Part shown: piece after piece, positions 1 through 64,000 of the stretch
How the letters are laid out: each line of letters starts with the position of its first letter
How positions within the stretch are numbered: the first letter of the stretch is position 1
Assembly (NCBI GenBank): GCA_943353165.1
Contig: CALRAM010000001.1
Location: forward strand, 109,803-173,802
Reading direction: 5' to 3'
Length of the DNA stretch: 64,000 nucleotides
Origin: an uncultured Candidatus Saccharimonas sp.
GTDB lineage: Bacteria > Patescibacteriota > Saccharimonadia > Saccharimonadales > OMJO01
Program-made: the position numbers and the translations under genes
The notes under the pieces: model-generated
The model's input: the letters and a program-made list of their open reading frames with translations, nothing else
Database searches by the model: none
Told to the model about the DNA's origin: nothing

Positions 1-15
1 GAAATAGCACTGATT

Positions 16-648
16 ATGGGCTTTAGTTTCTTGGCCTATAAAAGTGTAGTTGTCAGAGACGAAGAACTAACTATATTGCCCAGGAGCATTAGCTACAAAG
101 TAGGAAAACTTTGGGATATAGCACACCAAGGTATGAGGGAAAACAGATTTCTTCGTGCAGAAAAGGCACTATTATCCATCCTAAAAATCGACCAAAAAAA
201 CGCTGCAGCCTATAACAGGCTGGGCATACTCTATGCCAAACAAAAGGAATACAAGGACGCCATCGACTGCTTTGAAATAGCCAGCAGCATAGAACCCACT
301 GCTTCTAGCCTTCATAACCTAGGTTTGATCTATTACGAAACAGAAAACTACTCCAGAGCCGCTATTGCGTTCGAGGAAGCCCTAAAAAACGAAGAAGACA
401 TGGCTGCCAGGCACATTGCCTACGCCAAAGTACAGGAAAAAATAGGAAACACTAAATTGATGCTAAAGGAAATAGAACGAGCAGTAGAATTAGAACCAAA
501 TCAAGAAAGCTACTCGTTGCTCATCCGCACATACGAAAACCTGGATATGCAGATAGAAGCAGACCTGGCAAAAGACAAACTTAAAAGATTGATAGTTCCG
601 GCTGGCAAAACAAAAAGGTTGCACAGACCTAAACGTGTTGTTATTTAA
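16..648 (+). CDS. TPR-repeat protein
   Basis: 210-aa ORF with 34-aa-type helical repeats (AAAYNRLGILYAKQKEYKDAIDCFEIA; SLHNLGLIYYETENYSRAAIAFEEAL; ARHIAYAKVQEKIGNTKLMLKEIERAVEL). The frame is still open at nt 1, so the start could lie upstream of the window. Confidence 0.6.
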   Translation: MGFSFLAYKSVVVRDEELTILPRSISYKVGKLWDIAHQGMRENRFLRAEKALLSILKIDQKNAAAYNRLGILYAKQKEYKDAIDCFEIASSIEPTASSLHNLGLIYYETENYSRAAIAFEEALKNEEDMAARHIAYAKVQEKIGNTKLMLKEIERAVELEPNQESYSLLIRTYENLDMQIEADLAKDKLKRLIVPAGKTKRLHRPKRVVI

Positions 649-678
649 CCCCTGTTTTGATACAATTTAGTACGAGTT

Positions 679-754
679 GCCGACGTAGCTCAGTGGTCAG
701 AGCGGCTGTTTTGTAAACAGCGGGTCGTGGGTTCGACTCCCTCCGTCGGCTCCA
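679..754 (+). tRNA. tRNA-Thr (anticodon UGU)
   Basis: Cloverleaf read by eye. Acceptor GCCGACG/CGTCGGC; D-arm GCTC..GAGC; anticodon stem GCTGT/ACAGC with loop TTTGTAA (T33, TGT, A37); T-loop TTCGACT; encoded CCA. One U-U mismatch in the T-stem. Confidence 0.85.
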
Positions 755-767
755 AGAATTATCTCAT

Positions 768-853
768 GCAGGGTTAGTGAAGCGGTCAAACACAACAGAC
801 TGTAAATCTGTCGGCTTATGCCTTCGTAGGTTCGAATCCTACACCCTGCACCA
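768..853 (+). tRNA. tRNA-Tyr (anticodon GUA), long variable arm
   Basis: Acceptor GCAGGGT/ACCCTGC; anticodon stem ACAGA/TCTGT with loop CTGTAAA; long variable arm CGGCTTATGCCTTC; T-arm GTAGG-TTCGAAT-CCTAC; encoded CCA. Confidence 0.9.
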
Positions 854-861
854 TATAAAGA

Positions 862-885
862 GTCGGGTATTGTACCCGACTTTTT
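862..885 (+). terminator. Rho-independent terminator hairpin after tRNA-Tyr (centre of a longer palindrome, 829-914)
   Basis: GTCGGGTA-TTG-TACCCGAC followed by TTTTT. Confidence 0.6.
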
Positions 886-1020
886 ATATGGTTCCGGGCT
901 GTAGGATACGAACCGTACGGCGTAGCCGTGGTTCGGTGGAATGAGGACGCGCGCAGATGCTTGCATCGAGCACGCCGGAATGGATAAAGGACGAAGTCCG
1001 CTATCCTACACCCTGCACCA
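886..1020 (+). repeat. GC-rich tRNA-flanking structured element, copy 1 (ORF-less), ending in an exact 18-nt copy of the tRNA-Tyr 3' end
   Basis: It shares motifs with 37917-38055 and 61326-61484: GAACC-loop-GGTTC, GGTTCGGYG, GCRCAG-hairpin-CGAG, and AAAGGACGAAGTCCGCTATCC. Nt 1003-1020 equal 836-853. It is visibly GC-rich against AT-rich flanks. Confidence 0.6.
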
Positions 1021-1097
1021 ATTTAACAATCCGACATTTGACGGGTTTTTAAATTGCTCCCGGTCTAAAAAATTCGATTTTTGAGCTAGGTGAATTA

Positions 1098-1319
1098 TTG
1101 CAACATGCGCTGACTCGTCCCGAGACGTATTATTGGGGCACCGAGATAGACCTCGACGATCCGGCCGACTCGCCTTACCTTGATACTATCGAAGACCTGG
1201 TTGAGACCAACAGGTTCGTAATGACCTCATGGGGAGCTTTTATCCCTTTGTTTGAAGATGACATAGCTATTCCGTACCCAAGTATTGTCGAGCTCCCGCT
1301 CGATATGCGCCTAGATTAA
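1098..1319 (+). CDS. hypothetical small acidic protein (TTG start in the ORF track)
   Basis: 73-aa ORF followed by a hairpin with a T-run. No recognisable motif. Confidence 0.3.
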   Translation: MQHALTRPETYYWGTEIDLDDPADSPYLDTIEDLVETNRFVMTSWGAFIPLFEDDIAIPYPSIVELPLDMRLD

Positions 1320-1330
1320 TATTATTTATT

Positions 1331-1361
1331 TCGCTCTTATCTGTATTAAGGGCGATTTTTT
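1331..1361. terminator. hairpin + T-run between convergent genes
   Basis: TCGCTCTT..loop..AAGGGCGA followed by TTTTTT. It sits between the 1098-1319 (+) and 1382-1711 (-) ORFs. Confidence 0.45.
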
Positions 1362-1381
1362 ATTAAAGGGCCTGAATAATT

Positions 1382-1711
1382 CTATTTATTTTTGAGTGCT
1401 TTTTTTTGGAGTCGTTTTTGGGCTGCAATGCGCACCAGAATATTGAGGCTGGCAGCAATAATACCAACGCCTATCAGCACATAAAATATCGTAAATAGCT
1501 TGGTGCCTGGTGTGGTGGGGTGAATATCGCCGTAACCCACGGTGGTAATAGTGATCACCGAAAAATAAACCGCGTCTATCCAGCTCAAGTGCAGGAACCT
1601 ATGATAAAAGACCGATCCAGTAGCAATCACAGATAAGGCTGTTAGCACCACCCACTTGAAGTGTAGGGCTGTATCAACTGCTTCAGAGGTAGTTTGTTTA
1701 GACATATTCAA
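1382..1711 (-). CDS. minimal two-TM potassium channel (pore-only, KcsA/Kcv-like)
   Basis: 109 aa: TM1, pore helix, canonical selectivity filter TTVGYGD, TM2, basic tail. Confidence 0.85.
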   Translation of the reverse strand: MNMSKQTTSEAVDTALHFKWVVLTALSVIATGSVFYHRFLHLSWIDAVYFSVITITTVGYGDIHPTTPGTKLFTIFYVLIGVGIIAASLNILVRIAAQKRLQKKALKNK

Positions 1712-1771
1712 TATTATAGTCGTTTTTGCATTGGATATCTATATTATAAAAATCTTATGCTAAAATAAATT

Positions 1772-2554
1772 ATGATGAAACCAAAAACAGATCAAGGCAA
1801 AAAACTACAGCGATTCAATTTTATTATGGGCTCTGTGCATCTAGTGCAAGCATCAGCCATGCTGATAATTTTAAATTACGCCTTAAAGCTACCTATTATT
1901 ACTAGATTTTTTGATATAGATCCCAATGGAGAATATGCTGTGGTAACCGAAACGCTAGTTAGGGTACCAATAGCCATTGTTGGCCCACTATTTTTGCTGG
2001 TGGCAGCGTTTTTTCACTTTTTTGTTGCTTCGCCATTGTACGTTCGACGCTACGAGGCAAATATAAAAAATGGTATCAATCCAATGCGCTGGCTAGAGTA
2101 CTCCATTAGTTCGTCGCTGATGATTACAGCGCTACTGATGATGGGTGGACTAATCGAGCTGCCAAGCGTAGTTTTTGTTTTTACTCTGAATTTTTTGATG
2201 AATATCTGGGGCTTAGAGATGGAGCGCTACAATCAGCTAACCAATAAAACATCTTGGTTTCCATTCAATATCGGCATTATCGCCGGCATAGTACCCTGGA
2301 TAATCGGAGGTATTTACTTTTGGGCCAGTACCAACAACATTGCCGATTCTATACCATGGTACGCCCAGCTAGGTTTTGTGGTAACATTTTTGCTATTTAA
2401 TACCTTTGCTATCAATATGTGGCTGCAGTACAAACAGATTGGCAAATGGAAAAACTACGTCTATGGCGAGCGAACCTACATTTGGTTGAGCCTTATCGCC
2501 AAATCGTTACTAGCCTGGATAATAGTTCTAGGCACCCTGAGCGCTACCAACTAG
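1772..2554 (+). CDS. heliorhodopsin (7-TM retinal protein, inverted topology family)
   Basis: 260 aa. It follows heliorhodopsin 48C12 blocks as I recall them: LQRFNFIMGSVHLVQ, RWLEYSISSSLMI (counterion-position Glu109, nt 2096-2098), IAGIVPWI, GERTYIWLSLIAKSLLAW (Schiff-base-position Lys244, nt 2501-2503). Confidence 0.85.
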   Translation: MMKPKTDQGKKLQRFNFIMGSVHLVQASAMLIILNYALKLPIITRFFDIDPNGEYAVVTETLVRVPIAIVGPLFLLVAAFFHFFVASPLYVRRYEANIKNGINPMRWLEYSISSSLMITALLMMGGLIELPSVVFVFTLNFLMNIWGLEMERYNQLTNKTSWFPFNIGIIAGIVPWIIGGIYFWASTNNIADSIPWYAQLGFVVTFLLFNTFAINMWLQYKQIGKWKNYVYGERTYIWLSLIAKSLLAWIIVLGTLSATN

Positions 2555-2632
2555 CGCCTAGCGCCGGCCGGGGCAAAAGGGGTATAATGAAGCGATGAAG
2601 AATTACTACCGAATTATGTTGGGGGCGGGGAG

Positions 2633-2980
2633 ATGAGCGAACTCGAAAAGATGCAAAAGCGAGTAATCGATTTCCGCGACGCACGCGATTGGAAACAATT
2701 TCATAACCCAAAAGATATGGCTATTTCGTTAAATCTTGAAGCATCTGAATTGCTTGAGCACTTTCAATGGAAAGACAGTGAGGAAATAAGTGATTACATC
2801 AAAAAAAACAAGTCATCAATAGCAGACGAGCTTGCCGATGTTATGTACTGGGTACTACTGATGGCCAATGATATAGATGTGGATATTACTGAAAGCTTTG
2901 AAAAAAAGATGAAACACAATGAAGGTAAATATTCGATTGAAAAAGCCAAGGGTAACCATAAGAAATATACTGAGCTATAG
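2633..2980 (+). CDS. mazG: MazG-type all-alpha nucleoside triphosphate pyrophosphohydrolase
   Basis: 115 aa. Motifs: RDWKQFHNPKDMAISLNLEASELLEHFQW and ELADVMYWVLLMAN, a typical small MazG/YpjD signature. Confidence 0.75.
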   Translation: MSELEKMQKRVIDFRDARDWKQFHNPKDMAISLNLEASELLEHFQWKDSEEISDYIKKNKSSIADELADVMYWVLLMANDIDVDITESFEKKMKHNEGKYSIEKAKGNHKKYTEL

Positions 2981-2983
2981 CGC

Positions 2984-5023
2984 ATGGCGCAAATAATAAC
3001 ATTTGATTTCAGCCCAATAGGTTTTGACGAGGTGCGTGATTATCATTACGGCCGTGACTGGCCTGTTGTCTATATACTTGAGTCAAATAACGAAGCATAC
3101 GTCGGTGAAACCACGAATTTTTATAACCGAAGCAGGCAGCACTATGAAAATCCCGACAGAAAGAGGTTAAAAAATGCTCATATTATTACAGATGAAACAT
3201 ATAACAAGTCTGCCGCTTTAGATATAGAATCATTTCTTATAACACATCTTGCCGCTGAGGGTACTTTTTTATTGCAAAATAGAAATGACGGTATACGTGA
3301 TCACAACTACTATCAAAGGGATGAGTACCAGGCAAAATGTGAAGTTATCTGGAAAGAACTGATTGAGAAAAAACTTGTTCAAAAAGAAGTTTATGAGATA
3401 GAAAATAGTGACCTATTCAAATACTCACCATATAAGTCATTGACTGAAGAACAACACGATTTTGTTAAGCAGTTGGTTGAAGATATTGAAAAGGATAATG
3501 CCAAAACGTATGTAGTAGAAGGTGCACCAGGCACCGGGAAAACAATCCTCGCCACATATCTTGTGAAGTATTTGAAAGATAGACGAAGCACAAAACATTT
3601 AAAGATTGCGCTTGTGGCGCCAATGTCGAGCTTGCGCGGGACAATACAGCAGGTTTTCCGTGCAACAGCCGGCCTTAAAGCAAATATGGTGATTGGACCT
3701 AGCGGGGTAGCAAAAGAGGCATACGATCTTGTAATTGTTGATGAGGCGCACAGACTTAAAAAGAGAAGAAACCTCGGCGCTGGATTTGGAGCATTTGATA
3801 ATGTTAATAAAAAACTTGGGCTTTCAAAAGAATCCACTCAACTTGACTGGATTCTTGGGAGTTCAAAGCGTCAGGTCTTGTTTTATGATCAAGGACAGAG
3901 TGTTTTGCCCTCAGACATTCATGACATAGATTTACGTAGCAAGGGTGCGCAATTTTATACGCTCACAAAACAGATGCGCATACAGGCTGGTGAAGAATAT
4001 GTTCTACTAGTCGAAGCTATACTTAATCAAAGGGAAATTATTAGCACAAAACTAAATAATTATGAATTTCAAATATTTGATGATGTCGCAGAAATGCACC
4101 ACGCGATCAGGCTTAGAGATAAAGAGCACGGACTCTCTCGCCTTGTTGCAGGTTTTGCATGGCCATGGTTTACTAATCCAGCAAGTCCTGGCCCAAAACA
4201 AGATTATGATATTGAGATCAATGGTTATAAATTAAGGTGGAATAATAAAACAAAGGACTGGGTGAACTCAACTGGTGCTATTAATGAAGTGGGGTGTATT
4301 CATACAGTACAGGGCTATGGAATGAACTATGTGGGTGTGATTATAGGCCCCGAGCTTTATTATGATGAGAAAAATAAACGAATAACGGTAGATAGAAGTA
4401 AATACTGTGATCGCAATGGGCATGCTGGTGTTACGGACCCTGATGAGCTAGAGCGGTATATTAAGAATATATACAGAACATTGCTTACTCGTGGTATAAA
4501 AGGTACCTATGTATATATTGTTGATGAAAATCTCAGGAATTATTTTAAGATGCTGTTAAACCAAGAAACTGCTCAAGAGCCGCTGGCTGAAGTATTTTAT
4601 AGTGAAAATAAAGTATTGGACTTCCTTAAAATGAAAATGGTCGGAATACCTTTGGTTGGTTCTGCCCCTTGTGGCAACCCAATGCTCGGGGAAGAGAATA
4701 TTGAAGAATATATTGAAGTCGAAAAAAGCAAAATTAGACCCGGCTACAATTACTTCATACTACGTGCGATTGGTGACTCGATGAACCTTGCCGGAATAAA
4801 TGATGGCGATTTAGTACTCTGTCGTCAGCAATTAAAGGCCGACACTGGTGACAGGGTGGTTGCACTCTTAGGTGACAATGTGACAATAAAAGTATATGGG
4901 CCTCGTAAAGACGGCGTGCGATTTCTTTTGCCGAACAGCTCGAATAGTGAGCATGCCCCTATAGCCCCCAGTGAAGGCGATAGTGTACAGGGCATTGTGC
5001 AAGAAGTTTTAACTGCAGATTAA
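2984..5023 (+). CDS. three-domain protein: N-terminal GIY-YIG-like (COG3410 type), DUF2075/Schlafen-like P-loop helicase-type ATPase, C-terminal LexA/UmuD-type S24 self-cleaving peptidase domain
   Basis: 679 aa. PVVYILESNNEAYVGETTNFYNRSRQHY (GIY-YIG-like); Walker A GAPGTGKT; Walker B LVIVDEAHRL. The C-terminus aligns by eye to LexA: IPLVGSAPCG (Cys563-Gly564, nt 4670-4675, UmuD-like cleavage pair), GDSM (Ser599, nt 4778-4780), VTIKV (Lys636, nt 4889-4891). It starts 4 nt after the mazG stop. Confidence 0.8.
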   Translation: MAQIITFDFSPIGFDEVRDYHYGRDWPVVYILESNNEAYVGETTNFYNRSRQHYENPDRKRLKNAHIITDETYNKSAALDIESFLITHLAAEGTFLLQNRNDGIRDHNYYQRDEYQAKCEVIWKELIEKKLVQKEVYEIENSDLFKYSPYKSLTEEQHDFVKQLVEDIEKDNAKTYVVEGAPGTGKTILATYLVKYLKDRRSTKHLKIALVAPMSSLRGTIQQVFRATAGLKANMVIGPSGVAKEAYDLVIVDEAHRLKKRRNLGAGFGAFDNVNKKLGLSKESTQLDWILGSSKRQVLFYDQGQSVLPSDIHDIDLRSKGAQFYTLTKQMRIQAGEEYVLLVEAILNQREIISTKLNNYEFQIFDDVAEMHHAIRLRDKEHGLSRLVAGFAWPWFTNPASPGPKQDYDIEINGYKLRWNNKTKDWVNSTGAINEVGCIHTVQGYGMNYVGVIIGPELYYDEKNKRITVDRSKYCDRNGHAGVTDPDELERYIKNIYRTLLTRGIKGTYVYIVDENLRNYFKMLLNQETAQEPLAEVFYSENKVLDFLKMKMVGIPLVGSAPCGNPMLGEENIEEYIEVEKSKIRPGYNYFILRAIGDSMNLAGINDGDLVLCRQQLKADTGDRVVALLGDNVTIKVYGPRKDGVRFLLPNSSNSEHAPIAPSEGDSVQGIVQEVLTAD

Positions 5024-5056
5024 CGTTATGGCTGCCCCAAAACCCCATAATCATCT

Positions 5057-5090
5057 CCCTACTATAACTGCCGCCCGCCGCGTGGTAAGA
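5057..5090 (+). promoter_or_regulatory. copy 1 of the repeated motif CCCTACTATAACTGCCGCCCGCCGCGTGG..., with a degenerate -10 (TGGTAAGAC) and no downstream + strand gene
   Basis: Near-identical over about 28 nt to the copies at 5745, 6909 and 7913. Confidence 0.4.
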
Positions 5091-5146
5091 CCGGCCCAAC
5101 AGCTTGACATCGACTCGCCCCAAGTTCAGCACTAGATAAGATACTG

Positions 5147-5680
5147 CTACTTTTGTGAAGTGTAAAAAATGCGAGTCTTGTTGGTAAGCAATTCATAATC
5201 CTCGTCGCTGTATGCGCAAATAATTATTTCGCTAATTGGGGCGACTGACTCTTGCTGGTAGCTGTGTATGGCCTCATGTGCTAGATCGATAGCTTCTTCT
5301 TTTGGATAGCCATAAACGCCAGCTGAAATTAGTGGGAAAGCAATGGAGCTTGAGCCACTTTGCTCGGCTAGCCACAAGGACTGTAAGTAGGCGCTCTTTA
5401 GCAGCTCTGAGGTGTTGCGACTGTTATCATAAATTGGCCCTACCGCGTGCACAACATATTTAGCAGGCAAATTGAATCCAGGAGTAATTACTGCCTCGCC
5501 AGTCTCGCAAATACCAATGGTGGTGCAGGCCTCGGCCATTTCGTGCCACCCAGCAGCATCAAAAATAGCCCCGCATACACCAGAGCCACCTAAAAGTTGA
5601 GTGTTTGCAGCATTAACAATACAATCAACCTCCAGCTTTGTTATATCGCCTCGGTGTACTTTGATTTTATTTTTTTGCAT
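5147..5680 (-). CDS. macrodomain protein (ADP-ribose binding / O-acetyl-ADP-ribose deacetylase, YmdB-like)
   Basis: Motifs: GDITKLEVDCIVNAANTQLLGGSGVCGAIFDAAG and IAFPLISAGVYGYP. The ORF extends to 5725, but the Met at 5680 (MQKNKIKVHRGDIT) fits the family N-terminus. Confidence 0.85.
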   Translation of the reverse strand: MQKNKIKVHRGDITKLEVDCIVNAANTQLLGGSGVCGAIFDAAGWHEMAEACTTIGICETGEAVITPGFNLPAKYVVHAVGPIYDNSRNTSELLKSAYLQSLWLAEQSGSSSIAFPLISAGVYGYPKEEAIDLAHEAIHSYQQESVAPISEIIICAYSDEDYELLTNKTRIFYTSQK

Positions 5681-5744
5681 AGCATTATTATAGTCTATAT
5701 TCCTGCTGCAAATAACCCCAAACACTAAACCCCAAAATTCACAA

Positions 5745-5780
5745 CCCTACTATAACTGCCACCCGCCGCGTGTTATTATA
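5745..5780 (+). promoter_or_regulatory. copy 2 of the repeated motif, ending in an extended -10 (TGtTATTAT, 5771-5779) 8 nt before the ATG at 5788 (near-leaderless)
   Basis: CCCTACTATAACTGCCACCCGCCGCGTGTTATTATA. Confidence 0.5.
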
Positions 5781-5787
5781 AATACTT

Positions 5788-6903
5788 ATGGCTAAACCCA
5801 ATAACCTAATTTCTAATTTGCTAGCTAACGTGATCGGTTTTGCTAAAAAAAATACGCTTATTAGCACCGGCATGGCAGTTGTGGCGCTGGCCGTGATTTC
5901 TGGCGTGGCTTTTGGAGCGTTTAGTAGCTCTAGTCCAACCATTGCGCCCACACCGGCTCCTACCACCACGCCGCCTAGCCAGACAAAGCCAGACACCACC
6001 GAGCCTACTGCCACGCCAGCTACTGACCCTGTGGTGACCTATGTACGCAAAAAAACTACCACTCCAACACCCGCACCAACTCCAACACCCGCACCAACTC
6101 CGACCCCCACGCCCACTCCAGTAGAATCTCCACAAATAGTTTTATCGGACAGGACAGTTTCGGCTAGTACGGCTGGACTTACTCAAATAGACCTTACCGC
6201 TATCTACGATTCAGGCTATGGTGGCACGTCGCCGATACCAGGAGTTTTGGATGACAGTTTCGTACCTATGCCCTTGAATGGTAACGACTTCTACTTTTTT
6301 GGTACTAACCACGGGCTAGCCAATACTATATTTTGGAATTCAAATAATGCACTAACCTTCGGCGCAGTATTTAATTCATCAATAGTGAGCATAAACCACG
6401 ACACAGGCCCAGCTATACTGATTGGTAATTATGACAGACTGTTATCGGATATTTATTATTCAAATACAGTAACCTCAGACAGCAAATACAAAATCTATAG
6501 GATGATCGTTAAGTTTGCCGACTATTATACAGATACAACTAACCTAGATGCTGGAATCTACCAAATTAGATTAGTCAAAGAAAATGCGGGAGCAAAGAGG
6601 CAGTGGGTTGAGGTTTCGATTATATCAAGCCCGCCAAGCCCCGGCTACTCAAATAACCCTGCGGTTAGCTACCCGTCTGGCGTAAACGGCTTGGGTCAAC
6701 CACAGGATTCAAATGGTCTGGCAATCGACCCTACCAAGGACTCTCCCTATAACATTACTAGCGGAACGGCTTCATCTTTCATTAATCCACCAGGTTCGCT
6801 CTATTCGACTGCTAGTCCTGCGGTCGGGACAAGCCTTTTGCTGCAAAGTGATGAGCTCGGCAATACCTGGACCTTTACCGAACACGCCTATCTAAATATT
6901 TAG
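5788..6903 (+). CDS. membrane-anchored surface protein with a Pro/Thr-rich linker
   Basis: 371 aa: N-terminal TM segment, PTPAPTPTPAPTPTPTPTP linker (nt about 6057-6120), then a Ser/Asn/Tyr-rich extracytoplasmic domain. Confidence 0.6.
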   Translation: MAKPNNLISNLLANVIGFAKKNTLISTGMAVVALAVISGVAFGAFSSSSPTIAPTPAPTTTPPSQTKPDTTEPTATPATDPVVTYVRKKTTTPTPAPTPTPAPTPTPTPTPVESPQIVLSDRTVSASTAGLTQIDLTAIYDSGYGGTSPIPGVLDDSFVPMPLNGNDFYFFGTNHGLANTIFWNSNNALTFGAVFNSSIVSINHDTGPAILIGNYDRLLSDIYYSNTVTSDSKYKIYRMIVKFADYYTDTTNLDAGIYQIRLVKENAGAKRQWVEVSIISSPPSPGYSNNPAVSYPSGVNGLGQPQDSNGLAIDPTKDSPYNITSGTASSFINPPGSLYSTASPAVGTSLLLQSDELGNTWTFTEHAYLNI

Positions 6904-6908
6904 GTAAG

Positions 6909-6944
6909 CCCTACTATAGCTGCCGCACGCCGCGTGGTATGATA
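6909..6944 (+). promoter_or_regulatory. copy 3 of the repeated motif, with extended -10 TGgTATGAT (6935-6943); an AGGAG RBS precedes the ATG at 6973
   Basis: CCCTACTATAGCTGCCGCACGCCGCGTGGTATGATA. Confidence 0.55.
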
Positions 6945-6972
6945 CAAATACCGTATGTAAGGAGATAATCTT

Positions 6973-7854
6973 ATGCCTAGATACAACATGAATGATCAAG
7001 AATATGCCGAGTATACAAAATTGTCTAAAGAGCATCAGCAAAAGTTTTGGAAAATATTGAGCTCTCGGCGGAACGTTTTAACGTGGACGGCATACTATAC
7101 GTCGTTAATTTTAGTACTTGTAGGAATAGGGTTCTTGCCTCCAAAACTGAGAGATAGCAATTGGACAGGATTAATATTTACGGTAGCAATGGTAACACCA
7201 GCCTTGTATTTTTGTTACTTTTTGATTTTCTTTGTTAAAACAAGCAACAAACCACTTCAAAAAATATTGACTGCAAAGAATGAGCGCATTGCTGCAGCGA
7301 AAATTGCAAGTACAACGCGTATTGCTACAGCGAAAATTGCAAAAACAGAACAGACTGCTGCGATTCATAAGTCATATAACCAAGATGAAGAAAACGTAAC
7401 GAGGGGATTACTGTTTGCAGCGTGCGCAATCCCGATAGCTATGATTGTATATTTATTTCTTTATTATTTTGGATTCTTTGCATCTCTTTCCTCATGGCTA
7501 TTTGGGTACCTAGTCGTACAATTTTATACTGCTGGTGCTAGAGCAGAGGCAGTCAAAGGATTTCGTAGATTGATAGTGTTGGTCGTTGTGGGTGTGGTAC
7601 TTTTCATCCAGGCTGGAATTGCCATGGATGTATTAAGATATTATGCTGCAAACCAGGAATTAATGATAAGCCAAGGGTATGATAGATTTTGGACTGTGAT
7701 TAGTGTCCTAACGAATCCAAAAGTGTATTACATAGACAATCTGCAGAACATATTGATAACAATAGGTTTTGCAACACTTGGGCTGTACTCTCAAATCAAG
7801 AGCCTACACAAAAACCGAAAAAGCATACTAGCTACCACCAAGAAAAAAGCATAA
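6973..7854 (+). CDS. polytopic membrane protein, unknown function
   Basis: 293 aa with several hydrophobic spans. It has an in-frame 33-nt tandem duplication (7288-7309 / 7321-7342; IAAAKIASTTR / IATAKIAKTEQ). Confidence 0.55.
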   Translation: MPRYNMNDQEYAEYTKLSKEHQQKFWKILSSRRNVLTWTAYYTSLILVLVGIGFLPPKLRDSNWTGLIFTVAMVTPALYFCYFLIFFVKTSNKPLQKILTAKNERIAAAKIASTTRIATAKIAKTEQTAAIHKSYNQDEENVTRGLLFAACAIPIAMIVYLFLYYFGFFASLSSWLFGYLVVQFYTAGARAEAVKGFRRLIVLVVVGVVLFIQAGIAMDVLRYYAANQELMISQGYDRFWTVISVLTNPKVYYIDNLQNILITIGFATLGLYSQIKSLHKNRKSILATTKKKA

Positions 7855-7912
7855 TAACCGGCGTGAGTCGTTAATAGGAATTGACTATTAACTCCCTAAA
7901 AATCTAAACAAG

Positions 7913-7948
7913 CCCTACTATAACTGCCGCCCGCCGCATGGTATGATT
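7913..7948 (+). promoter_or_regulatory. copy 4 of the repeated motif, with extended -10 TGgTATGAT; an AGGAG RBS precedes the ATG at 7978
   Basis: CCCTACTATAACTGCCGCCCGCCGCATGGTATGATT. Confidence 0.55.
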
Positions 7949-7977
7949 AAGCATAATAATAAAGGAGAAATTGTACG

Positions 7978-9144
7978 ATGGATCATCAAGATCAAAATTC
8001 AGATTCTACACCTGTACCTGCTGTTCCTTCTACTCCATTACCATCAAATCCTCCTGTTGCAACTGCAATTACATCACAAGTTTTAGCAGCACAGCCTGAC
8101 CAACCCCAGAAGCACATAATGCAGAGATACAATAGACTTGGCCTAGGTATATACTTGGCCTTTGTCATACTAATATTACTAAATTTATTCTTTTTTGGCG
8201 GCAACATAGTAGGAGTACTTATTGTTAGTAACATATTTTTCTTCGCAGTACCTGTATTGTTTTTTATAAATATATTTATTATAGGTTACTTGAATGCATT
8301 TTCAACGAAAACAATCGTAACTCGCGTTAAAGATGGCTTACCAGGCAGCACTGCAGCGCCAAGTAATGTTGCTAGCCCCAGCATTGTTAGCCGTATTACT
8401 AAGATCGAAATAGTGCTGGCTTATGTTGTATTAATTTTCGCATCACTTTCGATACTAACTCTGATACAACGACTTTTTTATAGGGTAACCTTTGCATTTG
8501 AGCCACTTTTTGGTGTCAGCCCAGTGCTCACGCGACAAGTAAGGTCAGTTGCTGAATTAATTCTAGGGGTGGTAGCTATATCGGCATTGACGTTATTATT
8601 TGCACGGTTAGGTCGAAGGTATGCCCTAAAAAGCTCAAATCAAACTACTAAACGCAAAAGCATTGGAATTAAAGCCATCATAGGCATACTAATAATCTAC
8701 ATTGTTTTACTTGCTGTATCACTAATTATTAATTTTGCTGAATCGAACAAGGAAGGGCAGTCATCAGACGCTTCATTAACTTTTTGTGAACGTTTTTTTG
8801 GGATTAATATTGCAACTGCCGAAAGTCAGATTGGTGAATTGTCAGCTAATTGGGTGATTGGTGAGACTAATACAAAAAAAGTCTGGAATACGCACGTAAA
8901 AGAGGTCCAAGCACTAATAGATGCAGCTCCTGCGGAACTTCGTGATAATTCTGCTGCATATCTTAGAATGGTCAAGGCACAAGCCGAGTTAAGAACTAAA
9001 TACGGCTATATTGACACTAGTGAGTACCCAGCTGGAGTATACGATAAGTTCGAAATTGACCACGATCAAGATTCTCAACAATCTGGAAAATTCTATGACG
9101 GTGTCGTAAAATACTGTGATAAAGACCCATCGTCAGATTATTGA
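7978..9144 (+). CDS. polytopic membrane protein with a Pro-rich N-terminus and a soluble C-terminal domain
   Basis: 388 aa with multiple TM spans. No recognisable catalytic motif. Confidence 0.55.
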   Translation: MDHQDQNSDSTPVPAVPSTPLPSNPPVATAITSQVLAAQPDQPQKHIMQRYNRLGLGIYLAFVILILLNLFFFGGNIVGVLIVSNIFFFAVPVLFFINIFIIGYLNAFSTKTIVTRVKDGLPGSTAAPSNVASPSIVSRITKIEIVLAYVVLIFASLSILTLIQRLFYRVTFAFEPLFGVSPVLTRQVRSVAELILGVVAISALTLLFARLGRRYALKSSNQTTKRKSIGIKAIIGILIIYIVLLAVSLIINFAESNKEGQSSDASLTFCERFFGINIATAESQIGELSANWVIGETNTKKVWNTHVKEVQALIDAAPAELRDNSAAYLRMVKAQAELRTKYGYIDTSEYPAGVYDKFEIDHDQDSQQSGKFYDGVVKYCDKDPSSDY

Positions 9145-9178
9145 ACAGAGTACTAACCAAAAACACAACACACACCCT

Positions 9179-9225
9179 AACTGGTCAGATTTGATGATCC
9201 GCTACCCGAATTGCTTATTAAAAAA
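9179..9225 (+). repeat. 47-nt intergenic repeat, copy A (partner at 19927-19973)
   Basis: 42 of 47 nt identical to the partner by hand alignment. It contains a relic mini-ORF, MIRYPNCLLKK... Confidence 0.6.
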
Positions 9226-9315
9226 AAGCAAACTGTTGCCAGCCGCCAAAACTAGTGGCGACCTAATAAGTACTGGTGTATAGTAATAAATATAATTAAT
9301 AAAGGAGTAGATTGA

Positions 9316-9537
9316 ATGATTTTGAATATATTGGGTTATAGCTTATCAATAGTTTGGCTAATGTTCTGGATATTTTTGTGTATTTTAGTAGCATTCTGGC
9401 CAGCATCAGTTGCCAAACAAAAGGGACACAACTTTTTGGGCTGGTTCATATTAAGCATATTCTTTTGGTGGATAACGCTCTTCGTAGCAATATTCTTACT
9501 AAAAGACAAAAACAAAACAACTGATCACGAAAGCTAG
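9316..9537 (+). CDS. small two-TM membrane protein
   Basis: 73 aa with two hydrophobic helices. An AGGAG RBS lies upstream. Confidence 0.5.
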   Translation: MILNILGYSLSIVWLMFWIFLCILVAFWPASVAKQKGHNFLGWFILSIFFWWITLFVAIFLLKDKNKTTDHES

Positions 9538-9642
9538 GCTAACTACCTAAAAAAACATGGTCGCGTGGTAAGATAATAAGCGTAAGTAGCAACAGCGTTC
9601 AGCTAATATGTTGAACGCCCAATTAAAAAACTACAATATATT

Positions 9643-10509
9643 ATGAGCATAAAAACACGCAAAATTTTACCCGTCATTGGCCTCGCACTTTTTGCATTGG
9701 TATTTTTGCTACGCCCGGGCATTGCATCGGCTCACCAACCTCGCATCGTGGAAGATCGCCTAACGGTAGTAACGGAGCCGGAGATCTCGAAAGCCTACTA
9801 CGCCAAGCTCGAAGGGGTGCCAGATATTTATACTATTAGCTCTAGCCAAGACTTTGACCTTTATGTTGGTATTTTGGTTCCGGATATTGCAGGCCAAAAG
9901 AAAGATATAACTGTAATAGTATTAAAAGACGGCAACCAAATCGCCGTTCTAGATGGCATTTCGTTTGCATGGACACAGTTCTATGAGCCATTTGGTGCCG
10001 ACAAGTACTGGAAGGGAGGCGAGTACAGTGCAGCTGCCGGGCCAGGCAAATATGAGGTCCGCGTATCCAGCACCAATAACGACAGTAAATACGCACTTGC
10101 TATAGGAGAGACAGAAAAGTTTGGCCTAAGCGATAGTCTGAGTACGACCACATTAATACCGCAGATCAAAAAAGATTTCTTTAACAAGTCTCCAGCTGGA
10201 TTCGTATTTTCGTCATTGGGGCTAGGGCTAATCGCAGTTATGTACATACTTGCGTTTATTTTTGGATTTGCCTACCATGCATTACTAAAAAAGTTTGCCA
10301 AGGGCACTACTCGTGGAGCCGTCAGAAATATCGGCACCCCCGACCGCTTGCTGCGTGTAGCTATCGGCGTGGGGCTGCTACTTTGGGCAATTACAACCTC
10401 CTGGAGCCCATTTCTACTCTTCTTCTCTGGCTTTGCATTTTTTGAAGCCATATTTAGCTGGTGTGGATTTTATGCCGCTCTAGGCAAAAAAACCTGCCCT
10501 ACACAGTAG
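9643..10509 (+). CDS. secreted/membrane protein with a C-terminal DUF2892 (YgaP-like) two-TM module
   Basis: 288 aa. Signal peptide ending ASAHQ; C-terminus RLLRVAIGVGLLLWAI...FEAIFSWCGFYAALGKKTCP is typical of DUF2892. Confidence 0.5.
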   Translation: MSIKTRKILPVIGLALFALVFLLRPGIASAHQPRIVEDRLTVVTEPEISKAYYAKLEGVPDIYTISSSQDFDLYVGILVPDIAGQKKDITVIVLKDGNQIAVLDGISFAWTQFYEPFGADKYWKGGEYSAAAGPGKYEVRVSSTNNDSKYALAIGETEKFGLSDSLSTTTLIPQIKKDFFNKSPAGFVFSSLGLGLIAVMYILAFIFGFAYHALLKKFAKGTTRGAVRNIGTPDRLLRVAIGVGLLLWAITTSWSPFLLFFSGFAFFEAIFSWCGFYAALGKKTCPTQ

Positions 10510-10788
10510 TTGAGCGTATATGTAACCGCAACAATGCGGCGATAGCTGTTAAGATATAAAACAATCGTAAGTATCGGAAATTAACAAGGACTGTCCACAC
10601 AAAGCAAGAAAAATGTTACTAAAGCCTAGGCACCTCAGCTCAGATTATTAACTCTGGTTTTTTGAAAGCTCAGTTATTCGTAGGGGTAAATAGTAGGGTC
10701 TATCTTGCGTATGCGATTTTAGATAGCTATTTTAGAGATGTCTTCCTAATACTAACGCTAATTATATTAGATAGTTCAAGTTGTCCTT

Positions 10789-11616
10789 TTAATTTGTAGC
10801 CTGACTTACTTTATTCATAACTGCCTTTTTATCAAATATGTCAATATCTAAGCCTATTTCACGGCAAATCTTACGTGCATTGTCTTCGCCACCTACATAA
10901 TCAAACACTTTTTGTACATTTTTTAAGTAGCGGTCATCTTCAACACGGGGCAGTTCTCGCATAAGCAAGGTAAGTTCTTCTTTAGAAGGTGGAGCATAAC
11001 CATTATGTACAAACCTTATTACTGAAAATAGATTTGCCGCTTGGTATTTATATCCTTCATTATTTAGTTTCAGCTGTTTGTTTTCTATTGAACTCAAAGC
11101 GCCTGGTAATGAAACGAGTTTATCCTGCCAGTCACTAGAGAAAATGTCTCTTATGGAAATTGCATTGCCGTTTAACTTTAGTCCAACATGCTTTTTAAGA
11201 TTATCGATGGCTTCAGTACCGTCCATAATATTTATGTCAAAAACAAGATTATTAGCAAAATCCCTTATGTCTTTGTTGCCAACAAAAGACTTAATTAGAA
11301 CTTTTTGTGTAGGTCGCTGAATACGCCCTTCATAAAAACCTAGATCTATTAAATATGAAAGGTACTTGTCGCTCCCCTTTGTAACAATTTGGTCATAATC
11401 ACGTTGAAATAGTTTCCTGTTACTATGGTAATATTTATCGATTGCGTTACGAACACTGCCCGCAATTAAGTAAACCTCAACACCTACGGGAAGATTTTTT
11501 ATTACAGCTTTAAAAACTTTTCGCCCTCGCTCGTCTTTAAAATCGATAGGAAGAGTATTATTCATATTCCAAGCATAACGATAAGAGTAGGTATTGGTCA
11601 AACTAAATTTTATCAA
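10789..11616 (-). CDS. putative nucleotidyltransferase (Pol-beta superfamily, CCA/poly(A) polymerase head-like)
   Basis: 275 aa. VYLIAGSVRNAI...QRDYDQIV resembles the GG-VRD...D-D head motif with longer spacing. The likely start is the internal Met (MNNTLPIDF). Confidence 0.35.
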   Translation of the reverse strand: MIKFSLTNTYSYRYAWNMNNTLPIDFKDERGRKVFKAVIKNLPVGVEVYLIAGSVRNAIDKYYHSNRKLFQRDYDQIVTKGSDKYLSYLIDLGFYEGRIQRPTQKVLIKSFVGNKDIRDFANNLVFDINIMDGTEAIDNLKKHVGLKLNGNAISIRDIFSSDWQDKLVSLPGALSSIENKQLKLNNEGYKYQAANLFSVIRFVHNGYAPPSKEELTLLMRELPRVEDDRYLKNVQKVFDYVGGEDNARKICREIGLDIDIFDKKAVMNKVSQATN

Positions 11617-11639
11617 AGTGGTTGAGGTATAATAATTAC

Positions 11640-11831
11640 ATGCAGCTGATAAAAAAAATTTCAGCAGATGAGATGGTTGGAGAGTTTCTCAAAGCCGAGT
11701 TACACTCTTCGCGCTTTCGAGCGGGCAGTCTGAGAGCGCTTACGATGTTAGGCTACAATGAGGACGTTATAGAAAATCCTCATTACGATGACGCTAACCA
11801 GAACAAAAAAATAGCCGGCAAGATAAATTAA
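11640..11831 (+). CDS. hypothetical small protein, probably leaderless
   Basis: A TATAAT box at 11628-11633 lies 6 nt before the ATG at 11640. The ORF track starts at a TTG at 11622. Confidence 0.35.
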   Translation: MQLIKKISADEMVGEFLKAELHSSRFRAGSLRALTMLGYNEDVIENPHYDDANQNKKIAGKIN

Positions 11832-11890
11832 ATGGTATATTATTCTTATGTCTAAACCGAATAATTAATATATATAAAAAGGACAAAACA

Positions 11891-12244
11891 ATGAAGCCAA
11901 ATGATAATGACAACCACGATAACAGCCACCCAGCCAGTACAGACCCAACTATCTGCGACCCTGATAAATACAAAATGATTTTTGAAAACGATAGAGTTAG
12001 GGTGCTGGAATACAAAGACAAGCCCGGCGAAAAAACAACCCGCCACCACCACCCAGACACCGTGACCTTTACGCTGTCGGCTTTTGACAGAAAGCTGTAT
12101 GTAAATGGCGAAGAGAAGGTGGTAAACAAAAAAGCCCACGAGGCCGGCTGGCAAGACGAGCAGTTTCATATTGGAGAGAACATCGGCACAACAGACACGC
12201 ACACGATACTAGTGGAGCTCAAAGAACCGCGACCTTCGATATAA
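11891..12244 (+). CDS. cupin-fold small protein
   Basis: 117 aa. VRVLEYKDKPGEKTTRHHHPDTVTF...GENIGTTDTHTILVELK is a typical single-barrel cupin pattern. Confidence 0.55.
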   Translation: MKPNDNDNHDNSHPASTDPTICDPDKYKMIFENDRVRVLEYKDKPGEKTTRHHHPDTVTFTLSAFDRKLYVNGEEKVVNKKAHEAGWQDEQFHIGENIGTTDTHTILVELKEPRPSI

Positions 12245-12312
12245 CAGAGTATAGTATTCCGAAAACAATTGATGACTTTGGGCTAAAATGGTACAATCAC
12301 ATCTGTTATTTT

Positions 12313-12387
<75 letters not shown>

Positions 12388-12458
12388 ACAATTATAGTTG
12401 AAAAAGCTAACTTTATCTGTTAATATATTTAAAGAATATTTGAAAAGTAAAGGTATCT

Positions 12459-12662
12459 ATGGCAAAGAAACAAGGAAAACGAAAACTGGTAGGTATGGTG
12501 TCCGAAGAAAGTGGCCACCGGCACTATTACACGCCCAAAAATACTATAAATACGCCTGACAAGCTCCAACTGCGAAAATATGACCCCGTACTGCGTAAAC
12601 ATGTACTCTACGTAGAAACAAAGAAATCTCTGGGTCGCAACGAAGTCAAAAAGAAAAAATAA
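12459..12662 (+). CDS. rpmG: 50S ribosomal protein L33
   Basis: [38 protein letters not shown] matches the L33 core, with a Lys-rich C-terminal tail. Confidence 0.85.
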
Positions 12663-12740
12663 TTCTATAATTTTTTTTAGTTACAGTAAATCATGGCTAA
12701 AATAAATAGAATCTACCTAATGTAGATTCTTTATTTTGGC

Positions 12741-12810
12741 AGGGGCGCGTGGAATCGAACCACGATCTAAGGTTTTGGAGACCTTTATACTAACCGTTGT
12801 ACTACGCCCC
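12741..12810 (-). tRNA. tRNA-Trp (anticodon CCA)
   Basis: The minus strand reads GGGGCGT-AG-TACAACGGTTAGTA-T-AAGGT-CTCCAAA-ACCTT-AGATC-GTGG-TTCGATT-CCAC-GCGCCCC-T. No CCA is encoded. Confidence 0.9.
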
Positions 12811-13055
12811 TAAACACCTAATCTATTGTACAGGTTTTTTCTAGCAGACGAACTATTCTTGAACATGGCTTCTCTTGCTCTGGCTTGTTTTTCATCTGTA
12901 TACGCTTCGTAGTATACAAGCTGAAGAGGCCTCCTGTGTTTGGTTGATTTAACTAGTCCATCATTGTGCTGATTGAATCTTTTAGTCAAATCAGATGTAT
13001 ATCCATAGTATAAGTTACTATCTTTTAATGATCGTAAGGTATAAAAGTAAAACAT
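12810..13055 (-). CDS. small stand-alone GIY-YIG nuclease (UPF0213/YhbQ-like)
   Basis: 81 aa. YFYTLRSLKDSNLYYGYTSDLTKRFNQHN (GIY...YIG...R..QH) and a later conserved E (YYEAYTDEKQARAREA). Its TAG stop overlaps nt 1 of tRNA-Trp. Confidence 0.8.
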   Translation of the reverse strand: MFYFYTLRSLKDSNLYYGYTSDLTKRFNQHNDGLVKSTKHRRPLQLVYYEAYTDEKQARAREAMFKNSSSARKNLYNRLGV

Positions 13056-13066
13056 AGATTAAATCA

Positions 13067-13138
13067 TCGTGGAATCGTCCGAGCCCCGCGGGGCTCAGGA
13101 TTGGAGACCTTTATACTAACCGTTGTACTACGCCCCTA
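13067..13138 (-). pseudogene. partial/rearranged second copy of tRNA-Trp (5' half intact through position 37, T-loop remnant, no 3' acceptor strand)
   Basis: 13101-13138 is a perfect 38-nt direct repeat of 12775-12812. It is followed on the minus strand by TCCT-GAGCCCCGCGGGGCTC-GGACGATTCCACGA (compare GGTTCGATTCCACGC in the intact gene). Confidence 0.7.
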
Positions 13139-13246
13139 TGTTTTTAATTAACAGGTACATACTACTCTTAAATTGCTAAATTGTCATCAATAATGTAATC
13201 ATTTGGATTTTTTAATTTAACGATAAAGTGTTATACAATATACTTT

Positions 13247-13912
13247 ATGAATAAAACTGTTTTGACTAAACCAACTTTAATAATTCTGTACGGCTTTCCT
13301 GGGGCTGGTAAAACATTTTTTGGTCGTCAGCTGGCTATTGACATTCATGCTGCTCATTTGCAAACAGATAAAGTTAGATATGAAGTGTTCGAAAAACCCA
13401 CGTACTCCAAAGATGAAAATTCTACAGTCAGTAATCTTACAAACTATATGGTAGAAGAATTTTTAAACGCTGGAAACAGCGTAATATTTGATTCTACGGC
13501 CCAAAGTATTTCACAACGCAAAAATTTAAAGCAAAAAATTATAAAGACCAAAGCCCAAACATTATTGGTGTGGATACAGATAGACGTAGAAAGCGCTTTT
13601 ACTAGAGTGGCATCGCGTGATAGGCGTAAAATAGACGATAAATTTAATACTGATATGGACCGGACATCCTTTGACGATCAATTATCTAAAATGCAAAATC
13701 CACAACAAAACGAAAACTACGTCGTAATAAGTGGTAAACACAATTATCAAATGCAACGTGCTGCTGTTATGAAAAAATTCTTTGATTTAGGTCTGATAAA
13801 TGCGACTACCGCAACAGATAACATGGTAAAACCAGGCATGGTAAACCTGGTTCCTATGCAAAGTGGTGGTAGATATGACGATACCAGAAGAAATATAGCT
13901 ATCAGAGGATGA
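13247..13912 (+). CDS. P-loop kinase-like ATPase (AAA_33/zeta-toxin-like fold)
   Basis: Walker A LYGFPGAGKTFFG. 221 aa. Confidence 0.6.
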   Translation: MNKTVLTKPTLIILYGFPGAGKTFFGRQLAIDIHAAHLQTDKVRYEVFEKPTYSKDENSTVSNLTNYMVEEFLNAGNSVIFDSTAQSISQRKNLKQKIIKTKAQTLLVWIQIDVESAFTRVASRDRRKIDDKFNTDMDRTSFDDQLSKMQNPQQNENYVVISGKHNYQMQRAAVMKKFFDLGLINATTATDNMVKPGMVNLVPMQSGGRYDDTRRNIAIRG

Positions 13913-14601
13913 GTCAAAAAAAAGTTAGTGTTGAGGGCATTGGGCCGTTGATACTGATGCGAAGAAAAAACAACAAAAACATTCGGATTAGTATCTCGCC
14001 TAGTGGGGTTGTAAAAATTGGGATGCCGCCTCTGATGCCATACGCTATAGCTATTGGCTATGCCAAGCATAAAGCCGAATGGATAAACAAACACCGTCCT
14101 GCGATACCGATGATTAGAAATAATACAAATGTGGGCAAGGCACATCATATAATTTTTAGGGAAGGCAAGAGTCTGCGAAGTAGTAGTGTATCTAATAATA
14201 TAATTATCTGGATGCCGGCCGGTAGTCTTTATACCGATGATAAAGTTCAAAAACTAGCAAATACGGCTATAGTCAGAATGCTAAAAAAAGAATCTGTCCA
14301 ACTATTACCCCCAAAACTAAAGTATCTGGCAGAAAAACATGGGTTTGAATACAAATCAGTTGTCATAAAAAAACTGAGCTCTAGATGGGGTAGCTGCGAT
14401 AGTAGCAAAAATATAACCCTGAATTGTTATCTCTTGGAGTTACCGTGGAATCTTATAGATTATGTTTTGCTACACGAGCTGGTACACACTAGAATCATGG
14501 CGCACGGAAAAAAATTTTGGTCAGAACTAGATAAATACGTAACCGACCTGCCCAACGCTCGAAAAAGTATAAAGCAATACAAACCAACTCTAGAAATGTA
14601 G
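13909..14601 (+). CDS. DUF45/YgjP-type (M48/WLM-like) zinc metallohydrolase
   Basis: C-terminal LLHELVHTRIMAHGKKFW (HExxH) is typical of the YgjP family. An ATGA overlap links it to the upstream gene. Confidence 0.7.
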   Translation: MSQKKVSVEGIGPLILMRRKNNKNIRISISPSGVVKIGMPPLMPYAIAIGYAKHKAEWINKHRPAIPMIRNNTNVGKAHHIIFREGKSLRSSSVSNNIIIWMPAGSLYTDDKVQKLANTAIVRMLKKESVQLLPPKLKYLAEKHGFEYKSVVIKKLSSRWGSCDSSKNITLNCYLLELPWNLIDYVLLHELVHTRIMAHGKKFWSELDKYVTDLPNARKSIKQYKPTLEM

Positions 14602-14636
14602 CAACCAAAACGCTTACGCTGTATGATAAAAGCATC

Positions 14637-15740
14637 ATGAACGAAGATATTGTACCCCCTATCAACGAAAGCGCAGACCTAGAAAGAGAAAGATTAAATA
14701 GTCTGATAAATAGTATGGGCGACGGCGTAATAGCAATAGATGAGTCAAAAACGGTGGTACTGACAAATGGTGCCGCCCTGAATATATTGGATGTAAATGG
14801 TTCCCTGACAGGAAAATCACTAGGAACCGTCCTAAATTTGATAGATAAAAACAATCAGCCGGTTGATATATCCGCAATCATCGATAATACAAATACTTCT
14901 ACTGCATCCCGCGAGTGGCGAATAAAGTACTCCAATGAAGAAATAGCAAATCTGTACACCAGCATAGCTCCTGTCAAATTGGGATATGGCAAAAAAGGAA
15001 TGCGAGGCTACGTTATATTGATAAGGGACATTACCAGAGAAAAATCGCTGGAAGAGGAAAGGGATGAGTTTATCAGCGTTGTCAGTCACGAACTCAGAAC
15101 ACCTGTTGCGATTGCAGAAGGTAACGTCAGCAATGCTATTTTTTTACTCGAAAAACAAAATATCAGTCCTCCTATAACTGAATCTTTGAAACAAACCTAT
15201 TCACAAATAATATTTTTGGCAGGCATGATAAACGATTTGTCTACACTATCCAGAGCAGAAAGAGGCAAACTAATAATTGATATTGAACCCATAAATGTTG
15301 ACTCGTTAATCAACGAACTAGTAGCGAGCTACACCGATGAAGCACAAAAAAAATCATTGCAGATTAAAGCACACCTTGACCCCAAACTAGAAGTTTTACA
15401 ATCTAGTCGTTTATATGTAACAGAAATACTCCAAAATTTTATAACTAACTCTATAAAATATACGCAAGCAGGCCATATCGTGGTTGGCGCTATTCCTAAA
15501 ACTAACGGTATAGAGTTTTATGTTCAGGATACAGGGATAGGAATTAGCAAAACAGACAAAGATAAAGTTTTTGATAAATTCTTTCGTAGCGCTGACTTTC
15601 GTACCAAAGAAAACAAAGGCACCGGTCTGGGACTCTACGTTACTATGAAACTCGCAAAATTGATAAATGCAGAAATCAAAGTAGAAACCGAGATAAACGT
15701 GGGATCTACCTTTATGATATTTGTACCAAATCTTAAATAG
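14637..15740 (+). CDS. cytoplasmic sensor histidine kinase (PAS + HisKA + HATPase_c), no adjacent response regulator
   Basis: H-box FISVVSHELRTP; N-box ILQNFITNSIKYT; G-boxes QDTGIGIS and GTGLGLY. No TM segment. Confidence 0.85.
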   Translation: MNEDIVPPINESADLERERLNSLINSMGDGVIAIDESKTVVLTNGAALNILDVNGSLTGKSLGTVLNLIDKNNQPVDISAIIDNTNTSTASREWRIKYSNEEIANLYTSIAPVKLGYGKKGMRGYVILIRDITREKSLEEERDEFISVVSHELRTPVAIAEGNVSNAIFLLEKQNISPPITESLKQTYSQIIFLAGMINDLSTLSRAERGKLIIDIEPINVDSLINELVASYTDEAQKKSLQIKAHLDPKLEVLQSSRLYVTEILQNFITNSIKYTQAGHIVVGAIPKTNGIEFYVQDTGIGISKTDKDKVFDKFFRSADFRTKENKGTGLGLYVTMKLAKLINAEIKVETEINVGSTFMIFVPNLK

Positions 15741-15825
15741 TGTTTGACTATCTTTTGGTTTCGCGGTACTATTGACTTGACGACATCTACAAGTTTTGTA
15801 GGTGTTTTAAATTTTAGGAGACAGT

Positions 15826-16218
15826 GTGGCTATTAAAAAAACAATCCAACCCCGTAGCACAAAGAAAACGGAAAGCATCAGAGACAAGGCTAGTAAAGTG
15901 CCAAAGTCAAAACCAGAAAGACGCAGAATACACAGTGCGGTTTCAAAATTTAGCTTTTTAGGCGTATTCATAAAAACTATCCTGAGACCATTTGATAAAA
16001 AGCCTGTCAGAAAAACTTTGCATATAATTGGACTGGTCCTATGGCCACGCTATTTTAGAGGCGCATGGTCGGAACTCAGACTGGTTATATGGCCATCTAA
16101 TAGAGAAACACGAAAACTAACGAGCGCAGTTATCGTATTTGCATTTGTCTTTGGGGCGATAATCTCAATTACAGATTATGGCTTAGATAAAGTTTTCAAG
16201 AAATTTATACTTAAATAG
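15826..16218 (+). CDS. secE: preprotein translocase subunit SecE with a basic N-terminal extension
   Basis: The C-terminal single TM (RETRKLTSAVIVFAFVFGAIISITDYGLDKVF) and its position immediately upstream of nusG support the call. Confidence 0.75.
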   Translation: MAIKKTIQPRSTKKTESIRDKASKVPKSKPERRRIHSAVSKFSFLGVFIKTILRPFDKKPVRKTLHIIGLVLWPRYFRGAWSELRLVIWPSNRETRKLTSAVIVFAFVFGAIISITDYGLDKVFKKFILK

Positions 16219-16225
16219 GGAGATA

Positions 16226-16774
16226 ATGACAATGATCAACAGATATGACACAAAGAAACACTGGTATGCCATCCATACTTATAGCGGTTACGAAGAAAAA
16301 GTAGCTGAAACAATTAGACAACGTGCCGAAAGTTTGGATATGAATGACAAGATTTTCAATGTTATCGTACCAAAAGAAAAAATGATTGAAGTAAAAAATG
16401 GCAAAAGAAAAGTAGTAGAAAAACGTATTTTTCAGGGCTATGTCATGGTCGAAATGAAAATGGACGAAGCCAGTTGGTATATGGTCAGAAATACACTTTC
16501 TGTTACTGGCTTTGTGGGCAGCGGTACAGAACCAACACCTATCGAAGACGAAGAGATGGAAAAAATAATGAAACGTATGGGTCGTGAAGAACCAAAACAC
16601 AAAATTGATTTCAATATCGGCGAAGTAGTCAGCATAACTGACGGTCCGTTTAAAGGTTTTGACGGTTCAATAAACGAAATAGATGCCCAAAAAGGCAAGC
16701 TAAAAGTACTAGTAAATATGTTTGGCAGAGATACGCCAGTTGAGCTAGATAGTTTGCAGGTAAAACGCGTTTAA
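16226..16774 (+). CDS. nusG: transcription termination/antitermination factor NusG
   Basis: NGN domain WYAIHTYSGYEEKV; KOW motif GEVVSITDGPFKGFDGSINEID. Confidence 0.9.
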   Translation: MTMINRYDTKKHWYAIHTYSGYEEKVAETIRQRAESLDMNDKIFNVIVPKEKMIEVKNGKRKVVEKRIFQGYVMVEMKMDEASWYMVRNTLSVTGFVGSGTEPTPIEDEEMEKIMKRMGREEPKHKIDFNIGEVVSITDGPFKGFDGSINEIDAQKGKLKVLVNMFGRDTPVELDSLQVKRV

Positions 16775-16886
16775 ATTTTGAACTGATTTTATCTCTGGAC
16801 AACAGGGGTAATTTATAGTAAACTAAAAGAGTTACGCACTCAGTCTGATCAACTAATCAGATTAAGCGCATTTATAGGAGACAAAT

Positions 16887-17315
16887 ATGGCTGGAAAAGT
16901 TGTAAAAGCAAATCTAAAAATGAAACTAAAAGGTGGTCAGGCTAATGCTGCGCCACCAGTTGGTAGTACCCTAGGCCAATACGGCGTAAACATGATGGAC
17001 TTCATCACTCCATTTAATGAACAAACCAAAGACCAAATGGGCAAAAATGTTACAGTTCATATAGCAATATACGAAGACAGATCTATGAGCTTTAGAGTAG
17101 TCAGCGCACCTGCTGACGATTTGATTAGAGACGCATTAGGAATCAAAAAAGGCTCTGGAAAACCGAATAGCGAAAAAATTACTAAAAAATTAACAGATAC
17201 GCAATTGACAGAGATAGCAGAAATAAAAGCCAAAGACATGAACACAGACGACATACCCGCAGTCAAAAAAATGATTGCCGGTACTGCCCGTAGTATGGGT
17301 GTTGAAATAGCGTAA
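16887..17315 (+). CDS. rplK: 50S ribosomal protein L11
   Basis: GGQANAAPPVGSTLGQYGVNMMDFITPFN is the canonical L11 N-domain. Confidence 0.9.
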   Translation: MAGKVVKANLKMKLKGGQANAAPPVGSTLGQYGVNMMDFITPFNEQTKDQMGKNVTVHIAIYEDRSMSFRVVSAPADDLIRDALGIKKGSGKPNSEKITKKLTDTQLTEIAEIKAKDMNTDDIPAVKKMIAGTARSMGVEIA

Positions 17316-17377
17316 TATTAATATAATTTGTGGGACCCGAAACTTTTAATAATCGGGGTTTGTACCACGAAAGGAAT

Positions 17378-18331
17378 AACATGACTAAAGCTACTACAGA
17401 ACTGAAAGATACAAAACCAAAAAAAGAAGATATTTTGATTACTGAAACTGAAATATCTAAAGCTGATTCTACTAAAAAAGCTACAAAAACCGAAAAAGCT
17501 ACGCCAACGGCTAAAGCAGGAAAAAGAAGCTCCAAGTCAGTCAAAGAAGAAGCCGATAAAACAACCAAAGAACTACGAAAAGCCACTCCGGCTACTGACG
17601 ATACACCTGCAAAGGTAACTCCTGTTATTCGTGCCAGAACTACTCTGGAACGTCGCAGCAAAGCTTACCGTGCTGTTGCGGGTCAAATCGATAAAGAAAA
17701 GCTGTACCCATTGGCAGAAGCTTTAGACCTAGTTATAAAAACTAATCCAGTTAAATTTGACGCTACAGTAGAGCTCCACGTAAATTTGGGAGTTGATCCA
17801 CGACATGCTGACCAAAATATACGGCAAACTGTTGTTTTGCCTTCCGGAACAGGCAAAACTATAAAAGTAGCTGTTTTTGCAGACAGTGATGATATAGAAA
17901 AAGCTAAAAAAGCTGGAGCAGACATAGCTGGTGGAGACGAATTCTTGCAACAACTAGACAAAGGTATCATAGATTTTGATATCCTGATTTCTACACCGTC
18001 TATGATGGCAAAACTAGGTAAATATGCACGTATCCTAGGTCCAAAAGGTCTGATGCCTAACCCAAAAAGTGGAACTGTTACTCCAAATGTATCCAAAGCT
18101 GTCACTGAGGCAAAAACTGGAAAAATAGAATACAGAGTAGATACGACCGGTATAGTTCATATTGGCGTAGGAAAAACTAGTTTTGGCGTAGAAAAGCTGA
18201 CTGTAAACACCCAGGCTATTTTGGACAGCATAAAAGCTTCCAAACCCGCTAGCGTTAAAGGCATCTATTTTAAATCAGCGTTTTTGACTTCTTCTATGGG
18301 ACCCAGCGTAAAGCTAGAGATCACCGTTTAG
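17378..18331 (+). CDS. rplA: 50S ribosomal protein L1 with a Lys/Thr/Ala-rich N-terminal extension of about 100 aa
   Basis: The L1 core runs from RSKAYRAVAGQIDKEKLYPLAEALDLV to the end (FDATVELHVNLGVDPRHADQNIR, GPKGLMPNPKSGTV). The ATG at 17378 lies within the longer ORF that starts at 17330. Confidence 0.85.
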   Translation, partial: NMTKATTELKDTKPKKEDILITETEISKADSTKKATKTEKATPTAKAGKRSSKSVKEEADKTTKELRKATPATDDTPAKVTPVIRARTTLERRSKAYRAVAGQIDKEKLYPLAEALDLVIKTNPVKFDATVELHVNLGVDPRHADQNIRQTVVLPSGTGKTIKVAVFADSDDIEKAKKAGADIAGGDEFLQQLDKGIIDFDILISTPSMMAKLGKYARILGPKGLMPNPKSGTVTPNVSKAVTEAKTGKIEYRVDTTGIVHIGVGKTSFGVEKLTVNTQAILDSIKASKPASVKGIYFKSAFLTSSMGPSVKLEITV

Positions 18332-18365
18332 CATATTTTTTTCATTGTCCTGATACAATAGCAGT

Positions 18366-19124
18366 ATGGTAATAATAGGGATAACTGGAGCAATTGGTCA
18401 CGGCAAAACAACCCTAGCCAAAGCTTTTGAAAGCGCTACGACTAGTTCTATACATCTGGAAATAGGCGATTTGGTCTGTGAAGTAGCAAATAAACTGAAC
18501 GAGCACCTGACTGTTTTACCTACAAAAAACGATTATCAATCTATAAATAATTGGCTACGGTTTTTGCCTGATATTTTGCAGACATTTACTCATACTGAAT
18601 GCACCCTTAATGATTTGGCTCTAAAAGGAGCCCCAAACGACTCTGATATTTCTGTGCATAATAATTTGTTTGAATATTTGGACAAACTACAGATAAATCC
18701 AGAATTATCTAAAATCAAAATTACAGCTTCTAATAAAGAAAACTACCGGGATTTTCTGCAATGGCTGGGAGGTTATTTGATCATAAAGATAAATCCTGGA
18801 ATATGGTCCACGGAAATTATCCACAGATTAAATGATTCAGATAAAATGTTGGGTGTAGTTGGCGGGATAAGGTACCCCTTCGATGCCCAAACTATACGCA
18901 AAGCCGGAGGTGTTATAGTTCAGATTCAACGAAACGGTAGCACAGAGCAGGATTTGGCCGACGCCACAGAGTCACAGCGTAGACTGATAGAACCCGATAC
19001 AGTTGTAGATAACAATTCCAGCATTGCAGACTTGAAACTGGCTGCAAAAATAATTCTAGCTGACATAAAGGCTGGAAATCTAGCTAAAAAATACGACTGC
19101 AAAAGAATCAATTTAAATAAATAG
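18366..19124 (+). CDS. P-loop NTPase, dephospho-CoA kinase / dNMP kinase-like
   Basis: The N-terminus IIGITGAIGHGKTTLAKAF is CoaE-like. The rest is divergent. Confidence 0.45.
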   Translation: MVIIGITGAIGHGKTTLAKAFESATTSSIHLEIGDLVCEVANKLNEHLTVLPTKNDYQSINNWLRFLPDILQTFTHTECTLNDLALKGAPNDSDISVHNNLFEYLDKLQINPELSKIKITASNKENYRDFLQWLGGYLIIKINPGIWSTEIIHRLNDSDKMLGVVGGIRYPFDAQTIRKAGGVIVQIQRNGSTEQDLADATESQRRLIEPDTVVDNNSSIADLKLAAKIILADIKAGNLAKKYDCKRINLNK

Positions 19125-19310
19125 TTCCAAAAATAACGCTACTAATTATCATATGACTATTGCTTGTTGTAGGTATTGCCGTCATCTAGTGTGACGGACT
19201 AAGTGTTACCGGTTGAAAATGTTGGATTTAACACCTTATAATGTGAGACCTTAATTAGCTCATTATATAAACTTGAAAATAAAGCTGGTATGTGTTAGAA
19301 TAAATATATT

Positions 19311-19862
19311 ATGAGTGAACGTCCATTTTCTATTCAGCGTGGTGTTGGAAACAAAACCAAAGACGGTGATCTATCTTTTGTTCGCGAGCTTGGAAGTTAT
19401 GCAGAAGATGTTGGTGTAGTTCTACATGCCACTCTGGGCATGTCCGCGATTGAGCTTGTACGGCGTTCTGAAATCAAATCATTGCAATCTGAGCATCCAC
19501 AGCTAAATAGGGATGACTTAGAAGACTTTCTCCAAAGATATAAAAGAGGTCAAGGTAAAATCCTTAGTGACTTTATAAATGTCGCTGTAATCGGTGCTCG
19601 TCTGTATGAAGTTGAAAATGGAGTTATATGGTTGGGTGGTCAGCTTAGCGAAGATTGTCAAGACGCAATGAGTGACAACAGGGTAGTGCTCTCTAAAATG
19701 CTGAGTGAAGCAACGGGGTCAACTATTGAACTTCCCGAGAGGGAGCTTTATGTAAATATCGGTGTGGTTGATGAGAATGCTGATGATGCAGCACCATTGT
19801 TGGATTATGTGGCTAGTAAATTGCCCGACAAACTTTTCCTCTACGATGTAGATATTCACTAA
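19311..19862 (+). CDS. hypothetical protein
   Basis: 183-aa ORF. An extended -10 (TGtTAGAAT, 19291-19299) lies about 11 nt before the ATG. Confidence 0.45.
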   Translation: MSERPFSIQRGVGNKTKDGDLSFVRELGSYAEDVGVVLHATLGMSAIELVRRSEIKSLQSEHPQLNRDDLEDFLQRYKRGQGKILSDFINVAVIGARLYEVENGVIWLGGQLSEDCQDAMSDNRVVLSKMLSEATGSTIELPERELYVNIGVVDENADDAAPLLDYVASKLPDKLFLYDVDIH

Positions 19863-19926
19863 ACTTCGGACATCCAAGTAGAGCAGGGTTGCGAGAATCT
19901 AAAATATCACTAGAGCGTAACAAACA

Positions 19927-19973
19927 AACTGGGAAGATTTAATGATCCGCTGCCCGAAATGCTTATTAAAAAA
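19927..19973 (+). repeat. 47-nt intergenic repeat, copy B (partner at 9179-9225)
   Basis: 42 of 47 nt identical to the partner. It contains a relic mini-ORF, MIRCPKCLLKKILK. Confidence 0.6.
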
Positions 19974-20047
19974 GATACTAAAATAATGCTAATGCTTGCA
20001 CCGGCCTTCGCACAAAACGTACAATAGGTATAACTATTGGAGGAATT

Positions 20048-20761
20048 ATGGGAGTTTATAGCAACACACAAATTCACGAAGCTCTAAGAGATGGGCATAT
20101 AGTTTGTGTACCCCATGACCCAAAACACGTTGCACACGCCAGTCTAGACGTAACGCTGGGCTATTACTACTATCGGCCAGAAAAAGACGGGCATCAGACT
20201 ATATATAATCCTTTTGATGAAAATGATGTCAGAAGATATTTTTCTGGACCACAGAAAGCTATCGCCCACAAAGATTGGTGCGATCAAAACGGAGTTAAGC
20301 AACTAAAAGGTATCCCCCCGGATCATCCAATCATACCTTTGGGACCTGGAGAGCGTATTTTGGCCCACACACACGAGTTTTTTGGCATAAAACCACCTGG
20401 AGCGTATGAATTAAAATCTCGCTCTAGTTGGGGCAGAAATGGCGTGGCTGTATGTTTTGATGCTGGCTGGGTTGATCCAGGATATATCAACAGGCTGACT
20501 CTAGAAATCTACAACCTAAATAACAAAGAAACGATATTATTGCCCGTTGGCGAGAGGATAGCGCAGGCTATATTTCATGAAACAGGTCCAGTGGAAGGCA
20601 ATTATGGCGAAGGCAGAGACAAAGGTTTTAGCGGAAAGTATCAATCGGGCACTGATTTGAACGAACTTATAGCACAATGGACTCCCGAACAAATGCTGCC
20701 AAAAGCCTATAAAGATACTAGAAATCTTCCGAAAGATATACAAGGTTTAAAAGCACGATGA
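20048..20761 (+). CDS. dcd: dCTP deaminase / dUTPase-superfamily enzyme (long form)
   Basis: The N-terminus IHEALRDGHIVCVP...ASLDVTLG and GERIAQAIF fit the Dcd family pattern. 237 aa. Confidence 0.7.
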   Translation: MGVYSNTQIHEALRDGHIVCVPHDPKHVAHASLDVTLGYYYYRPEKDGHQTIYNPFDENDVRRYFSGPQKAIAHKDWCDQNGVKQLKGIPPDHPIIPLGPGERILAHTHEFFGIKPPGAYELKSRSSWGRNGVAVCFDAGWVDPGYINRLTLEIYNLNNKETILLPVGERIAQAIFHETGPVEGNYGEGRDKGFSGKYQSGTDLNELIAQWTPEQMLPKAYKDTRNLPKDIQGLKAR

Positions 20762-23097
20762 CAACGCAGTCTCTAGTTCGAAAAGGAAGTTTTATAGTTA
20801 TTGAAGGCACGGACGGGTCTGGCAAAGGTACCCAGTTTGAACTACTAGCAAACAGATTGACCAAAGAAGGTTACCAAGTAGAAACTTTTGATTTCCCTCA
20901 ATACAGCGAAGATTCTAGCTATTTTATAAAAAAATACTTAAATGGTGAATATGGAACAATGGAAAAAGTAGGACCATACACCGGCTCGATTTTTTATGCT
21001 TTGGATAGATACCAAGCAGCTACCAAAATTCAAAAAGCCCTCGACGCCGGGAAAGTTGTACTAGCAAATAGGTTTACAGGCTCAAATATGGCCCATCAGG
21101 GCGCTAAATTTGACAACAAAGAAGAACGGTTGGGGTATTTTATCTGGCTGGATAATTTGGAGTTTCAGATATTGAACATACCTCGTCCAGACAAATCATT
21201 TATTTTACGCGTACCAGCGTATATTTCCCAGGCGTTAGTCGATAAAAAGCCCCAGAGAGCATATACTGACAAAAAACGAGATCTGCATGAAGCTGACATA
21301 GATCATTTGGAGAAATCTGTTGAAGTTTATGATGATTTGTGTCAACTATTTCCAAAAGACTTTGCCAGAATCGACTGCGTACGCGATAGAACTATTTTGC
21401 ATATTGAAGTCATACACGACATGCTCTGGAAAACCATCGAACCTTTACTGCCTCCTAAGTTGGATATATCGGCAGAATCACCGAACGAAATAGTTCACAC
21501 CAAAATAACTAATCCGTATCTAGAGAAACAATTAGATGGAAGTTTTGTTATTACAGAAGAAGGAAACAAGTTTCTAGGTGAGGCCGTAACAAACACAGAG
21601 GGCTCTGTGTATGGTTTTTATGACAAACTCAGTCCAATGACTATAGCTGCAGCCATGGCACGCCTGAGCCGCCGAAGTGACGATATGCGAGTAACAATAC
21701 TAGATGAATTTACAAATACTAGCGGCAAAGATACTGATTTGCTGCGTAGAGTTATCACTGCCTACGGCGACGACTCGGTACAGCAATTGGCTGGACAGCA
21801 CATAGTCGTAGAGGGAGCCAGCAATTTATTAACAAAACAAATAGAATGGGGCAGGCTGGCATCTTATCTAGAACAATCAACTAGATATATTTACTATGAT
21901 AAAAAAGATGCCAATGGAAAATACAGTTATTTTGTGCCATCAGAATTAGACGAAAATACCACCTCCTTATATGTCAGTGCAAGTGATAAAATATTTGATC
22001 TGTACTCTATTATGGTTAGGAAATTAACTGAGTATATTACTGCCGAATCAAAAACTGCAAAATCAGATCAAGACCCAGCCTGGCGGTCTGCTGTTCGGGC
22101 CCAAGCCTGCGACGTGGCACGAATGGCTCTGCCTGTGTCTGCTAAATCTACAGTGGGAATATACGCTAGTGGGCAGGCACTGGAGCATATGATTATGCGC
22201 TTGAAAGCCAGCCCTAGTTTAGAAGCCAGACAAACAGCCGAAAGCATACTAGTAGAAGCCCGAAAAACTATACCAATTTTTCTAGAGCGGGCAGACAAAC
22301 CAGACCGTGGCGGAGCCATGACAGCTTATTTTGCAAATACTCGTCGTGCTGTTGCTGCTCTGGCCGATAAACTATTGCCCGAAACATATGGATATTTGCC
22401 AGAAGCTGTCACTCTGGTCAGACATTGGCCAATAAACGAAATAGACTTGGTTCCACATATGCTGTACGAACATAGCAGCATGTCCTTGGCAGACATAAAA
22501 GTTAATGTAGATAAAATGTCGATAGACGAAAAGATTACTATTTTTGAAACTTATATGGGAGAGAGACTAAACCGGCGGCAAAAGCCCGGTAGAGCAATGG
22601 AGCAAGCTAGATATACTTGGGATTTGGTTTGCGATTACGGTATATTTCGTGATCTGCAGAGGCACAGAATGGTTGATGATTTGCAATGGCAGCAACTCAG
22701 CCCAAGGTATGGTTACGATATTCCAGAACTGATAAATGAAGCTGGACTCTCAGAAACTTACGAAAAATGTTTTGATCTGTCTTTTCAACTGTACGGTTTA
22801 TTGCAAGCGTCTGGATATTATTACGAAGCACAATATGCCACTCTGCTAGGGCACAAAATGCGCTGGACAGTCACCTACAACGCCAGGCAAGCCTTTCATT
22901 TACACGAAATTCGTACCACACCACAAGGTCATCCCGGTTATCGCAAATTGGTAAAACAGATGCACCAAATACTTTCAGAAAAACACCCGATGATAGGAGA
23001 AGCCATGAAATTTGTAAACCACGATGAAGACCCTGAATTAACCAGACTAGCCGCTGAGAGAGCAACTCAGTACAAACTAGAAACATTGGACCAATAA
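20758..23097 (+). CDS. thyX: fusion protein: thymidylate kinase (N-terminal, about 210 aa) + long-form FAD-dependent thymidylate synthase ThyX (C-terminal, about 530 aa)
   Basis: P-loop FIVIEGTDGSGKGTQ and the ALDRY motif indicate Tmk. The ThyX signature is IFRDLQRHRMV, plus HLHEIRTTPQGHPGYR. The frame is continuous, and an ATGA overlap links it to dcd. Confidence 0.8.
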   Translation: MTTQSLVRKGSFIVIEGTDGSGKGTQFELLANRLTKEGYQVETFDFPQYSEDSSYFIKKYLNGEYGTMEKVGPYTGSIFYALDRYQAATKIQKALDAGKVVLANRFTGSNMAHQGAKFDNKEERLGYFIWLDNLEFQILNIPRPDKSFILRVPAYISQALVDKKPQRAYTDKKRDLHEADIDHLEKSVEVYDDLCQLFPKDFARIDCVRDRTILHIEVIHDMLWKTIEPLLPPKLDISAESPNEIVHTKITNPYLEKQLDGSFVITEEGNKFLGEAVTNTEGSVYGFYDKLSPMTIAAAMARLSRRSDDMRVTILDEFTNTSGKDTDLLRRVITAYGDDSVQQLAGQHIVVEGASNLLTKQIEWGRLASYLEQSTRYIYYDKKDANGKYSYFVPSELDENTTSLYVSASDKIFDLYSIMVRKLTEYITAESKTAKSDQDPAWRSAVRAQACDVARMALPVSAKSTVGIYASGQALEHMIMRLKASPSLEARQTAESILVEARKTIPIFLERADKPDRGGAMTAYFANTRRAVAALADKLLPETYGYLPEAVTLVRHWPINEIDLVPHMLYEHSSMSLADIKVNVDKMSIDEKITIFETYMGERLNRRQKPGRAMEQARYTWDLVCDYGIFRDLQRHRMVDDLQWQQLSPRYGYDIPELINEAGLSETYEKCFDLSFQLYGLLQASGYYYEAQYATLLGHKMRWTVTYNARQAFHLHEIRTTPQGHPGYRKLVKQMHQILSEKHPMIGEAMKFVNHDEDPELTRLAAERATQYKLETLDQ

Positions 23098-23103
23098 CGC
23101 AAA

Positions 23104-23475
23104 TTAGAGGTTATTTTGCACATTGTATACAAAAGTATGTGGCGTACCGTCTGGTTGTACAAAAATGCTACATTTCATAGTGTTTTCTGATAATTCCAAT
23201 GTAAATTCAGCATTTTCTTTAGGTAGTACAGGCAGATCTTCTGGATTAACTCCCAATCCTTCTAGCCAGTATTCGTGGACCAGATCATGTGGGCCAACAA
23301 CAAATACCGCTGTCATTTTATCTATAGTACCCTCCACCACTTGACTGTAGCGACACATCAAACTATCTGCATCTTCACGTGCAGCTTGTTCGGTTGACCT
23401 TTTTGGCTGTTCTTCTTTACTTTTTTCTAAAATTGTCATTTTCCTAGCGCCTAGATACAGAGTATGCGTGTGCAT
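23104..23475 (-). CDS. hypothetical protein
   Basis: 123-aa ORF with a possible start at 23439 (MTILEK). No motif recognised. Confidence 0.4.
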   Translation of the reverse strand: MHTHTLYLGARKMTILEKSKEEQPKRSTEQAAREDADSLMCRYSQVVEGTIDKMTAVFVVGPHDLVHEYWLEGLGVNPEDLPVLPKENAEFTLELSENTMKCSIFVQPDGTPHTFVYNVQNNL

Positions 23476-23810
23476 TGTACCCTGTGAATTAATATTTTTT
23501 TGTAGTTCAGACTACAAAAAAGTTGGCGAGGATTGAATTGAGAGATCAACCCTTTTGAACTGCAACTTTTCTGTGGTTTGAATTACTTTCAATTACAAAA
23601 TGTACGCCTGTAAAGTATGGTTGTCAATACTATTTTTATAATATATTATTTACAGTATGAAAATCTTTCAGCTAAATGGATCACTACTCAGTCTATATGG
23701 GCTGTGCTTCAGTTTGGTTGAAGCCTCAGATACTTAGTATCTGAACAGTACAGTCCAAAAAATAAATAGGCTTCAACCAAAAGCCTATTTTTTAATTTGA
23801 GGAGAATACT

Positions 23811-23984
23811 ATGAAAGAAAACTACACAGAGCCAGAACAAACAGAAAATGTAACCGTAGAACAAATTCCTAACTACAAAACTTTGGGAAGAGCTCTAATA
23901 GGTTATGCCGGCACAGAAAGCGAGGCGGATTTACCCGATATACCTAGAGTGCCCAATGAATACTGGGCAAATATGCCTGGATGA
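23811..23984 (+). CDS. hypothetical small acidic protein (57 aa, below the ORF-track cutoff)
   Basis: GGAG RBS 7 nt upstream of the ATG. It reads MKENYTEPEQTENVTVEQIPNYKTLGRALIGYAGTESEADLPDIPRVPNEYWANMPG. Confidence 0.3.
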   Translation: MKENYTEPEQTENVTVEQIPNYKTLGRALIGYAGTESEADLPDIPRVPNEYWANMPG

Positions 23985-24003
23985 TTTAGATACATGCATA
24001 TCC

Positions 24004-24032
24004 TTGACTGGAAGCTAATAATAAGGTAAAAT
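24004..24032 (+). promoter_or_regulatory. sigma70-type promoter of the rplJL operon
   Basis: TTGACT (24004-24009), a 17-nt spacer, then TAAAAT (24027-24032). Confidence 0.55.
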
Positions 24033-24039
24033 TGTAGAG

Positions 24040-24219
24040 ATTTACCAAAGACGGTGACGGACGCAACAAAAGCGAACTAAGAATGTCACCTAGGATGAAT
24101 CGTTTACAGTTGTCTTATTGTTTTCGAGCATTTTAAAAAAGTCTTTGGTAAGCCCAAAGGCTTTTTTAGTTCCTTTACAACCCAAAAGGTCGATATTTAA
24201 TTAAACAAGGACAAAATCT
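24040..24219 (+). promoter_or_regulatory. ribosomal protein L10 leader with terminator/antiterminator alternative pairing
   Basis: ACCAAAGAC (24044-24052) can pair with GTCTTTGGT (24141-24149). The same CTTTGG can instead pair with CCAAAG (24154-24159), followed by TTTTTT (24162-24167). Confidence 0.55.
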
Positions 24220-24744
24220 ATGGCATTAACAAAAGACAAAAAGAATGATGTAGTGGCAGAAGTTAGTCAATTATTGGCTACTTCTAAAATGACAGTTGTA
24301 ACCGCTTTTCGCGGGACTCCTGTAAAAGCTCTGCAACAACTACGAAAAGAAGGCAAAGATAACGGCACAACCATGCAGGTTATCAAAAACCGATTGGTCA
24401 TAAAAGCGATCCAAAACACAGAAGGTTTCAAGGATGTGGACACAAGCGCACTGAACGGAATGCTTTTGTACGCTTTTAACAGCGTCGATGAAGTAGCTCC
24501 AGCTCAAGTTATAGCCAACTTTGCAAAAACTCAGGCCAGCCTAGAGTTTGTAGGGGCGATAACTGCCGAAGGTACCTTTTTGGGACCGGACGAAGTAAAA
24601 GCACTGGCAGCATTGCCAAGCAAAGCACAGCTAGTAGCCGGAATCATCAATACGCTAAACTCACCAGTACATGGAATAATGAGCGGTCTATCAGGAGACC
24701 TACATGGCCTACTGAAAGCATTAGAAACCAAAGCAAGTAATTAA
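24220..24744 (+). CDS. rplJ: 50S ribosomal protein L10
   Basis: 174 aa, positioned before rplL. It has a typical L10 N-terminus (KKNDVVAEVSQLLATSKMTVVTAFRGTPV). Confidence 0.9.
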   Translation: MALTKDKKNDVVAEVSQLLATSKMTVVTAFRGTPVKALQQLRKEGKDNGTTMQVIKNRLVIKAIQNTEGFKDVDTSALNGMLLYAFNSVDEVAPAQVIANFAKTQASLEFVGAITAEGTFLGPDEVKALAALPSKAQLVAGIINTLNSPVHGIMSGLSGDLHGLLKALETKASN

Positions 24745-24768
24745 ACTAATTAGAAGGAGAAATATATT

Positions 24769-25140
24769 ATGGCAGATCTAAAAAAATTTGCAGAACAACT
24801 AGTTAATCTAAGTGTTCTAGAAGTAAACGAACTAGGAAAAATATTAAAAGATGAATACGGTATAGAACCTGCTGCAGTAGCTGTTTCTGCTGGACCAGCT
24901 GCCGACGCAGCTCCTGTAGAAGAAGCAAAATCAGAGTATGACGTAATTCTAAAAGATTCAGGCGCCCAAAAAGTTGCCGTAATCAAAGCAGTTAAAGACA
25001 TCACAGGATTGGGACTTGGCGAAGCCAAAGCAATCGTAGATGGTGCACCAAAAACTGTACTAGAAAAAGCCAAAAAAGACGATGCCGAAGCAGCCAAAAC
25101 AGCTCTAGAAGCAGCCGGTGCGACAGTAGAGTTGGCCTAG
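24769..25140 (+). CDS. rplL: 50S ribosomal protein L7/L12
   Basis: Ala-rich hinge and C-terminal domain [28 protein letters not shown]. Confidence 0.9.
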
Positions 25141-25217
25141 GTCAACTTTACAGGAGCACTCTGAGTCTATCGAAGAGTGCTCCTGTAGAACTAGTTTATA
25201 ACTAGAATCTACATCTT

Positions 25218-25245
25218 AAAGCCCTCTATTCAAAGAGGGCTTTAA
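25218..25245 (+). terminator. terminator hairpin after rplL
   Basis: AAAGCCCTCT-ATTCAA-AGAGGGCTTT. A second long hairpin lies at 25151-25186. Confidence 0.5.
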
Positions 25246-25347
25246 ATATTTATCCACAGTTTTGCATACACTCTTTGACTTGATTTTACTTTCGTGGTAC
25301 TGTATCAGAGATAAAAAGAAAAGTTGCGTGAGATCAACGGAAACAAA

Positions 25348-25860
25348 ATGGCAGACGTCCCAGACAAACAAATAAAAAGATTAAAAGCTCTGATTGCGGA
25401 GTCAGAGACTAGCCTTGCTGCTGCAAAAGAATTGCTATCCAGCGTAATAGGTAGCGACGATACCTTGGATCCTTCAGAAATACGACCTGACCCTATGGGA
25501 AGGATTATAGAAGGCGTTTTTGACGGCCAAAATATGGTAGGATCTGACGCTAAAACCTACCCAGTACCTGCAAACTACGCTAGCAAATCAAAACTGGTAC
25601 AAGGCGACATCCTGAAAATGACAATAGCTGAAGACGGAGCATTGCTGTACAAACAAATCGGACCAATACCAAGGAAACAATTAGTAGGTCTCTTGAAACA
25701 GGATACTGGTCAGTATTTTGTAGAAGTAGCCGACAGAAGTTTTAGAGTGTTATTGGCCAGTGTTACCTATTTTAAGGCCAAACCAGGCGACCAAGTAAGT
25801 ATAAACGTGCCAGAAGACGATACTCATGCAGAGTGGGCAGCTTTAGAAGCAGCTCTGTAA
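25348..25860 (+). CDS. hypothetical protein
   Basis: The ATG at 25348 (MADVPDKQIKRL) lies within the ORF starting at 25324. No motif recognised. Confidence 0.45.
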   Translation: MADVPDKQIKRLKALIAESETSLAAAKELLSSVIGSDDTLDPSEIRPDPMGRIIEGVFDGQNMVGSDAKTYPVPANYASKSKLVQGDILKMTIAEDGALLYKQIGPIPRKQLVGLLKQDTGQYFVEVADRSFRVLLASVTYFKAKPGDQVSINVPEDDTHAEWAALEAAL

Positions 25861-25965
25861 TAATTTAGCCTTTATTGAGCAGAAATTTATACCATAATTA
25901 GTACCTATAGGTACAGCAGATAAAACAACATCCGGAAGCAATTAGTTGAAGTATAATGTCTATAC

Positions 25966-27408
25966 ATGGGACAAGCGCTTTATAGAAAATACCGTTCAAA
26001 ATCTTTGGCTGAAGTTGTCGGGCAAAAACATATTACCGACACCCTGATGAATGCCCTAAAAAATAATCGTATTTCTCATGCATATTTATTTACTGGTCCA
26101 AGGGGAGTCGGAAAAACAAGCGTTGCTAGGATATGGGCTCACGAAATAAATGGCCTACCTTATACTGAAAACCAGATTCATCTGGATATTATAGAAATTG
26201 ATGCCGCCAGTAACCGTAGAATAGACGAAATTAGGGAACTCCGCGACAAAGTACAGCTGGCCCCTTCTAGCGCCAAATACAAGGTTTATATCATTGACGA
26301 GGTGCATATGTTGACGAAAGAAGCGTTCAACGCACTTCTAAAAACACTTGAAGAGCCACCCGAACATGCAGTATTTGTGCTGGCCACCACTGAAGCACAT
26401 AAACTACCAGAAACTATAGTCAGCCGTACCCAAAGATTTACATTTAATGCCATAAATATTGATGATGCGGTGCAACACCTAAAAGAAATAGCCAAAAAAG
26501 AAAAAATCGAAATAGACGAAGGCTCATTAAAATTAATAGCGCGACATGGAGATGGGTCATTGCGCGACAGTATCAGTATCCTGGATCAAGCCAGTAACAT
26601 AGGAAAAATAATAGAAGTTGCTGACATAGAAAACCTGATAGGTATAGTATCCGAAGACGGCATAAAACAGATTGTAGCAGCACTGATTTTAGGAGACACC
26701 AAAACTACAAGCCAGTTATTTGTAGAATTAACCAGCAACGTTGGTACTGCCCAGCAAATCGCCATTCAAATCAACCAAGAATTACGCTCTATGATAGCTA
26801 GCGGCAATGTTTTGTCCAAGCAAATGACGAATTTGATGAAAGATCTCATCATAGTACCATCATCCAATGATCCTGTTACTTATCTGCAGATAGCGTTATT
26901 TGAGGCAACGACGTCCATAAACGAACTGCAAAATGTACCACAAAAACAAACGCTCATAAACCCAAAACCAGAAAAAGCTATAACAGACATTCGTAGCGAT
27001 AAACCTGCAGATACAGAAAACAATGACACACCCACATACGACTCAGTAGTCACGGACGACACCCTCAACCAAAGCGATTTATGGTCAAAAGTACTAACAG
27101 AAATAAAAAAACATCACAACACGCTATATAGCATAGCTAGAATGGCAAAAGTTAGCATTTCTGACCATCAAATTGATCTACAGTTTTCTTTTTCGTTTCA
27201 TCAAAAAAGAATAAACGAAACAAAAAATCGACAAATGATTGCAGATACAATTTTTAAAATAACAAACGAAAACTACGCAGTTACGACATCTATTGGGGAT
27301 AAAATTGTCGATGTCGGCACAAAACCATCAAAAACAAAAAAAGAAGAAAATTCTAATTTAGAAAACATTAGCAATATTTTCGGTAGTGCTGAAGTGCTAA
27401 AATCTTAA
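25966..27408 (+). CDS. dnaX: DNA polymerase III subunit gamma/tau
   Basis: YLFTGPRGVGKTS (Walker A), IIDEVHMLT, SRTQRF sensor. Confidence 0.9.
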   Translation: MGQALYRKYRSKSLAEVVGQKHITDTLMNALKNNRISHAYLFTGPRGVGKTSVARIWAHEINGLPYTENQIHLDIIEIDAASNRRIDEIRELRDKVQLAPSSAKYKVYIIDEVHMLTKEAFNALLKTLEEPPEHAVFVLATTEAHKLPETIVSRTQRFTFNAINIDDAVQHLKEIAKKEKIEIDEGSLKLIARHGDGSLRDSISILDQASNIGKIIEVADIENLIGIVSEDGIKQIVAALILGDTKTTSQLFVELTSNVGTAQQIAIQINQELRSMIASGNVLSKQMTNLMKDLIIVPSSNDPVTYLQIALFEATTSINELQNVPQKQTLINPKPEKAITDIRSDKPADTENNDTPTYDSVVTDDTLNQSDLWSKVLTEIKKHHNTLYSIARMAKVSISDHQIDLQFSFSFHQKRINETKNRQMIADTIFKITNENYAVTTSIGDKIVDVGTKPSKTKKEENSNLENISNIFGSAEVLKS

Positions 27409-27419
27409 GTGAGCACCTA

Positions 27420-28775
27420 ATGGATTATAAAGCAGCTAAAATACCTCCCCAAAACACAGAAGCAGAGGCTTCGCTATTGGGTGCTGTCCTAATAGACACA
27501 GATGCCATAGTAAAAATTGCCGACACAGTGTCAAAAGAGGATTTTTACGAAGATCGCCACAAGAGAATCTATGAAGCTGTCCTTCAACTATACGAAAAGC
27601 ATAGCCCTATAGATGTTTTAACGCTTTCTGATCAACTTCGCAGTACGGGCTTTTTGGATATGGTTGGAGGTGCTTCGTATTTGACCGAACTGACTAATTT
27701 TGTACCAACGGCCGCCCACGTAGAACAATATGCCGAAATTGTAAGTCAAAAATCTCTAAGACGCCGATTGATAAAATCATCCCAAGACATAGTAGGTTTA
27801 GGCTATGATGAAGCTAAAAATCTACAGGAACTCATAGAGGAAGCCGAAACAAGTTTATTTGAAGTTAGCAAGAGACATATAAAACAAGACGTAACTAGTT
27901 TAGAAACAATATTGAGCGAAAGTTTTGATAGATTGGACGAACTCCACAAAGATAAAGGAAAAATAAGAGGTGTGCCCACAGGTTTTAAAGATCTAGACAA
28001 TATATTGGCCGGATTACAGAGATCTGACTTGTTTATTTTAGCAGCTAGACCGTCTATGGGTAAAACAGCTCTGGCGTTGAATATAGCTCATAATGTCGCT
28101 GTAAAATCAGGGTTACCGGTACTAATGTTTAGCCTGGAAATGAGCAAAGAACAATTAGTAGACCGCATGTTAGCAATGGAATCAGGCGTAGACGCGTGGG
28201 CTTTACGAACCGGCAACCTGACTGATTCAGATTTTGAAAAGATAGGCCAAGCTATGGGTACTCTCAGTGAAGCCCAAATCTATATTGATGATAGTCCGGG
28301 TATAACAGTTAGCGATTTAAGGACAAAATCTAGGCGCGAGGCTCACCAAAGGGAACTGGGGCTTATAATTGTTGACTATTTACAACTGATGAGCGGAGGA
28401 AGCCGTTATGGGGGTGAAAGCAATCGTGTTCAAGAAATATCAGAAATTTCTAGGGGTCTGAAAGGCATAGCCAGAGAACTAAATGTACCATTATTGGCTC
28501 TTAGCCAGCTAAGTCGTTCAGTAGAAAACCGTAGTCCACAAATACCACAGCTGTCAGATTTGAGAGAATCTGGATCTATCGAACAAGACGCCGATGTTGT
28601 AGCTTTTATTTATCGAGAAGAATATTATAATCCAGAATCAGACAGAAAAAATGTGACTGACATATTTATAAAAAAACATAGAAACGGCCCGACAGGGGCT
28701 GTTGAACTATATTTTGATAGAGAAAAACAACGTTTCCGAAGTTTGGACAATAAACACGCTACACCATTTGACTGA
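27420..28775 (+). CDS. dnaB: replicative DNA helicase DnaB
   Basis: PPQNTEAEASLLGAVL N-terminus; Walker A ARPSMGKTA; IIVDYLQLM; LSQLSRSVE. Confidence 0.9.
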   Translation: MDYKAAKIPPQNTEAEASLLGAVLIDTDAIVKIADTVSKEDFYEDRHKRIYEAVLQLYEKHSPIDVLTLSDQLRSTGFLDMVGGASYLTELTNFVPTAAHVEQYAEIVSQKSLRRRLIKSSQDIVGLGYDEAKNLQELIEEAETSLFEVSKRHIKQDVTSLETILSESFDRLDELHKDKGKIRGVPTGFKDLDNILAGLQRSDLFILAARPSMGKTALALNIAHNVAVKSGLPVLMFSLEMSKEQLVDRMLAMESGVDAWALRTGNLTDSDFEKIGQAMGTLSEAQIYIDDSPGITVSDLRTKSRREAHQRELGLIIVDYLQLMSGGSRYGGESNRVQEISEISRGLKGIARELNVPLLALSQLSRSVENRSPQIPQLSDLRESGSIEQDADVVAFIYREEYYNPESDRKNVTDIFIKKHRNGPTGAVELYFDREKQRFRSLDNKHATPFD

Positions 28776-28815
28776 TTTCTGTTAAGGTTATCTGTCTCAG
28801 TGATATAATAAACCT

Positions 28816-29997
28816 ATGAATAAATACAAAAAAGCATTTCTTATTGATTGGAAAAGATATATTGTAATTATGTTTTCTGTCGTGGTAATCATTGGCATTT
28901 TATTATTTCAGCTGGGCAGACTGACCGGTCAGGCAAATAAAGCTGAAGTTTCAGTATATAAAACAAATGTTTCGTACAGAGAAACAGTTAGAAATCCTAT
29001 CAATGCGCCATATTATGTTGTACGTAACAGCATTCAAAAGCTAATCAAGCCCAAAAATATTGTTGTTCCTAGGTTTACCAGTGTACTTTTTGCCGCCCTA
29101 ATATTGTTTGCGTTTTTTTCTGTCTTGTCTCTATGGTACGAAACCAGGATGTTAGTGTTAGGCACCCTCTTGTTCGCCTCTTCTAGTTGGTTTTTACATA
29201 TTGCCAGAATTGGTCTACCTGATTCAATGCAAGCTCTGGGAATTATTTTAGTTCTTTTATCTGCATGGCTACATCAAACCAAAAAACTTAAACTTGCTAC
29301 ACTTTGTCTGATATTAAGTATTGGATTTTTGGTGTATGTACCAGGAATGATTTGGCTGATATTGGCTGCGATATTGTGGAAAGGTAGAGCGCTAAAAAAA
29401 GATTTCTCTGGAATTTCTAAAAAGTTTATAATCTCCTGTATTTGTCTGATATCCATTATAGTTACTCCGCTACTGTGGACAATATTTAAAAATCCTAGCG
29501 TTTTATATGAATTGACTGGACTTCCGAACACGCTTAATATTCAACACTTACTGTCAAATTTTTATAATATACCGCTACAAATTTTTATTCGGGCAACTCC
29601 AAACTCTATTTCAAATATAGGGAACCTCCCGTTACTAGATGTATTTACCACCGCTATGTTCGTAATTGGTGTTTATGCCAATATGAAAACCAGAAAATTG
29701 GACAGAAGCAAACTAACTTTTGGCCTACTTTTTATAGGAATATTATTTAGTACACTGGTAGACAGTCCGCTATTGCCTATGATGATTGTACCTGTTTACC
29801 TTTTTGCGGTGTCGGGAGTGTCATTTATGCTAGACGAATGGTTTACGGTGTTTCCCAGGAATCCGTTAGCCAAAGGTATAGCTACAACTCTGATATCTGT
29901 ATTGGTTTTATCCGTAGCTTATTACCATATAACTAATTATTTTATTGCTTGGCCAAATAATACAGATACAAAATCAAGCTTCTCCGAGCGCATCTAG
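28816..29997 (+). CDS. polytopic membrane protein (possibly a GT-C-type glycosyltransferase)
   Basis: 393 aa with about 10 hydrophobic spans. The family assignment is not secure. Confidence 0.4.
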   Translation: MNKYKKAFLIDWKRYIVIMFSVVVIIGILLFQLGRLTGQANKAEVSVYKTNVSYRETVRNPINAPYYVVRNSIQKLIKPKNIVVPRFTSVLFAALILFAFFSVLSLWYETRMLVLGTLLFASSSWFLHIARIGLPDSMQALGIILVLLSAWLHQTKKLKLATLCLILSIGFLVYVPGMIWLILAAILWKGRALKKDFSGISKKFIISCICLISIIVTPLLWTIFKNPSVLYELTGLPNTLNIQHLLSNFYNIPLQIFIRATPNSISNIGNLPLLDVFTTAMFVIGVYANMKTRKLDRSKLTFGLLFIGILFSTLVDSPLLPMMIVPVYLFAVSGVSFMLDEWFTVFPRNPLAKGIATTLISVLVLSVAYYHITNYFIAWPNNTDTKSSFSERI

Positions 29998-30041
29998 CTA
30001 CTTTTTGATACAATATAATAGATATAAAAGGAGAATAAATT

Positions 30042-30335
30042 ATGAGTAGATTTGATCAGGCAAAGATGTTGCTAAAAGTTAAAAAACTACAAAAAGAACT
30101 ACAAAAAATGATCATAACAGTTGAACAGGGCGATGGAGCTGTTTCTGTTGAAATAACTGGCGAACAAAAAATCAAAAAAATAAATATAGACCCAGAAAGA
30201 GTTGACCTCAACGACATTGCACTACTAGAAAGGTGGCTAGAAGACGCTGTCAAAGAAGCTATAGCCGAAAGTCAAAAGATAGCTGCCGAAAAAATGCAAC
30301 CGATGATGGGTGCACTAGGCGAACTAGGCTTGTAA
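30042..30335 (+). CDS. ybaB: nucleoid-associated protein YbaB/EbfC
   Basis: 97 aa. Supported by the position before recR, plus GDGAVSVEITGEQKIKKINIDPE and a LLE...V..A motif. Confidence 0.8.
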   Translation: MSRFDQAKMLLKVKKLQKELQKMIITVEQGDGAVSVEITGEQKIKKINIDPERVDLNDIALLERWLEDAVKEAIAESQKIAAEKMQPMMGALGELGL

Positions 30336-30355
30336 CCAAAGGATTTACCAAAAAA

Positions 30356-30961
30356 ATGAGCATACTTCCTTCAGCACTTACCGACGTTATAGAGTCATTT
30401 GGATTATTGCCTGGAGTAGGACCACGAACGGCAGAACGCTATGCCTATTATTTGCTAAAAAACAAACCTGAATATGCGATGTCAATTAGTAAAAACTTAG
30501 AGAAACTGCATGATAACATTGACTATTGTAAAGTGACCTATGCTTTGGTACAAAAAGGCACAGAACTATCAAATTTGTACGATAATCCAGACCGAAACAA
30601 ACATTTAGTAGCAGTTGTTGCTGAGCCCTTTGACATAGTAGCAATCGAAAAAACTGGACAATACGGGGGAACGTATCATGTGCTAGGAGGATTGGTTTCG
30701 CCTATCGACGGAATAGGCCCAGAACAGTTACACATAAAAGAGCTGATAACACGAATAAAAAAGGACAAGGTCGAAGAAATTATTTTAGCAACTAACGCTA
30801 GTGTTGAAGGAGAATCTACAGCGCTCTATATTCAGCAACAAATTTCAGATTCAAATATCAAAATAACTCGCTTGGCACGCGGATTGCCTGTAGGCGTAGA
30901 TTTGGAATATGCAGACTTGATAACATTGGGTAGAGCCCTGTCAGGCAGGACTGCAGTATGA
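30356..30961 (+). CDS. recR: recombination protein RecR (zinc-finger cysteines not conserved)
   Basis: The HhH motif LPGVGPRTAERYAYYLL and a Toprim region (VAVVAEPFDIVAIEKTG, ILATNASVEGESTA) support the call. Only one Cys is found where the C4 finger is expected. Confidence 0.8.
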   Translation: MSILPSALTDVIESFGLLPGVGPRTAERYAYYLLKNKPEYAMSISKNLEKLHDNIDYCKVTYALVQKGTELSNLYDNPDRNKHLVAVVAEPFDIVAIEKTGQYGGTYHVLGGLVSPIDGIGPEQLHIKELITRIKKDKVEEIILATNASVEGESTALYIQQQISDSNIKITRLARGLPVGVDLEYADLITLGRALSGRTAV

Positions 30962-31986
30962 ATACCTACAAAGAAGCCAAAGGTATAAATGAATTAGTAT
31001 CAAAAGCTACCAAGATACTTATCATTCAAGCTGACAACCCTGACGGCGACAGCCTGGGTAGTTCATTGGCATTAGAGCAAATACTGGGTGATCTAGGCAA
31101 AGATCCTGTAATGTATTGCGGAGTAGAAATTCCTAAATACTTGCACCATATGCCAGGCTGGGATAGGGTTCAAAAAGATATCCCAAACCAGTTTGACCTG
31201 TCCATCATAGTGGACACAAGTGCCATTAATTTACTAGAATCTATGGACAGAAAAAACCAAAGATCATGGATATCTGCAAAGCCGTGCATAGTTTTGGACC
31301 ACCATGACGTAAAAGCCTCTATACCATTCGCAACTATAGTCTGCTACCAACCAGTTGTTGCCACTGGCGAAATTATTTACGAATTGTGTCTTCAAAATGG
31401 TTGGAATATAAGTTTAAGCGCCCTCAACGCGTTAGCTACTTCCGTACTGTCTGACAGCCTAGGACTAATGAGTGAGGCAACTTCTGCACGAACAGTACAC
31501 ATAATTGCGGAAATGATAGAAAAAGGCGTCGACTTGGCAAAGCTGGACAATGATCGTCGTACTACTATGCGCAAAAGCCCTGAACTCATAAAATACAAAG
31601 CTAAACTGTTAGAACGCATAGAGTACTTTTATAATGACCGTATAGCCGTCGTAACTATACCGTGGACTGAAATTGCCCAATACAGTCAATCTTATAACCC
31701 AAGCATGCTAGTCCTAGACGAAATGCGCATGACAGAAAATACCGACATAGCGATTGCTTTCAAACTATATAACGATGGGAAAATAACGGCCAAGATACGC
31801 TGTAATTACGGAATTGGAATTGCAAATAAATTGGCTGAACATTTTGGAGGTGGAGGACACAAATACGCCAGTGGATTCAAAATTGTTGACGGTAGGAGCT
31901 TAGAAACCATAAAATCAGAGTGTATAGAACTGTCCACCGAATTACTAAAATCTATAACAGAAAAGAACCCCGATGAAACTCTATAA
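30958..31986 (+). CDS. DHH/DHHA1 phosphoesterase (NrnA-like oligoribonuclease / pAp phosphatase)
   Basis: NPDGDSLGSSLAL, DHHD-type motif LDHHDV, and a DHHA1 GGGGH motif (HFGGGGHKYASGF). Confidence 0.75.
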   Translation: MNTYKEAKGINELVSKATKILIIQADNPDGDSLGSSLALEQILGDLGKDPVMYCGVEIPKYLHHMPGWDRVQKDIPNQFDLSIIVDTSAINLLESMDRKNQRSWISAKPCIVLDHHDVKASIPFATIVCYQPVVATGEIIYELCLQNGWNISLSALNALATSVLSDSLGLMSEATSARTVHIIAEMIEKGVDLAKLDNDRRTTMRKSPELIKYKAKLLERIEYFYNDRIAVVTIPWTEIAQYSQSYNPSMLVLDEMRMTENTDIAIAFKLYNDGKITAKIRCNYGIGIANKLAEHFGGGGHKYASGFKIVDGRSLETIKSECIELSTELLKSITEKNPDETL

Positions 31987-33415
31987 TACTTTAACTAGAA
32001 AAATAGAAATTTTTAAAACTATAAACCCCAAAAAAGTTAGTTTGTACTCTTGTGGTCCAACTGTGTACGACTACTACCATATTGGTAATCTACGAAATGC
32101 TGTATTTAACGACACCCTACGGCGTACCTTGGAACTTAACAACTTCAAAGTTAGCCAGATTATGAATATAACAGATGTAGGCCACTTAGCAGCAGATAAC
32201 GACGAAGGTGAAGACAAGCTAGAAAAAGGAGCTTTTAGGGAAGGCAAAACTGTCGAAGAAGTAGCAAAACATTACACTCTAAGCTTCAAAAATGACATGC
32301 TAAGCATGAACATATTACCCCCAAATGCCTATCATAGTCCTACCTATAACGACAATTACGCCCGAGCAACGGAATTTATAGATCAACAGATAGAAATGGT
32401 AAAGATACTGATAGACAAAGGTTATGCCTATATAACTCATCAAGCAATTTATTTTGATGTATTAAAATTACCAAGCTACGGAGAGTTAACTGGTCAAAAT
32501 CTTAAAGACAAAGAAAATGGAGCCAGAAAAGAAGTTATTACAGATAAATCCAAAAAGCATCCTTATGATTTTGCATTATGGTTTTTTGCGGTAGATAGAT
32601 TCCAGAAACATTCAATGATATGGAAAAGTCCCTGGGGAGTTGGTTTTCCAGGTTGGCACTTGGAATGTTCGGCAATCATACACACACTACTAGGTGACCC
32701 CATAGACATTCATACCGGTGGAGTTGACCACATTGGCACTCATCACCCTAACGAAATGGCCCAAACGCAAGCAGCCTTCGGACACAAACTGGCAAATTAT
32801 TGGATACACAATGAATTCATACTTGTAGATGGATTGAAAATGGCCAAATCAAAGCAAAATAGCTATACGCTGAAAGATTTGGCCGTAAAAGGATACGACG
32901 CTTTAGAGTACAGAATGATGGTATTGCAGGCCCATTATAGAAAAGAGCTCAACTTTTCATGGGAAGGCCTAGAAGCCGCTAGAAACAGACTAAACAAAAT
33001 TAAATCTATCGCTGTAATGCGTTTTCAACCATCAGCTTTTAATGATTCGGGCGTTTCTGCCAAATCATTAATGGAATGCTTGGAAAATATGCAATTGTCT
33101 TTATCTAACGATTTAAATACACCCACAGCTCTATCCCAACTCAGTGAAATAGTTAACAGCATAGAGTCTTTGGGATTGGCCTCTGGAACAAAAGTTCAAT
33201 ACATAAAGTTTCTAGAAAAATTAGACTCAATGTTGGGCCTAGCTTTACTAGAAACAAAAGATTTGGACAATACACTACAAGCTATACTGAAAAGCCGAAC
33301 AAATGCCAGACAAAACAAGCTATGGAATGTTTCTGACGAATTAAGGATAGAGCTACATTCTCATGGTATTTCAATTAGAGACACAGACCAGGGTCAAATT
33401 TGGTTTAGAATTTAA
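31973..33415 (+). CDS. cysS: cysteine--tRNA ligase
   Basis: LYSCGPTVYDYYHIGNLR (HIGH), KMAKSKQN (KMSKS), GWHLECSA zinc site. Confidence 0.9.
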   Translation: MKLYNTLTRKIEIFKTINPKKVSLYSCGPTVYDYYHIGNLRNAVFNDTLRRTLELNNFKVSQIMNITDVGHLAADNDEGEDKLEKGAFREGKTVEEVAKHYTLSFKNDMLSMNILPPNAYHSPTYNDNYARATEFIDQQIEMVKILIDKGYAYITHQAIYFDVLKLPSYGELTGQNLKDKENGARKEVITDKSKKHPYDFALWFFAVDRFQKHSMIWKSPWGVGFPGWHLECSAIIHTLLGDPIDIHTGGVDHIGTHHPNEMAQTQAAFGHKLANYWIHNEFILVDGLKMAKSKQNSYTLKDLAVKGYDALEYRMMVLQAHYRKELNFSWEGLEAARNRLNKIKSIAVMRFQPSAFNDSGVSAKSLMECLENMQLSLSNDLNTPTALSQLSEIVNSIESLGLASGTKVQYIKFLEKLDSMLGLALLETKDLDNTLQAILKSRTNARQNKLWNVSDELRIELHSHGISIRDTDQGQIWFRI

Positions 33416-34482
33416 TCTCTACTTATCCCCTTAGTGTCCATAACATCCAATATTAGAACTTTCAGGCAACCTGCGGCTGGGATAGCTACAAAAGCTCCTA
33501 GAATGCCACCCAAAGATGCTCCCAATATCGTTGCAGTAAAAACCAGTAATGGTGTAAGTTCATTTTTCTTTGCCTGGATTTGAGGCTGCAAAGTTACATT
33601 TTCAACTTGTTGATAAATGCTAAAGAACAGGAACATAATCAAAGCTAAAGGTACAGACGAAAACAGGCATACTGCAGTAACGGCTACAGATGCAATTGTA
33701 TTACCTACAAGCGGAATTAGTCCAAACAAAAATACTATTCCTCCCATAGCGACCACATTTATAGACACGTTAAGTACGCTACTGGAAACTAGTAGTGCAA
33801 ACATAGCAAAAAAGGCGGCTAATGCAGATATCAATACTTGACCGTTTACGTAAGCAGTAACAATATTATACATTTTTTCAGCTAGAACTTGGTGATGATC
33901 TCTGTGCGATTTTGGATGCAATTTCCAATATCTTTTTAATATACTAGGTCCTTCTGCAAGTAACATAAATGTCAGCACAAAAACCGTCATAACAGACGCC
34001 AGGGCACTGCCAATATGCGAAACATTGTTCAGTACGGGTTCTTGAAGGTTTTTGGTGCGTGCTCTAACTGTCTGGCTCAAATTGTCAAAATTTGTTTGCA
34101 GATTGTTTCTTTGTACAAACCTACCGACGACTCCAGAGCCTTCGTGAATTGTTTCCAAACTGGAAGGTACCGCGCGGACAAAGTTAATAGTTTGGCTGAC
34201 AATTGGCGGAACAACTACAGCCACAAAAGTTCCCAAAATTAATACAACAAACAAATATGCAATTCCTGTGGCTGCTGTTCGACTTTTTAATCTTAATTGT
34301 TTTGCTAACCAGCTGACCGCTGGGTTCAAAGCTAAAGCCAGAAAGAATGCTATGAATATCAAACCAAAAACATATGTTAGCCTTTGAGCAAAATGTAGAA
34401 TAGCAAATGTAAGTATAAATATACCAAGTACCCGAAACACGGTTCTATTGGATATAGTTATCTCTACTTTCTTTTGGTCCAT
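33412..34482 (-). CDS. AI-2E family transporter (PerM/YhhT-like permease)
   Basis: 356 aa, 8 TM. The C-terminus GASLGGILGAFVAIPAAG is typical of the family. Confidence 0.7.
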   Translation of the reverse strand: MDQKKVEITISNRTVFRVLGIFILTFAILHFAQRLTYVFGLIFIAFFLALALNPAVSWLAKQLRLKSRTAATGIAYLFVVLILGTFVAVVVPPIVSQTINFVRAVPSSLETIHEGSGVVGRFVQRNNLQTNFDNLSQTVRARTKNLQEPVLNNVSHIGSALASVMTVFVLTFMLLAEGPSILKRYWKLHPKSHRDHHQVLAEKMYNIVTAYVNGQVLISALAAFFAMFALLVSSSVLNVSINVVAMGGIVFLFGLIPLVGNTIASVAVTAVCLFSSVPLALIMFLFFSIYQQVENVTLQPQIQAKKNELTPLLVFTATILGASLGGILGAFVAIPAAGCLKVLILDVMDTKGISRD

Positions 34483-34497
34483 AGTATCATTATGCTT

Positions 34498-35628
34498 TTA
34501 TGTTCGTTTTTTTGCAATAACCTGAGCGTAAAGTCCTATTATCACAGGGCCCACCCTGGCTACATCATAATTCAGTATGTGTTTTGATTGCCACACAGAA
34601 GCTTTTTTTCTATTCAGAGAATTAAAAGCAAAGTATTTAAGTGTTTTTATCAAAAGTGTAGTATTTTTGGGATCAAATAATTGATTAGGTCTGTCTTTTA
34701 ACACAGATCTATATCCAATATTATCGCCACCTAGCACAACATTACTTTTTGATGCCATTGCCTCTAGCAATACTATTCCAAAACTCTCCCCACCTAGACT
34801 GGGAAATATGGCAATATCTGCACTAGCCAAATAGTTAGGTTTTTCTTTTTCAGTCAGAAAGCCGGTAAATTGGACACATTTGGATAATCTATGATGTTTT
34901 ACATAATCATGCAGTTGCGATTCTTGCGGCCCTTTTCCGCAAACAAGCACACGAACACCACCCAATAAATTCTGTAAATGCATCTCTTGAATAGCTTTTA
35001 AAAGCTCCATGCACCCCTTTCTCTCTACTAATCGACCCAGGAATACTATGTTTACTTTGCCATCATCGTATTTCTTTATTTTTTTGCCCGCATGAAATAA
35101 AGATAAATTTATAACGTTGGGTGATACGAGTGAGCTTACTCCGAAATTTTTCTTAGCAAACTTTCTGGCAGGTTCTGAGACGCTAATTACTGAATCAAAT
35201 TTCCTTAGATTTTTCCACAATATAATTCTGAGTAATTTAGTGGCGTATTTTTCTTTTGCAGAAAAGGGAATAATATGAAAAGTTCCTATAATAGCTGTTT
35301 TTGGACTAGCCGCTTTTATGACTCTACCGGCCATAAATGGACTATACGGCATCTGAATATGCAAAACATCAAATTGCTGGGCGTCTAAGAGATCTTTTAT
35401 TTTTTTCTTGTTCGATGGTAGAGGTGTGGACATACGATTTTGGTTAAAATGAACCTGTATATTTTTGCTCATACTATGTATATTTTTGATGTCTTTTCTA
35501 TTTGTTTGTCCAACTATATAATGAACCTCGTGCCCATTTTTTGTGTACCAATTACCTAGAGTCAGAACGTATTGCTGAACTCCGTCAGATTTGTCCAGAC
35601 TATCGTCCAGAACCATACCTATTTTCAT
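34498..35628 (-). CDS. glycosyltransferase family 4 (GT-B)
   Basis: GGESFGIVLLEAMA (E-x7-E motif). Confidence 0.8.
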   Translation of the reverse strand: MKIGMVLDDSLDKSDGVQQYVLTLGNWYTKNGHEVHYIVGQTNRKDIKNIHSMSKNIQVHFNQNRMSTPLPSNKKKIKDLLDAQQFDVLHIQMPYSPFMAGRVIKAASPKTAIIGTFHIIPFSAKEKYATKLLRIILWKNLRKFDSVISVSEPARKFAKKNFGVSSLVSPNVINLSLFHAGKKIKKYDDGKVNIVFLGRLVERKGCMELLKAIQEMHLQNLLGGVRVLVCGKGPQESQLHDYVKHHRLSKCVQFTGFLTEKEKPNYLASADIAIFPSLGGESFGIVLLEAMASKSNVVLGGDNIGYRSVLKDRPNQLFDPKNTTLLIKTLKYFAFNSLNRKKASVWQSKHILNYDVARVGPVIIGLYAQVIAKKRT

Positions 35629-35629
35629 G

Positions 35630-36736
35630 TTATTTTACCGTCTGCTTATATAGGTCTTCGTATTGGTCAATTATGTTTTTATACGAAAACTGTTTTACGT
35701 ATTCTAGCGCCCATTCCTTCCATAATGTCCTGATATCCTCGTCATATAGCATGATATTTAATTTTCGGGCAAACTCCTCTGAATCTTTTGGATTAACCAG
35801 ACTGAGGGAACCTTTGCCTTTCATGACAGAGCTATAACCAGGGTTGTCACCTGCAACTATTGGAATACCGCAAGCCATTGCTTCTAGTAAGACTATGCCA
35901 AAACTTTCGCCAAATAATGCAGGAGAACAAAAAACAGTGGCGTTAGCCAATAGTTCCATTTTCTTATCGTCTGCAACATAACCCAAAAATTTAACTTTAT
36001 CTAATTCTAGTTTCTTGGATAAGCTCTCTAGCTTCTCGCGGTCTGGACCATCCCCCGCTATCAGAAGTCTTGTTTCTGGATTTTGCTTTAATACCAGACT
36101 GTATGCTTGCAGCAAATATTTTATACCTTTTCTCTTTTCTAATCTTCCAATGTATAAAATATTTGAAGTAGTGCTGTTTTTGGTGCTACTTTTGTATGTA
36201 TTCAAATCGATGCCATTGGGAATTATACGGACATTCTTTTCTGTCAAACTACGAATATATACAGCTCCAGCGTCTGAAACTGCGGTCAAGGTGTCCAAAT
36301 ATTTCAATACTGACTTGGTGTACGGGGTAATTATGGCTTCTATGGTTTTGCTCATAACTGTATCCGGTAATTTTGCATGAAAGGTGGCGATGTTTTTTGC
36401 CTTACTCCTAGATAAAATCTGACGACTAAGGATTGGAACCCACGGCTCATGAAAATGTATTATATCAAAATTGTGTTTATGTAATTCTCTGGTTAATGAT
36501 TCTGTATTTACGCTGACAGAAATCTGTGAAGTAGTATGAAAAGGCGATTTTAAATCTGTTGACCTACCTATCAAAAGTATCTTTTGGTCGTAACTTTCAG
36601 GAATAATTTTGGGGGCAGGGGATATGATGTATGCGTCATATCCGCGATTGTTGAGTTCATGAAAAATAGCCAGGACGCATTCCTGGACGCCACCACTTTT
36701 AAATATATTGTATGGACAAACCAAGCCTATTTTCAT
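35630..36736 (-). CDS. glycosyltransferase family 4 (GT-B)
   Basis: FGESFGIVLLEAMACGIPIV (E-x7-E motif). It lies in tandem with the preceding GT4. Confidence 0.8.
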   Translation of the reverse strand: MKIGLVCPYNIFKSGGVQECVLAIFHELNNRGYDAYIISPAPKIIPESYDQKILLIGRSTDLKSPFHTTSQISVSVNTESLTRELHKHNFDIIHFHEPWVPILSRQILSRSKAKNIATFHAKLPDTVMSKTIEAIITPYTKSVLKYLDTLTAVSDAGAVYIRSLTEKNVRIIPNGIDLNTYKSSTKNSTTSNILYIGRLEKRKGIKYLLQAYSLVLKQNPETRLLIAGDGPDREKLESLSKKLELDKVKFLGYVADDKKMELLANATVFCSPALFGESFGIVLLEAMACGIPIVAGDNPGYSSVMKGKGSLSLVNPKDSEEFARKLNIMLYDEDIRTLWKEWALEYVKQFSYKNIIDQYEDLYKQTVK

Positions 36737-36759
36737 ATTACTAACAGTATAACCAAGGT

Positions 36760-37689
36760 TTAACGCTTTGCCAAAAGCCGTCGCAGTTTTTGGGGCATAA
36801 ACGGTGCTATGTCTTTAGCGGTAGCAATGACAGTTGGTGCATGTGCGCTGACAACTGATTCCATAATCGTTACTTTTGAAAAAATTATTTTTAGGTGTTG
36901 GGCCACGATATCATTGTTAAAATACCTATCGTCCTTTACTGCGATATGACAAACTGGCAGGTCAACCTGCATGTTGCATAGATCAGCAGTCAGCATAGTC
37001 ACAGATGTATCCATATATGTTCTGATATCGTTTGATTGCCACAGAATTATTTCAAAATTTATTCGATGATTTTTTTCTGCCTCGTCTGCATCTTTTAGTT
37101 TGCTATGAGTGTCTGCAACCCTGTTATACGTAAACCTTATCAAACTGGGTCTCAGCAAAACGTGTTTTATAAACAATGCAGGTAGCCAATTTGAAAAAAA
37201 GCTAGACGTGTATCTAAAGATTAAGTAATTTCTACGCTTAAACCGAAACTCATCATGGTGCACAAAACCTACTGTGCTGACAAGCAGATCTACCTTTTTA
37301 GCCAAGTCTGGATAACGTTGAAGCATCCTAGTAACTATCAAAAATCCCAACGACATTCCCATGACGGTAATACGCTTATTTTTGTATCGCAGCTTTATAA
37401 ATGTCGCCAAATAATCAGCCAAATTATCTAGCGAAGGTTTTTTGCCAATCCGATAAAAACTATCCATTCCGCCAAAGCCTGGCAAATCTGGCATAGTTAC
37501 TGTTCCATACCTGTTTAGTTCTAAAGCCAGCCCATACAGGCGCTCTATGCTGGCGTGATGCCCATATACAACAAGCAATTCTTTGTCTTTGCCTTTTGGA
37601 GCAGGCAGACGAAGCATACGTCCGCGTAGGCCATTTATATTCAACGAATGTAGATACTCATCAATGTTTTTGGTAGTTTTTGTCGCCAT
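36760..37689 (-). CDS. alpha/beta-fold hydrolase
   Basis: Nucleophile elbow GMSLG and the HG-type region VVYGHHAS. Confidence 0.6.
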   Translation of the reverse strand: MATKTTKNIDEYLHSLNINGLRGRMLRLPAPKGKDKELLVVYGHHASIERLYGLALELNRYGTVTMPDLPGFGGMDSFYRIGKKPSLDNLADYLATFIKLRYKNKRITVMGMSLGFLIVTRMLQRYPDLAKKVDLLVSTVGFVHHDEFRFKRRNYLIFRYTSSFFSNWLPALFIKHVLLRPSLIRFTYNRVADTHSKLKDADEAEKNHRINFEIILWQSNDIRTYMDTSVTMLTADLCNMQVDLPVCHIAVKDDRYFNNDIVAQHLKIIFSKVTIMESVVSAHAPTVIATAKDIAPFMPQKLRRLLAKR

Positions 37690-37809
37690 ATATGACCCAA
37701 CTCTACACGGTATTGCTATATTTCAGCAACCTTTATCAATATTTATTCGACTATTTAGCACTTATAAGCTAAAATCTAACCTGTTAGTTGGTGTAAAATT
37801 TAGCTATGA

Positions 37810-37884
37810 TGGGATGTGGCCAAGTGGTAAGGCACCAGTTTTTGGTACTGGCATTCGGGGGTTCGAATCCCTCCATCCCAGCCA
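37810..37884 (+). tRNA. tRNA-Gln (anticodon UUG)
   Basis: Acceptor TGGGATG/CATCCCA; anticodon stem CCAGT/ACTGG with loop TTTTGGT; T-arm GGGGG-TTCGAAT-CCCTC; encoded CCA. Confidence 0.8.
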
Positions 37885-37892
37885 CAAAATGT

Positions 37893-37916
37893 CCACCTCA
37901 TGTAGGTGGTTTTTTT
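37893..37916 (+). terminator. Rho-independent terminator after tRNA-Gln
   Basis: CCACCT-CATGT-AGGTGG followed by TTTTTTT. Confidence 0.65.
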
Positions 37917-38055
37917 GTAGGTTTGACTGCGGTCTATTAGAACCCCACGACAAAGTCGTTAAAAGGGTTCGGCGTAGAGATGCTAGGCGCAGGAGTTTAC
38001 TCCGAGCATGGCTGAACAGAAAAGGACGAAGTTCGCTATCCCTTCAACCCAGTCA
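37917..38055 (+). repeat. GC-rich tRNA-flanking structured element, copy 2 (ORF-less), ending in a diverged copy of the tRNA-Gln 3' end
   Basis: GAACCC...GGGTTC hairpin (37940-37970), GGTTCGGCGTAG, GCGCAG-GGAGTTTACTCC-GAG, and AAAGGACGAAGTTCGCTATCC (38021-38041; 20 of 21 nt match 986-1006). Nt 38038-38055 match 15 of 18 nt of 37867-37884. Confidence 0.6.
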
Positions 38056-38225
38056 GGGTTCGACAAACTACATATTTGTGAGACTAACGGACCATTTTTG
38101 ATTTAGTAATTCAAATACCCAAAATAAAGATCGATATAAAACATATCTATAAAACAAAATATATTGACTCCGTATATGTAATATTGTGTTATAATACTAC
38201 TGTTTAAAAGATACTAGAGAGAAAT

Positions 38226-39335
38226 ATGCCAAATATTGAACTATGGCCTGATGTATTCGAAATAGAACCTATCCCGTCAGAATTACGGACACTAAACGTA
38301 TTGTCTGACGAATTATTGCCTATTATGGTTAATTTATCTCAAACCGAGCAATATAAAAAATTGGAAAAAATTGGTGCTGCTATGTCTGAAGACAATCTAG
38401 TGCCTGAAATTTCAGATACTTTGATGCATATTTCATCACACAGGAATGCCAGAGTTATTGCTATTAGAGGGCCAGAACCTGATGACGCTGATATAGGTAA
38501 AACTCCGCTGGAGTATCGACAACCCGAAAACAACAAAATTTCTAAAACCGAAATCCGCAGAGGCCTAATCTTGGGCATTATGGGAGTCAATGCTTATGGA
38601 TACACTAGCCAGCAACCTGGCAATATACGAAATGACATAATAGCCATAGATAAACTAAAAAATCTGAACGGTGTTAGCGCCAGCCCAAAAGAGCTGGATT
38701 TGCACACAGAAGATGCATCTTATAACTTAATAGGCGCACAAGATTCTTCAGGTAATATCTTGCCAAACAATTATAACGCCTCGCCAGACTGGCTAACTCT
38801 TAGTTTTTTGAGAAATCCTGACAATATTCCTACTTTTATATCAGTCCCGAATGCTGACAACATTAGCCCAGAAGCGCGCGAACTATTGTCGATGCCTTAC
38901 TACAGAAACTTAACAAACCCAGGGCAGGGTGGAACAGCCAATGATGCTGATTACAATTCTTCTGTAATTTACTCTATCGATGATTCTGAACCTTATTTTC
39001 GTATAAATACTTCAAACATAATAACAATAGCTAGCGCTCCAAAAAAGGCAAAAGAAGCACTGGGAGAGTTTATTTCTCATTTAGATGATATGTCGTTCGA
39101 TTTGCCAGTAACACCTGGAACCATAGTAGTCATAGACAACCTACGCGTCATGCACGGTAGACGTGCATACGGTAAAAATTTACCAAAATATGACGGTTAT
39201 GACCGCTGGCAACAGAGAATAGTCGCAACAGATGATTTGGACAGAATCAAACCGTTTGAAGTTTCCGAACGAATTGTTGATCCTATGGAACTAATAAAAT
39301 TAGCTGCAGTTCGACGCAAAAATGAAGTAGAATAG
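38226..39335 (+). CDS. clavaminate-synthase-like / TauD-family Fe(II)/2-oxoglutarate oxygenase (amino-acid hydroxylase-like)
   Basis: An H-x-E facial-triad candidate DLHTEDAS and the distal VVIDNLRVMHGRRAY are as in VioC/AsnO-type enzymes. Confidence 0.5.
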   Translation: MPNIELWPDVFEIEPIPSELRTLNVLSDELLPIMVNLSQTEQYKKLEKIGAAMSEDNLVPEISDTLMHISSHRNARVIAIRGPEPDDADIGKTPLEYRQPENNKISKTEIRRGLILGIMGVNAYGYTSQQPGNIRNDIIAIDKLKNLNGVSASPKELDLHTEDASYNLIGAQDSSGNILPNNYNASPDWLTLSFLRNPDNIPTFISVPNADNISPEARELLSMPYYRNLTNPGQGGTANDADYNSSVIYSIDDSEPYFRINTSNIITIASAPKKAKEALGEFISHLDDMSFDLPVTPGTIVVIDNLRVMHGRRAYGKNLPKYDGYDRWQQRIVATDDLDRIKPFEVSERIVDPMELIKLAAVRRKNEVE

Positions 39336-39340
39336 ATACA

Positions 39341-40684
39341 ATGAACAAAGTTGCGATAATAGGCTACGGAATAGAAGGCAAACAGTCTGCAAAATATTTT
39401 AGGGACAACGGGAACCTAGTAACTATATGCGATGCAAATGAAGATCTAGATATTCCCAGCTATTACGAAAAAAACCTAGGAAAAGGCCACCTAAATAATC
39501 TAGAAAAATTTGACGTCATAGTCAGAACGGCTGGCATACATCCTGCAAAGATTTTGCAAGCCAACCCTCAGCATCCTGAAATATTAAAACGCATAACGAC
39601 TAGCCTCAACGAATTCTTGGCAGTCTGCCCAAGCCATAACATCATAGGAATTACCGGCACAAAAGGGAAAGGTACAACTTGTACGCTAGTAAAACTAGTG
39701 CTCGATGCCGCTGGAGTTCCTAATCATCTGGGCGGAAATATAGGCATAGCACCACTAACTATGCTAAAAAGTATCAAGCCAAACGATTGGGTGATTTTAG
39801 AGCTTTCCAGCTTTCAGCTGATAGATATCAAACACCACATACCATTGGCTGTGTGTTTGGTTATTTATCCTGAACATTTGAATTGGCATGCCGACATGGC
39901 TGAGTATTTGGCGGCAAAGGCTAATCTATTCAAGCATCAACTATCTTCTGACACCTCAATTTACGATGCAAACTCTGAACAATCCAGACTGATAGCTAGT
40001 GCCGGACCAGCCAAAAAACTCATGTACGACGTGCCCAAAATAGGAAATGAACCAGAGAAAACAAAATCTGCTTATGTCCGTGGTAATAACATTTATCATA
40101 ACAATACTCTAGTAATGCCATTGTCCGATGTTGCATTGCCGGGTCGTTATAATCTGGCAAATATATGTGCGGCTATATCAATAGTTTGGCCAATTATAAA
40201 CGGCGATACGAAATCAATAGTTGAAGTAGTAAGCACTTTCAAGGGATTGGCTCACCATATGGAATATGTGACAGAAATTGACGGTGTTAAATACATCAAT
40301 GATTCCTATTCTACTATGCCGGATGCAACTATAGCGGCAATAGAAACTGTAACTGAACCAAAAGTTTTGATATTGGGCGGTTACGACAAAAAATTACCCT
40401 TTGACAACATGATAAAAGCTATATCGAAGTCCCAAATTAGACAAGTTTTACTGATAGGCTCGCTTGCTAAAGATTTGCAAAAAATGCTAAATGATTCAGG
40501 CATGTCAAAAACAACTTTAGTTGACAATGACATGGAATCAATCGTTCTGGCCTGCAAAAAATTTGCGCAACCAGGCGACACGGTTCTACTATCTCCGGGT
40601 TGTGCCGCAAAAGGCGACGGCTATTTCATAGATAACGTAGACCGCGGCAACCAGTTCAAGCATATCTTGTCTACCACCTACTAA
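39341..40684 (+). CDS. murD: UDP-N-acetylmuramoyl-L-alanine--D-glutamate ligase
   Basis: GITGTKGKGTT P-loop with Mur ligase middle and C-terminal patterns (LGGNIG, ELSSFQL). Confidence 0.85.
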   Translation: MNKVAIIGYGIEGKQSAKYFRDNGNLVTICDANEDLDIPSYYEKNLGKGHLNNLEKFDVIVRTAGIHPAKILQANPQHPEILKRITTSLNEFLAVCPSHNIIGITGTKGKGTTCTLVKLVLDAAGVPNHLGGNIGIAPLTMLKSIKPNDWVILELSSFQLIDIKHHIPLAVCLVIYPEHLNWHADMAEYLAAKANLFKHQLSSDTSIYDANSEQSRLIASAGPAKKLMYDVPKIGNEPEKTKSAYVRGNNIYHNNTLVMPLSDVALPGRYNLANICAAISIVWPIINGDTKSIVEVVSTFKGLAHHMEYVTEIDGVKYINDSYSTMPDATIAAIETVTEPKVLILGGYDKKLPFDNMIKAISKSQIRQVLLIGSLAKDLQKMLNDSGMSKTTLVDNDMESIVLACKKFAQPGDTVLLSPGCAAKGDGYFIDNVDRGNQFKHILSTTY

Positions 40685-40730
40685 TAGCCAGCAGATAATT
40701 ATCTACGACGGTTATGCTAAAATATTAGAG

Positions 40731-41294
40731 ATGAAGCAACCTCGAAACAAAAAAACAAGTTGGCTTCGACCCAGAGTTTTGTCTATATCTAGAATTCATT
40801 TTATTTTTGTATTTAGTTATACTGCCCAGATAGTTTTATTTAACGCATCGAATACACTAACACCATACGCTGTAATGCAACGTTGGATTGTTGCAGGATT
40901 GCTACTAAGTATAAATGTTTTCGTATGGTATATAGCGAAGAATAGAGTTACACATACTGTAACCTACAAAAAATTAGTGTTTTTGATGATTCTTGCAGAT
41001 ATTGCTATGGCTAGTTTCAATGTATATGTTCAACGGGGCATGGCTAGCAAGGCAGTGGCCCTCTACGCTATTCCTATTGTAGTTTCGGCTATTTTAGCTT
41101 CTAGGTCTGCGTTAATTGCTACCTCAACACTGTGTATTATTGCCTACAGTACGACAGCTATTAGTTATTTTGTTCTAAATTTTAATGAAGGCTACAAGGC
41201 AGAACTTTACGGGGAAATAGCTACTTATAGTGTTTTGTTTATTATTTTGGCGCTATTATTGTGGACCGTGGTTCGACACAATCATTCAGAGTAG
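40731..41294 (+). CDS. membrane protein, unknown function
   Basis: 187 aa with 5-6 hydrophobic spans. Confidence 0.5.
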   Translation: MKQPRNKKTSWLRPRVLSISRIHFIFVFSYTAQIVLFNASNTLTPYAVMQRWIVAGLLLSINVFVWYIAKNRVTHTVTYKKLVFLMILADIAMASFNVYVQRGMASKAVALYAIPIVVSAILASRSALIATSTLCIIAYSTTAISYFVLNFNEGYKAELYGEIATYSVLFIILALLLWTVVRHNHSE

Positions 41295-41298
41295 TTTG

Positions 41299-41508
41299 CT
41301 AGCTTTTGCGGAGCATCAGTCGCAGGTTTGATAGATAATGGCTGGGGTTGGTGGTGGGGTGAGATTTTAGATATGCCAAATGACAATCTACAAAAGAAAT
41401 AAGGTTATCGGGCCATAATAAAGTGTTTGCTCTGTAAGCTGACTCTGTAACCAAAAAAGGGTCAGACTCCATAGCCTGTAAAGCGTCTGATATTTCTAAT
41501 TGATCCAT
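41299..41508 (-). CDS. hypothetical small protein
   Basis: 69-aa ORF with an AGGAGG RBS. A 17-codon Lys-rich mini-ORF (MSKDKGRKETKKPKAPK) lies immediately upstream at about 41523-41576. Confidence 0.4.
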   Translation of the reverse strand: MDQLEISDALQAMESDPFLVTESAYRANTLLWPDNLISFVDCHLAYLKSHPTTNPSHYLSNLRLMLRKS

Positions 41509-41771
41509 AAAAACCTCCTATATTTTCGGTGCTTTAGGTTTCTTGGTTTCTTTTCTACCCTTGTCTTTACTCATAACTGTATATAAGTATACACCCGTAA
41601 GGTCATAATAACTACCTTATTTGTATGCCAAAAACCAGTTATGCTAGACAAAATACAAATCATGTGCTATTATTATAGTAATTGTTTAAATGAATCCGGG
41701 TTAGTGTGACTAATGTACTCGACTTCATAAGGGCAACCGAGTACTAAACTAACTGATAGGATTCTATTTTT

Positions 41772-43010
41772 ATGTATAAACCAAACCGAAATGGCGTTGG
41801 CCCAAGTGGCTCGCGCGGAAGAGGACTGAGTTATTCCTCGAGCAATCGAGGTCGTAGCAACAGTCGTGGCAGCAGAAAGCAGTCTATTGACCCTAGGCGC
41901 TTCATAAAGGCCGCCCAGCCGATAACTGCAGTGGACTATGTTGCTGACAATATGTTCAATGATTTTGATATTCATGAACTGTTAAAAACAAATATCGCTG
42001 CACGTGGTTACAAAGCACCCTCTCATATTCAAGACAAATCTATTCCAGTAGGCCTACAAGGCAAGGATGTTATCGGCATAGCCAACACAGGAACTGGCAA
42101 AACGGCTGCATTTTCTATACCACTTCTAAACAAAATGTTGTCTAGCCCGAAAAGTCGAGCTCTGATAATTGCTCCAACACGCGAACTAGCCATGCAGATA
42201 GAGAGCGAGATACGCTTGTTTGCAAAGGGCAGTGGCCTGATGGGTGCGCTATTGATTGGCGGAATGCCAATACAGCGTCAATTTCGTGAACTACGCGAAA
42301 AACCAAATATCGTCATAGGAACACCTGGCAGGATTAAAGACCACGTAAAAAGAGGCGAACTTGCCCTGCACACTTTTGACATCATAGTATTAGACGAAGT
42401 TGACCGTATGGTAGACATGGGCTTTATAGATGATATACGGTACTTGCTGAATGAATTACCCAAAGAACGACAATCGCTGTTCTTTTCTGCTACATTGGAC
42501 GCAAACTTACGCAGTTTGATAGAAAGTTTTATGCGAGATCCAGTCATGATTTCCGTCAAAACTGGAGACACTAGCGACAATGTAGAACAAAACGTAGTAT
42601 ATTTTCAGGGTACAGGCCAAAAAATAGATATGCTTCATGACATTCTAATCAAACCAGATGTATCAAAAGTATTAATATTTAGCGAAACAAAACGTAACGT
42701 AGAGCGCTTGAGCACCAACCTGGTAGAACGTGGCTTTAAAGCTGACGCCCTGCATGGCGACAAATCTCAATCCCAAAGATTACGTGCCCTAAAAAGCTTT
42801 CGCGATAATAACGTAAACATTTTAGTGGCTACTGATGTAGCTGCTAGAGGTATTGATGTTGCAGACATTACGCATGTTATAAATTTTGACATTCCTAACA
42901 CCTATGATGACTATACTCACCGTGTAGGTAGAGCAGGTCGCGGCAGCAATACTGGATTTGCACTTACTTTCGTAGAGCAAAGCGCAGCATCAAACTACGG
43001 TCGATACTAA
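41772..43010 (+). CDS. DEAD-box ATP-dependent RNA helicase with an RG/RS-rich N-terminus
   Basis: Q-motif region, AxTGTGKT (IANTGTGKTAAF), VLDEVDRM, SAT, HRVGRAGRG. Confidence 0.9.
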   Translation: MYKPNRNGVGPSGSRGRGLSYSSSNRGRSNSRGSRKQSIDPRRFIKAAQPITAVDYVADNMFNDFDIHELLKTNIAARGYKAPSHIQDKSIPVGLQGKDVIGIANTGTGKTAAFSIPLLNKMLSSPKSRALIIAPTRELAMQIESEIRLFAKGSGLMGALLIGGMPIQRQFRELREKPNIVIGTPGRIKDHVKRGELALHTFDIIVLDEVDRMVDMGFIDDIRYLLNELPKERQSLFFSATLDANLRSLIESFMRDPVMISVKTGDTSDNVEQNVVYFQGTGQKIDMLHDILIKPDVSKVLIFSETKRNVERLSTNLVERGFKADALHGDKSQSQRLRALKSFRDNNVNILVATDVAARGIDVADITHVINFDIPNTYDDYTHRVGRAGRGSNTGFALTFVEQSAASNYGRY

Positions 43011-43038
43011 TTAAATACTGTAAGTAAACTGGTAGAAA

Positions 43039-43527
43039 CTATCTGCTGGACTTTTTGTATTTAGCTTTGACTTGAAATAGTAAATAAAATCCAATTCCAG
43101 AGACTACAATACTCATGACAACATTAGTTCTTGCGTTATTAATAAACGGAATCATCAAGACATAGACAACATTCAATAATGCAGACAAAAATAACAGATC
43201 CCAACCTTTTTTATTGTTTTTCATGAGTGGTTTATACGACATCAGCAAGGTGATTGCACTTATTGAGAGAATTATAATTCCAGCAAATAAACCTAGTTTT
43301 TCCATACTACTATATGTTTCAGAGATATACAGAACGTTTTCAATAGAAGTATTGCCGTAAAGAGTATTCCACAAATCAAACGCCCAAATAACTTGCATTG
43401 CTCCAAAAATTATAGCAATCCAAGGTAAAACTTTGGTTAATGAAGTTTTAGTAGAGTTTGATATACTTGGCAGGTTTATAAAAAATCGTTCTAGTTTAGT
43501 TTCTATGATCGCAACTTGTTTTATCAT
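43039..43527 (-). CDS. membrane protein, unknown function
   Basis: 162 aa with 4 hydrophobic spans. Confidence 0.5.
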   Translation of the reverse strand: MIKQVAIIETKLERFFINLPSISNSTKTSLTKVLPWIAIIFGAMQVIWAFDLWNTLYGNTSIENVLYISETYSSMEKLGLFAGIIILSISAITLLMSYKPLMKNNKKGWDLLFLSALLNVVYVLMIPFINNARTNVVMSIVVSGIGFYLLFQVKAKYKKSSR

Positions 43528-43617
43528 AAATTTTCCTTTGTTTAGCTTATGGTTATAAGCTTATACCCAATATAAAGATACCGCAAGTATTCTTTGTTAT
43601 AGATGTACAATATACAT

Positions 43618-46600
43618 ATGAATAGTTTTGTTACAGAATACAACTTGTTGAACAAACAGCAAAAAGAAGCAGTAGACTGCATAAATGGACCATTGCTAGT
43701 TATAGCAGGACCTGGCACTGGAAAAACACAATTATTAAGCTTGCGAGTTGCAAACATACTAGACAAAACAGATACTCTGGCAGAAAACATACTCTGCCTG
43801 ACTTATACAGAGTCTGGGGCGCAGACAATGCGAAACCGTCTAGCAAGTTTCATAGGCCAATCAGCCTATGATGTCAGAATTGGTACGTATCATGCTTTTG
43901 GAAATGAAATCATCAGAAATTATGCAGAATATTTCGAAGACGACCCGTCGCTGGTACCAATAGACGATCTAGGAATAGATACAATCTTAAGAAAACTATT
44001 TGATGATTTACCATTCAGTAGCTTGCTAAAAAGTAGTCAGGCATACCTAAGCGATCTGCGGACATTTATAGGGGATAGCAAAAGAGCGCTATTAAACCCT
44101 GATGACTTAACAAAAATAGCAAATAACAATCTAGATATCATAGAGAATCTGACAAATTTAGTAAAAACAGAACTGGCAACTGTAGTTACTATGAATAAAG
44201 ATGCCATGAATTCATTTGTAAATCTGCAGAATGCTTTTTCCGCAGTAAAAGCTCCATTGTCGTATAGGTCTGATATCCCAAATTTATTTGTTATGGCAAA
44301 CAAAGAACTAGAAGAAGCGAACAATAGCTATCTACAGACAAACAAAACTACACAAGTTACAAAATGGAAAAATAAATGGCTGGCAAAGGATTACGAAGGA
44401 AACTGGGTTTTTGAAGGCAAAAGGTCAAACCAAAAAGTTTTGGCAGCAGCAAAAATGTATGAATCCTACCAAAAAATTCTGATAGAAAATAATTTATTTG
44501 ATTATGACGATATGATAATGCGTGCAGTAAAAGGGCTCCAAATGTCTGATGACGTCAGATATACTTTGCAGGAAAAATACCAATATATTTTGCTAGACGA
44601 ATTTCAGGACACTAACCCGGCACAACTAAAACTAGTCGAGTTATTATGCAACAATCCAGTAAACGAAGGCAGGCCCAACGTAATGGCAGTTGGTGACGAT
44701 GACCAAGCGATATATAGCTTTCAAGGATCTGACTACTCCAATATGCTGACATTCAAAAATATGTTCGTAGATACCGCTGTTGTAGCTCTGACTGCAAATT
44801 ATCGCAGTCATGCCGATGTATTGCACGTTGCGCACAATATAGCAGAGCAAATAGAGCATAGACTCCATCATGAAGAAAAAGGTATCAAAAAAGTTTTGAC
44901 CGCAGAAAGTAAACTCGTTCCAAAAGATGCAGTTATAGCACGGCATGAATTTGTTAGTGATATATCCCAGTACGCATGGGTGGCGGAGAAAATAGAAAAA
45001 CTGCAAAAAGCAGGGATACCGTACAAGGAAATTGTAGTACTGGCACCAAAACACAAATTTCTGGAACCATTAATACCTTTTCTGCAGCAAAAAAACATTC
45101 CTGTGCATTATCAAAAAAGAGAAAACATACTAGACGCTCCGTTAATAAAAGAACTTCTTACGATGGCAGAATTAGTAGTGGCTCTGAATGAAAATAAAGC
45201 ATCGGCCAACGAATTATGGTCAGTTGTACTTAGCTACGACTTCTGGAACCTTCCGACCTCATTAATTTGGGAGATATCCTGGAAATCTTTTGACGACAGA
45301 ACTTCGTGGGACAAACTATTATTTGAGAATGAGTTACTGAAACCGATTTGTCTATTCTTTTTCAAACTGTCTAATGCATATAACACAGAGATAATGGAAA
45401 CAATGCTAGATTACTTAACCGGGATAGAGGCACTGGACCTAAAAGAAGAATCCATCATAGAACCATTTATGTCACCATTCAAAAAATATTACTTTGACAA
45501 CCAGACGAATGAATCTAGTTACTGGAATGCGTTAACACTTTTAGCTGTTCTGAGATCTCACCTCAGAAATAGCAAACCTACAAAGAGCGGTTCGGCAATG
45601 TATCTTTCTGATTTATTGTCGTTTTATAAAGCTCACGAACTAGCAAATATACCAATACTAAACACCAATCCACATCAAGAAAGCGAAGATGCAGTTCAAA
45701 TTATGACTGCTTTCAAAGCAAAGGGGCAGGAATTTGAAACTGTTATTTTACTCTGTAGCACAGACGAAGTTTGGGGCACCAAAAGCCGAAGTCACAGTTC
45801 AAACATTACATTGCCTTACAATTTGTCATTCATAAGATATGCAGGTGCCACGAACGATGAGAGACTTCGTTTGCTATTTGTGGCAGTAACTAGAGCCAAA
45901 TCGCATTTATTTTTGACAAGCTATGCTTCAAACATGTCAGGAAAGGCTACTGTACCGTTAAAATATTTAGATGAAATAAAACAAGAAGGAAAAACATTTA
46001 GTCGTGTTTTGCCTGCAAAATATGCAGATATATTACAAACGGAATTTTTAGTCGAAAAACCTGAAATATTAGAACTATTCTGGCAACAAAGACATATAAA
46101 TGGATTAAATAATATAACTCTTAAAAATTTATTGGCCCCTAGGCTTCAAAAATTTAAATTGAGCGCCACGCATCTGAACGGATTTATAAATGTATCAACT
46201 TCCAGCCCTGATCAATTTTATTTAAATACTATACTGAGATTTCCTAGTGGTATGAGTCCTAGCGGACAATACGGAAATGCTATGCATGAAACATTAAAGG
46301 GAATTCATAATAAGCTGAGGGCAGAAAACAAAACACCTACAGTAGATATGATACTAGATGATTTCCGCATAAGAATGAATTCCAAAGGTTTGAACAAACA
46401 AAACACAGATCAATACTTGGAAAGGGGTTCAAACTCGCTAAAGCTATATTTGAAAAAGTACCTAAATACTTTTGACATAAATGACGAGCACGAATTTGAT
46501 TTTGCTAATCAAGGGGTTACATTGGGAGATGTTATATTGACCGGCAAAATAGACAAATTGCAAATAAACCAAAAAACAAAAACAATCATTGTTACAGACT

Positions 46601-46944
46601 ACAAAACAGGCCAATCGGCAAATAAATGGTCCAATTCAGATGCAAAATTACTAAATTTTAGACGGCAACTTTGTTTCTATAAAATACTGATAGAAAACTC
46701 TAATAAATACAGAGGGTACAAAGTAGAGGAAGGGATTATAGAATACGTAGAGCCCGACGAAAATAACGAGATACAAAAGCTGCGTATGACTTTTGACGAC
46801 GAAACCGTGAACACGACTAAACAATTGATACGGAAAGTCTGGGAACACATTCAGGCATTGAACTTTCCTGATACTAGTAGCTATTCAAAAAATTCCAAAG
46901 GAGTCTTGGAGTTTGTGGATGATATATTGGATTCTAAAATTTAG
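43618..46944 (+). CDS. UvrD/PcrA-family SF1 helicase fused to a C-terminal RecB-type PD-(D/E)XK nuclease domain (AddA-like)
   Basis: VIAGPGTGKTQ (motif I), ILLDEFQDTN, VGDDDQAIYSFQG, FVAVTRAK. The nuclease motif is GKIDKLQINQKTKTIIVTDYKTGQ. The Met at 43618 is preferred over 43603. Confidence 0.8.
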   Translation: MNSFVTEYNLLNKQQKEAVDCINGPLLVIAGPGTGKTQLLSLRVANILDKTDTLAENILCLTYTESGAQTMRNRLASFIGQSAYDVRIGTYHAFGNEIIRNYAEYFEDDPSLVPIDDLGIDTILRKLFDDLPFSSLLKSSQAYLSDLRTFIGDSKRALLNPDDLTKIANNNLDIIENLTNLVKTELATVVTMNKDAMNSFVNLQNAFSAVKAPLSYRSDIPNLFVMANKELEEANNSYLQTNKTTQVTKWKNKWLAKDYEGNWVFEGKRSNQKVLAAAKMYESYQKILIENNLFDYDDMIMRAVKGLQMSDDVRYTLQEKYQYILLDEFQDTNPAQLKLVELLCNNPVNEGRPNVMAVGDDDQAIYSFQGSDYSNMLTFKNMFVDTAVVALTANYRSHADVLHVAHNIAEQIEHRLHHEEKGIKKVLTAESKLVPKDAVIARHEFVSDISQYAWVAEKIEKLQKAGIPYKEIVVLAPKHKFLEPLIPFLQQKNIPVHYQKRENILDAPLIKELLTMAELVVALNENKASANELWSVVLSYDFWNLPTSLIWEISWKSFDDRTSWDKLLFENELLKPICLFFFKLSNAYNTEIMETMLDYLTGIEALDLKEESIIEPFMSPFKKYYFDNQTNESSYWNALTLLAVLRSHLRNSKPTKSGSAMYLSDLLSFYKAHELANIPILNTNPHQESEDAVQIMTAFKAKGQEFETVILLCSTDEVWGTKSRSHSSNITLPYNLSFIRYAGATNDERLRLLFVAVTRAKSHLFLTSYASNMSGKATVPLKYLDEIKQEGKTFSRVLPAKYADILQTEFLVEKPEILELFWQQRHINGLNNITLKNLLAPRLQKFKLSATHLNGFINVSTSSPDQFYLNTILRFPSGMSPSGQYGNAMHETLKGIHNKLRAENKTPTVDMILDDFRIRMNSKGLNKQNTDQYLERGSNSLKLYLKKYLNTFDINDEHEFDFANQGVTLGDVILTGKIDKLQINQKTKTIIVTDYKTGQSANKWSNSDAKLLNFRRQLCFYKILIENSNKYRGYKVEEGIIEYVEPDENNEIQKLRMTFDDETVNTTKQLIRKVWEHIQALNFPDTSSYSKNSKGVLEFVDDILDSKI

Positions 46945-46993
46945 GACGCCCCTTCGTAGGGGCGCACACTAAAAGCTATATAATTTTTTTTGG

Positions 46994-47641
46994 TTATTTT
47001 TTATTGGATTTTTTGGTTTTAGCTTTTTGACCTGAAAATATCTCTTTATACAGATTCATCCCCAATACAACGCCGATTATAGGAGCTACCATGTAGGACA
47101 CACTTACCGAACGAACACCAAGTGCGACTGCAGGGTTTAGTATTCCGTTAGAAGCAAATGCGGCTATGATACAGCCCACAAACAAGCTAGTACCAATGAT
47201 TACGGCCTTTTGACTCTCATCATAAGCCTTCATGGTTGCAGCGGCTATGCCAAGACCAAATATCAGTGCACCTACACCTTCAGCTACCATGACTCTATAG
47301 TCTACATTTTTGATAGCTATTTCTTTAATTGGACTGTCTATTAAATACTCCATTAATTTCCAGGCAGCTAGACCACCCAGCAATTGGGCTGCAATATAGA
47401 CTAGAGCTTGCGCTGTATCAATTTTTTTTAGGGTCCAATTACCTATTGTTACTGCAGGGTTAAAATGAGCCCCAGAAACAGAGCCTAGTACTAATATCAA
47501 TAGCCCCAAGGTTAAACCTGCGGCTGCAGCATAGAAAAAAGGAAATGTTGTTCGTATGCTCATTGAATATATAGCAGTTGTTAATATTGCTGTACCTAGA
47601 AACTCCGCCATTAATTTTGATGATTTTTCTTTACCAAACAT
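46994..47641 (-). CDS. MIP-family channel (aquaporin/glycerol facilitator)
   Basis: Two NPA boxes (HFNPAVT, LNPAVAL). 215 aa, 6 TM. Confidence 0.9.
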   Translation of the reverse strand: MFGKEKSSKLMAEFLGTAILTTAIYSMSIRTTFPFFYAAAAGLTLGLLILVLGSVSGAHFNPAVTIGNWTLKKIDTAQALVYIAAQLLGGLAAWKLMEYLIDSPIKEIAIKNVDYRVMVAEGVGALIFGLGIAAATMKAYDESQKAVIIGTSLFVGCIIAAFASNGILNPAVALGVRSVSVSYMVAPIIGVVLGMNLYKEIFSGQKAKTKKSNKK

Positions 47642-47742
47642 TTAACCCTCCAGTTTTTAGAACAAATAATGATGAACTAAGCATAGCGCTTTTATAAAAT
47701 ATTACAAATAGATAATAAAACTCTGAGCGTATGTCAGAAATA

Positions 47743-48723
47743 TTAGCTGGTTGGAGGGCCGATAATGTAAACCGGCAGATCACCTTTTGTTAGAGTGGCG
47801 GCAACTCCTAGTGTATAAATAAGCTTGCTCAGAAAAGCATTGTTCTTGTATATGTCAGACTTATTGCTGTATAACCTATCTGAAATGCTAGCAAGTCGCC
47901 ACACATCAACCACAAAAGCTTGTATCTCGCCTCCGCTCAATGAACGTATGATTTCTTGATCTACTGTTTGATCTTTGAGCATATTTAATATAATAAACAT
48001 TTCGTTGTGGGTGCCGTCAAGTTCTTTGACAATTTTGCCACTATCTATAATTGTATCCATAACTGCCGACCCAGAATACTTTGAGTCGCGAACTAGGTCT
48101 AATTCGGCATATTCCTGAAAATTTGCCATGGCGTCATCCAAACCTGTTGTATCAATTCCAAGACCTTGTATGGTTGCCTTTATGTGCTCCGAATTTGATG
48201 CTATGTTCTGGATAATCAATGGCGCATTATCTATGGCGCCGCAGCCTGATTTGTCTTCGGAAGAGTGATTGTCTGTATGACCCCCGAAATCTATCTTTGC
48301 AGTTTTTAGGGCACTCACAGAATCAGCGAACACCTCCTGGAGTGGTTTTTTGTCGTGTTTTCCTAATCCAATTCTAGATGCGGCAGCCATTGTCGGTCCG
48401 CCTCCAAAAACTTTTGCTCGGTTTAAAGATCGTTTTTTTATAGTTTGATCCTGATAAACTTTTAAAGTAACTCGGCCATCACCGCAACCGTCATCATCCA
48501 GCATAGTACCGTCTTTGTAGTTATCTACTGGAACCAATATTTCTCCATTGCTTATAGCATCAACAACTAATTTTATTTTTTCTGTAGCTACTACGTCAAT
48601 TCTATCATTGTGGGAAATATTTCCGCTTCCAATACCTATGCCGTCCAGCAGAAGAGTGACTTCAAAATCTGGTTTTTGCATACCAATTGTATCAATGTTC
48701 ATAATATCTTTTTCAATTTCCAT
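47743..48723 (-). CDS. hypothetical protein with conserved-looking Cys/His/Asp clusters
   Basis: 326 aa. Motifs: DDDGCGDGR and GGHTDNHSSEDKSGCGAIDN. No family recognised with confidence. Confidence 0.45.
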   Translation of the reverse strand: MEIEKDIMNIDTIGMQKPDFEVTLLLDGIGIGSGNISHNDRIDVVATEKIKLVVDAISNGEILVPVDNYKDGTMLDDDGCGDGRVTLKVYQDQTIKKRSLNRAKVFGGGPTMAAASRIGLGKHDKKPLQEVFADSVSALKTAKIDFGGHTDNHSSEDKSGCGAIDNAPLIIQNIASNSEHIKATIQGLGIDTTGLDDAMANFQEYAELDLVRDSKYSGSAVMDTIIDSGKIVKELDGTHNEMFIILNMLKDQTVDQEIIRSLSGGEIQAFVVDVWRLASISDRLYSNKSDIYKNNAFLSKLIYTLGVAATLTKGDLPVYIIGPPTS

Positions 48724-48828
48724 AACTTATGTATTTCTAATAAAACAGTTATCCACTACTCTACACCTTTTTATTATAATAATCAATAACCCTACATATG
48801 GTATGCTGTTAGTGAAGGGGAACGCTAT

Positions 48829-49149
48829 ATGGAAGAATACGAGTCATTAAAAGGATTGGAACCAGAGTTTTTAACAGATACTACAGAAACTGTAATGTCT
48901 CGTACGCACGTTGACTACTTGGATGAATCGCTCAGAAAAAACAATCCAGAACTGCATCTGAAAATACATAGAACTATAAAAGCTATCTATACAGAGGCCA
49001 ACGACAGAGGTGAATTGGAGCTAGACGATTCAGGCCACATAGAGCTAACAACTAACCAGTTTAGAGGTTTTTTGGCTATGTCGGTTATGAGGGGAGCGAT
49101 GGTGGCTCTAGTCAACACAACCCTGCCTGAAAAAGATTCTTTTAACTAG
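48829..49149 (+). CDS. hypothetical protein
   Basis: 106-aa ORF divergent from 47743-48723. Confidence 0.4.
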   Translation: MEEYESLKGLEPEFLTDTTETVMSRTHVDYLDESLRKNNPELHLKIHRTIKAIYTEANDRGELELDDSGHIELTTNQFRGFLAMSVMRGAMVALVNTTLPEKDSFN

Positions 49150-49186
49150 TAGCCCAGCTGCGACTGAGCGGAAATAGATTTTAGGG

Positions 49187-49612
49187 CTAGCGTCGTTTGC
49201 GCCGACGAAGGCCAGCCACCTGTAGTCGCACTTCATGCCTATCTATTAGGCTCTGGGCGTGCTCTATAGAAACCTGATCTTTTGCCTGGCTTTTTAAGCG
49301 TTTTGCTTCTGTTATAGCTCGTTGAACTTCTGTTTCATCTATGTCGGTTTCATGGTCTGCTTCGTCGACCAATACACGCAATACGTTATCTTTTACTTCA
49401 ATGACTCCGCCGTTAGTTGCATAGCTTTCCATCATATCATCGCGGTCGCTAGAATTTCTGCGAACGCTGACTACTCCATGTGTAGCTACACTTATCAGTG
49501 GCATATGCCCGTCCAATACACCGATTTCACCCTCCATGGTGGGCAACAATACTTCGTAAACATCACCTGCAAATTTCAGGCCGCTCAGTGTAACCAATTC
49601 AAACCTAATCAT
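49187..49612 (-). CDS. atpC: F1 ATP synthase subunit epsilon
   Basis: 141 aa, last gene of the atp operon. It has a typical beta-sandwich N-terminus and a helical C-terminus. Confidence 0.85.
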   Translation of the reverse strand: MIRFELVTLSGLKFAGDVYEVLLPTMEGEIGVLDGHMPLISVATHGVVSVRRNSSDRDDMMESYATNGGVIEVKDNVLRVLVDEADHETDIDETEVQRAITEAKRLKSQAKDQVSIEHAQSLIDRHEVRLQVAGLRRRKRR

Positions 49613-49657
49613 TTTTGCCCTCTAATAACGAAATTTGTCTTGAACCATTGCTGGAAA

Positions 49658-51070
<1,413 letters not shown>

Positions 51071-51940
51071 TTATTTAATTGCTTCCGCTCCGCTAGTTAT
51101 TTCTGCTAGTTCCTGGGTAATTGCCGCCTGACGAGCAGTGTTAAATGCCAACGTCAAATCGTCTATCAAATCAGACGCGTTATCGGTGGCGCTTTTCATA
51201 GCCATCATTCGCATCGAGTGCTCGCTGGCAACGCTTTCCAGCATCGCTTGCCATAACTGTACTTCCAAAAGCCTGATCGTAACATTATCCAGAACAACCT
51301 CTACAGATGGCTCGAATGTAGCATTTGATAATGGCTCCTCGCCTTTGTCGTTGCCATCAAAAGTTGCCGGTAACAAGGCTAGCGTATTCGCTTCTTGTAG
51401 CAAGTTTGAGCGAAAATTTGTGTAGATTAATTTTATATCGTCTACCTGTGCGGCGGTGTACAAATCTACTACCATATTCAATACAGGACGAATATCGTTA
51501 GCCGTAGGGTGGTCTCCAAAACCAGGATATGCAGCCAACAAATCAACGCCCTCAATTCTTTTTACAAACTGTGCAACCTGATTCCCCATAGCGATTATCT
51601 TTACTTTTATGCTACTTTTTTGGTCTTCTATGATAGCTTTGGACAGTAGTCTGAGTATATTTGAGTTATAGGCACCAGCCAATCCACGATTGCTAGTTAT
51701 GACAACATAAATACGACTTTTTACCTGACGCTTTATGTATAGAGGGTGTTGTTCTACGTCCGTCAATGAACTGAGTCTGGACAATAATGAATGCGCAGCT
51801 TCTCGATATTCTCTACCGTGAACAGCATGTTCCTGGGCTTTGCGCATTTTGCTGGCTGCGACCATCTCCATTGCCTTTGTTATCTGGCGTGTATTTTTTA
51901 CGGAGCTGATCCTGCGTTTTAGGGTTATAGTGTTTGCCAT
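51071..51940 (-). CDS. atpG: F1 ATP synthase subunit gamma
   Basis: 289 aa. IKRRISSVKNTRQITKAMEMVAASKMRKAQ N-terminus and ITQELAEITSGAEA C-terminus. Confidence 0.9.
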   Translation of the reverse strand: MANTITLKRRISSVKNTRQITKAMEMVAASKMRKAQEHAVHGREYREAAHSLLSRLSSLTDVEQHPLYIKRQVKSRIYVVITSNRGLAGAYNSNILRLLSKAIIEDQKSSIKVKIIAMGNQVAQFVKRIEGVDLLAAYPGFGDHPTANDIRPVLNMVVDLYTAAQVDDIKLIYTNFRSNLLQEANTLALLPATFDGNDKGEEPLSNATFEPSVEVVLDNVTIRLLEVQLWQAMLESVASEHSMRMMAMKSATDNASDLIDDLTLAFNTARQAAITQELAEITSGAEAIK

Positions 51941-51945
51941 GCTGA

Positions 51946-53508
51946 TTATTTTTTAGCTTCAACCTTTTCTGTTTGGATATAGCTTTGAGCAATTTTGTTA
52001 GCTAGCTTAATTATTTTTTCTCTAATGCTTGCGTCAGGCTCGTCGCCGGTATTTACGATATCCATTTGCTTTGAATGATCGTGCTTTAGTTCACGCAACA
52101 AATTGGCTTCTACATTTTTGACTTTATCTATAGGAACTTTATCAAAACAACCTTCGCTGGCGGACAGTAGTATTGCGTACATTTGCCAAATAGAATACGG
52201 GCTGTACTGAGGCTGTTTCAACAACTCAGTCAATCGTTGACCACGTTCTATCCTTTGTCTAGTTTCAGCATCCAAATCAGTAGAGAACTGTGCAAAAGCA
52301 GCCAGCTCGCGGAACTGTGCCAAATCTATTCGCAGCGATTTGGCTACGCTCTTTACGGCCTTTGTTTGTGCGTTACCACCAACTCTGGATACAGACAATC
52401 CAACAGAAATTGCTGGACGAATACCCTGATAAAACAAGGCTGTTTCCATAAAAATCTGTCCATCTGTAATAGAAATAACATTTGTAGGTATGTAGGCGCT
52501 AATATCGCCAGCTTGGGTTTCAATTATTGGCAGGGCAGTCAGCGAACCAGCTCCTAGTTCATCGCTAAGTTTTGCGGCTCTTTCCAAAAGTCGCGAGTGC
52601 AAATAGAATACATCACCAGGATAAGCTTCACGGCCTGGTGGACGCCTTAGCAACAAGCTCATTTGGCGATAGGCTGCAGCGTGTTTTGTTAGGTCGTCAA
52701 AGATAATCAATGCATGCTGTCCGTTGTCTCGGAAATACTCGCCCATAGAGGCACCGGCATAAGGCGCCAAATACTGAAGACTAGCTGGATCTGCGGCGCT
52801 AGTTGCCACTACAATTGTTTGATCCATAACACCTTCACGCTTTAATCTCTCGACCAATCTGGCAACCTTGCTAAGCTTTTGACCTATTGCTACATAAATA
52901 TTAATCACTCCTGTGTTTTGACGGTGTTGATTTATCATAGTGTCAACGGCTATGGCAGTTTTGCCTGTTTGACGATCACCAATCAACAGCTCTCTTTGTC
53001 CGCGTCCTATAGGTACCATCGCGTCAATCGCAGTTATACCAGTCATCATCGGTTCATGAACGCTTTTTCTGGCTAAGACGCCAGGAGCGATTTTTTCTAC
53101 TGGGCTAGTCAGTTTTGCTTTTATTTCTCCTTTTCCGTCTATGGGCTCTCCCAGAGGATTAACAACGCGACCTACAAGCTCCGGCCCAACAGGTACTTCT
53201 AGTATTTTGCCCGTCAAATGCGCGTGAGTACCAGCCAATATATTTGTGTCGTCGCCCAGCAATACTGCTCCAATCTCGTTTTCGCCTAAATTGAATGCAA
53301 AAGCTGTCAGAGTAGTTCCGTCAATGGCGTCTATTTCTATCATCTCGTTATAGCCACAGTTTGTCAGGCCATAAATCCAAGCAACTCCGTCACCAACCTT
53401 GGTCACGATGCCTACTTTTTCTATTTCTGGGCGCTGTTTTAGCTGCGATATTGCTTCTCTGATATTGCCCGAAAGTTCTTTGATTGATACATCGACAGTT
53501 GTCTTCAT
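51946..53508 (-). CDS. atpA: F1 ATP synthase subunit alpha
   Basis: [11 protein letters not shown] Walker [32 protein letters not shown]. Confidence 0.95.
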
Positions 53509-53509
53509 T

Positions 53510-53914
53510 TTATTCCTTTCCGGCTCCGGTTAATCTTTTGAATTTATTTAGCTTTGATTGCGTTGTCATATCTAAAGCTTCATTTGGAAAATTTATCCTG
53601 ACGCCACCTAAAACTTCTGGGTCTATGGCTTGGTTTATTCTGATGGTGGAGGCGTCAGGGTATGATGCTTTTAGCAGCTCCGATATGTCAGTAGTGTTTT
53701 GATCGTCCAATTGATGAGCACTAACAGCTGTAACTTCAACAACACCATTGTCAGCTCTGTATTGCATGATATCTCTGATCAAAGAATCAAACTCAGCTAC
53801 TTGCTGCTCGGCAATTAAATAGGCTGCTACTTCCATAGCCAGAGTTTTCATATCAACGACGCCCATTGTTTTTCGGCCTATTGTTTCGGCTAGCTGATGT
53901 CTAGTAGGTTTCAT
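53510..53914 (-). CDS. atpH: F1 ATP synthase subunit delta (short form)
   Basis: Supported by its position between atpF and atpA, and by an OSCP-like C-terminus [21 protein letters not shown]. Confidence 0.7.
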
Positions 53915-54456
53915 TATTTTTTAGTTAGTCCTTTTATGACTCTATCTACTATCTGAGCGTCCTTTTTGGCATCTATTTTTTCTCCGACTATTGCCTCGGT
54001 AGCTTCTGATATCAAGCCAATCAAATCTTTTTCTAGCTTTCGTCTGGCCTGAACTGACTCTTCGGCTATGCGAGCCTCTGCGTCTACCAACATCAGGTCT
54101 GTTTTTCTTCCGGCTACTTTTTCTGCTTCACGGATAATATCTCTGGCTTCTTCGTGACCGTTTGATATTATTTTGTCTGCCTCCAACCTTGCATCCCGAA
54201 GTGCAATTATGACTTGTTCGTCCATCTGTGCCTTTTGTTTTTCCATTTGCAAGCCCATTTGAACTCCTGCATCTATAGTTTTTCGTCGTTCTGTCAACAT
54301 TTTGCCGATAGGCCCAAACGCAAACTTTTTCAGTAGGGCAAACACCAATACAAATGTAACCAACTGAATGATGAATACTTTTGGACTAACGCCCAAAGCT
54401 TCTAACGGAGAACTACTGGCAGTTGTTTCGCTGGCCATGAATATATTTTGAATCAT
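53914..54456 (-). CDS. atpF: Fo ATP synthase subunit b
   Basis: Single N-terminal TM followed by a long charged helix. Operon position supports the call. Confidence 0.85.
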   Translation of the reverse strand: MIQNIFMASETTASSSPLEALGVSPKVFIIQLVTFVLVFALLKKFAFGPIGKMLTERRKTIDAGVQMGLQMEKQKAQMDEQVIIALRDARLEADKIISNGHEEARDIIREAEKVAGRKTDLMLVDAEARIAEESVQARRKLEKDLIGLISEATEAIVGEKIDAKKDAQIVDRVIKGLTKK

Positions 54457-54476
54457 TATTTATAAACCTTTTTTAT

Positions 54477-54710
54477 CTACTTGATTATGAACAAACTAGC
54501 GAATACTAATAGAGCCATCAGCTCGACTACGGCTACGAAAACCAATATCTGACCCAAATATTTAGCAGCTTCTGGGTTACGGCCTACAGCGTTCATGAAC
54601 GAAGCACCAATCAAGCCAACTCCAATTCCCGGTCCAATCATTCCAAAACCCATCATGATACCTTTTCCTAGGATATCTAAGCTTCCTGTTATTTCTGATA
54701 AGTACAACAT
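54477..54710 (-). CDS. atpE: Fo ATP synthase subunit c
   Basis: 77-aa helical hairpin. GRNPEAA loop, with the carboxylate in VVELMALLVF. Confidence 0.9.
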   Translation of the reverse strand: MLYLSEITGSLDILGKGIMMGFGMIGPGIGVGLIGASFMNAVGRNPEAAKYLGQILVFVAVVELMALLVFASLFIIK

Positions 54711-54755
54711 ATTTTCTATCTCCTTCTTACTAAATTTATAATAATTAATACACTT

Positions 54756-55604
54756 TTATGATGAACTACTAACCGCCATTTCGGTCAAAGAGTCATATTT
54801 GACATCTTCTTTGGCCTCATGGCTGTCGTCGCTATGTTTTATAGCTAACGACAGATAGGTTACACTCAACATCACGAAAATATACGCCTGAAGTAAACAC
54901 ACTCCCAGTTCTAGAATCAAAAACGGCAAATCTGTCAGAGGTGCTACATTTTTTCCCAAATAGGCAAAGACGGTAATTATGATTTCTCCGATGGCTATGT
55001 TTAAAAATAGCCTCAGCGCCAAACTGAATAACCTGATAAATTCACCAAAAACTTCGTAGATTCCTACAAAATAAGTTAGAGGATTCCATAATTTACCCGC
55101 AAAATAGTGTCGTAAATGTTTTATGAACCCAGATTCGCGAATAGCAAAATACTGAACCAAGCTCAACGAAACGACAGAAATCGCTAGTGTGGCGTTTAGG
55201 TCGGCTGTAAAAGCACGCAAAAAAGGCTGGTCGTGGTAAACCAAGGCTTCACCGACGCCTGGCATCAAGCCAAGCAAATTACTCAGTGCAATAAAAAAGA
55301 ACATGGTGGCAAAATAGGGACCGTATTTGAGGGCTTTTTCTTTGCCACCCAAAGCACCTTCCAACAAGTTTGATATAAATTCTGATCCTGCCTCCACGAA
55401 CTGTGTCAGTCCGCCTTTTGGTCTAATCGTCATTCGTCTGGCAACTCTGATGAGTATTACAACAATCAAAACTGAACATATCCAGGCAAAAATCATAGAG
55501 TTGGTGATTGGCCAGCCGTTAACATCAAACAAAGTCTGTGGCTTGATATGTACAGTCGGACCTGTTTCTGCTGCAAATTTTGTAAAAGCACCAAACGCCA
55601 TCAT
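54756..55604 (-). CDS. atpB: Fo ATP synthase subunit a
   Basis: LALRLFLNIAIGE contains the essential Arg. 282 aa, polytopic. Confidence 0.9.
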   Translation of the reverse strand: MMAFGAFTKFAAETGPTVHIKPQTLFDVNGWPITNSMIFAWICSVLIVVILIRVARRMTIRPKGGLTQFVEAGSEFISNLLEGALGGKEKALKYGPYFATMFFFIALSNLLGLMPGVGEALVYHDQPFLRAFTADLNATLAISVVSLSLVQYFAIRESGFIKHLRHYFAGKLWNPLTYFVGIYEVFGEFIRLFSLALRLFLNIAIGEIIITVFAYLGKNVAPLTDLPFLILELGVCLLQAYIFVMLSVTYLSLAIKHSDDSHEAKEDVKYDSLTEMAVSSSS

Positions 55605-55921
55605 GATTTATCTTTCTTTGATTGTTTATGGTTGATGTTTATAACCGTTTTTCGAACTATCGCATACGAGCCTAACAGGGCAACGACTAATCCAATAATC
55701 GTCCACACAGGGTACTTGTGGTATCGGCTATCTAGCCAACTACCAAAAAAGATCGGTATCAACACAGCCAAGGCCAATTGCCAGCCCATTTCTAAACTAG
55801 AAGTAGCGAATAACATCTTTGCATCGCTAGCATTAGTCGCAGAGGAATCTACACTAGTAATTGGCAGTCCTTTTGTTTTTTTGAGTGTGGTGTTTTTAGG
55901 CATACCAAAATAGTATAACAA
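55601..55921 (-). CDS. AtpZ/AtpI-like small membrane protein at the head of the atp operon
   Basis: Two TM helices (GWQLALAVLIPIFFGSWLD, WTIIGLVVALLGSYAIV). It overlaps the atpB start by 4 nt. The start may be the internal Met at 55903. Confidence 0.55.
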   Translation of the reverse strand: MLYYFGMPKNTTLKKTKGLPITSVDSSATNASDAKMLFATSSLEMGWQLALAVLIPIFFGSWLDSRYHKYPVWTIIGLVVALLGSYAIVRKTVININHKQSKKDKS

Positions 55922-55944
55922 CAGATACGGTTATAGCCAAATTT

Positions 55945-56595
55945 TTAGTGGTAGATTGATTTTTTGAGTCGTTCCAAAAAAGTTGCCTGATGTCCTCCGC
56001 CGCAACTAGCGGGATCACGCTCGGTGTTTGCTTTGTGTGCATCAGTCGGCACCGTGGCAAATAACTGGTCTAGCTTTTCCTGCGATGTTTTGCCGTAATC
56101 TATCAATAATCGGTCTTCGCTACGAATAACCACGTTAGCAATGTTGCTAATCTTTTTGCCATTTAGAATAAAACTTAATTGTTTGCCGTCTTTGCCGTCA
56201 GCGTATATTGTGTAACCCTTGTTTTCTACTTTATCAAATACGCTGTCAGTTCCTATTAGTTTGTCGCCTAGGGTGTAGCCCAGATTGGCGAAAAAGTATC
56301 CCCAAGTTGCGCCCTCTGCGTGTACGTGTACCAGCCCATTATTCTGATCGTGCATATGAACTCTTATCTTAGGATTATTTGAGTCATGTACGGTGCAGGC
56401 ACTAACTTCCTCGTAAAAAGTAAAGCTCTTTAATTCATCCCGGCGACCGTTTATGTACAGAGCAAAATTTGCATGATAATGCACGTCTGTGCTCCTATAG
56501 GTTATGAACCTAAATGCAATAATACTTAGAGTTCCCAGCAAAAAAGCGACGCCTAAAAAAATAAACTTTTGATGTGTCTTTTTGTTTATATTCAT
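55945..56595 (-). CDS. membrane-anchored extracytoplasmic His-rich protein, unknown function
   Basis: Trimmed to the Met at 56595 (MNINKKTHQKFIFLGVAFLL...), because the upstream part of the 296-aa ORF overlaps the glutaredoxin gene. His clusters: HYHANF and VHMHDQNNGLVHVHAEG. Confidence 0.5.
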   Translation of the reverse strand: MNINKKTHQKFIFLGVAFLLGTLSIIAFRFITYRSTDVHYHANFALYINGRRDELKSFTFYEEVSACTVHDSNNPKIRVHMHDQNNGLVHVHAEGATWGYFFANLGYTLGDKLIGTDSVFDKVENKGYTIYADGKDGKQLSFILNGKKISNIANVVIRSEDRLLIDYGKTSQEKLDQLFATVPTDAHKANTERDPASCGGGHQATFLERLKKSIYH

Positions 56596-56631
56596 GAATA
56601 TATAATAACGCACTATGCTAATATAATAGTC

Positions 56632-56871
56632 ATGATAACGATGTATTCGACAACTTGGTGTGGATATTGCCACATGGCAAAAGCATACTTTGATAAACTG
56701 GGCGTAAAATACAAGGATATTGACATAGAAAAGCACCCAGCAGAGGCAAAAATAGCAGTCGAAAAATCTGGCCAAATGGGCGTACCTGTTATAGATATAG
56801 ATGGCAATATATTGGTAGGTTTTGACCGTCCCCAAATTGACCTCTTGTTACGAGAAAAAAAGCTAATTTAG
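56632..56871 (+). CDS. glutaredoxin/NrdH-like thioredoxin-fold protein
   Basis: MITMYSTTWCGYCHMAK (CxxC), GVPVIDIDG. Trimmed from the ORF starting at 56569. Confidence 0.8.
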   Translation: MITMYSTTWCGYCHMAKAYFDKLGVKYKDIDIEKHPAEAKIAVEKSGQMGVPVIDIDGNILVGFDRPQIDLLLREKKLI

Positions 56872-56946
56872 CAAAACGCTGACCTTTAAAGCTCCTAGAT
56901 TTACTTGACTAGATATGGTATAATCTGCATGTTTTAGGAGTAATTA

Positions 56947-57408
56947 ATGAATTCTTATACACCAGCCCCCCAGTTTAGAGTCGATGGCTCAGCGCCTGCA
57001 GATGTCGAGTTGTCTCTTCACGAACTAGAACAATCTATAAATACCGATCCATACCTACTGGACGAAGCCTTGACAATGGCAATAGCCCTTAGGCTACCCG
57101 CTAACTCCACAGCGAGTCTTTTGGAAATAGCAGAGCAAACAAAAGTTACTTCACCACTGTGGGACTTGAACGCCGTCATAAAAATGTGGCAAGAATATGA
57201 AGAAAACCAAACTTGGAAATATCTAGATTTTGACGATGATTCAAACGAAGAAATACGTCAAAACCATCTCATAAAAACACTAGTGGAACAACTTCACAAC
57301 AATAACGCCAAAAGCCACGACGCAACACGCCAACAAATCCGAACAACACGTATGTCTTTATTTATTGGTAGAATTATTACTTTCGAGAGCAACCACGAGT
57401 CAAAATAA
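56947..57408 (+). CDS. hypothetical acidic protein
   Basis: 153-aa ORF with a GGAG RBS. Confidence 0.4.
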   Translation: MNSYTPAPQFRVDGSAPADVELSLHELEQSINTDPYLLDEALTMAIALRLPANSTASLLEIAEQTKVTSPLWDLNAVIKMWQEYEENQTWKYLDFDDDSNEEIRQNHLIKTLVEQLHNNNAKSHDATRQQIRTTRMSLFIGRIITFESNHESK

Positions 57409-57459
57409 TTCAGAGAGCGCTTCTGCAATAAAGCCCAAAAATCCTATATACTATAGGGC

Positions 57460-58029
57460 ATGTCCTACGAAGATTATAAGTCAAAAGAATCAGTCACAAT
57501 CGTATATACAGGTGAAGGCAAGGGAAAAACAAGCGCCAGCATCGGTTTGCTGGTTCGTGCCCTAGGCAACCGAAACAAAGTGGCCTTTATTCAGTTTATA
57601 AAATACTGGGGGGTTAGCGAGCATGTATTTTTAAGAGATATTGGACCGTTATTCCAGGACCAGCTTTTTTTCTACAAAGGTGGTAAAGGCTTTTATAATG
57701 CCGGAGAGCATAGCGCCCAAGCGATTACCAAAAAACAACACCTGTCTGCGGCCTTGGATACTTACAAAAAGGCTTTAGAGTGCGCAAAGAGCGGAGAATA
57801 CGACGTCGTCATCTGTGACGAGATAAACAACGCCGTACACGATGGTCTGCTAAATAAAACTCAGCTAAAAAACTTGATTGTTTCCAAGGCTCCAAATACT
57901 AGTCTGTGCTTGACTGGCAGAAACTTTCCAGATGTTTTGCTAGAATACGTTGACATCGCTACAAATATGGACAAAATAAAACACCATTTCGATGACAAGT
58001 TTCTAGCAAACAAGGGCATAGATTTTTAA
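57460..58029 (+). CDS. cob(I)yrinic acid a,c-diamide / cob(I)alamin adenosyltransferase (CobA/BtuR type)
   Basis: IVYTGEGKGKTSASIGLLVRALG P-loop, FIK, CDEINNAV pattern. Confidence 0.7.
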   Translation: MSYEDYKSKESVTIVYTGEGKGKTSASIGLLVRALGNRNKVAFIQFIKYWGVSEHVFLRDIGPLFQDQLFFYKGGKGFYNAGEHSAQAITKKQHLSAALDTYKKALECAKSGEYDVVICDEINNAVHDGLLNKTQLKNLIVSKAPNTSLCLTGRNFPDVLLEYVDIATNMDKIKHHFDDKFLANKGIDF

Positions 58030-58070
58030 TATTTGGCAGGGTTATACTCAGCTAAAAGTCAGTAAAACTA

Positions 58071-58679
58071 ATGAGCACAACCGAAACACCAATCCACGTT
58101 TATCCCCAAAAACACAGAAAACGCAAGCCTTCTTCAGCTACGGCCCTCGCCATAGCTGTATTTTTTGTATTAATCTACCAAACTGGGTGGCTGAATACGC
58201 CCAAAAAGATACTAGAGAAATCCCAGCCGGGATTGTACAGTGTTAGCCGGTTTGATGACGGCGATACTATAGTAATTAATATGGATGGTACCCTAGAAAA
58301 AATACGTTTTATTGGTGTTGATACACCCGAAACACACGATCCGCGAAAAGTCGTTCAGTGTTTTGGGCAGGCCGCGTCGGAATATACAAAAAACCTTATA
58401 GACAACAAAAAGATTAGGCTGGAATCCGACCCATTGTCTTCAAACCGTGATCGATATAACAGATTGCTACGATATGTATATTTGCCAGATGGCACGTTAG
58501 TAAACCAAAAACTCATATCCGAAGGTTATGGCTTTGCATATACTGGTTTTCCTTTTACAAAATCGTCAGATTTTGTATTGGCCCAAAAATCAGCTAGGGA
58601 AAACAACAAGGGGTTGTGGAATGATTGCACGCCAGCCATAAATAAATACGGTGGTTATACTTCTAACGACGATAATTAG
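58071..58679 (+). CDS. membrane-anchored thermonuclease (staphylococcal nuclease fold)
   Basis: N-terminal TM. DGDTIVI, IRFIGVDTPET, RYNRLLRYVYLPDG, GYGFAY. Confidence 0.85.
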   Translation: MSTTETPIHVYPQKHRKRKPSSATALAIAVFFVLIYQTGWLNTPKKILEKSQPGLYSVSRFDDGDTIVINMDGTLEKIRFIGVDTPETHDPRKVVQCFGQAASEYTKNLIDNKKIRLESDPLSSNRDRYNRLLRYVYLPDGTLVNQKLISEGYGFAYTGFPFTKSSDFVLAQKSARENNKGLWNDCTPAINKYGGYTSNDDN

Positions 58680-59524
58680 GCCATAGGGTTTTTTCGGGGA
58701 GATTCGTGTTTTCTTTGTAATGCATGTTTTAATGAACGTTTTCTGGTCTTTGGATCGTACAATCTCCTAGACGAACGCATAAATATGTATCCTAGCGTGT
58801 AAAATGTAGTCACCAATCGTGGGGCGATACTGTCGATGCCATGGCTAGAGTACGAATCACGAAACATGCGACCATATTTCATAAATCCTGTCCATGAATC
58901 ATCGTAACGCCTAGCTGAGGCTCCAGCATGAAGTCTTTTGTCATAAATAATACGGTAATTTGACTGCTTCAAATGAACTGCCAAATCCAGATCTTCGTGG
59001 ATATGATTGTTTTTGCAAAGACCGCTTTTAACCAATAACCAGACATTACGACGAATCGCCATATTGCTACCAAACAAAAACGGGCAAGATGGCGAAAGTT
59101 TCTGTAACATTTTGCGGGTTATGTGGTCCAGCCAATAGTTTAGCCACGGGAATGGCATGTCATAGTAAGAAACCGGACCTGTAACAGCAGACACGTCACT
59201 AGACTGGAAATCGTATTTAATTTTTTGGACCCAATCAGTCGGCAACACTGTATCGGCGTCTATGCGGGCTATTATGTCGCTTTTTGCGGCGTCAAATCCT
59301 GTATTTCTGGCAGCTTGTACGCCCCTTTGCGTTTCTGACAACAATGTAACTTGTGGATATTTTTGGATGATTTGAACTGAATTGTCAGTAGAGTTATTAT
59401 TCACCACTATTATTTCGTCAGCGCCATCCGACTGTAATAAAATGGCGTCTAAACAAGGAATAATGTAGTTTTCTTCGTTATAAACTGGTATAACTATAGT
59501 TAACGATAATGCTTTTTTAATCAC
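58676..59524 (-). CDS. glycosyltransferase family 2
   Basis: LTIVIPVYNEENYI, IVVNNNSTDNS, RIDADT. Confidence 0.8.
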   Translation of the reverse strand: MIKKALSLTIVIPVYNEENYIIPCLDAILLQSDGADEIIVVNNNSTDNSVQIIQKYPQVTLLSETQRGVQAARNTGFDAAKSDIIARIDADTVLPTDWVQKIKYDFQSSDVSAVTGPVSYYDMPFPWLNYWLDHITRKMLQKLSPSCPFLFGSNMAIRRNVWLLVKSGLCKNNHIHEDLDLAVHLKQSNYRIIYDKRLHAGASARRYDDSWTGFMKYGRMFRDSYSSHGIDSIAPRLVTTFYTLGYIFMRSSRRLYDPKTRKRSLKHALQRKHESPRKNPMA

Positions 59525-59542
59525 TACGATTCATACTATCAA

Positions 59543-60640
59543 ATGAAACATTTAAACCATAATACCAAAACCTCTGGACGCATAAAATCAAAACTCTTGT
59601 CCTGGTGGCACGCAAACTTTTGGAACAAAGTTTTAATAATTACGTTCACAATACTAGTTATATCAGTAGGGGGGATGTATGGAATCGCACAGTGGTACAT
59701 TTATAGCCACAAAAAAACCCCCCTTATGATCGGAGCGACCTTTATACCGGACTACGCCCAGAGCTTTGGTTTAGACCCAAAGGAAACATTGAGCGCAATG
59801 ATAGATGATTTGGGCATCAAAAGAGTTCGACTAGTTAGCTATTGGGAAAATGGAGAGAGTCAACGGGGCAAGTACGATATGTCTTTTCTGGATTGGCAGT
59901 TCGAAATGGCAGAAAAAGCAAATGTAAAAGTTTCTCTGTCTATTGGCTTGCGCCAACCGCGTTGGCCAGAATGCCACCTACCAGGCTGGGCAAACAAAAT
60001 TCCAAAAAGCCAATGGCAACCAGAACTAGAAAAATACATTGCCGTCGTAGTTAACCGTTACAAAGACAGTCCAGCCCTAGACAGCTATCAACTAGAAAAC
60101 GAGTATTTTCTAAAAGCTTTTGGGGAATGCCCAGACTTCAGCAGGGACAGACTAGTTTCTGAATACAATTTGGTAAAGAGATTAGACCCAAAGCGCACCC
60201 TAGTTGTCAGCATGAGCAACAACGCCCTTGGCACTCCATTGTACGAACCAACTCCAGATATGTGGGCCATTTCCGTCTACAAAAGAGTCTGGGACAAAAC
60301 CTTTACTCATAGATACTTTGAATACCCGTTTCCGGCATGGTACTACGCTTTCCGAGCTGGCTGGGTACAAATAACCCGAGGTCACGATTCGTTCATTCAC
60401 GAACTACAAGCCGAAGCTTGGCTACCAAGTGGTATAGCTATCCAAGACGCACCATTGGCAGAACAAGATAAATCATTGGACGCCAAACGGCTAAAAGACC
60501 GTTTTGAATATGGCAGAGCTACTGGCATGCGTACGATTGATATGTGGGGCGTAGAATGGTGGTACTGGAGAAAAGTCAAGATGAATGACCCAAGCGTCTG
60601 GAACGTCGCCAAAGAAGAGTACAAAAAAAGTAATAAATAA
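59543..60640 (+). CDS. membrane-anchored TIM-barrel glycoside hydrolase-like protein (clan GH-A type)
   Basis: N-terminal TM. YQLENEYF (N-E acid/base motif) and HELQAEAW (candidate nucleophile Glu). Confidence 0.45.
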   Translation: MKHLNHNTKTSGRIKSKLLSWWHANFWNKVLIITFTILVISVGGMYGIAQWYIYSHKKTPLMIGATFIPDYAQSFGLDPKETLSAMIDDLGIKRVRLVSYWENGESQRGKYDMSFLDWQFEMAEKANVKVSLSIGLRQPRWPECHLPGWANKIPKSQWQPELEKYIAVVVNRYKDSPALDSYQLENEYFLKAFGECPDFSRDRLVSEYNLVKRLDPKRTLVVSMSNNALGTPLYEPTPDMWAISVYKRVWDKTFTHRYFEYPFPAWYYAFRAGWVQITRGHDSFIHELQAEAWLPSGIAIQDAPLAEQDKSLDAKRLKDRFEYGRATGMRTIDMWGVEWWYWRKVKMNDPSVWNVAKEEYKKSNK

Positions 60641-60700
60641 CAGTTTCGTAACAATAATGCACTTTGTCAATACGCTAAAAACCTGTACAATGGTTACGGT

Positions 60701-61162
60701 ATGAAAAAGAAGCCAAACATCCCCAAACAGATAGTCAACAGACGCGCCAAGCACGATTACGAGCTGGACGATTCTTTGGTGGTGGGTCTGGAACTAACTG
60801 GAGCCGAAGTAAAAGCCCTAAGAATGGGACATGGTCATCTGCGAGGGTCGTATGTAACAGTAAAAGACAACCAGCTCTGGCTGCTAAATGCCACTATAAC
60901 TGGATCTAATTCGGCACCATTAACAGACGAACAAAAAGTCCGCACACGCAGGTTACTGGCAAAGAGAAAAGAAATAGATGCATTTATCTCTGCCAAACAG
61001 CAGGGAAGATCCATAGTACCCTTGCAGCTTTTGACGGGTGGACGATACATAAAACTACGAATGGCAGGTGGACGAGGCAAAAAACTGCACGACAAACGTG
61101 CTTCTCTAAAAGAACACGACGAAAAAAGAGCTATGAGCGCCGCCATAAAAGCAATGCGCTAA
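60701..61162 (+). CDS. smpB: SsrA-binding protein SmpB
   Basis: NRRAKHDYELDDSLVVGLELTGAEVKALR, KRKEIDAF, KLHDKRASLKEHD. Confidence 0.9.
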   Translation: MKKKPNIPKQIVNRRAKHDYELDDSLVVGLELTGAEVKALRMGHGHLRGSYVTVKDNQLWLLNATITGSNSAPLTDEQKVRTRRLLAKRKEIDAFISAKQQGRSIVPLQLLTGGRYIKLRMAGGRGKKLHDKRASLKEHDEKRAMSAAIKAMR

Positions 61163-61210
61163 GCATTATTTGCTAGAAACCACTCTGTTCGCTATAATTT
61201 ATCACTGTAA

Positions 61211-61285
61211 TCCGGAGTAGCTCAATGGTAGAGCACCGCCCTGTTAAGGCGATTGTTGCCGGTTCGAGTCCGGCCTCCGGAGCCA
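61211..61285 (+). tRNA. tRNA-Asn (anticodon GUU)
   Basis: Acceptor TCCGGAG/CTCCGGA; anticodon loop CTGTTAA; T-arm GCCGG-TTCGAGT-CCGGC; encoded CCA. Confidence 0.85.
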
Positions 61286-61293
61286 AAATAATA

Positions 61294-61325
61294 GTCCCAG
61301 CCAAAGGTTGGGGCTTTTATTTTGC
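61294..61325 (+). terminator. terminator hairpin after tRNA-Asn
   Basis: GTCCCAGCC-AAA-GGTTGGGGC followed by TTTTATTTT. Confidence 0.6.
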
Positions 61326-61484
61326 CGTTCTGGAAACCAGAACCTCGAACCGCAGGTTCGGTGTAGCGAACTCACGCACAGGAGCTTCCGCCGAGAAAAT
61401 GAGGAAACGTGCCGCAGGCAGCCCCGGCCTCTCTTCGAGTCTGAGCCTGAGGGCTCATCCCTCATAGTTGAATGACCGGAGCCA
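61326..61484 (+). repeat. GC-rich tRNA-flanking structured element, copy 3 (ORF-less), ending in CCGGAGCCA (the tRNA-Asn 3' end)
   Basis: CTCGAACC (61344-61351) mirrors GGTTCGAG of the tRNA T-loop (61261-61268). It also has GAACC-GCA-GGTTC, GGTTCGGTGTAG, GCACAG-GGAGCTTCC-GCCGAG, and AATGAGGA...GCCGCAG (compare AATGAGGACGCGCGCAG at 940-956). Confidence 0.55.
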
Positions 61485-61560
61485 TAAATAACACCACTGC
61501 TTGCCGCGGGCTTTTTTATGATTTCTGGCTCGATATAACAGCCTGGGCTATAATTTAGAT

Positions 61561-61803
61561 ATGAACGACAGCCGTATCAACCCAGCCACAATTACTGGCC
61601 GCATAAATGCCAAAGCTATTGAGCTCATAGCGGCAAACCCAGAAGGTATTCGCTGGGCGGATTTGCTAAAACAAATTCAAATCTCAGACCAGAGCTACCA
61701 CCCCAAAACGGTCAATGGCTGTGTCTGGAAGCTAGTCGAAAAGTTTCCTGACATAGTCTATAAACCAGAAAAAGGCTTGTTTCGATCCGTCAAATATAAA
61801 TAA
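61561..61803 (+). CDS. small winged-helix-like protein (Mrr_N-like pattern)
   Basis: 80 aa. AIELIAANPEGIRWADLLKQI...VNGCVWKLVEKFPDIVYKPEKGLF. Confidence 0.4.
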   Translation: MNDSRINPATITGRINAKAIELIAANPEGIRWADLLKQIQISDQSYHPKTVNGCVWKLVEKFPDIVYKPEKGLFRSVKYK

Positions 61804-61942
61804 AATTGTGCCAACAACATTTTCATTCAAAAGTATTAGATAGCAAATCTGTAATTCATTCATTTGTTAAAAGCCCTGGCCTCTATAAACGATATATATA
61901 CCTACTATTGACAAAATGACTTGATTGTAGTATTATGTGCAT

Positions 61943-62524
61943 ATGAAAAATTATTGTGAAACACTATGTCCACAGCGTGATAACTGTCAGTCTGCGGTAG
62001 ATGCCGCGTTCGCGAGCTCAGAATCGTTACGACAACAGCATGAGTTATTTACATCAGCACTACAAAACGCTGATGAGGCTGCGCGCTTGGGCGCTTTAGC
62101 AATATCTAATGGTGAGATATCTGCCGAACAACACGATAAGTTTGTTGACCCGCTTATAGCTGATCGACCAGACTACCCAGCTATTTTAGTAAGTATTGGC
62201 AAAAAAATTACTGATGCTGACCAAACTTCTGTTAAAAACAAAGAAGCTCTAAATATATTTGAAGAAGGTATGGAAAAATGTAGTGGACCAACCCTTGGCG
62301 TATTTCGTACGCTCCAATTAGAAATGCGCAGAAAAAGTAATAATCCCGGAAAGATCCTTGTTTCTATTGGTAAGGGCCTACAAATTGACAAGTGGTCAAC
62401 AGTGTCTCCAGGAACGTTGGCAAGAATCAGTGAAGAAGATAGAAGTCTTACACTCGATGCAATCCGAAAGCATGGCAGGTGCGGAAACCCTTCCGTTAAA
62501 AGGAAACTGTTCCGTCTACACTGA
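61943..62524 (+). CDS. hypothetical protein
   Basis: 193-aa ORF from the ATG at 61943 (GTG at 61937 in the track). No motif recognised. Confidence 0.4.
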   Translation: MKNYCETLCPQRDNCQSAVDAAFASSESLRQQHELFTSALQNADEAARLGALAISNGEISAEQHDKFVDPLIADRPDYPAILVSIGKKITDADQTSVKNKEALNIFEEGMEKCSGPTLGVFRTLQLEMRRKSNNPGKILVSIGKGLQIDKWSTVSPGTLARISEEDRSLTLDAIRKHGRCGNPSVKRKLFRLH

Positions 62525-62581
62525 GCGTAACTATCAGCCTACCAGAGCATTAAATATTTATATTTGATATGATTAGGTCAA

Positions 62582-63589
62582 ATGAATTTTATATTGTTTG
62601 GACTGGCAAAAACGGCTACTAGCGAATACGTTGTGCCGTGGTTTATGTATGCGGTAGTAGTAGCTGTAATGGTTGTTTATGCTCTGATCGAAGCAAGCCA
62701 CACACGCAAAGACCACGAAGTATTATTTCCAGAAGCAGTCAAATGGTCAATTTTTTATGTTTCGGTGGCGCTTTTGTTTGCCGTGCCTGTGTACTATTTC
62801 ATCGGTGCGCAAGCATCTGGCGAATACCTGGCAGCATGGGCAATAGAAAAGGCCCTCAGCCTGGATAACCTGTTTGTTATTGGCCTGATATTTGCTAGCT
62901 TTAGGGTGCCCCGCAAACTAGAAAGGCGAATGCTAAACTATGGTATTGCCGGAGCCATAGTCTTCCGATTGATTTTTATATTGGCTGGGTTGGAACTGCT
63001 AAAACGTTTTGAATGGGTCAGCGTAATTTTTGGACTCATCCTTTTACGAGCCGCCTGGGAGGCATTTCAGGAAGCAAGGGGCAGGAATGCCATAGAACAC
63101 GATTTGGCCATAACCGACAAAAGACTATGGAGAACAATGTCCAGATTTTTGCCCATAAGCCGGGCGTACGATGGGCATAAACTCATCACCAAAATAGACG
63201 GAAAGAGGATGCTGACCCTGATGGCTGGAATCATAGTGCTAATAGAATTTACTGACATAATGTTTGCGGTAGACAGCGTGCCCGCCGTATTGGCGGTCAG
63301 CCCAAACAGATTCATAGCCTATTCTAGCAATATATTTGCACTGCTGGGTCTGCGAGCACTGTTTTTTGTGTATCAGTCGCTGGCTCCGCGTTTCTGGGCA
63401 TTACCGTGGGCTTTGGCAGGCATACTGGGCTGGATAGCTTTCAAACTGATTGCATCTCCGTTGGGGCTACACGTCTCTATAACTATCAGCCTAGCAGTTT
63501 TGGCAGTACTGCTTGGTGGAAGCATTCTGGCGTCTGTTGTTTGGAAAAAAGAGTTCAAAACACAGCCCATAAAAATCAAGACTAATTAA
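62582..63589 (+). CDS. TerC-family integral membrane protein
   Basis: AIEKALSLDNLFVIGLIF and EFTDIMFAVDSVPAVLAV are the duplicated TerC signature. Confidence 0.8.
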   Translation: MNFILFGLAKTATSEYVVPWFMYAVVVAVMVVYALIEASHTRKDHEVLFPEAVKWSIFYVSVALLFAVPVYYFIGAQASGEYLAAWAIEKALSLDNLFVIGLIFASFRVPRKLERRMLNYGIAGAIVFRLIFILAGLELLKRFEWVSVIFGLILLRAAWEAFQEARGRNAIEHDLAITDKRLWRTMSRFLPISRAYDGHKLITKIDGKRMLTLMAGIIVLIEFTDIMFAVDSVPAVLAVSPNRFIAYSSNIFALLGLRALFFVYQSLAPRFWALPWALAGILGWIAFKLIASPLGLHVSITISLAVLAVLLGGSILASVVWKKEFKTQPIKIKTN

Positions 63590-63613
63590 GGTACATGCTA
63601 AACTATAATTTAT

Positions 63614-64000
63614 ATGCAACGAAAAAAGCCACGCTTTTCTATAGTAATACCTGCCTATAATGAGGCCCAATACATTTCTAAAACACTAGAATCTCTGCAC
63701 CATCAAAATTACGATGGAGAGTTTCAGATTATAGTAGTGGACAACAACAGCTCCGACACAACCGCAGCAGTTTCAAAGAGTTTGGGTGCTACGGTTGTAA
63801 AAGAAAATAGGGCTGGCGTATGCTTTGCCAGACAAAAAGGGACCGAAATAGCAGAGGGTGAAATTATTATATCTACAGATGCAGACACTTATTTCAGCCC
63901 TAATTGGCTGACAAATATAGACAATTCCTTTCACAAAAACCCAAAAGCTGTGTCAGTAGCAGGCGGATGCCGTTATGTTGACGGACCTATCTGGGCATCG
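63614..64000 (+). CDS. glycosyltransferase family 2 (3' end beyond the window)
   Basis: ATG at 63614. FSIVIPAYNEAQYI, IIVVDNNSSDTT, STDADT. No stop before nt 64000, so it is absent from the ORF track. Confidence 0.75.
   Translation, partial: MQRKKPRFSIVIPAYNEAQYISKTLESLHHQNYDGEFQIIVVDNNSSDTTAAVSKSLGATVVKENRAGVCFARQKGTEIAEGEIIISTDADTYFSPNWLTNIDNSFHKNPKAVSVAGGCRYVDGPIWAS

Follow-up and report, generated by a model that had tools for sequence, protein, structure and literature searches.

A GIY-YIG nuclease cassette at a tRNA-Trp gene of a Candidatus Saccharimonas sp.: presence/absence polymorphism and tRNA-associated relatives

Organisation of the tRNA-Trp locus

The window, i.e. the whole 64-kb stretch of DNA analysed here, comes from an uncultured Candidatus Saccharimonas sp. 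and contains a tRNA-Trp gene preceded by a partial copy of itself and a small nuclease gene. Read along the minus strand, the features of this locus are as follows.

13159..13187, minus strand: promoter-like site ATGACA-17-TAGTAT, 5' of the partial tRNA copy (consensus scan)
13101..13138, minus strand: repeat copy 1, tRNA-Trp positions -1 to 37, the 5' part of a pseudo-tRNA termed X (identity to 12775-12812)
12813..13100, minus strand: 288-nt insert, absent from empty-site genomes (blastn against L092 and L094-L096)
13081..13096, no strand: perfect 16-bp GC palindrome GAGCCCCGCGGGGCTC with centre CGCG (read from the sequence)
13068..13077, minus strand: T-loop relic CGATTCCACG, tRNA nt 56-65, i.e. 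the 3' part of the T-loop and the 3' strand of the T-stem (perfect 10-nt repeat of 12748-12757)
13056..13067, minus strand: short leader with a 2-codon in-frame upstream ORF ATGATTTAA (direct reading)
12810..13055, minus strand: GIY-YIG nuclease gene, 81 aa, UPF0213/SLX1-like clade (Pfam, PDB profile, AlphaFold, Foldseek)
12775..12812, minus strand: repeat copy 2, the 5' part of the functional tRNA (identity to 13101-13138)
12737..12811, minus strand: complete tRNA-Trp(CCA) with encoded CCA (ARAGORN; Rfam RF00005, 66.1 bits)
12708..12730, minus strand: intrinsic-terminator-like hairpin closing the unit, kept in empty-site genomes (sequence scan)

The direct repeat on either side of the nuclease ORF, described in an original prediction made from the sequence, is real, with 38/38 positions identical between 12775-12812 and 13101-13138. 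No further copy at up to three mismatches was found in the window, where the chance expectation is 0. Taking A1-U72 as the first pair, the repeat consists of one upstream nucleotide and tRNA-Trp nt 1-37; the prediction had the tRNA part right but counted two upstream nucleotides. It was also right that the TAG stop of the ORF overlaps the tRNA, although its three letters are position -1 and nt 1-2 of the tRNA in the duplicated target, such that A and G are shared rather than the G alone. When both copies were checked with ARAGORN, one complete tRNA-Trp(CCA) was called, while the upstream copy X was called by neither ARAGORN nor Rfam. As had been proposed, the gene is kept functional: tRNA-Trp stays whole through its duplicated 5' part.

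The insert runs through a linker, the palindrome, the T-loop relic and the short leader to the last sense codon of the GIY-YIG gene, its only ORF. The palindrome is flanked by tcct (13097-13100) and gga (13078-13080) and is the sole GC palindrome with 8-bp arms within the window; a dispersed REP-like repeat was rejected on account of this uniqueness. Likewise, the window holds a single copy of the GIY-YIG cassette. Sequence inspection found no obvious Shine-Dalgarno motif in the leader. Rfam searches of 12600-13300 at gathering and permissive thresholds matched the tRNA alone, with no intron family down to E=10, and no linked recombinase or integrase was found in the window or in the homologous loci inspected. 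The 37/38 breakpoint, previously read as a tRNA intron or integration position, is where the duplication ends and at most a putative cleavage or intron site; the insert also holds the nt 56-65 piece after its hairpin.

The flank with the promoter-like site lies directly 5' of the intact tRNA in an empty-site genome (L094), and this site is probably the native tRNA-Trp promoter. An identical filled structure is present in five independent assemblies (L001-L005), which excludes an assembly artefact.

The cassette encodes a bare SLX1-like GIY-YIG domain

The 81-aa ORF matches the Pfam GIY-YIG family (PF01541, E 1.3e-16, residues 1-74). Among 19 homologues, Y3, Y5, Y16, G18, Y19, R26, H30 and R61 are invariant and E62 nearly so. 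The GIY and YIG motifs on a three-stranded sheet, conserved Arg, His/Tyr and metal-binding Glu of the GIY-YIG superfamily are therefore all present, and the AlphaFold model (pLDDT 93.2) has the order beta-beta-alpha-beta-alpha-alpha. The catalytic domain takes up the whole length of the protein, without a DNA-recognition domain.

Sequence and structure comparisons both place the protein in the UPF0213/YhbQ/YazA/SLX1 clade (PDB 1zg2, 1ywl, 6seh), with which it shares its catalytic residues. Profile searches against the PDB gave 1zg2 (7.8e-14) and 1ywl (1.4e-12) ahead of SLX1 (3e-3) and I-TevI (0.5), and Foldseek gave query TM-scores of 0.70-0.73 for SLX1 (rmsd 1.4-2.2 Å), 0.54 for UvrC and 0.50 for I-TevI. 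With its single catalytic domain, the protein is thus nearer to YhbQ, BH0048 and SLX1 than to I-TevI or UvrC. SLX1 itself has an added zinc-finger domain and requires SLX4, whereas the window protein is a bare domain. SLX1, YhbQ and YazA have been handled as one family of structure-selective nucleases (PMC7017083). For the window protein, nuclease activity and substrate are predicted from the motifs and fold. The sole NCBIfam match, a group-I-intron endonuclease, fell below threshold. PADLOC gave no match that would link the cassette to a defence system, and PHROGs gave none for the cassette.

Empty sites and presence/absence polymorphism

The original prediction had called for a search for relatives with an uninterrupted tRNA-Trp. 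Such empty sites were found, and they bear out its view of a discrete insertion without an integrase. The exact empty site, with an intact tRNA-Trp, is present in three genomes (L094, L095 and L096) that share 98.0-99.1% identity with the window in their flanks, and tblastn found no GIY-YIG gene in any of them. A more distant genome (L092) is also empty, with amino acid identities of 100% for rpmG, 96% for YgjP and 86% for AAA_33. In blastn comparisons with these four genomes, the flanks align on both sides and a 38-nt stretch of the empty site matches each of the two repeat copies; the 38-bp repeat is single-copy in L092 and L094. The window is therefore the empty site plus a 288-nt insert and a 38-nt duplication, an indel polymorphism with the repeat at its edges. 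For the window, an origin by tandem duplication with later decay of the upstream tRNA copy was rejected, as hairpin, relic and ORF are present or absent together, in a 326-bp unit. tRNA-Trp is inverted with respect to rpmG and secE, a feature earlier tied to the same event; all empty-site relatives show it as well, and it is hence unrelated to the cassette.

The filled state is found in the window and L001-L005 as well as in a second background, where the contig end of L097 has the identical hairpin/X junction next to L092-type sequence. The contigs of L097-L099 break at the cassette junction. Next to the cassette, a 0.75-kb tract (AAA_33) stands out, with a third-codon-position divergence three times that of rpmG or YgjP. 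Both AAA_33 alleles were found with and without the cassette, all four combinations thus being present, and this absence of linkage makes co-conversion of the tract with the cassette doubtful. The polymorphism could have arisen by gain or by loss, as deletion between the 38-bp repeats would equally yield empty alleles.

A further genome (L018) shares the identical tRNA-Trp and the AAA_33 neighbour, yet carries a different cassette (54% aa identity). There, a partial copy of nt 1-15 is joined to a hairpin and the ORF overlaps the tRNA by 10 nt.

Homologous genes are associated with tRNA 5' ends

To our account of a single locus can be added 80 homologous loci drawn from GTDB species-representative genomes. 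In about 30 of the 80, a co-oriented tRNA starts between -12 and +100 nt from the stop codon of the GIY-YIG ORF (binomial P<1e-30), confirming an enrichment that had been suggested as a test of the original prediction. These tRNAs belong to 12 isotypes, and a gap of exactly 1 nt between stop and tRNA is common. About half of the homologous loci lack a nearby tRNA.

The association extends family-wide to hairpin-interrupted pseudo-tRNAs. Most of the ~30 tRNA-linked loci have a partial tRNA copy upstream that GC hairpins interrupt. Such copies of the local tRNA, with the hairpins at loop positions, were seen in L008, L009, L016, L020, L029, L036, L051, L052, L056, L067, L073, L078, L079 and L083. 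The junction of hairpin and CGATTCC seen in the window is shared with L008, L009, L051, L073, L078 and L085. In L016, L073 and L078, the upstream half comes from another tRNA-Trp allele, and L016 has kept the matching 3' half of the foreign allele downstream. In a neighbour-joining tree (~85 aa, without support values), protein clades track tRNA identity across host taxa; for example, the tRNA-Glu clade has members from both Patescibacteria and Bacteroidota.

GIY-YIG genes lie near tRNA-Trp and rpmG in many Patescibacteria, as would be expected of an ordinary small gene that is inherited vertically in a tRNA-Trp operon and is immobile, its repeat being the result of local tandem duplication. 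This explanation is contradicted by the empty sites, which amount to a clean 326-bp indel between 98-99% identical genomes, and also by the different cassette at the same tRNA in L018, the range of isotypes and the upstream halves of foreign alleles. We find it scarcely credible.

A canonical homing endonuclease would cut cassette-free tRNA-Trp near 37/38, with double-strand-break repair copying the cassette. Such an enzyme would fit the presence and absence of the cassette at one fixed site in near-identical genomes of two backgrounds, and the protein clades that follow tRNA identity. Moreover, homing endonucleases with a GIY-YIG fold are known, and SegB of phage T4 works within a cluster of tRNA genes (PMC2330249). 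However, immunity of the filled allele is hard to reconcile with its structure. An intact tRNA-Trp and an intact upstream flank with nt 1-37 both persist, and the insertion would thus give no immunity to a short target inside the tRNA; only a site of more than 38 bp spanning both ends would be destroyed. The added DNA-binding module of I-TevI and the Seg enzymes is also missing, the structure is nearer to SLX1, and the divergent AAA_33 tract, which at first resembled co-conversion, is unlinked to the cassette. Homing of the canonical kind is therefore unlikely, and the earlier label of a free-standing homing-endonuclease-type cassette is doubtful in its classic sense for a bare 81-aa SLX1/UPF0213-like domain whose intact tRNA-Trp target persists.

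No cassette relatives were found in the viral contigs of IMG/VR with the patterns used; given this and the lack of PHROGs matches, a phage vector was rejected.

Hairpins, inverted repeats and tRNA boundaries

The palindrome of the window belongs to a family of CGCG-centred hairpins that adjoin the homologous ORFs. In 526 kb of sequence, 22 of 26 such hairpins are no more than 225 nt away from the ORF (P 2e-17), often on both of its sides (e.g. L016, L017, L034 and L088). Their arms covary, as tested on hairpins that had been pre-selected as palindromic. Breaks occur at cloverleaf boundaries (7/8, 11/12, 37/38, 55/56 and 65/66). Other relatives have a different architecture: L032, L035, L038 and L040 are units of ~285 bp that end in 13-14-bp inverted repeats and have unrelated flanks, while type-2 copies combine inverted repeats with a 7- or 11-nt duplication of the local tRNA 5' end. 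Tandem arrays of hairpin-bearing pseudo-tRNA units were seen in L051, L053, L085 and L088.

These features could be explained by a minimal DNA transposon, in which the GIY-YIG protein cuts hairpin or inverted-repeat ends for transposition, and the target is duplicated through staggered breaks at structural boundaries within the tRNA gene. The ~285-bp relatives and type-2 copies argue for such chemistry, as do the hairpins on both sides of some ORFs, the breaks at cloverleaf boundaries and the SLX1-like, structure-selective fold. The window copy, however, has a hairpin at one end only and no terminal inverted repeats, and the element copies found show 25-40% divergence, such that no recent transposition was caught. 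In addition, hydrolytic nucleases cannot rejoin DNA, and we know of no GIY-YIG transposase. For the window element, this explanation is about as improbable as canonical homing, although the short duplications and inverted repeats of the relatives point to another, transposon-like chemistry among them.

Alternatively, the nuclease may be cargo in a passive cassette moved in trans, with the palindromes acting as core sites for a host recombinase, similar to Xer/dif modules or integrons. Many hairpins do share the layout of tyrosine-recombinase core sites, with 10-11-bp inverted arms on either side of a 6-bp centre (TCGCGA or CCGCGG), and hairpins bracket the ORF in several loci. Against this, the arm sequences vary freely while pairing is kept, the GIY-YIG ORF is the only constant gene, and no recombinase is linked to it in the window or in the inspected loci. 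We therefore regard passive movement as improbable, and more so than either of the nuclease-driven alternatives above.

Still less probable is an addiction or regulatory module, in which RNA from the pseudo-tRNA would act as decoy or antitoxin for a toxic nuclease, or as regulator of tRNA-Trp processing. The design of nt 1-37, hairpin and nt 56 onwards is kept across lineages with covarying hairpin arms, units occur in tandem arrays, and in the predicted fold of the whole transcript the acceptor strand of X pairs with the tRNA 3' end. Nevertheless, the X region, taken alone, shows no folding advantage over shuffled sequence (z -0.47), PADLOC found no matches, and GIY-YIG enzymes are DNA nucleases.

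Comparison with known insertions at tRNA genes and elsewhere

Integrase-encoding islands and prophages at tRNA genes resemble the cassette in that a duplicated tRNA segment restores the gene, with a boundary in the anticodon loop. In these elements, which encode a tyrosine or serine recombinase and are located downstream of the tRNA, the duplicated segment is the 3' part, starting in the anticodon loop and reaching the 3' end. The cassette, in contrast, duplicates the 5' part, lies upstream, is putatively co-transcribed with the tRNA, and has one ORF only and no recombinase. It likewise differs from insertion sequences and DNA transposons in its 38-bp duplication and its lack of terminal inverted repeats and of any known transposase domain. 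A tRNA intron does not fit either, as a complete tRNA follows the insert and no Rfam intron family matches it. Published tRNA-gene insertions in the same phylum are also located at or near the anticodon loop, sometimes with endonuclease genes. The paper describing these does not mention GIY-YIG, and the window insert, without a ribozyme match in Rfam, needs no splicing since a complete, uninterrupted tRNA follows it.

T4 SegB is likewise a free-standing GIY-YIG gene whose neighbours are tRNA genes and whose locus is preferentially inherited (PMC2330249). However, SegB is a phage-borne protein of ~220 aa with DNA-binding modules, lies between genes and creates no tRNA duplication, in contrast to the bare domain of the window.

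A further parallel is a documented insertion mode in which nuclease gene units without a mobility gene are flanked by target duplications of more than 30 bp (Nobusato, Furuta, Kobayashi; PMC2853133). These restriction-modification units "with long target duplication" also lack a transposase or integrase, are absent from a sister genome, and lie between direct repeats of a sequence that the empty genome has only once. The same study includes variants flanked by inverted repeats with short duplications (PMC2853133). With its 288-nt insert and 38-bp repeat, the window cassette shares all defining features of this mode except the methylase. It differs in having ~290 bp and a single 81-aa GIY-YIG gene, and its target is the 5' part of a tRNA, its hairpins and tRNA relics are additional, and its family is specialised on tRNA genes. 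A full-text search, of a literature that it covers incompletely, found no published description of the arrangement, and no mobile, tRNA-linked context for the UPF0213/SLX1 clade was reported in the literature searched.

A model for maintenance and movement

Given this evidence, we favour the explanation, with a probability of roughly 0.65, that 12813-13100 is a small, selfish, promoter-less cassette at tRNA-Trp that rides on the tRNA promoter and moves via a tRNA-derived segment. Its parts would be the GC hairpin, the nt 56-65 relic, the leader and the 81-aa SLX1-like GIY-YIG gene, with tRNA positions -1 to 37 as the 38-bp target duplication. From the native tRNA promoter, a single transcript would cover pseudo-tRNA, nuclease mRNA and tRNA-Trp. 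A normal tRNA would then be set free when RNase P cuts at tRNA nt 1, and so the host would suffer no loss. In the window copy, this cut would also split the UAG stop, such that expression of the nuclease should be limited.

The filled structure would be the expected product of a single (Campbell, or ends-in) recombination between the tRNA gene and an incoming unit of ~326 bp, possibly a circular or linear intermediate, that carries the tRNA-derived segment. In the reverse direction, recombination between the two 38-bp copies would restore the exact empty site. A length of 38 bp barely exceeds the minimum for RecA-type recombination. The nuclease most likely makes the initiating break, at DNA that can form a hairpin or cloverleaf.

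More tentatively, the cassette may represent a hitherto undescribed class of mobile elements, both autonomous and minimal: at ~285-330 bp they would be shorter than any insertion sequence, and their sole protein would be an SLX1-like GIY-YIG nuclease. Here, the nuclease would read the shape of DNA, namely that of the hairpins or inverted repeats at the element's own ends and of the cloverleaf arms of tRNA genes. Such elements would insert where the tRNA structure has its boundaries, preserve the host gene by duplicating or carrying parts of the tRNA, and have spread over Patescibacteria into Bacteroidota in isotype-specific lineages. This broader proposal is possible but doubtful.

Implications for UPF0213 proteins and tRNA annotation

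UPF0213/YhbQ-type GIY-YIG proteins are widespread and, to our knowledge, have two solved structures and no established function. Insertion at tRNA 5' ends, ends made of hairpin-bearing pseudo-tRNAs and presence/absence within a species give these proteins a testable role. If the nuclease drives movement, no smaller self-mobilising DNA elements than these cassettes would be known. They would in addition be a natural case of shape-directed tRNA-gene targeting, which bears on how split and disrupted tRNA genes evolved. At a practical level, tRNA annotation and assembly in Patescibacteria can be misled by partial copies of tRNAs and by tRNA-like sequences that hairpins interrupt.

Finally, the cassette had been regarded as a protein-coding counterpart of three ORF-less blocks that flank tRNAs, a kinship that the comparisons do not bear out. 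The blocks matched nothing in Rfam and showed no similarity to the cassette or to any of ~85 GIY-YIG loci. They form a sequence family of their own, located 3' of tRNAs, after terminators.

Structure of the locus and its empty sites

In the window, a small GIY-YIG nuclease gene lies between a partial and a complete copy of tRNA-Trp. An identical structure occurs in five assemblies from different samples, and the neighbouring genes have homologues annotated as Candidatus Saccharibacteria.

Features of the cassette locus (window coordinates, minus strand)
13187-13159: promoter-like site upstream of the partial tRNA copy
13138-13101: tRNA-Trp positions -1 to 37, repeat copy
13096-13081: perfect palindrome GAGCCCCGCGGGGCTC, with tcct before and gga after in strand order
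13077-13068: CGATTCCACG, identical to tRNA nt 56-65 (T-loop relic)
Between T-loop relic and ORF: 12-nt leader
13055-12810: 81-aa GIY-YIG ORF (Pfam E 1.3e-16)
12811-12737: complete tRNA-Trp
12730-12708: terminator 3' of tRNA-Trp

The 38-nt direct repeat is perfect and has no further copy in the 64-kb window. As originally predicted, the upstream tRNA copy is partial, and a tRNA search of both copies recognises the downstream one only. The ORF stop does share bases with the tRNA, but these are +1 and +2 rather than a single G, and the TAG is made wholly of duplicated target positions (-1, +1 and +2). Reading of the leader revealed no obvious Shine-Dalgarno sequence ahead of the GIY-YIG start, and an in-frame uORF of two codons, ATGATTTAA (13059-13067, minus strand), ends 3 nt before the start codon. 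The palindrome centre is CCGCGG in Saccharibacteria cassettes (window 13081-13096; 2541-2556 in relative locus L008; 5942-5957 in L009) and TCGCGA in many others. CCGCGG is also recognised by the GIY-YIG restriction enzymes Eco29kI and Cfr42I, a match that may be coincidence.

Relatives with empty sites define the insertion. Querying metagenome contigs with the window tRNA-Trp's 3' part retrieved L092, which is syntenic with the window (rpmG, 100% aa; tRNA-Trp; AAA_33 kinase, 86%; YgjP-like, 96%) and has no GIY-YIG gene. In blastn against L092, window 14000-13101 and 12812-12400 align, with 38 L092 nt matching both repeat copies. Three further contigs (L094-L096), retrieved through an AAA_33 protein 98% identical to that of the window, have flanks 98.0-99.1% identical and the same 38-nt overlap; they read ...taattaaaaacat, AGGGGCG...CTCCAA, AACC..., in which the upstream flank of the window runs directly into an intact tRNA. 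These alignments show the window to be the empty site with 288 nt (12813-13100) and a 38-bp duplication added, and the hairpin, T-loop relic and ORF are gained or lost together as a single unit.

Other contigs extend this comparison. L097, of L092-type background, terminates in GTCCGAGCCCCGCGGGGCTCAGGA, TTGGAGACC..., followed by L092-type flank, and is a filled allele in a second genetic background; contigs L098 and L099 break at the repeat. In L018, a tRNA-Trp identical to the window's, with the same neighbour, carries a different cassette (protein 54% identical) whose partial tRNA copy consists of nt 1-6, a hairpin and nt 5-15, and whose ORF overlaps the tRNA by 10 nt. The more distant relatives L093 and L100-L102 are empty. 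The uninterrupted tRNA-Trp expected in relatives was thus found; the expected co-oriented arrangement was not, as the tRNA is inverted there too. The inversion had been noted alongside the cassette, but in these four empty loci tRNA-Trp is also inverted next to AAA_33. With tRNA-Trp inverted in all empty relatives, the inversion predates the cassette and is unrelated to it.

The adjacent AAA_33/zeta-toxin-like kinase gene (13247-13912) shows 27% third-codon differences from L092, against 7.5-8.3% for rpmG and YgjP (Fisher P 7e-9 for the excess), a hyper-divergent allele between genomes otherwise 95-99% identical. All four combinations of AAA_33 allele and cassette presence or absence exist. 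This at first resembled co-conversion with the cassette, but both alleles occur with and without it, which points to frequent recombination in this region and not to linkage with the cassette.

A family of tRNA-linked GIY-YIG loci

Scanning a single genome for each GTDB species turned up at least 591 relatives; 80 loci were retained, nearly all from Patescibacteria and a few from Bacteroidota. The proposed enrichment beside tRNA genes was borne out: about 30 of these loci have a co-oriented tRNA beginning -12 to +100 nt from the ORF stop (background about 0.5-2%; P<1e-30). The isotypes adjoining the ORF are Trp, Glu, Lys, Ile, Asp, Ser, Ala, Val, Gly, Cys, Tyr and Arg. Seven further loci have a complete tRNA just upstream, with a hairpin at its 3' CCA end. 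Homologues in L008 and L009 (49-65% identical) share the window's layout, in the order rpmG, tRNA-Trp nt 1-37, CCCGGCCGCGGCCGGG, CGATTCC..., ORF and complete tRNA, the last beginning 1-3 nt past the ORF stop. In a neighbour-joining tree without support values, clades follow tRNA identity and not host taxonomy. One example is the tRNA-Glu clade, whose members come from Colwellbacteria, Magasanikbacteria, Cytophagales and Flammeovirgaceae and have the hairpin CACCCNAAGGGTGA in common.

Two architectures recur. In type 1, GC hairpins split the upstream pseudo-tRNA at loop positions 8/9, 11-12/13, 24/25 or 35-37/38 and in some cases, including the window, take the place of nt 38-55. Pseudo-tRNA and functional tRNA are different tRNA-Trp alleles in L016, L073 and L078. 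In L016 the pseudo-tRNA 3' half lies downstream, preceded by the anticodon loop and hairpin again, and the cassette with its own tRNA lies within a resident tRNA gene. In type 2, inverted repeats of 11-18 nt lie on both sides of the ORF, the right one covering the stop codon and tRNA nt 1-4, and 7 or 11 nt from the 5' end of the local tRNA are repeated upstream. Related units of about 285 bp, CCCCACACCAAAT...ATTTGGTGTGGGG, occur without a tRNA and in unrelated flanks in L032, L035, L038 and L040 (about 2985-3270 in the first three); these sequences are 13-14-bp terminal inverted repeats, and the sole content is an 84-aa GIY-YIG ORF whose stop lies inside the right repeat.

CGCG-centred hairpins lie within 225 nt of an ORF in 22 of 26 cases (P 2e-17), often on both sides. 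Their arms vary yet remain paired, although covariation figures are biased upward because the hairpins were selected as palindromic.

Several loci show further variations. In the Bacteroidota tRNA-Glu version (L070 1660-2220 and L074 2800-3520; Cytophagales and Flammeovirgaceae), the real tRNA-Glu is preceded by an ORF set between two hairpin-laden pseudo-tRNA-Glu copies, and one hairpin, CACCCNAAGGGTGA, is also present in Patescibacteria locus L056. L023 (~2080-2170) has a second GIY-YIG ORF directly after tRNA-Ile and before tRNA-Phe, forming tandem cassette-tRNA units. In L006 (2290-4858) and L007 (1353-3921), a serine recombinase and a Phage_CRI replication gene abut the tRNA-Trp 3' end, and the GIY-YIG gene lies upstream of rpmG. 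In L008 (2071-2145), a pseudo-tRNA-Thr directly follows the real tRNA-Thr with no GIY-YIG gene between, and a GC hairpin, TCCCGAC-CCA-GTCGGGA, replaces its 17-nt anticodon arm. In L085 (28-347), L051 (3317-3520), and L053 and L088 (2830-3000), short units repeat in tandem, each combining an anticodon-loop remnant or hairpin arm with a tRNA 3' end and a spacer; these arrays are placed between the tRNA and the GIY-YIG ORF or after them.

The nuclease and its possible mode of action

Motif residues Y3, Y5, Y16, G18, Y19, R26, H30 and R61 are invariant, and E62 nearly so. Among proteins of solved structure, the sequence is closest to BH0048 and EF2693, both UPF0213, and then to SLX1. A confident AlphaFold model (pLDDT 93.2) fits SLX1 nuclease domains (TM 0.70-0.73, rmsd 1.4-2.2 A) more closely than it fits I-TevI (0.50) or UvrC (0.54). 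SLX1, YhbQ and YazA have been grouped as a single structure-selective nuclease family (PMC7017083). Searches with the cassette protein gave no matches in PADLOC or PHROGs, a sub-threshold match only in NCBIfam, and no relatives on viral contigs.

The original prediction that nuclease ORF and hairpin inserted without an integrase was upheld: the 326-bp indel relative to L094-L096 is bounded exactly by the duplicated target segment and contains no recombinase gene. A single crossover joining the chromosomal tRNA to a unit with tRNA positions -1 to 37 would produce the filled structure, and the reverse crossover would restore the empty site. This pattern agrees with 'insertion with long target duplication', a mode on record for restriction-modification units (PMC2853133). 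Hairpins splitting the pseudo-tRNA may also leave excision with a shorter stretch of homology, which would stabilise the insertion.

The cassette is framed by the probable tRNA promoter upstream and the terminator downstream. RNase P cuts tRNAs at -1/+1, so tRNA maturation would be unaffected and the cassette would serve as a long 5' leader. In the window copy this cut would split the U|AG stop codon, and the resulting non-stop mRNA would damp nuclease expression.

The cassette had been likened to a homing endonuclease, and it is indeed a nuclease unit with a duplicated tRNA part that leaves the tRNA intact. Strict homing, in which the nuclease recognises the tRNA-Trp site, meets a difficulty, since the filled allele still contains any recognition site confined to nt 1-76 or to the flank together with nt 1-37. 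Shape-directed cleavage is the most attractive putative role, favoured by the SLX1-like fold of the model, the hairpins and the break points at cloverleaf boundaries.

In the full-text literature, partially covered, no account was found of UPF0213-type GIY-YIG cassettes abutting tRNA genes, and a recent survey of Patescibacteria tRNA introns makes no mention of GIY-YIG. The window cassette can be classed as a variant of known selfish nuclease-gene behaviour; that the family represents a new kind of minimal mobile element is a tentative proposal (probability roughly 0.3).

Other elements in the window

Three ORF-less GC-rich modules of ~140 nt follow tRNA terminators.

ORF-less modules (window coordinates)
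884-1024: after the terminator of tRNA-Tyr
37918-38062: after the terminator of tRNA-Gln
61328-61480: after the terminator of tRNA-Asn

These had been considered counterparts of the cassette, but they show no similarity to it or to any GIY-YIG locus compared, and an Rfam search of the three returned no family. The modules are related in sequence as a single family, with motifs GGTTCGGYGTAG, GCGCAGGAG..CCGAGCA and AAAGGACGAAGTYCGCTATCC, each module closing with a copy of its tRNA's 3' end, which in the tRNA-Tyr module is a perfect 18-nt copy (1003-1020 = 836-853). A 679-aa protein (2981-5020, plus strand) with weak GIY-YIG, ResIII/SLFN-like helicase and Peptidase_S24 matches is distinct from the cassette nuclease.

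Follow-up and report, generated by a model that had tools for sequence, protein, structure and literature searches.

What is the GC-rich block that directly follows the tRNA-Gln gene in the window (the whole 64,000-nucleotide stretch of DNA analyzed here), and how did it come to end in a decayed copy of the end of that same gene? An earlier note on this DNA had described it as a second copy of an element seen at positions 829 to 1056, bounded by terminal inverted repeats. All strings and coordinates listed for the block were found in place when the sequence was read again (Table 1). The covariance model R1 (described below) matches both of these copies, showing that they are the same element, as well as the third copy, behind tRNA-Asn. 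The copies behind tRNA-Tyr, tRNA-Gln, and tRNA-Asn, all three of which belonged to the training set of R1, are the only significant matches to this model in the window, with scores of 85, 76, and 38.5 bits. The match in the tRNA-Gln copy (75.9 bits, E value of 1e-14) spans positions 37966 to 38040, with the core starting 81 nt from tRNA-Gln and with an S′ offset of 29. The 20-mer AAGGACGAAGTYCGCTATCC is found only in copies 1 and 2, with 0 occurrences expected by chance. The features of the block are thus far beyond chance.

Table 1. Positions of the tRNA-Gln gene, the parts of the block behind it, and the other two copies in the window
Feature	Position	Strand	Sequence, basis, or remark
Copy 1, unit behind tRNA-Tyr	~854-1020		Exact 18-nt copy of the tRNA end
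tRNA-Gln(UUG/ttg) with encoded CCA	37810-37884	+	ARAGORN; Rfam tRNA, 65.2 bits
T-arm string of tRNA-Gln	37858-37868	+	GGGGTTCGAAT; read in the sequence
Last 18 nt of tRNA-Gln (tRNA positions 59-76)	37867-37884	+	ATCCCTCCATCCCAGCCA; copied at the right end of the block
Terminator-like palindrome directly 3′ of CCA, left end of the block	37885-37923		caaaatgt, hairpin CCACCT-CATGT-AGGTGG (37893-37909), T7, gtaggtt
Segment A, degenerate antisense copy of the tRNA 3′ end	37924-37946	+	TGACTGCGGTCTATTAGAACCCC
Helix GAACCC (37940-37945)/GGGTTC (37965-37970)	37940-37970	+	Predicted fold
Small variable hairpin inside this helix	37947-37959	+	ACGAC-AAA-GTCGT
GGTTCG and conserved domain	37966-38037	+	Covariance model R1, covariation
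2 bp in the conserved domain	37977-37978/38016-38017	+	Flanked by A·G and G·A
Helix in the conserved domain	37981-37985/38009-38013	+	
Hairpin in the conserved domain	37992-38003	+	GGAGT-TT-ACTCC
Terminal hairpin	38024-38034	+	GGAC-GAA-GTTC; includes one G·U
Invariant G22C23/G41C42			In the conserved domain
Closing pairs of G7/Y8 with C/G		+	In the conserved domain; C/G immediately precede the 18-mer
S′, sense copy of tRNA-Gln positions 59-76	38038-38055	+	ATCCCTTCAACCCAGTCA; right end of the unit
Decayed palindrome of the second post-CCA type	38056-38100	+	GGGTTCGACAAACTACATATTTGTGAGACTAACGGACCATTTTTG; outside the core element
Copy 3, behind tRNA-Asn	~61286-61484		Degenerate

In terminator scoring, the hairpin at 37893 to 37909 with its run of seven T residues is terminator-like on both strands (the mean for shuffled sequences was 0.3 sites). 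Downstream of it, the string ATTAGAACCCC (37936 to 37946) complements the T arm at 10 of 11 positions; this mirroring of the T arm across the terminator, first described for individual copies, is a general architectural trait of the family. The core strings GGTTCGGCGTAG and GCGCAG-GGAGTTTACTCC-GAGCAT are both found in the block. S′ is identical to the tRNA-Gln end at 15 of 18 positions, i.e., with three changes. The decayed tRNA-end copy is genuine in the sense that an 18-nt copy of the tRNA 3′ end closes the block, but a mimic carried by the element itself fits better than a duplication produced by insertion (see below). The adjacent stretch from 38056 to 38100 aligns with the sequence directly 3′ of the tRNA CCA in two other loci of our collection, L030 and L096, and represents the native terminator or, alternatively, what is left of an older unit. 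The 172-aa open reading frame at 37583 to 38101 traverses tRNA-Gln and is not credible, as had been supposed. The gene neighborhood in this Saccharibacteria genome is ordinary, with glycosyltransferases, a hydrolase, a TauD-like protein, and a Mur ligase. The region is identical in six contigs of the same species, which makes this comparison uninformative.

The terminal inverted repeats are clear in the tRNA-Gln copy, where TGACTG (37924 to 37929) is the perfect inverse complement of CAGTCA (38050 to 38055), but they do not define the family. When the complementarity of the left segment to the right 18-mer is ranked against non-cognate controls, the tRNA-Gln copy ranks 0.02 (by duplex energy with its own 18-mer against non-cognate 18-mers) and copy 1 ranks 0.09, whereas the median rank in the family is 0.46 in a coarse test and 0.28 in an in-register test. 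The coarse tests of left/right complementarity across the family were negative, general terminal complementarity is limited to TGGN/NCCA, and more is seen only in some copies. The C-to-T/G-to-A change shared by the two ends is real and is kept in relatives with 96 to 97% identity (loci L125 and L126). However, it is a single event, and other copies with a mutated CCA show no counterpart on the left, so that coevolution of the ends, one of the readings in the earlier note, is not demonstrable from this one case. A search of the relatives for an empty tRNA-Gln site found none: L125 and L126 are filled, and the gene order in L129 is different.

A family of units behind the tRNA genes of Saccharibacteria

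Scanning one genome per species with the family core motif at fixed spacing (GGTTCGGYG-N12-GCRCAG-N10-CGAGMA), which is common to the three copies in the window, returned at least 117 stretches, nearly all of them in assemblies of “Candidatus Saccharibacteria”/Saccharimonadales. In 78 of the matches listed, the core starts 63 to 103 nt downstream of a tRNA gene on the same strand; these tRNAs include those for Ser, Met, Asn, Asp, Leu, Ala, Lys, Val, Tyr, Gln, Arg, Ile, His, and Pro, among others. Units have been found behind more than 15 tRNA specificities and sit directly 3′ of the tRNA CCA, in the same orientation as the tRNA. Other core matches are mostly second units of tandem arrays or matches at contig ends, and a few have no detectable upstream tRNA. 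A few matches to the core motif were obvious chance hits inside genes of high-GC bacteria. The model R1, built from 110 distinct cores, recovers approximately 25 copies outside its training set in the loci of other genomes, again behind tRNAs. The copies were chosen by an intact core motif, which biases their apparent conservation. A downstream copy of the gene's own 3′ end follows 79 of 178 tRNAs in a sample that is biased towards occupied genes, and in very small genomes a high fraction of the tRNA genes is occupied.

In searches against Rfam 15, which includes the T-box, tmRNA, YrlA, and ribozyme families, only tRNAs passed the gathering threshold, and there was no credible match over copies 1 and 2 at E values up to 10. 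We found no description of this element in the published literature. The block behind tRNA-Gln is thus a member of a large, Saccharibacteria-wide family of units that apparently has not been described before.

In order, a unit comprises a bidirectional terminator palindrome, an antisense version of the tRNA 3′ end that is degenerate, a small hairpin, GGTTCG together with the covarying domain, and a sense-strand repeat of the last 18 nt of the tRNA. The palindrome, formed by an A-rich arm, a GC hairpin, and a T-rich arm, abuts the CCA, travels with the unit, and is usually closed by TGGN opposite the NCCA of the tRNA, with N matching the discriminator in 73% of the copies versus ~50% for non-cognate tRNAs. 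The antisense segment, which runs into ...GATTCGAACC, is closer to its own tRNA than to other tRNAs (Wilcoxon P value of 8e-7 in a register-aware comparison). This signal is significant but heterogeneous: the own tRNA ranks below 0.05 in 14 of 67 units, i.e., the resemblance is clear in approximately one-fifth of them, and copy 1 is the best example. The variable mini-hairpin is often GCGNAGC. NGAACC, the partner of GGTTCG, forms 6 out of 6 pairs in 66 of 112 copies, compared with 29% of shuffles. No promoter-like site was found inside the unit, and the terminator lies upstream of it.

The right 18-mer corresponds to tRNA positions 59 to 76 and follows the core motif at a distance of ~22 to 45 nt; the part repeated exactly usually measures 18 nt and ends at CCA. 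It has at most one mismatch to the adjacent tRNA in 42 of 77 units, and many of the others retain its 5′ part and have lost the 3′ part. The apparently “foreign” 18-mers are mostly such truncated own copies. One unit (L102) is a chimera whose left half is of the Arg type and whose right half is of the Ser type.

Sister families share this layout but have different cores and repeats of 20 to 21 or 23 to 26 nt, and the 5′ boundary of the repeat falls in the T loop or the T stem in all of the families. Since its length differs from one family to another, the repeat length is a family property rather than the result of a stop of reverse transcription at m1A58.

Fold and strand of the conserved domain

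The conserved domain displays covariation in the hairpin at core positions 27 to 38, in the helix formed by positions 16 to 20 and 44 to 48, and in the pairs 12-52 and 13-51; the mismatches C21·A43, A11·G53, and G14·A50 are conserved. In the proposed structure, 84.8% of the cells are paired. Column shuffles give 69.6%, with 0 of 500 attaining the real figure, and sliding the partners against each other gives 25 to 36%. The earlier note had suggested a comparison with shuffled sequences; in structure-aware pairing, the family stands far above both the shuffled and the slid controls. Y8 pairs with G(-3), as C-G in 14 copies and as U·G in 30. The pairing of G7-Y8 with the C-G that precedes the 18-mer places GGTTCG and the 18-mer next to each other in the fold. 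Folded in this way, the strand reads like the last 25 nt of the tRNA interrupted by the domain at T-loop position 58, and with the antisense segment lying opposite, it imitates in single-stranded form the double-stranded tRNA gene end. Another candidate pairing, of AGC (positions 50 to 52) with the GCT in front of the 18-mer, showed no covariation and was dropped.

The structured strand is the tRNA-sense (+) strand: in 86 of 110 cores it has a more stable fold than the opposite strand (P value of 1e-9). This energy asymmetry and the Y8-G pair settle the strand, while the tally of G·U versus A·C in the core alone is ambiguous. The strand preference and the conserved mismatches fit a folded single-stranded DNA site, and the same data also fit an RNA. 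The small hairpins have the loops C-GAA-G, C-GCA-G, C-GGA-G, and C-AAA-G. Triloops of the C-GNA-G type and loops of two bases (CTTG/TTTA) would be more characteristic of stable mini-hairpins in DNA than of RNA.

The fold also persists in place. L125 and L126, from relatives with 96 to 97% protein identity, keep the tRNA-Gln unit with a few substitutions, among them a compensatory G28A plus C37U change in the main hairpin, which indicates that the fold is under selection at this site. At the tRNA-Tyr locus, units are present in four divergent genomes, and their cores, although diverged, still fold.

Probable traces of insertion and the search for an enzyme

In the same loci, tRNA genes that have no unit pass straight into unrelated sequence, with the palindrome mostly absent, and many identical or orthologous tRNA genes are free of units. 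Tandem arrays of the tRNA-unit-18-mer-unit-18-mer type are found in five loci (L056, L090, L118, L081, and L073), and the units within one array differ from each other. At tRNA-Val(gac), the flank after the 18-mer in a filled locus (L046) aligns with the post-CCA flank of an empty one (L108), including the native terminator; the two genomes are distant, so this comparison is supportive rather than conclusive.

The most informative case is a pair of tRNA-Ser loci in one assembly, tRNA-Ser(gct) in L029 and tRNA-Ser(gga) in L041, whose units share ~98% identity over a stretch that reaches from the T arm through the CCA of S′, with unrelated sequence beyond it, which points to a recent copying event between the two genes. 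The right 18-mer is of the gct type in both, and each tRNA keeps its own base at position 66. The mobile unit therefore includes both the palindrome and the right 18-mer, and the join lies 3′ of tRNA position 66. This speaks against an 18-bp target duplication as well as against a T-loop crossover in which the tRNA end would be replaced. The gct-type 18-mer behind tRNA-Ser(gga) was the reason for rejecting a simple 18-bp target-site duplication. Alternatively, this transfer could reflect homologous recombination between arrays. Neither an excised form nor a clear recent empty/filled pair was found in near-identical genomes.

No recombinase or transposase linked to the units was found among the 117 loci. 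A Xer-like tyrosine recombinase, the sole tyrosine recombinase observed, is present in four loci, where it is syntenic with tRNA-Arg(cct). Genes of large serine recombinases overlap tRNA 3′ ends in antisense in four loci and belong to separate islands of a few kilobases. A search for an autonomous version through long-range repeats revealed only host genes or a separate serine-recombinase island. In viral contigs, the core was absent save for one chance match inside a phage gene. No reverse transcriptase was seen in the 117 loci, and no Cas1 was seen.

Possible origins of the units and what they mean

Taken together, these data lead us to a reading that we hold with about even confidence, namely, that the block behind tRNA-Gln is an old copy, still folding well, of an insertion element that is non-autonomous and site-specific and has the 3′ ends of Saccharibacteria tRNA genes as its target. 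In the proposed mechanism, the two tRNA-derived arms of a circular single strand would fold up to imitate the target. A candidate recombinase supplied in trans would recognize this mimic and join the unit to the tRNA gene, with one strand exchange at or near the CCA inserting it. By analogy with the integron attC site or the hairpin of the CTX phage attP, the substrate would probably be a folded single strand. The element would bring its own terminator, leaving tRNA expression unharmed, and arrays could be built by repeated insertion at the tRNA or at the 18-mer decoy. The layout of the unit (sense end, hairpin, antisense end, the rest, sense end) is as expected from insertion of a folded circle. 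The folded single-stranded DNA route is also consistent with folding that is specific to one strand, with the conserved mismatches, with the DNA-like loops, and with the presence of a terminator upstream of a unit that has no promoter inside. As the units in the 117 loci have no linked gene for a recombinase or a transposase, mobilization in trans is an assumption, and the weak or absent complementarity between segment A and the 18-mer in many copies makes it less likely that a mimic hairpin is essential. The persistence at tRNA-Tyr and the compensatory change in situ are such that a function selected by the host fits as well as a selfish element.

The closest parallels are the integron attC sites and the CTX phage attP(+) hairpin, folded single-stranded sites for tyrosine recombinases (PMC5027507, PMC4792948). 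In these, as is proposed for the tRNA units, an imperfect hairpin formed by one specific strand stands in for a double-stranded recombination site, structure is kept above sequence with some of the mismatches conserved, and the elements are tiny or cargo-free, with the recombinase encoded elsewhere (as we assume for the tRNA units), have a fixed orientation, and accumulate in arrays at one site. In contrast to them, the tRNA units target the 3′ ends of tRNA genes rather than attI or dif, their arms copy the target, and they have a conserved branched domain of ~66 nt at T-loop position 58. They also carry no R/L box motifs, and a dependence on IntI or Xer would be hypothetical. Casposon- and CRISPR-type integration gives a similar tRNA(leader)-repeat-insert-repeat-insert arrangement, with the target regenerated after each insertion. 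However, the repeat of the tRNA units is not duplicated from the target in the informative tRNA-Ser case, no Cas1 was seen, and the inserts are homologous structured units, not arbitrary DNA.

Small interspersed repeats, such as MITEs, REP/BIME elements with their RAYT, Rickettsia palindromic elements, and IS200/IS605-derived PATEs, are similarly short, non-coding, hairpin-rich, multicopy, and lineage restricted and often lie behind genes. Unlike these, the tRNA units are found strictly at the tRNA CCA end in a strict orientation, their repeat is borne by the element and is not a target-site duplication, they have no consistent terminal inverted repeats, and no partner transposase was found for them in the 117 loci. 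An origin as a MITE, i.e., a derivative of a DDE transposon, is not supported: the family has no common terminal inverted repeats, with only TGGN being general, and a target-site duplication is contradicted by the gct-type 18-mer behind tRNA-Ser(gga) and by the family-specific repeats of 18 to 26 nt.

A less probable alternative is that the units are functional structured RNAs or cis-acting 3′ trailers tied to tRNA biology. A plus-strand transcript with antisense and sense tRNA ends on either side of the conserved domain could serve as a decoy or partner for a recognizer of the acceptor/T arm or have a role in processing or termination; the spread over tRNAs would then be due to ancient duplication, with the units kept by host selection. 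Strong covariation with a structured tRNA-sense strand, the in situ compensatory change between close relatives, and the fold kept at tRNA-Tyr in four divergent genomes all favor this explanation, as do the agreement of TGGN with the discriminator plus CCA in 73% of the copies against the ~50% expected and the occupation of many tRNA genes in very small genomes. However, a terminator hairpin with a T run separates the tRNA from the domain, with no promoter-like site in the unit, and the tRNA-derived copies decay freely in many units while arrays accumulate. Many identical tRNAs have no unit, the loop types are DNA-like, and no Rfam family matches. It is unlikely, in our estimate, that the units are remnants or miniatures of double-stranded integrative elements (attL-cargo-attR, CIME-like) inserted by a tyrosine integrase in the Campbell manner at the T loop, with the 18-mer as the identity block and the core as arm-type protein-binding DNA. 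Such an origin would leave unexplained the single-strand-specific covariation with its U·G pairs and the antisense copy, which would be superfluous in a double-stranded attP. None of the units in the 117 loci contains or adjoins an integrase gene, the core was not found in viral contigs, and in the sole informative case the tRNA keeps its base 66 next to a donor-type right repeat, the opposite of what a T-loop crossover would give. In its favor, direct repeats of 18 bp equal to the tRNA 3′ end are typical of elements with P4-type integrases and do flank the units, all families have the 5′ boundary of the repeat in the T loop or T stem, the element provides a terminator in the manner of elements that integrate at tRNA genes, and tandem integration is common for such elements. 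In addition, a tRNA-Thr gene (L116) is followed by a 26-nt repeat pair 60 nt apart that looks like an integrase scar.

The resemblance to P4-type tRNA-targeting elements and CIMEs extends to the direct repeat, which equals the tRNA 3′ end and measures 18 bp in the family described here, the position behind the tRNA with downstream sequence supplied by the element, and tandem accretion. The tRNA units differ from them in being only 135 to 175 bp long and gene-free, in having an antisense copy of the tRNA end and a covarying domain that is specific to a single strand, and in that the tRNA keeps its own 3′ end in the informative case. Highly improbable is a retroelement-like product, in which the antisense copy would be a tRNA primer-binding site and the 18-nt copy would result from reverse transcription up to m1A58, as in LTR retroelements. 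The stretch from position 59 to CCA has the 18-nt length of a retroviral primer-binding site, TGG begins the antisense segment, and the repeat stops at the mature 3′ end, but the sister families have repeats of 20 to 21 and 23 to 26 nt with a family-specific boundary, the right 18-mer moved together with the element, and the 117 loci contain no reverse transcriptase. Group II introns have been reported to be absent from Patescibacteria (PMC13011429). The primer-binding-site idea was dropped on account of the sister repeats of 20 to 26 nt and the absence of a reverse transcriptase.

Going beyond the preferred reading of a non-autonomous insertion element, we would offer only as an unlikely, speculative extension that the units are a new class of mini-elements dependent on a host recombinase, whose sole “gene” would be a folded single strand (DNA or an RNA guide) presenting both strands of the tRNA gene end on either side of a conserved recognition domain; by swapping its two tRNA-derived arms, one core could be retargeted to any tRNA, and the units would have been co-opted as the standard terminator or insulator of Saccharibacteria tRNA genes.

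The genomes of Saccharibacteria measure ~1 Mb and are presumed to contain little mobile DNA. Despite this, a large share of their sampled tRNA genes carry at least one unit. The units account for spurious open reading frames and GC-rich islands beside tRNAs in Saccharibacteria assemblies, and the R1 model can be used to annotate them. They also cause rearrangements, as the chimeric unit illustrates, and the decoy tRNA ends that they create are possible landing sites for other integrating elements. If they are functional RNAs, they would represent a new tRNA-linked class in a phylum whose RNA biology is, to our knowledge, almost unexplored. If they are mobile, they would provide a compact model of a non-coding element that recognizes the end of an RNA gene and retargets among tRNAs.

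Units of the window

Copy 1, the unit behind tRNA-Tyr (coordinates in the table below), is the cleanest of the entire data set, which, in addition to the window, comprises loci from other genome assemblies, nearly all of Saccharibacteria, sampled by the core motif and designated here by L-numbers. It scores 85 bits with the covariance model built from 110 family cores, repeats the end of tRNA-Tyr exactly over 18 nt, and carries the antisense segment TGGTTCCGGGCTGTAGGAT (a perfect one would be TGGTGCAGGGTGTAGGAT), the best match to its own tRNA in the data set. The core of copy 3, the unit behind tRNA-Asn, is degenerate, with several pairs broken and a score of 38.5 bits. The 18-mer (sense copy of the tRNA end) of copy 3 is interrupted, running as ..CCGGCCTC, a 44-nt insert TCTTCGAGTCTGAGCCTGAGGGCTCATCCCTCATAGTTGAATGA, and then CCGGAGCCA; this split layout is also kept in L109 and L008. 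The insert opens on a T-loop-type copy of the end of tRNA-Asn that has decayed.

Features at tRNA gene ends
Feature	Sequence	Position	Strand or setting
Copy 1 unit	window	854-1020	3' of tRNA-Tyr (768-853)
tRNA-Trp	window	12737-12811	minus
Downstream region	window	12460-12663	3' of tRNA-Trp
Copy 3 unit	window	61286-61484	3' of tRNA-Asn (61211-61285)
Large serine recombinase gene	L058	758-2470	antisense into tRNA gene 3' end
Large serine recombinase gene	L074	81-1625	antisense into tRNA gene 3' end
Large serine recombinase gene	L075	4082-5572	antisense into tRNA gene 3' end
Large serine recombinase gene	L082	4187-5758	antisense into tRNA gene 3' end
tRNA-Thr(ggt)	L116	2801-2876	

Unoccupied ends and distribution

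Beyond its 3' end, tRNA-Trp has a plain bidirectional terminator palindrome, which it shares with a convergent L33-like gene. This palindrome lacks the TGG closure and a unit is absent, which makes the tRNA-Trp end a useful unoccupied example inside the window. A relative, L129, shares with window positions 38100-38230 the promoter region and start of a TauD-like gene; upstream of that gene, it has unrelated coding-like sequence where the window has tRNA-Gln and its unit, and the gene order differs. Cumulative GC skew along the window (1-64000) climbs, peaks at around 31 kb, and is back to zero by ~57 kb, a turn that could be a replication-strand switch or merely a change of gene orientation. 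The contigs L033, L035, and L036, from assemblies that bear the labels Babeliales, Dormiibacterota, and Limnocylindria, also carry typical units; these are probably mis-binned Saccharibacteria DNA and not a true occurrence outside the phylum.

Sister families and recombinase genes

Family 2 (L007, L060, L063, and L029), family 3 (L064, L067, L084, and L093), and variant 1b (L024, L025, and L057) have the same layout as the units above, with a post-CCA palindrome, a TGG.. antisense segment, a structured body, and a sense copy of the tRNA end. Their cores differ, and their repeats are 23-26 nt or 20-21 nt long; in L063, the family 2 antisense copy of a tRNA-Lys end is 25 nt long and perfect. The large serine recombinases encoded at tRNA ends combine Resolvase, Recombinase, and Zn ribbon domains. 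In L075, the gene forms one edge of an island of 3.7 kb. The CCA of tRNA-Gln and a small unit flank this island, and AGCCA is left at its far junction.

Fusions, chimeras, and a possible scar

An exact 26-nt copy of the 3' end of the L116 tRNA-Thr(ggt) is found only 60 nt downstream of it, with no structured body between them, and this repeat pair resembles a scar left when an integrated element was deleted. In the unit behind tRNA-Val(tac) in L091, a partial second tRNA copy (D arm to GGTTCG) is joined to the core exactly at GGTTCG, the fusion product being a pseudo-tRNA whose T loop holds the domain. The tRNA-Arg(gcg) unit of L102 is a chimera: its palindrome and left half resemble those of other tRNA-Arg(gcg) units, and its right half closes with an 18-mer that matches tRNA-Ser perfectly. 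This union of an Arg-like left half with a Ser-type right half suggests that dispersed copies have recombined and that the chromosome has been rearranged.

Follow-up and report, generated by a model that had tools for sequence, protein, structure and literature searches.

The tRNA-Asn locus

The block analysed here (copy 3, 61286-61520) lies directly behind the tRNA-Asn(GTT) gene (61211-61285, forward strand; called by ARAGORN and scoring 69.4 bits with the Rfam tRNA model) in the window, that is, the whole 64-kb stretch of DNA that was analysed. The gene smpB (60701-61162; Pfam SmpB) precedes the tRNA gene, and all parts of the block are given for the forward strand. The last 18 nt of tRNA-Asn (61268-61285, tRNA positions 59-76) are repeated downstream and are the source of the segment termed T2. 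Terminator A (61293-61325) consists of a 10-bp hairpin (61293-61315) and a T run; with its A-rich trailer and the following TTTTG it forms a palindrome lengthened toward the CCA end of tRNA-Asn. The next part, termed rcT (61324-61352), was recognised by inverted-repeat analysis and by reading of the sequence as a degenerate inverted copy of the 3' part of tRNA-Asn. Within it, CTCGAACCG (61344-61352) is exactly complementary to CGGTTCGAG of the tRNA-Asn T loop (61260-61268), and outside 61344-61352 transitions are the sole departures from the ideal complement.

A diverged type-1 core (61355-61418) starts 70 nt past the end of tRNA-Asn. The 5' half of the T arm, GGTTCGG, opens it; the third helix is broken, and the 3' tail is a variant also carried by unit 1 of a sister strain (L005). 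The mini-hairpin TGCC-GCA-GGCA (61410-61420), of the C-GNA-G type, occupies the position of the fourth helix (P4), and its loop class is enriched family-wide. The T2 copy is split. Its 5' half (61422-61431) reads CCCCGGCCTC versus GTCCGGCCTC at tRNA positions 59-68, the latter also being found at this site in the sister strains, and its 3' half (61476-61484, CCGGAGCCA, positions 68-76 including the CCA) repeats 61277-61285. The two halves are separated by a 44-nt palindromic insertion (61432-61475), identified from the sequence and from strain comparison, which contains the T-loop-like TTCGAGTC, the hairpin GAGCC-TGA-GGGCTC and an inverted T-loop-like segment, and which is kept in L004, L005 units 2 and 3, L010 and L130. 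Downstream of 61484 the strains diverge from one another; in the window, Terminator B (61499-61517) follows, with its hairpin at 61499-61511 and then T6.

All repeats and hairpins of the original prediction were found in the sequence where it had placed them, and several were reassigned to other parts. The core that it divided into two modules is homologous to the other cores, but the second module is no clean duplicate, since 61396-61425 is the variant 3' tail mentioned above. The CGAG and TTGAAT motifs are present but belong to the insertion between the two halves of the tRNA 3'-end copy, and the repeat CCGGAGCCA is merely the 3' half of the 18-nt tRNA-end copy (61422-61431 plus 61476-61484). 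Pairing of ATGAGG with CCTCAT appears in the centroid fold of copy 3, but is not preserved at the same locus in the sister strains L004, L005 and L130. The predicted fold of copy 3 was no better than that of shuffled sequences (DNA z-scores -0.02 and -0.77, versus -2.2 and -3.0 for copy 1). Copy 3 is a worn element, the most degenerate of the three copies in the window, and it is probably no longer active.

Homology of the three copies and comparison with tmRNA

Copy 1 (854-1052, forward strand, 78.9 bits) lies behind tRNA-Tyr (768-853) and was delimited by direct and inverted repeats. It comprises a terminator (861-885), rcT (886-914), a hairpin (915-929), the core (930-1002), an exact 18-nt T2 (1003-1020, 18/18) and a second terminator (1028-1052). 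Copy 2 (37885-38055, forward strand, 69.4 bits) lies behind tRNA-Gln (37810-37884), was found as an inverted repeat, and consists of a terminator (37893-37916), rcT (about 37917-37946), a hairpin, the core (37966-38037) and a T2 (38038-38055) matching the tRNA-Gln end at 15 of 18 positions. The three copies have diverged from one another, with compensatory changes. Each is preceded by a canonical intrinsic terminator; a second one follows copies 1 and 3, whereas copy 2 has the upstream one. Prediction of sigma-70-like promoters returned none for the three units of the window.

Short repeats alone are weak evidence of homology at this scale, the chance expectation for any 9-mer in 64 kb being about 0.5; the motif GGTTCGGYGKAR gave three matches against 0.73 expected, a number reached in 3 of 100 shuffles. 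Homology was assessed with a covariance model (R1) built from 50 units from other genomes together with copies 1 and 2, copy 3 being left out. The model matched 930-989 (78.9 bits, E = 1.5e-13), 37966-38025 (69.4 bits, E = 1e-11) and 61355-61418 (29.0 bits, E = 6.7e-4), the last score being weak compared with the 66-87 bits of typical members, and the rest of the window contained no match better than E = 7. With this match and the same order of parts, the view that copy 3 is a third copy of the element behind tRNA-Tyr and tRNA-Gln was upheld.

Copy 3 resembles tmRNA (ssrA) in that it adjoins smpB and contains sequence like a tRNA 3' end. It differs in lacking both a tRNA-Ala-like acceptor stem and a tag reading frame, and its core is present at three places in the 64 kb, following three different tRNAs. 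ARAGORN reported six tRNAs and no tmRNA in the window; in Rfam searches, no tmRNA match reached the gathering score anywhere in the window, and nothing relevant was found in 61100-61700 at E values up to 10. Searching the core with the Rfam 15 covariance models, including the canonical units L052, L068 and L095, returned tRNA matches only (E up to 1). A tmRNA or other known RNA was therefore rejected, in agreement with the earlier statement that the block is not the tmRNA.

Architecture and distribution of the units

The family is defined here by a core hairpin matching R1 that lies on the strand of the tRNA, less than 130 nt downstream of it, with an inverted copy of the tRNA 3' part before the core and a copy of positions 59-76 after it; copy 3 has the core match as well as the rcT (61324-61352) and the split T2. 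The full order is tRNA, intrinsic terminator, rcT (tRNA positions about 46-76), small hairpin, GGTTCG (T1, the 5' half of the T arm), core (a conserved hairpin of 60-75 nt) and T2 (a copy of the last 18 nt of the tRNA). Size (135-205 nt) and order of parts are constant. More than 90 units were found, nearly all in Saccharibacteria MAGs and always on the strand of the tRNA, and the preceding tRNAs represent 15 amino-acid identities. Five hits in viral contigs lay within ORFs, away from any tRNA, were matches by chance and scored nothing with R1, and a phage or viral origin was rejected. Literature searches for an earlier description of the module found nothing relevant, and it is apparently undescribed so far.

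Among 58 pattern hits, all with a same-strand tRNA upstream of the core, the tRNA ended 63-103 nt before the core in 53, and in 29 the core was followed by 17 nt or more of the tRNA end (17-23 nt), repeated exactly. The repeat is exactly 18 nt long in type-1 units (positions 59-76) and begins at T54 (23 nt, L093) or C56 (21 nt, L124) in other unit types. The unit ends are tRNA-derived (TGG...GAACC and GGTTCG...NCCA), T2 begins with ATCC or GTCC, and in many units T2 is shortened or interrupted at positions 66-74. With the tRNA ends that drove locus selection left out, units were present behind 17 of 47 tRNA ends, about one third. Presence is patchy, in that a given tRNA type is followed by a unit in certain genomes but not in the rest. 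Within a genome the copies have diverged and are not near-identical, which indicates that there was no recent burst of movement and counts against a reading at the DNA level. T2 nevertheless tracks species-specific changes of the tRNA exactly while the rest of the unit has diverged, as in the tRNA-Met units of L055, L068 and L014.

Core structure, inverted copy and loops

Pairing in the core reached 90.9%, and both sides of a pair were changed in 139 cells, versus 46 in shuffles (0 of 500 shuffles reached 139) and at most 19 in slid controls. The core hairpin is under selection, compensatory changes having kept it in more than 50 genomes and at 15 tRNA identities. Its sequence is strongly conserved, with an invariant internal loop and tandem G-A pairs; these features would also suit a protein-binding RNA, which counts against a reading at the DNA level. 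Wobble pairs numbered 18 G-U versus 7 A-C (p = 0.04), a relation that is reversed if the bulged helix register is counted, and for assigning the structured strand the counts are weak evidence, no more than suggestive. The junctions of the units are purine-rich on the tRNA-sense strand.

Complementarity of rcT to tRNA positions 46-76 was seen in all of 54 units, with 74% Watson-Crick pairs and no G-U bias, as expected of a decaying DNA repeat. The acceptor part of the stem that rcT and T2 could close had about 50-65% Watson-Crick pairs at positions 66-72. It is possible to draw the whole unit as a four-way junction that this stem closes, and single-sequence RNA folds were inconsistent from unit to unit. 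Mini-hairpins of the form 5'-C-GN(N)A-G-3', mostly with GNA triloops, formed the P4 hairpin in 22 of 41 units (shuffle mean 1.1) and the variable hairpin in 19 of 54 (shuffle mean 3.3); the third helix was closed exclusively by C-G (35) or T-A (17) around a TT loop (Y-TT-R). Neighbouring terminators, which act as RNA, had GNRA tetraloops and not a single GNA triloop, and by contrast with them the loops of the units are of DNA type. In DNA, hairpins of the d(C-GNA-G) type have a far greater stability than their RNA counterparts, and they are found where priming takes place on single-stranded DNA (PMC13037366, PMC3201870).

Cargo arrays, strain turnover and search for a partner enzyme

At some loci units occur in tandem, with cargo between one T2 and the next rcT. 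The L005 array reads tRNA-Asn, unit, P-loop kinase, unit, DHH, unit, 2-Hacid_dh; the L014 array has tRNA-Met, three units and three membrane-protein genes, and L011 is a further array with cargo. At tRNA-Asn, the window, L004, L005 and L130 encode 100% identical SmpB yet carry different cores and cargo. The units mark sites at which accessory genes are gained and lost between strains. Exceptions to the cassette rule were a Metallophos gene without its own unit in L004 and ORF139 of L080, located inside T2; extra tRNA-end fragments and accessory genes occur near units at L045 (Arg) and L080. A survey of JGI metagenomes with the smpB-tRNA spacer as pattern returned one contig (L130), too few for junction statistics, and an exact-protein look-up with the 80-aa downstream ORF returned window-type loci only. 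Neither excised circles nor matched empty sites were recovered, and in the comparison of filled and empty sites at tRNA-His and tRNA-Trp the flanks were too diverged between species to be aligned.

Linked enzymes were sought by all-against-all clustering of 618 neighbouring ORFs and by Pfam searches on the cargo and 20 ORFs of the window, which together covered a small part of each genome. Neither an integrase, an Xer-like recombinase nor an HUH enzyme was linked to the units in the cargo, the 20 window ORFs or the recurrent neighbour families; one Xer-like family was present in 3 of 72 loci and was not adjacent to units. No tyrosine recombinase was found beside the arrays, the array cargo genes are not recombinases, and the inserts of 135-205 bp contain no ORFs. 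A tblastn search with an IS200 TnpA query, likewise confined to a small part of each genome, was negative, no tnpB, iscB or IS110-like ORF was present in the units, the cargo, the neighbourhood or the 20 scanned window ORFs, and no integrase remnant was seen in any examined locus. The lack of a linked recombinase, of an excised circle or empty site, and the cargo that breaks the cassette rule count against a reading of the units as DNA sites.

Interpretation

Our preferred reading, which we hold tentatively, is that the unit may be a folded single-stranded-DNA attachment site, comparable to integron attC and CTXphi attP(+), and a mimic of the tRNA gene's 3' end in its duplex form. On the tRNA-sense strand, rcT would pair with the direct copies T1 (GGTTCG) and T2 (positions 59-76), giving a stem that would imitate the double-stranded 3' end of the gene; the core and the P4 mini-hairpin would branch from this stem at the position of the T loop, and the variable hairpin would cap it. 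We infer single-stranded DNA as the form in which folding takes place, T2 as the site of recombination and, as the enzyme responsible, a recombinase encoded elsewhere in the genome. Recombination of the folded site with the tRNA gene, or with a T2 copy already in place, would leave the order tRNA, cargo, rcT, module, T2, a cargo-free unit then being the minimal cassette. Recombination as a folded single strand receives only indirect support, from the DNA-type loops, the strand-specific structure and the lack of a promoter. With the same reserve, copy 3 may accordingly be seen as a unit in decay, belonging to a module that acts at the DNA level and is tied to tRNA genes. A wider form of this reading, which we regard as speculative, is an integron-like cassette system without an integron in Saccharibacteria. 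Small single-stranded-DNA cassettes, perhaps from natural transformation, would fold into the mimic and be inserted at the matching tRNA gene by a recombinase encoded elsewhere or by a host Xer-type enzyme, with the conserved core as the handle that the recombinase recognises.

The serious rival, although an unlikely one in our estimate, is a structured small RNA made by read-through of the tRNA terminator, in which rcT and T2 would form a minihelix identical to the acceptor/T-stem of the neighbouring tRNA and the core would replace the T loop and bind a protein, the whole acting as a tRNA mimic, e.g. a decoy, a processing substrate or a sensor. The strong covariation of the core with its invariant internal loop and tandem G-A pairs, the excess of G-U over A-C pairs in the first helix, the purine-rich junctions on the tRNA-sense strand, the tracking of tRNA changes by T2 in otherwise diverged units and the four-way junction that can be drawn would all agree with such an RNA. 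It is less readily reconciled with the position of the units behind intrinsic terminators with no predicted promoter, the poorly paired acceptor part of the closing stem, the frequent truncation or interruption of T2 at 66-74, by which a CCA end is not required, the loops, which are GNA triloops and Y-TT-R rather than GNRA or UNCG, the patchy presence for the same tRNA type and the lack of an Rfam match. Inert scars, left where integrase elements entered tRNA 3' ends and lost their interior so that attL and attR arms were joined with the tRNA-end repeat as att core, are improbable. A direct repeat from the T loop to the CCA is a classical mark of integration into a tRNA gene, and the units carry one; the accessory genes and extra tRNA-end fragments nearby (L045 Arg, L080) and the decayed look of copy 3 also fit. 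Preservation of the core by compensatory changes in more than 50 genomes and at 15 tRNA identities is not expected of scars, however, and the constant unit size and order of parts and the lack of any integrase remnant likewise speak against them. Direct repeats of tRNA ends have been described for tycheposon islands (bioRxiv 10.1101/2020.12.28.424599).

A guide RNA, either a TnpB/IscB omega RNA or a bridge RNA, would have the core as scaffold, T2 as an 18-nt 3' guide and, as target-adjacent motif, the TTCGA of the T loop, which precedes T2 in the tRNA gene. A conserved scaffold is indeed followed directly by an 18-nt segment identical to a neighbouring DNA target, and the core, by separating the T-loop motif from T2, might prevent self-targeting. 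Known omega RNA scaffolds are much longer than the 60-75-nt core, the intact neighbouring tRNA gene would be a perfect target, T2 is often truncated, there is neither a promoter nor an Rfam match, and the idea, very unlikely in our estimate, was rejected for want of a tnpB, iscB or IS110-like partner ORF in or near the units. Retroviral primer-binding sites are 18 nt long, as is the type-1 repeat, which could then be the equivalent of a primer-binding site in the trace of a tRNA-primed retroelement, copied from the tRNA up to a modified A58. This idea is scarcely credible: a reverse transcriptase was not seen, the structure-carrying strand has the repeat in tRNA sense, and a primer-binding site of retroviral type was rejected on the repeats that start at T54 (L093) or C56 (L124) in other unit types.

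Relation to known systems and significance

The units were compared with several known systems. They share with integron attC sites imperfect inverted arms around a variable terminal structure, conservation of structure over sequence and strand-specific folding, and with cassette arrays the gene-plus-site arrangement beside a fixed chromosomal site, the empty cassettes and the strain-variable content. They differ in having neither an intI gene nor attI, no R''/R' boxes (RYYYAAC / GTTRRRY), arms that are copies of the neighbouring tRNA 3' end, and a branch of 60-75 nt of conserved sequence where attC has a few extrahelical bases; most units, moreover, have no cargo. CTXphi attP(+) and other Xer-exploiting elements likewise have inverted half-sites about 90 nt apart and, as is proposed for the units, a single-stranded-DNA fold imitating a duplex host site, and the integrated order is again host site, cargo, inverted arm, spacer and direct arm; the target of the units, however, would be a tRNA gene instead of dif, their spacer is the conserved structured core, and there is no phage genome.

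Islands that target tRNA genes, such as the tycheposons of Prochlorococcus (bioRxiv 10.1101/2020.12.28.424599), also have direct repeats of the tRNA 3' end and accessory cargo, with successive insertions pushing older ones outward and partial tRNA fragments scattered in the region. The units differ in their size of 135-205 bp, the lack of an integrase, the inverted tRNA copy and covarying core, and their occurrence at many tRNA identities within one genome; by the classical marks of a tRNA-gene island, the direct repeat is present and an integrase inside the insert is absent. REP/REPIN sequences with RAYT and palindromes derived from IS200/IS605 are similarly short, non-autonomous, hairpin-forming intergenic DNA after genes and terminators, with long-lived diverged copies and presumed action on single-stranded DNA. 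For the units, however, no RAYT or TnpA was found and no conserved GTAG-type end was shown, and they are strictly tied to tRNA genes, whose own sequence they copy. MITEs and REPINs are marked by near-identical copies with terminal inverted repeats and a short target-site duplication, a description that the units do not fit, the copies in the window being diverged and the flanking repeat being 18 nt of tRNA.

The accessory genes of Saccharibacteria differ among strains, even though the genomes are tiny and few mobile elements have been recognised in them. The units, each taking up roughly 150-200 bp, coincide with places of gene gain and loss between strains and lie behind about one third of the tRNA genes, a third that would serve as cassette landing pads if the cassette system outlined above were true. 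Should the units prove to be RNAs, they would make up a new family that mimics the tRNA minihelix. As folded-DNA attachment sites they would explain gene exchange in these epibionts, provide genetic tools with a natural landing pad in an already transformable organism, and add to the structure-specific recombination sites a new class made from the sequence of tRNA genes.

The block behind tRNA-Asn

tRNA-Asn(GTT) was located at 61211-61285 by ARAGORN and Rfam, with smpB directly upstream (60701-61162), and the region proved to match the original description: two terminator hairpins are present (61293-61315 and 61499-61511, the latter followed by T6), CGGTTCGAG (61260-61268) is mirrored at 61344-61352 by CTCGAACCG, and the 3'-terminal nonamer of the tRNA, CCGGAGCCA, is found again at 61476-61484. 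The block was rightly held not to be a tmRNA, ARAGORN reporting none anywhere in the window; Rfam returned six tRNAs and nothing else on the whole window at gathering score, and no meaningful match on 61100-61700 at E values up to 10. That it is the third copy of a tRNA-flanking element was borne out by R1, a covariance model of the type-1 unit core (50 units of other genomes plus copies 1 and 2, behind tRNA-Tyr and tRNA-Gln), which scored copy 3 at 29.0 bits. The CGAG and TTGAAT motifs ascribed to the block are present (+) but lie inside a 44-nt palindromic insertion (61432-61475), which in the window species splits the 18-nt tRNA-Asn repeat after position 68. The fold of copy 3 does not surpass that of shuffled sequence, and copy 3 was concluded to be a decayed or recombinant family member.

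The insertion is built of T-loop-like sequence and was also seen in loci L004, L005, L010 and L130 of other genomes, L010 coming from a MAG labelled Patescibacteria UBA4664; in the Arg unit of locus L045 a 31-nt hairpin occupies the equivalent place. The 5' arm (61295-61303) of the terminator behind tRNA-Asn holds TCCCAGCCA, the final nine bases of tRNA-Gln. This match may be due to chance, with ~0.5 expected per window, or it may be a sign that tRNA-end palindromes gave rise to some of the terminator hairpins. GCTATAATTTA, with a -10 box, occurs ~10 nt upstream of the tRNA-Asn start (61191-61201) and ~4 nt upstream of the ATG of the next ORF (61547-61557), suggesting a duplicated promoter module with nearly leaderless transcripts. 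An ORF of 80 aa (61561-61803, +) directly after the tRNA-Asn end copy and one of 139 aa inside the tRNA-Asn end copy of L080 (3300-3719) lack Pfam matches; our guess is that they may be winged-helix proteins.

Units behind tRNA-Tyr and tRNA-Gln

Units also stand behind tRNA-Tyr (768-853) and tRNA-Gln (37810-37884), and the order of parts is common to the Tyr, Gln and Asn blocks: intrinsic terminator, a complement of the T arm and of the acceptor 3' strand of the unit's own tRNA, a small hairpin, GGTTCGG, a conserved core and a direct copy of the last 18 nt of the tRNA. The core consensus in the window was GGTTCGGYG-N12-GCRCAG-N10-CGAG, and R1 scored copies 1 and 2 at 78.9 and 69.4 bits, respectively. 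The tRNA-end copy matched at 18/18 positions behind Tyr (1003-1020) and 15/18 behind Gln (38038-38055); no end repeat was found for the Thr-GGT and Trp tRNA ends in the window.

Some 750 bp beyond the tRNA-Tyr unit comes a heliorhodopsin gene (1772-2551, +; PF18761, 271 bits), in what is apparently a Saccharibacteria genome. A 679-aa fusion of GIY-YIG, Schlafen-group-3-like helicase and S24 peptidase domains (2984-5020, +) and, next to it, a Macro-domain protein (5150-5725, -) are also encoded, and together the two look like an accessory block of defence type on the downstream side of tRNA-Tyr.

Distribution across genomes

A core-pattern scan of one genome per species gave at least 118 stretches. 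Among the matches listed, a same-strand tRNA was upstream of the core in 58, ending 63-103 nt before it in 53/58, and an exact 17-23-nt tRNA-end repeat was downstream in 29/58, mostly of 18 nt and equal to tRNA positions 59-76. A unit thus has the appearance of a copied T arm and tRNA 3' end into whose T loop ~65 nt of structured sequence have been inserted, between position 57/58 and 59. Carriers among the matches listed were labelled Saccharibacteria, Saccharimonadia or Saccharimonadales, apart from a few MAGs labelled Patescibacteria UBA4664, 'bacterium', Dormiibacterota, Limnocylindria or Babeliales, labels that may be binning errors. The unit-bearing tRNAs were those for Ser, Met, Asn, Asp, Leu, Ala, Lys, Val, Tyr, Gln, Arg, Ile, His, Trp and Gly. 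Leaving aside the tRNA ends through which loci had been selected, a unit was present at 17/47 tRNA ends, and tRNAs of one type carry a unit in certain genomes and lack it elsewhere.

R1 found 87 units in the 72 candidate unit-bearing loci and 7 more in 6 of the remaining 53 loci; it found none in the other 47, which are chance pattern matches. Many tRNAs with no R1 core behind them nevertheless have a repeat of their end 134-205 nt downstream. Other core types fill the core slot in unit 3 of L005, in L114 and in the middle unit of L014, and in some unit types the repeat begins at T54 or C56, not position 59; the junction falls in the T loop in every type, its exact position varying by type. 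Rfam gave no match on canonical units of other loci, and no published description of the units was found in the literature searched.

Structure of the core

In a gap-free alignment of 52 cores (A2), the core is one irregular hairpin, consisting of a first helix (pairs 12-52 and 13-51), two tandem G-A pairs, a second helix (16-20 with 44-48), an invariant internal loop (CGCRCA opposite GAGCA) and a third helix (27-31 with 34-38) closed around TT. Standard pairs occupy 90.9% of all cells. Two-sided changes were counted in 139 cells versus 46 in shuffles, with 0/500 shuffles as high, and in at most 19 cells in slid controls. The core is a selected structure.

Strain alleles and arrays

The tRNA-Asn locus was compared across contigs with identical SmpB protein, and four alleles were found. 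A canonical core is present at tRNA-Asn in the sister strains L130 and L004 (82 bits with R1 in L004), differing, by our reading, from the Tyr core of the window at only a few positions; the window and most other identical-SmpB contigs carry a diverged core between GGTTCGGTG and GGCCTC. A Metallophos gene lies downstream of the repeat in L004. In sister strain L005 there is an array in which units alternate with genes: after tRNA-Asn comes a short unit followed by a P-loop kinase gene, then a type-1 unit followed by a DHH gene, and last a unit of a different core type followed by a 2-Hacid_dh gene. Cargo in the arrays of L005, L014 and L011 is positioned between one repeat and the next inverted copy. 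It consists of ordinary accessory genes (GNAT, kinase, BaxI, DHH, Metallophos, dehydrogenase, FHA protein), with no recombinase among the array cargo.

The repeat is frequently truncated or interrupted at tRNA positions 66-74, for example by the 139-aa ORF as cargo in L080, by hairpin insertions in Asn and Arg units, or by simple truncation. In L050 (7407-7600; MAG labelled Babeliales), an intact tRNA-Ser(CGA) is followed after only 5 nt by a canonical core with a tRNA-Ser(TGA) 3'-end copy, fused to it with neither terminator nor inverted copy in between, as if sequence between neighbouring units had been deleted. A repeat thus need not match the tRNA next to it.

Two units of L014 (4425-4587 and 7496-7658), 3.07 kb apart behind one tRNA-Met, have in common a 163-nt block of 90% identity comprising core, tRNA-end copy and ~60 nt downstream, and differ upstream of the cores. 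As the block reaches ~60 nt past the repeat, the exchanged segment exceeds the repeat. One strain, L004, has a 54-nt insertion upstream of the tRNA-Asn gene (3511-3565), in which the first 13 nt of the tRNA are repeated, a palindromic hairpin takes the place of the D-loop, the 3' side of the D-stem is repeated and a new -10 box is supplied, a mirror at the 5' end of what units do at the tRNA 3' end.

Nature of the units

The anatomy and distribution of the units, the covariation, the loop types, the arrays and the strain turnover are direct observations. A reading on which terminator read-through yields a tRNA-minihelix-like small RNA would fit the strong core covariation with its invariant loop, the tandem G-A pairs and an excess of G-U over A-C (18 versus 7, p = 0.04), a count that reverses once the second helix is also scored in its bulged register. 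We consider this reading rather unlikely, if the strongest competitor. In favour of DNA, a canonical terminator precedes every unit, no unit has its own promoter-like site, the inverted copy lacks wobble bias (87 G-U, 66 A-C, 185 other) and the CCA end is dispensable. The third helix is closed solely by a 5'-pyrimidine/3'-purine pair around TT; Y-TT-R forms two-residue loops in DNA, and CUUG is an RNA tetraloop too. Mini-hairpins of the form 5'-C-GN(N)A-G-3', mostly with GNA triloops, make up P4, the fourth helix just before the tRNA-end copy, in 22/41 units (shuffle mean 1.1) and the variable hairpin before GGTTCG in 19/54 (shuffle mean 3.3), whereas the adjoining terminators carry GNRA tetraloops and zero GNA triloops. 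In DNA, d(C-GNA-G) hairpins have exceptional stability, far above that in RNA; they need the C-G closing pair and are found at single-stranded-DNA priming sites (PMC13037366; PMC3201870). The loops of the units are of DNA type.

Integron attC and CTXphi attP(+) sites form a hairpin stem imitating the duplex target site, and their integrated order is host site, cargo, inverted arm, spacer, direct arm, which is also the order in the units. From this design and the matching order, the units are tentatively read as folded single-stranded-DNA attachment sites of small cassettes recombining at the tRNA 3' end; we infer single-strand folding, a crossover inside the repeat and an enzyme. On the tRNA-sense strand the inverted copy would pair with GGTTCG and the 18-nt repeat, giving a stem that would mimic the duplex 3' end of the tRNA gene, with the core branching off at the T-loop position and the variable hairpin capping the tip; exactly this arrangement was predicted when copy 1 was folded as single-stranded DNA. 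Units without cargo would be minimal cassettes, and copy 3 a worn one. No recombinase or HUH enzyme was found within the limited sequence examined. That the units are inert scars of conventional integrative elements is improbable, an RNA guide for an unknown effector very improbable, and a tRNA-primed retroelement hardly to be expected.

The closest functional likeness is to an attC or CTX-type folded site, although the units have neither R boxes nor intI, as in integrons, nor dif, as in CTX-type sites; they also resemble tRNA-anchored islands such as tycheposon islands (bioRxiv 10.1101/2020.12.28.424599), but their insert has no integrase. The units, a family absent from Rfam, are assigned to attachment modules targeting tRNA genes, with a real chance that they are something more unusual.
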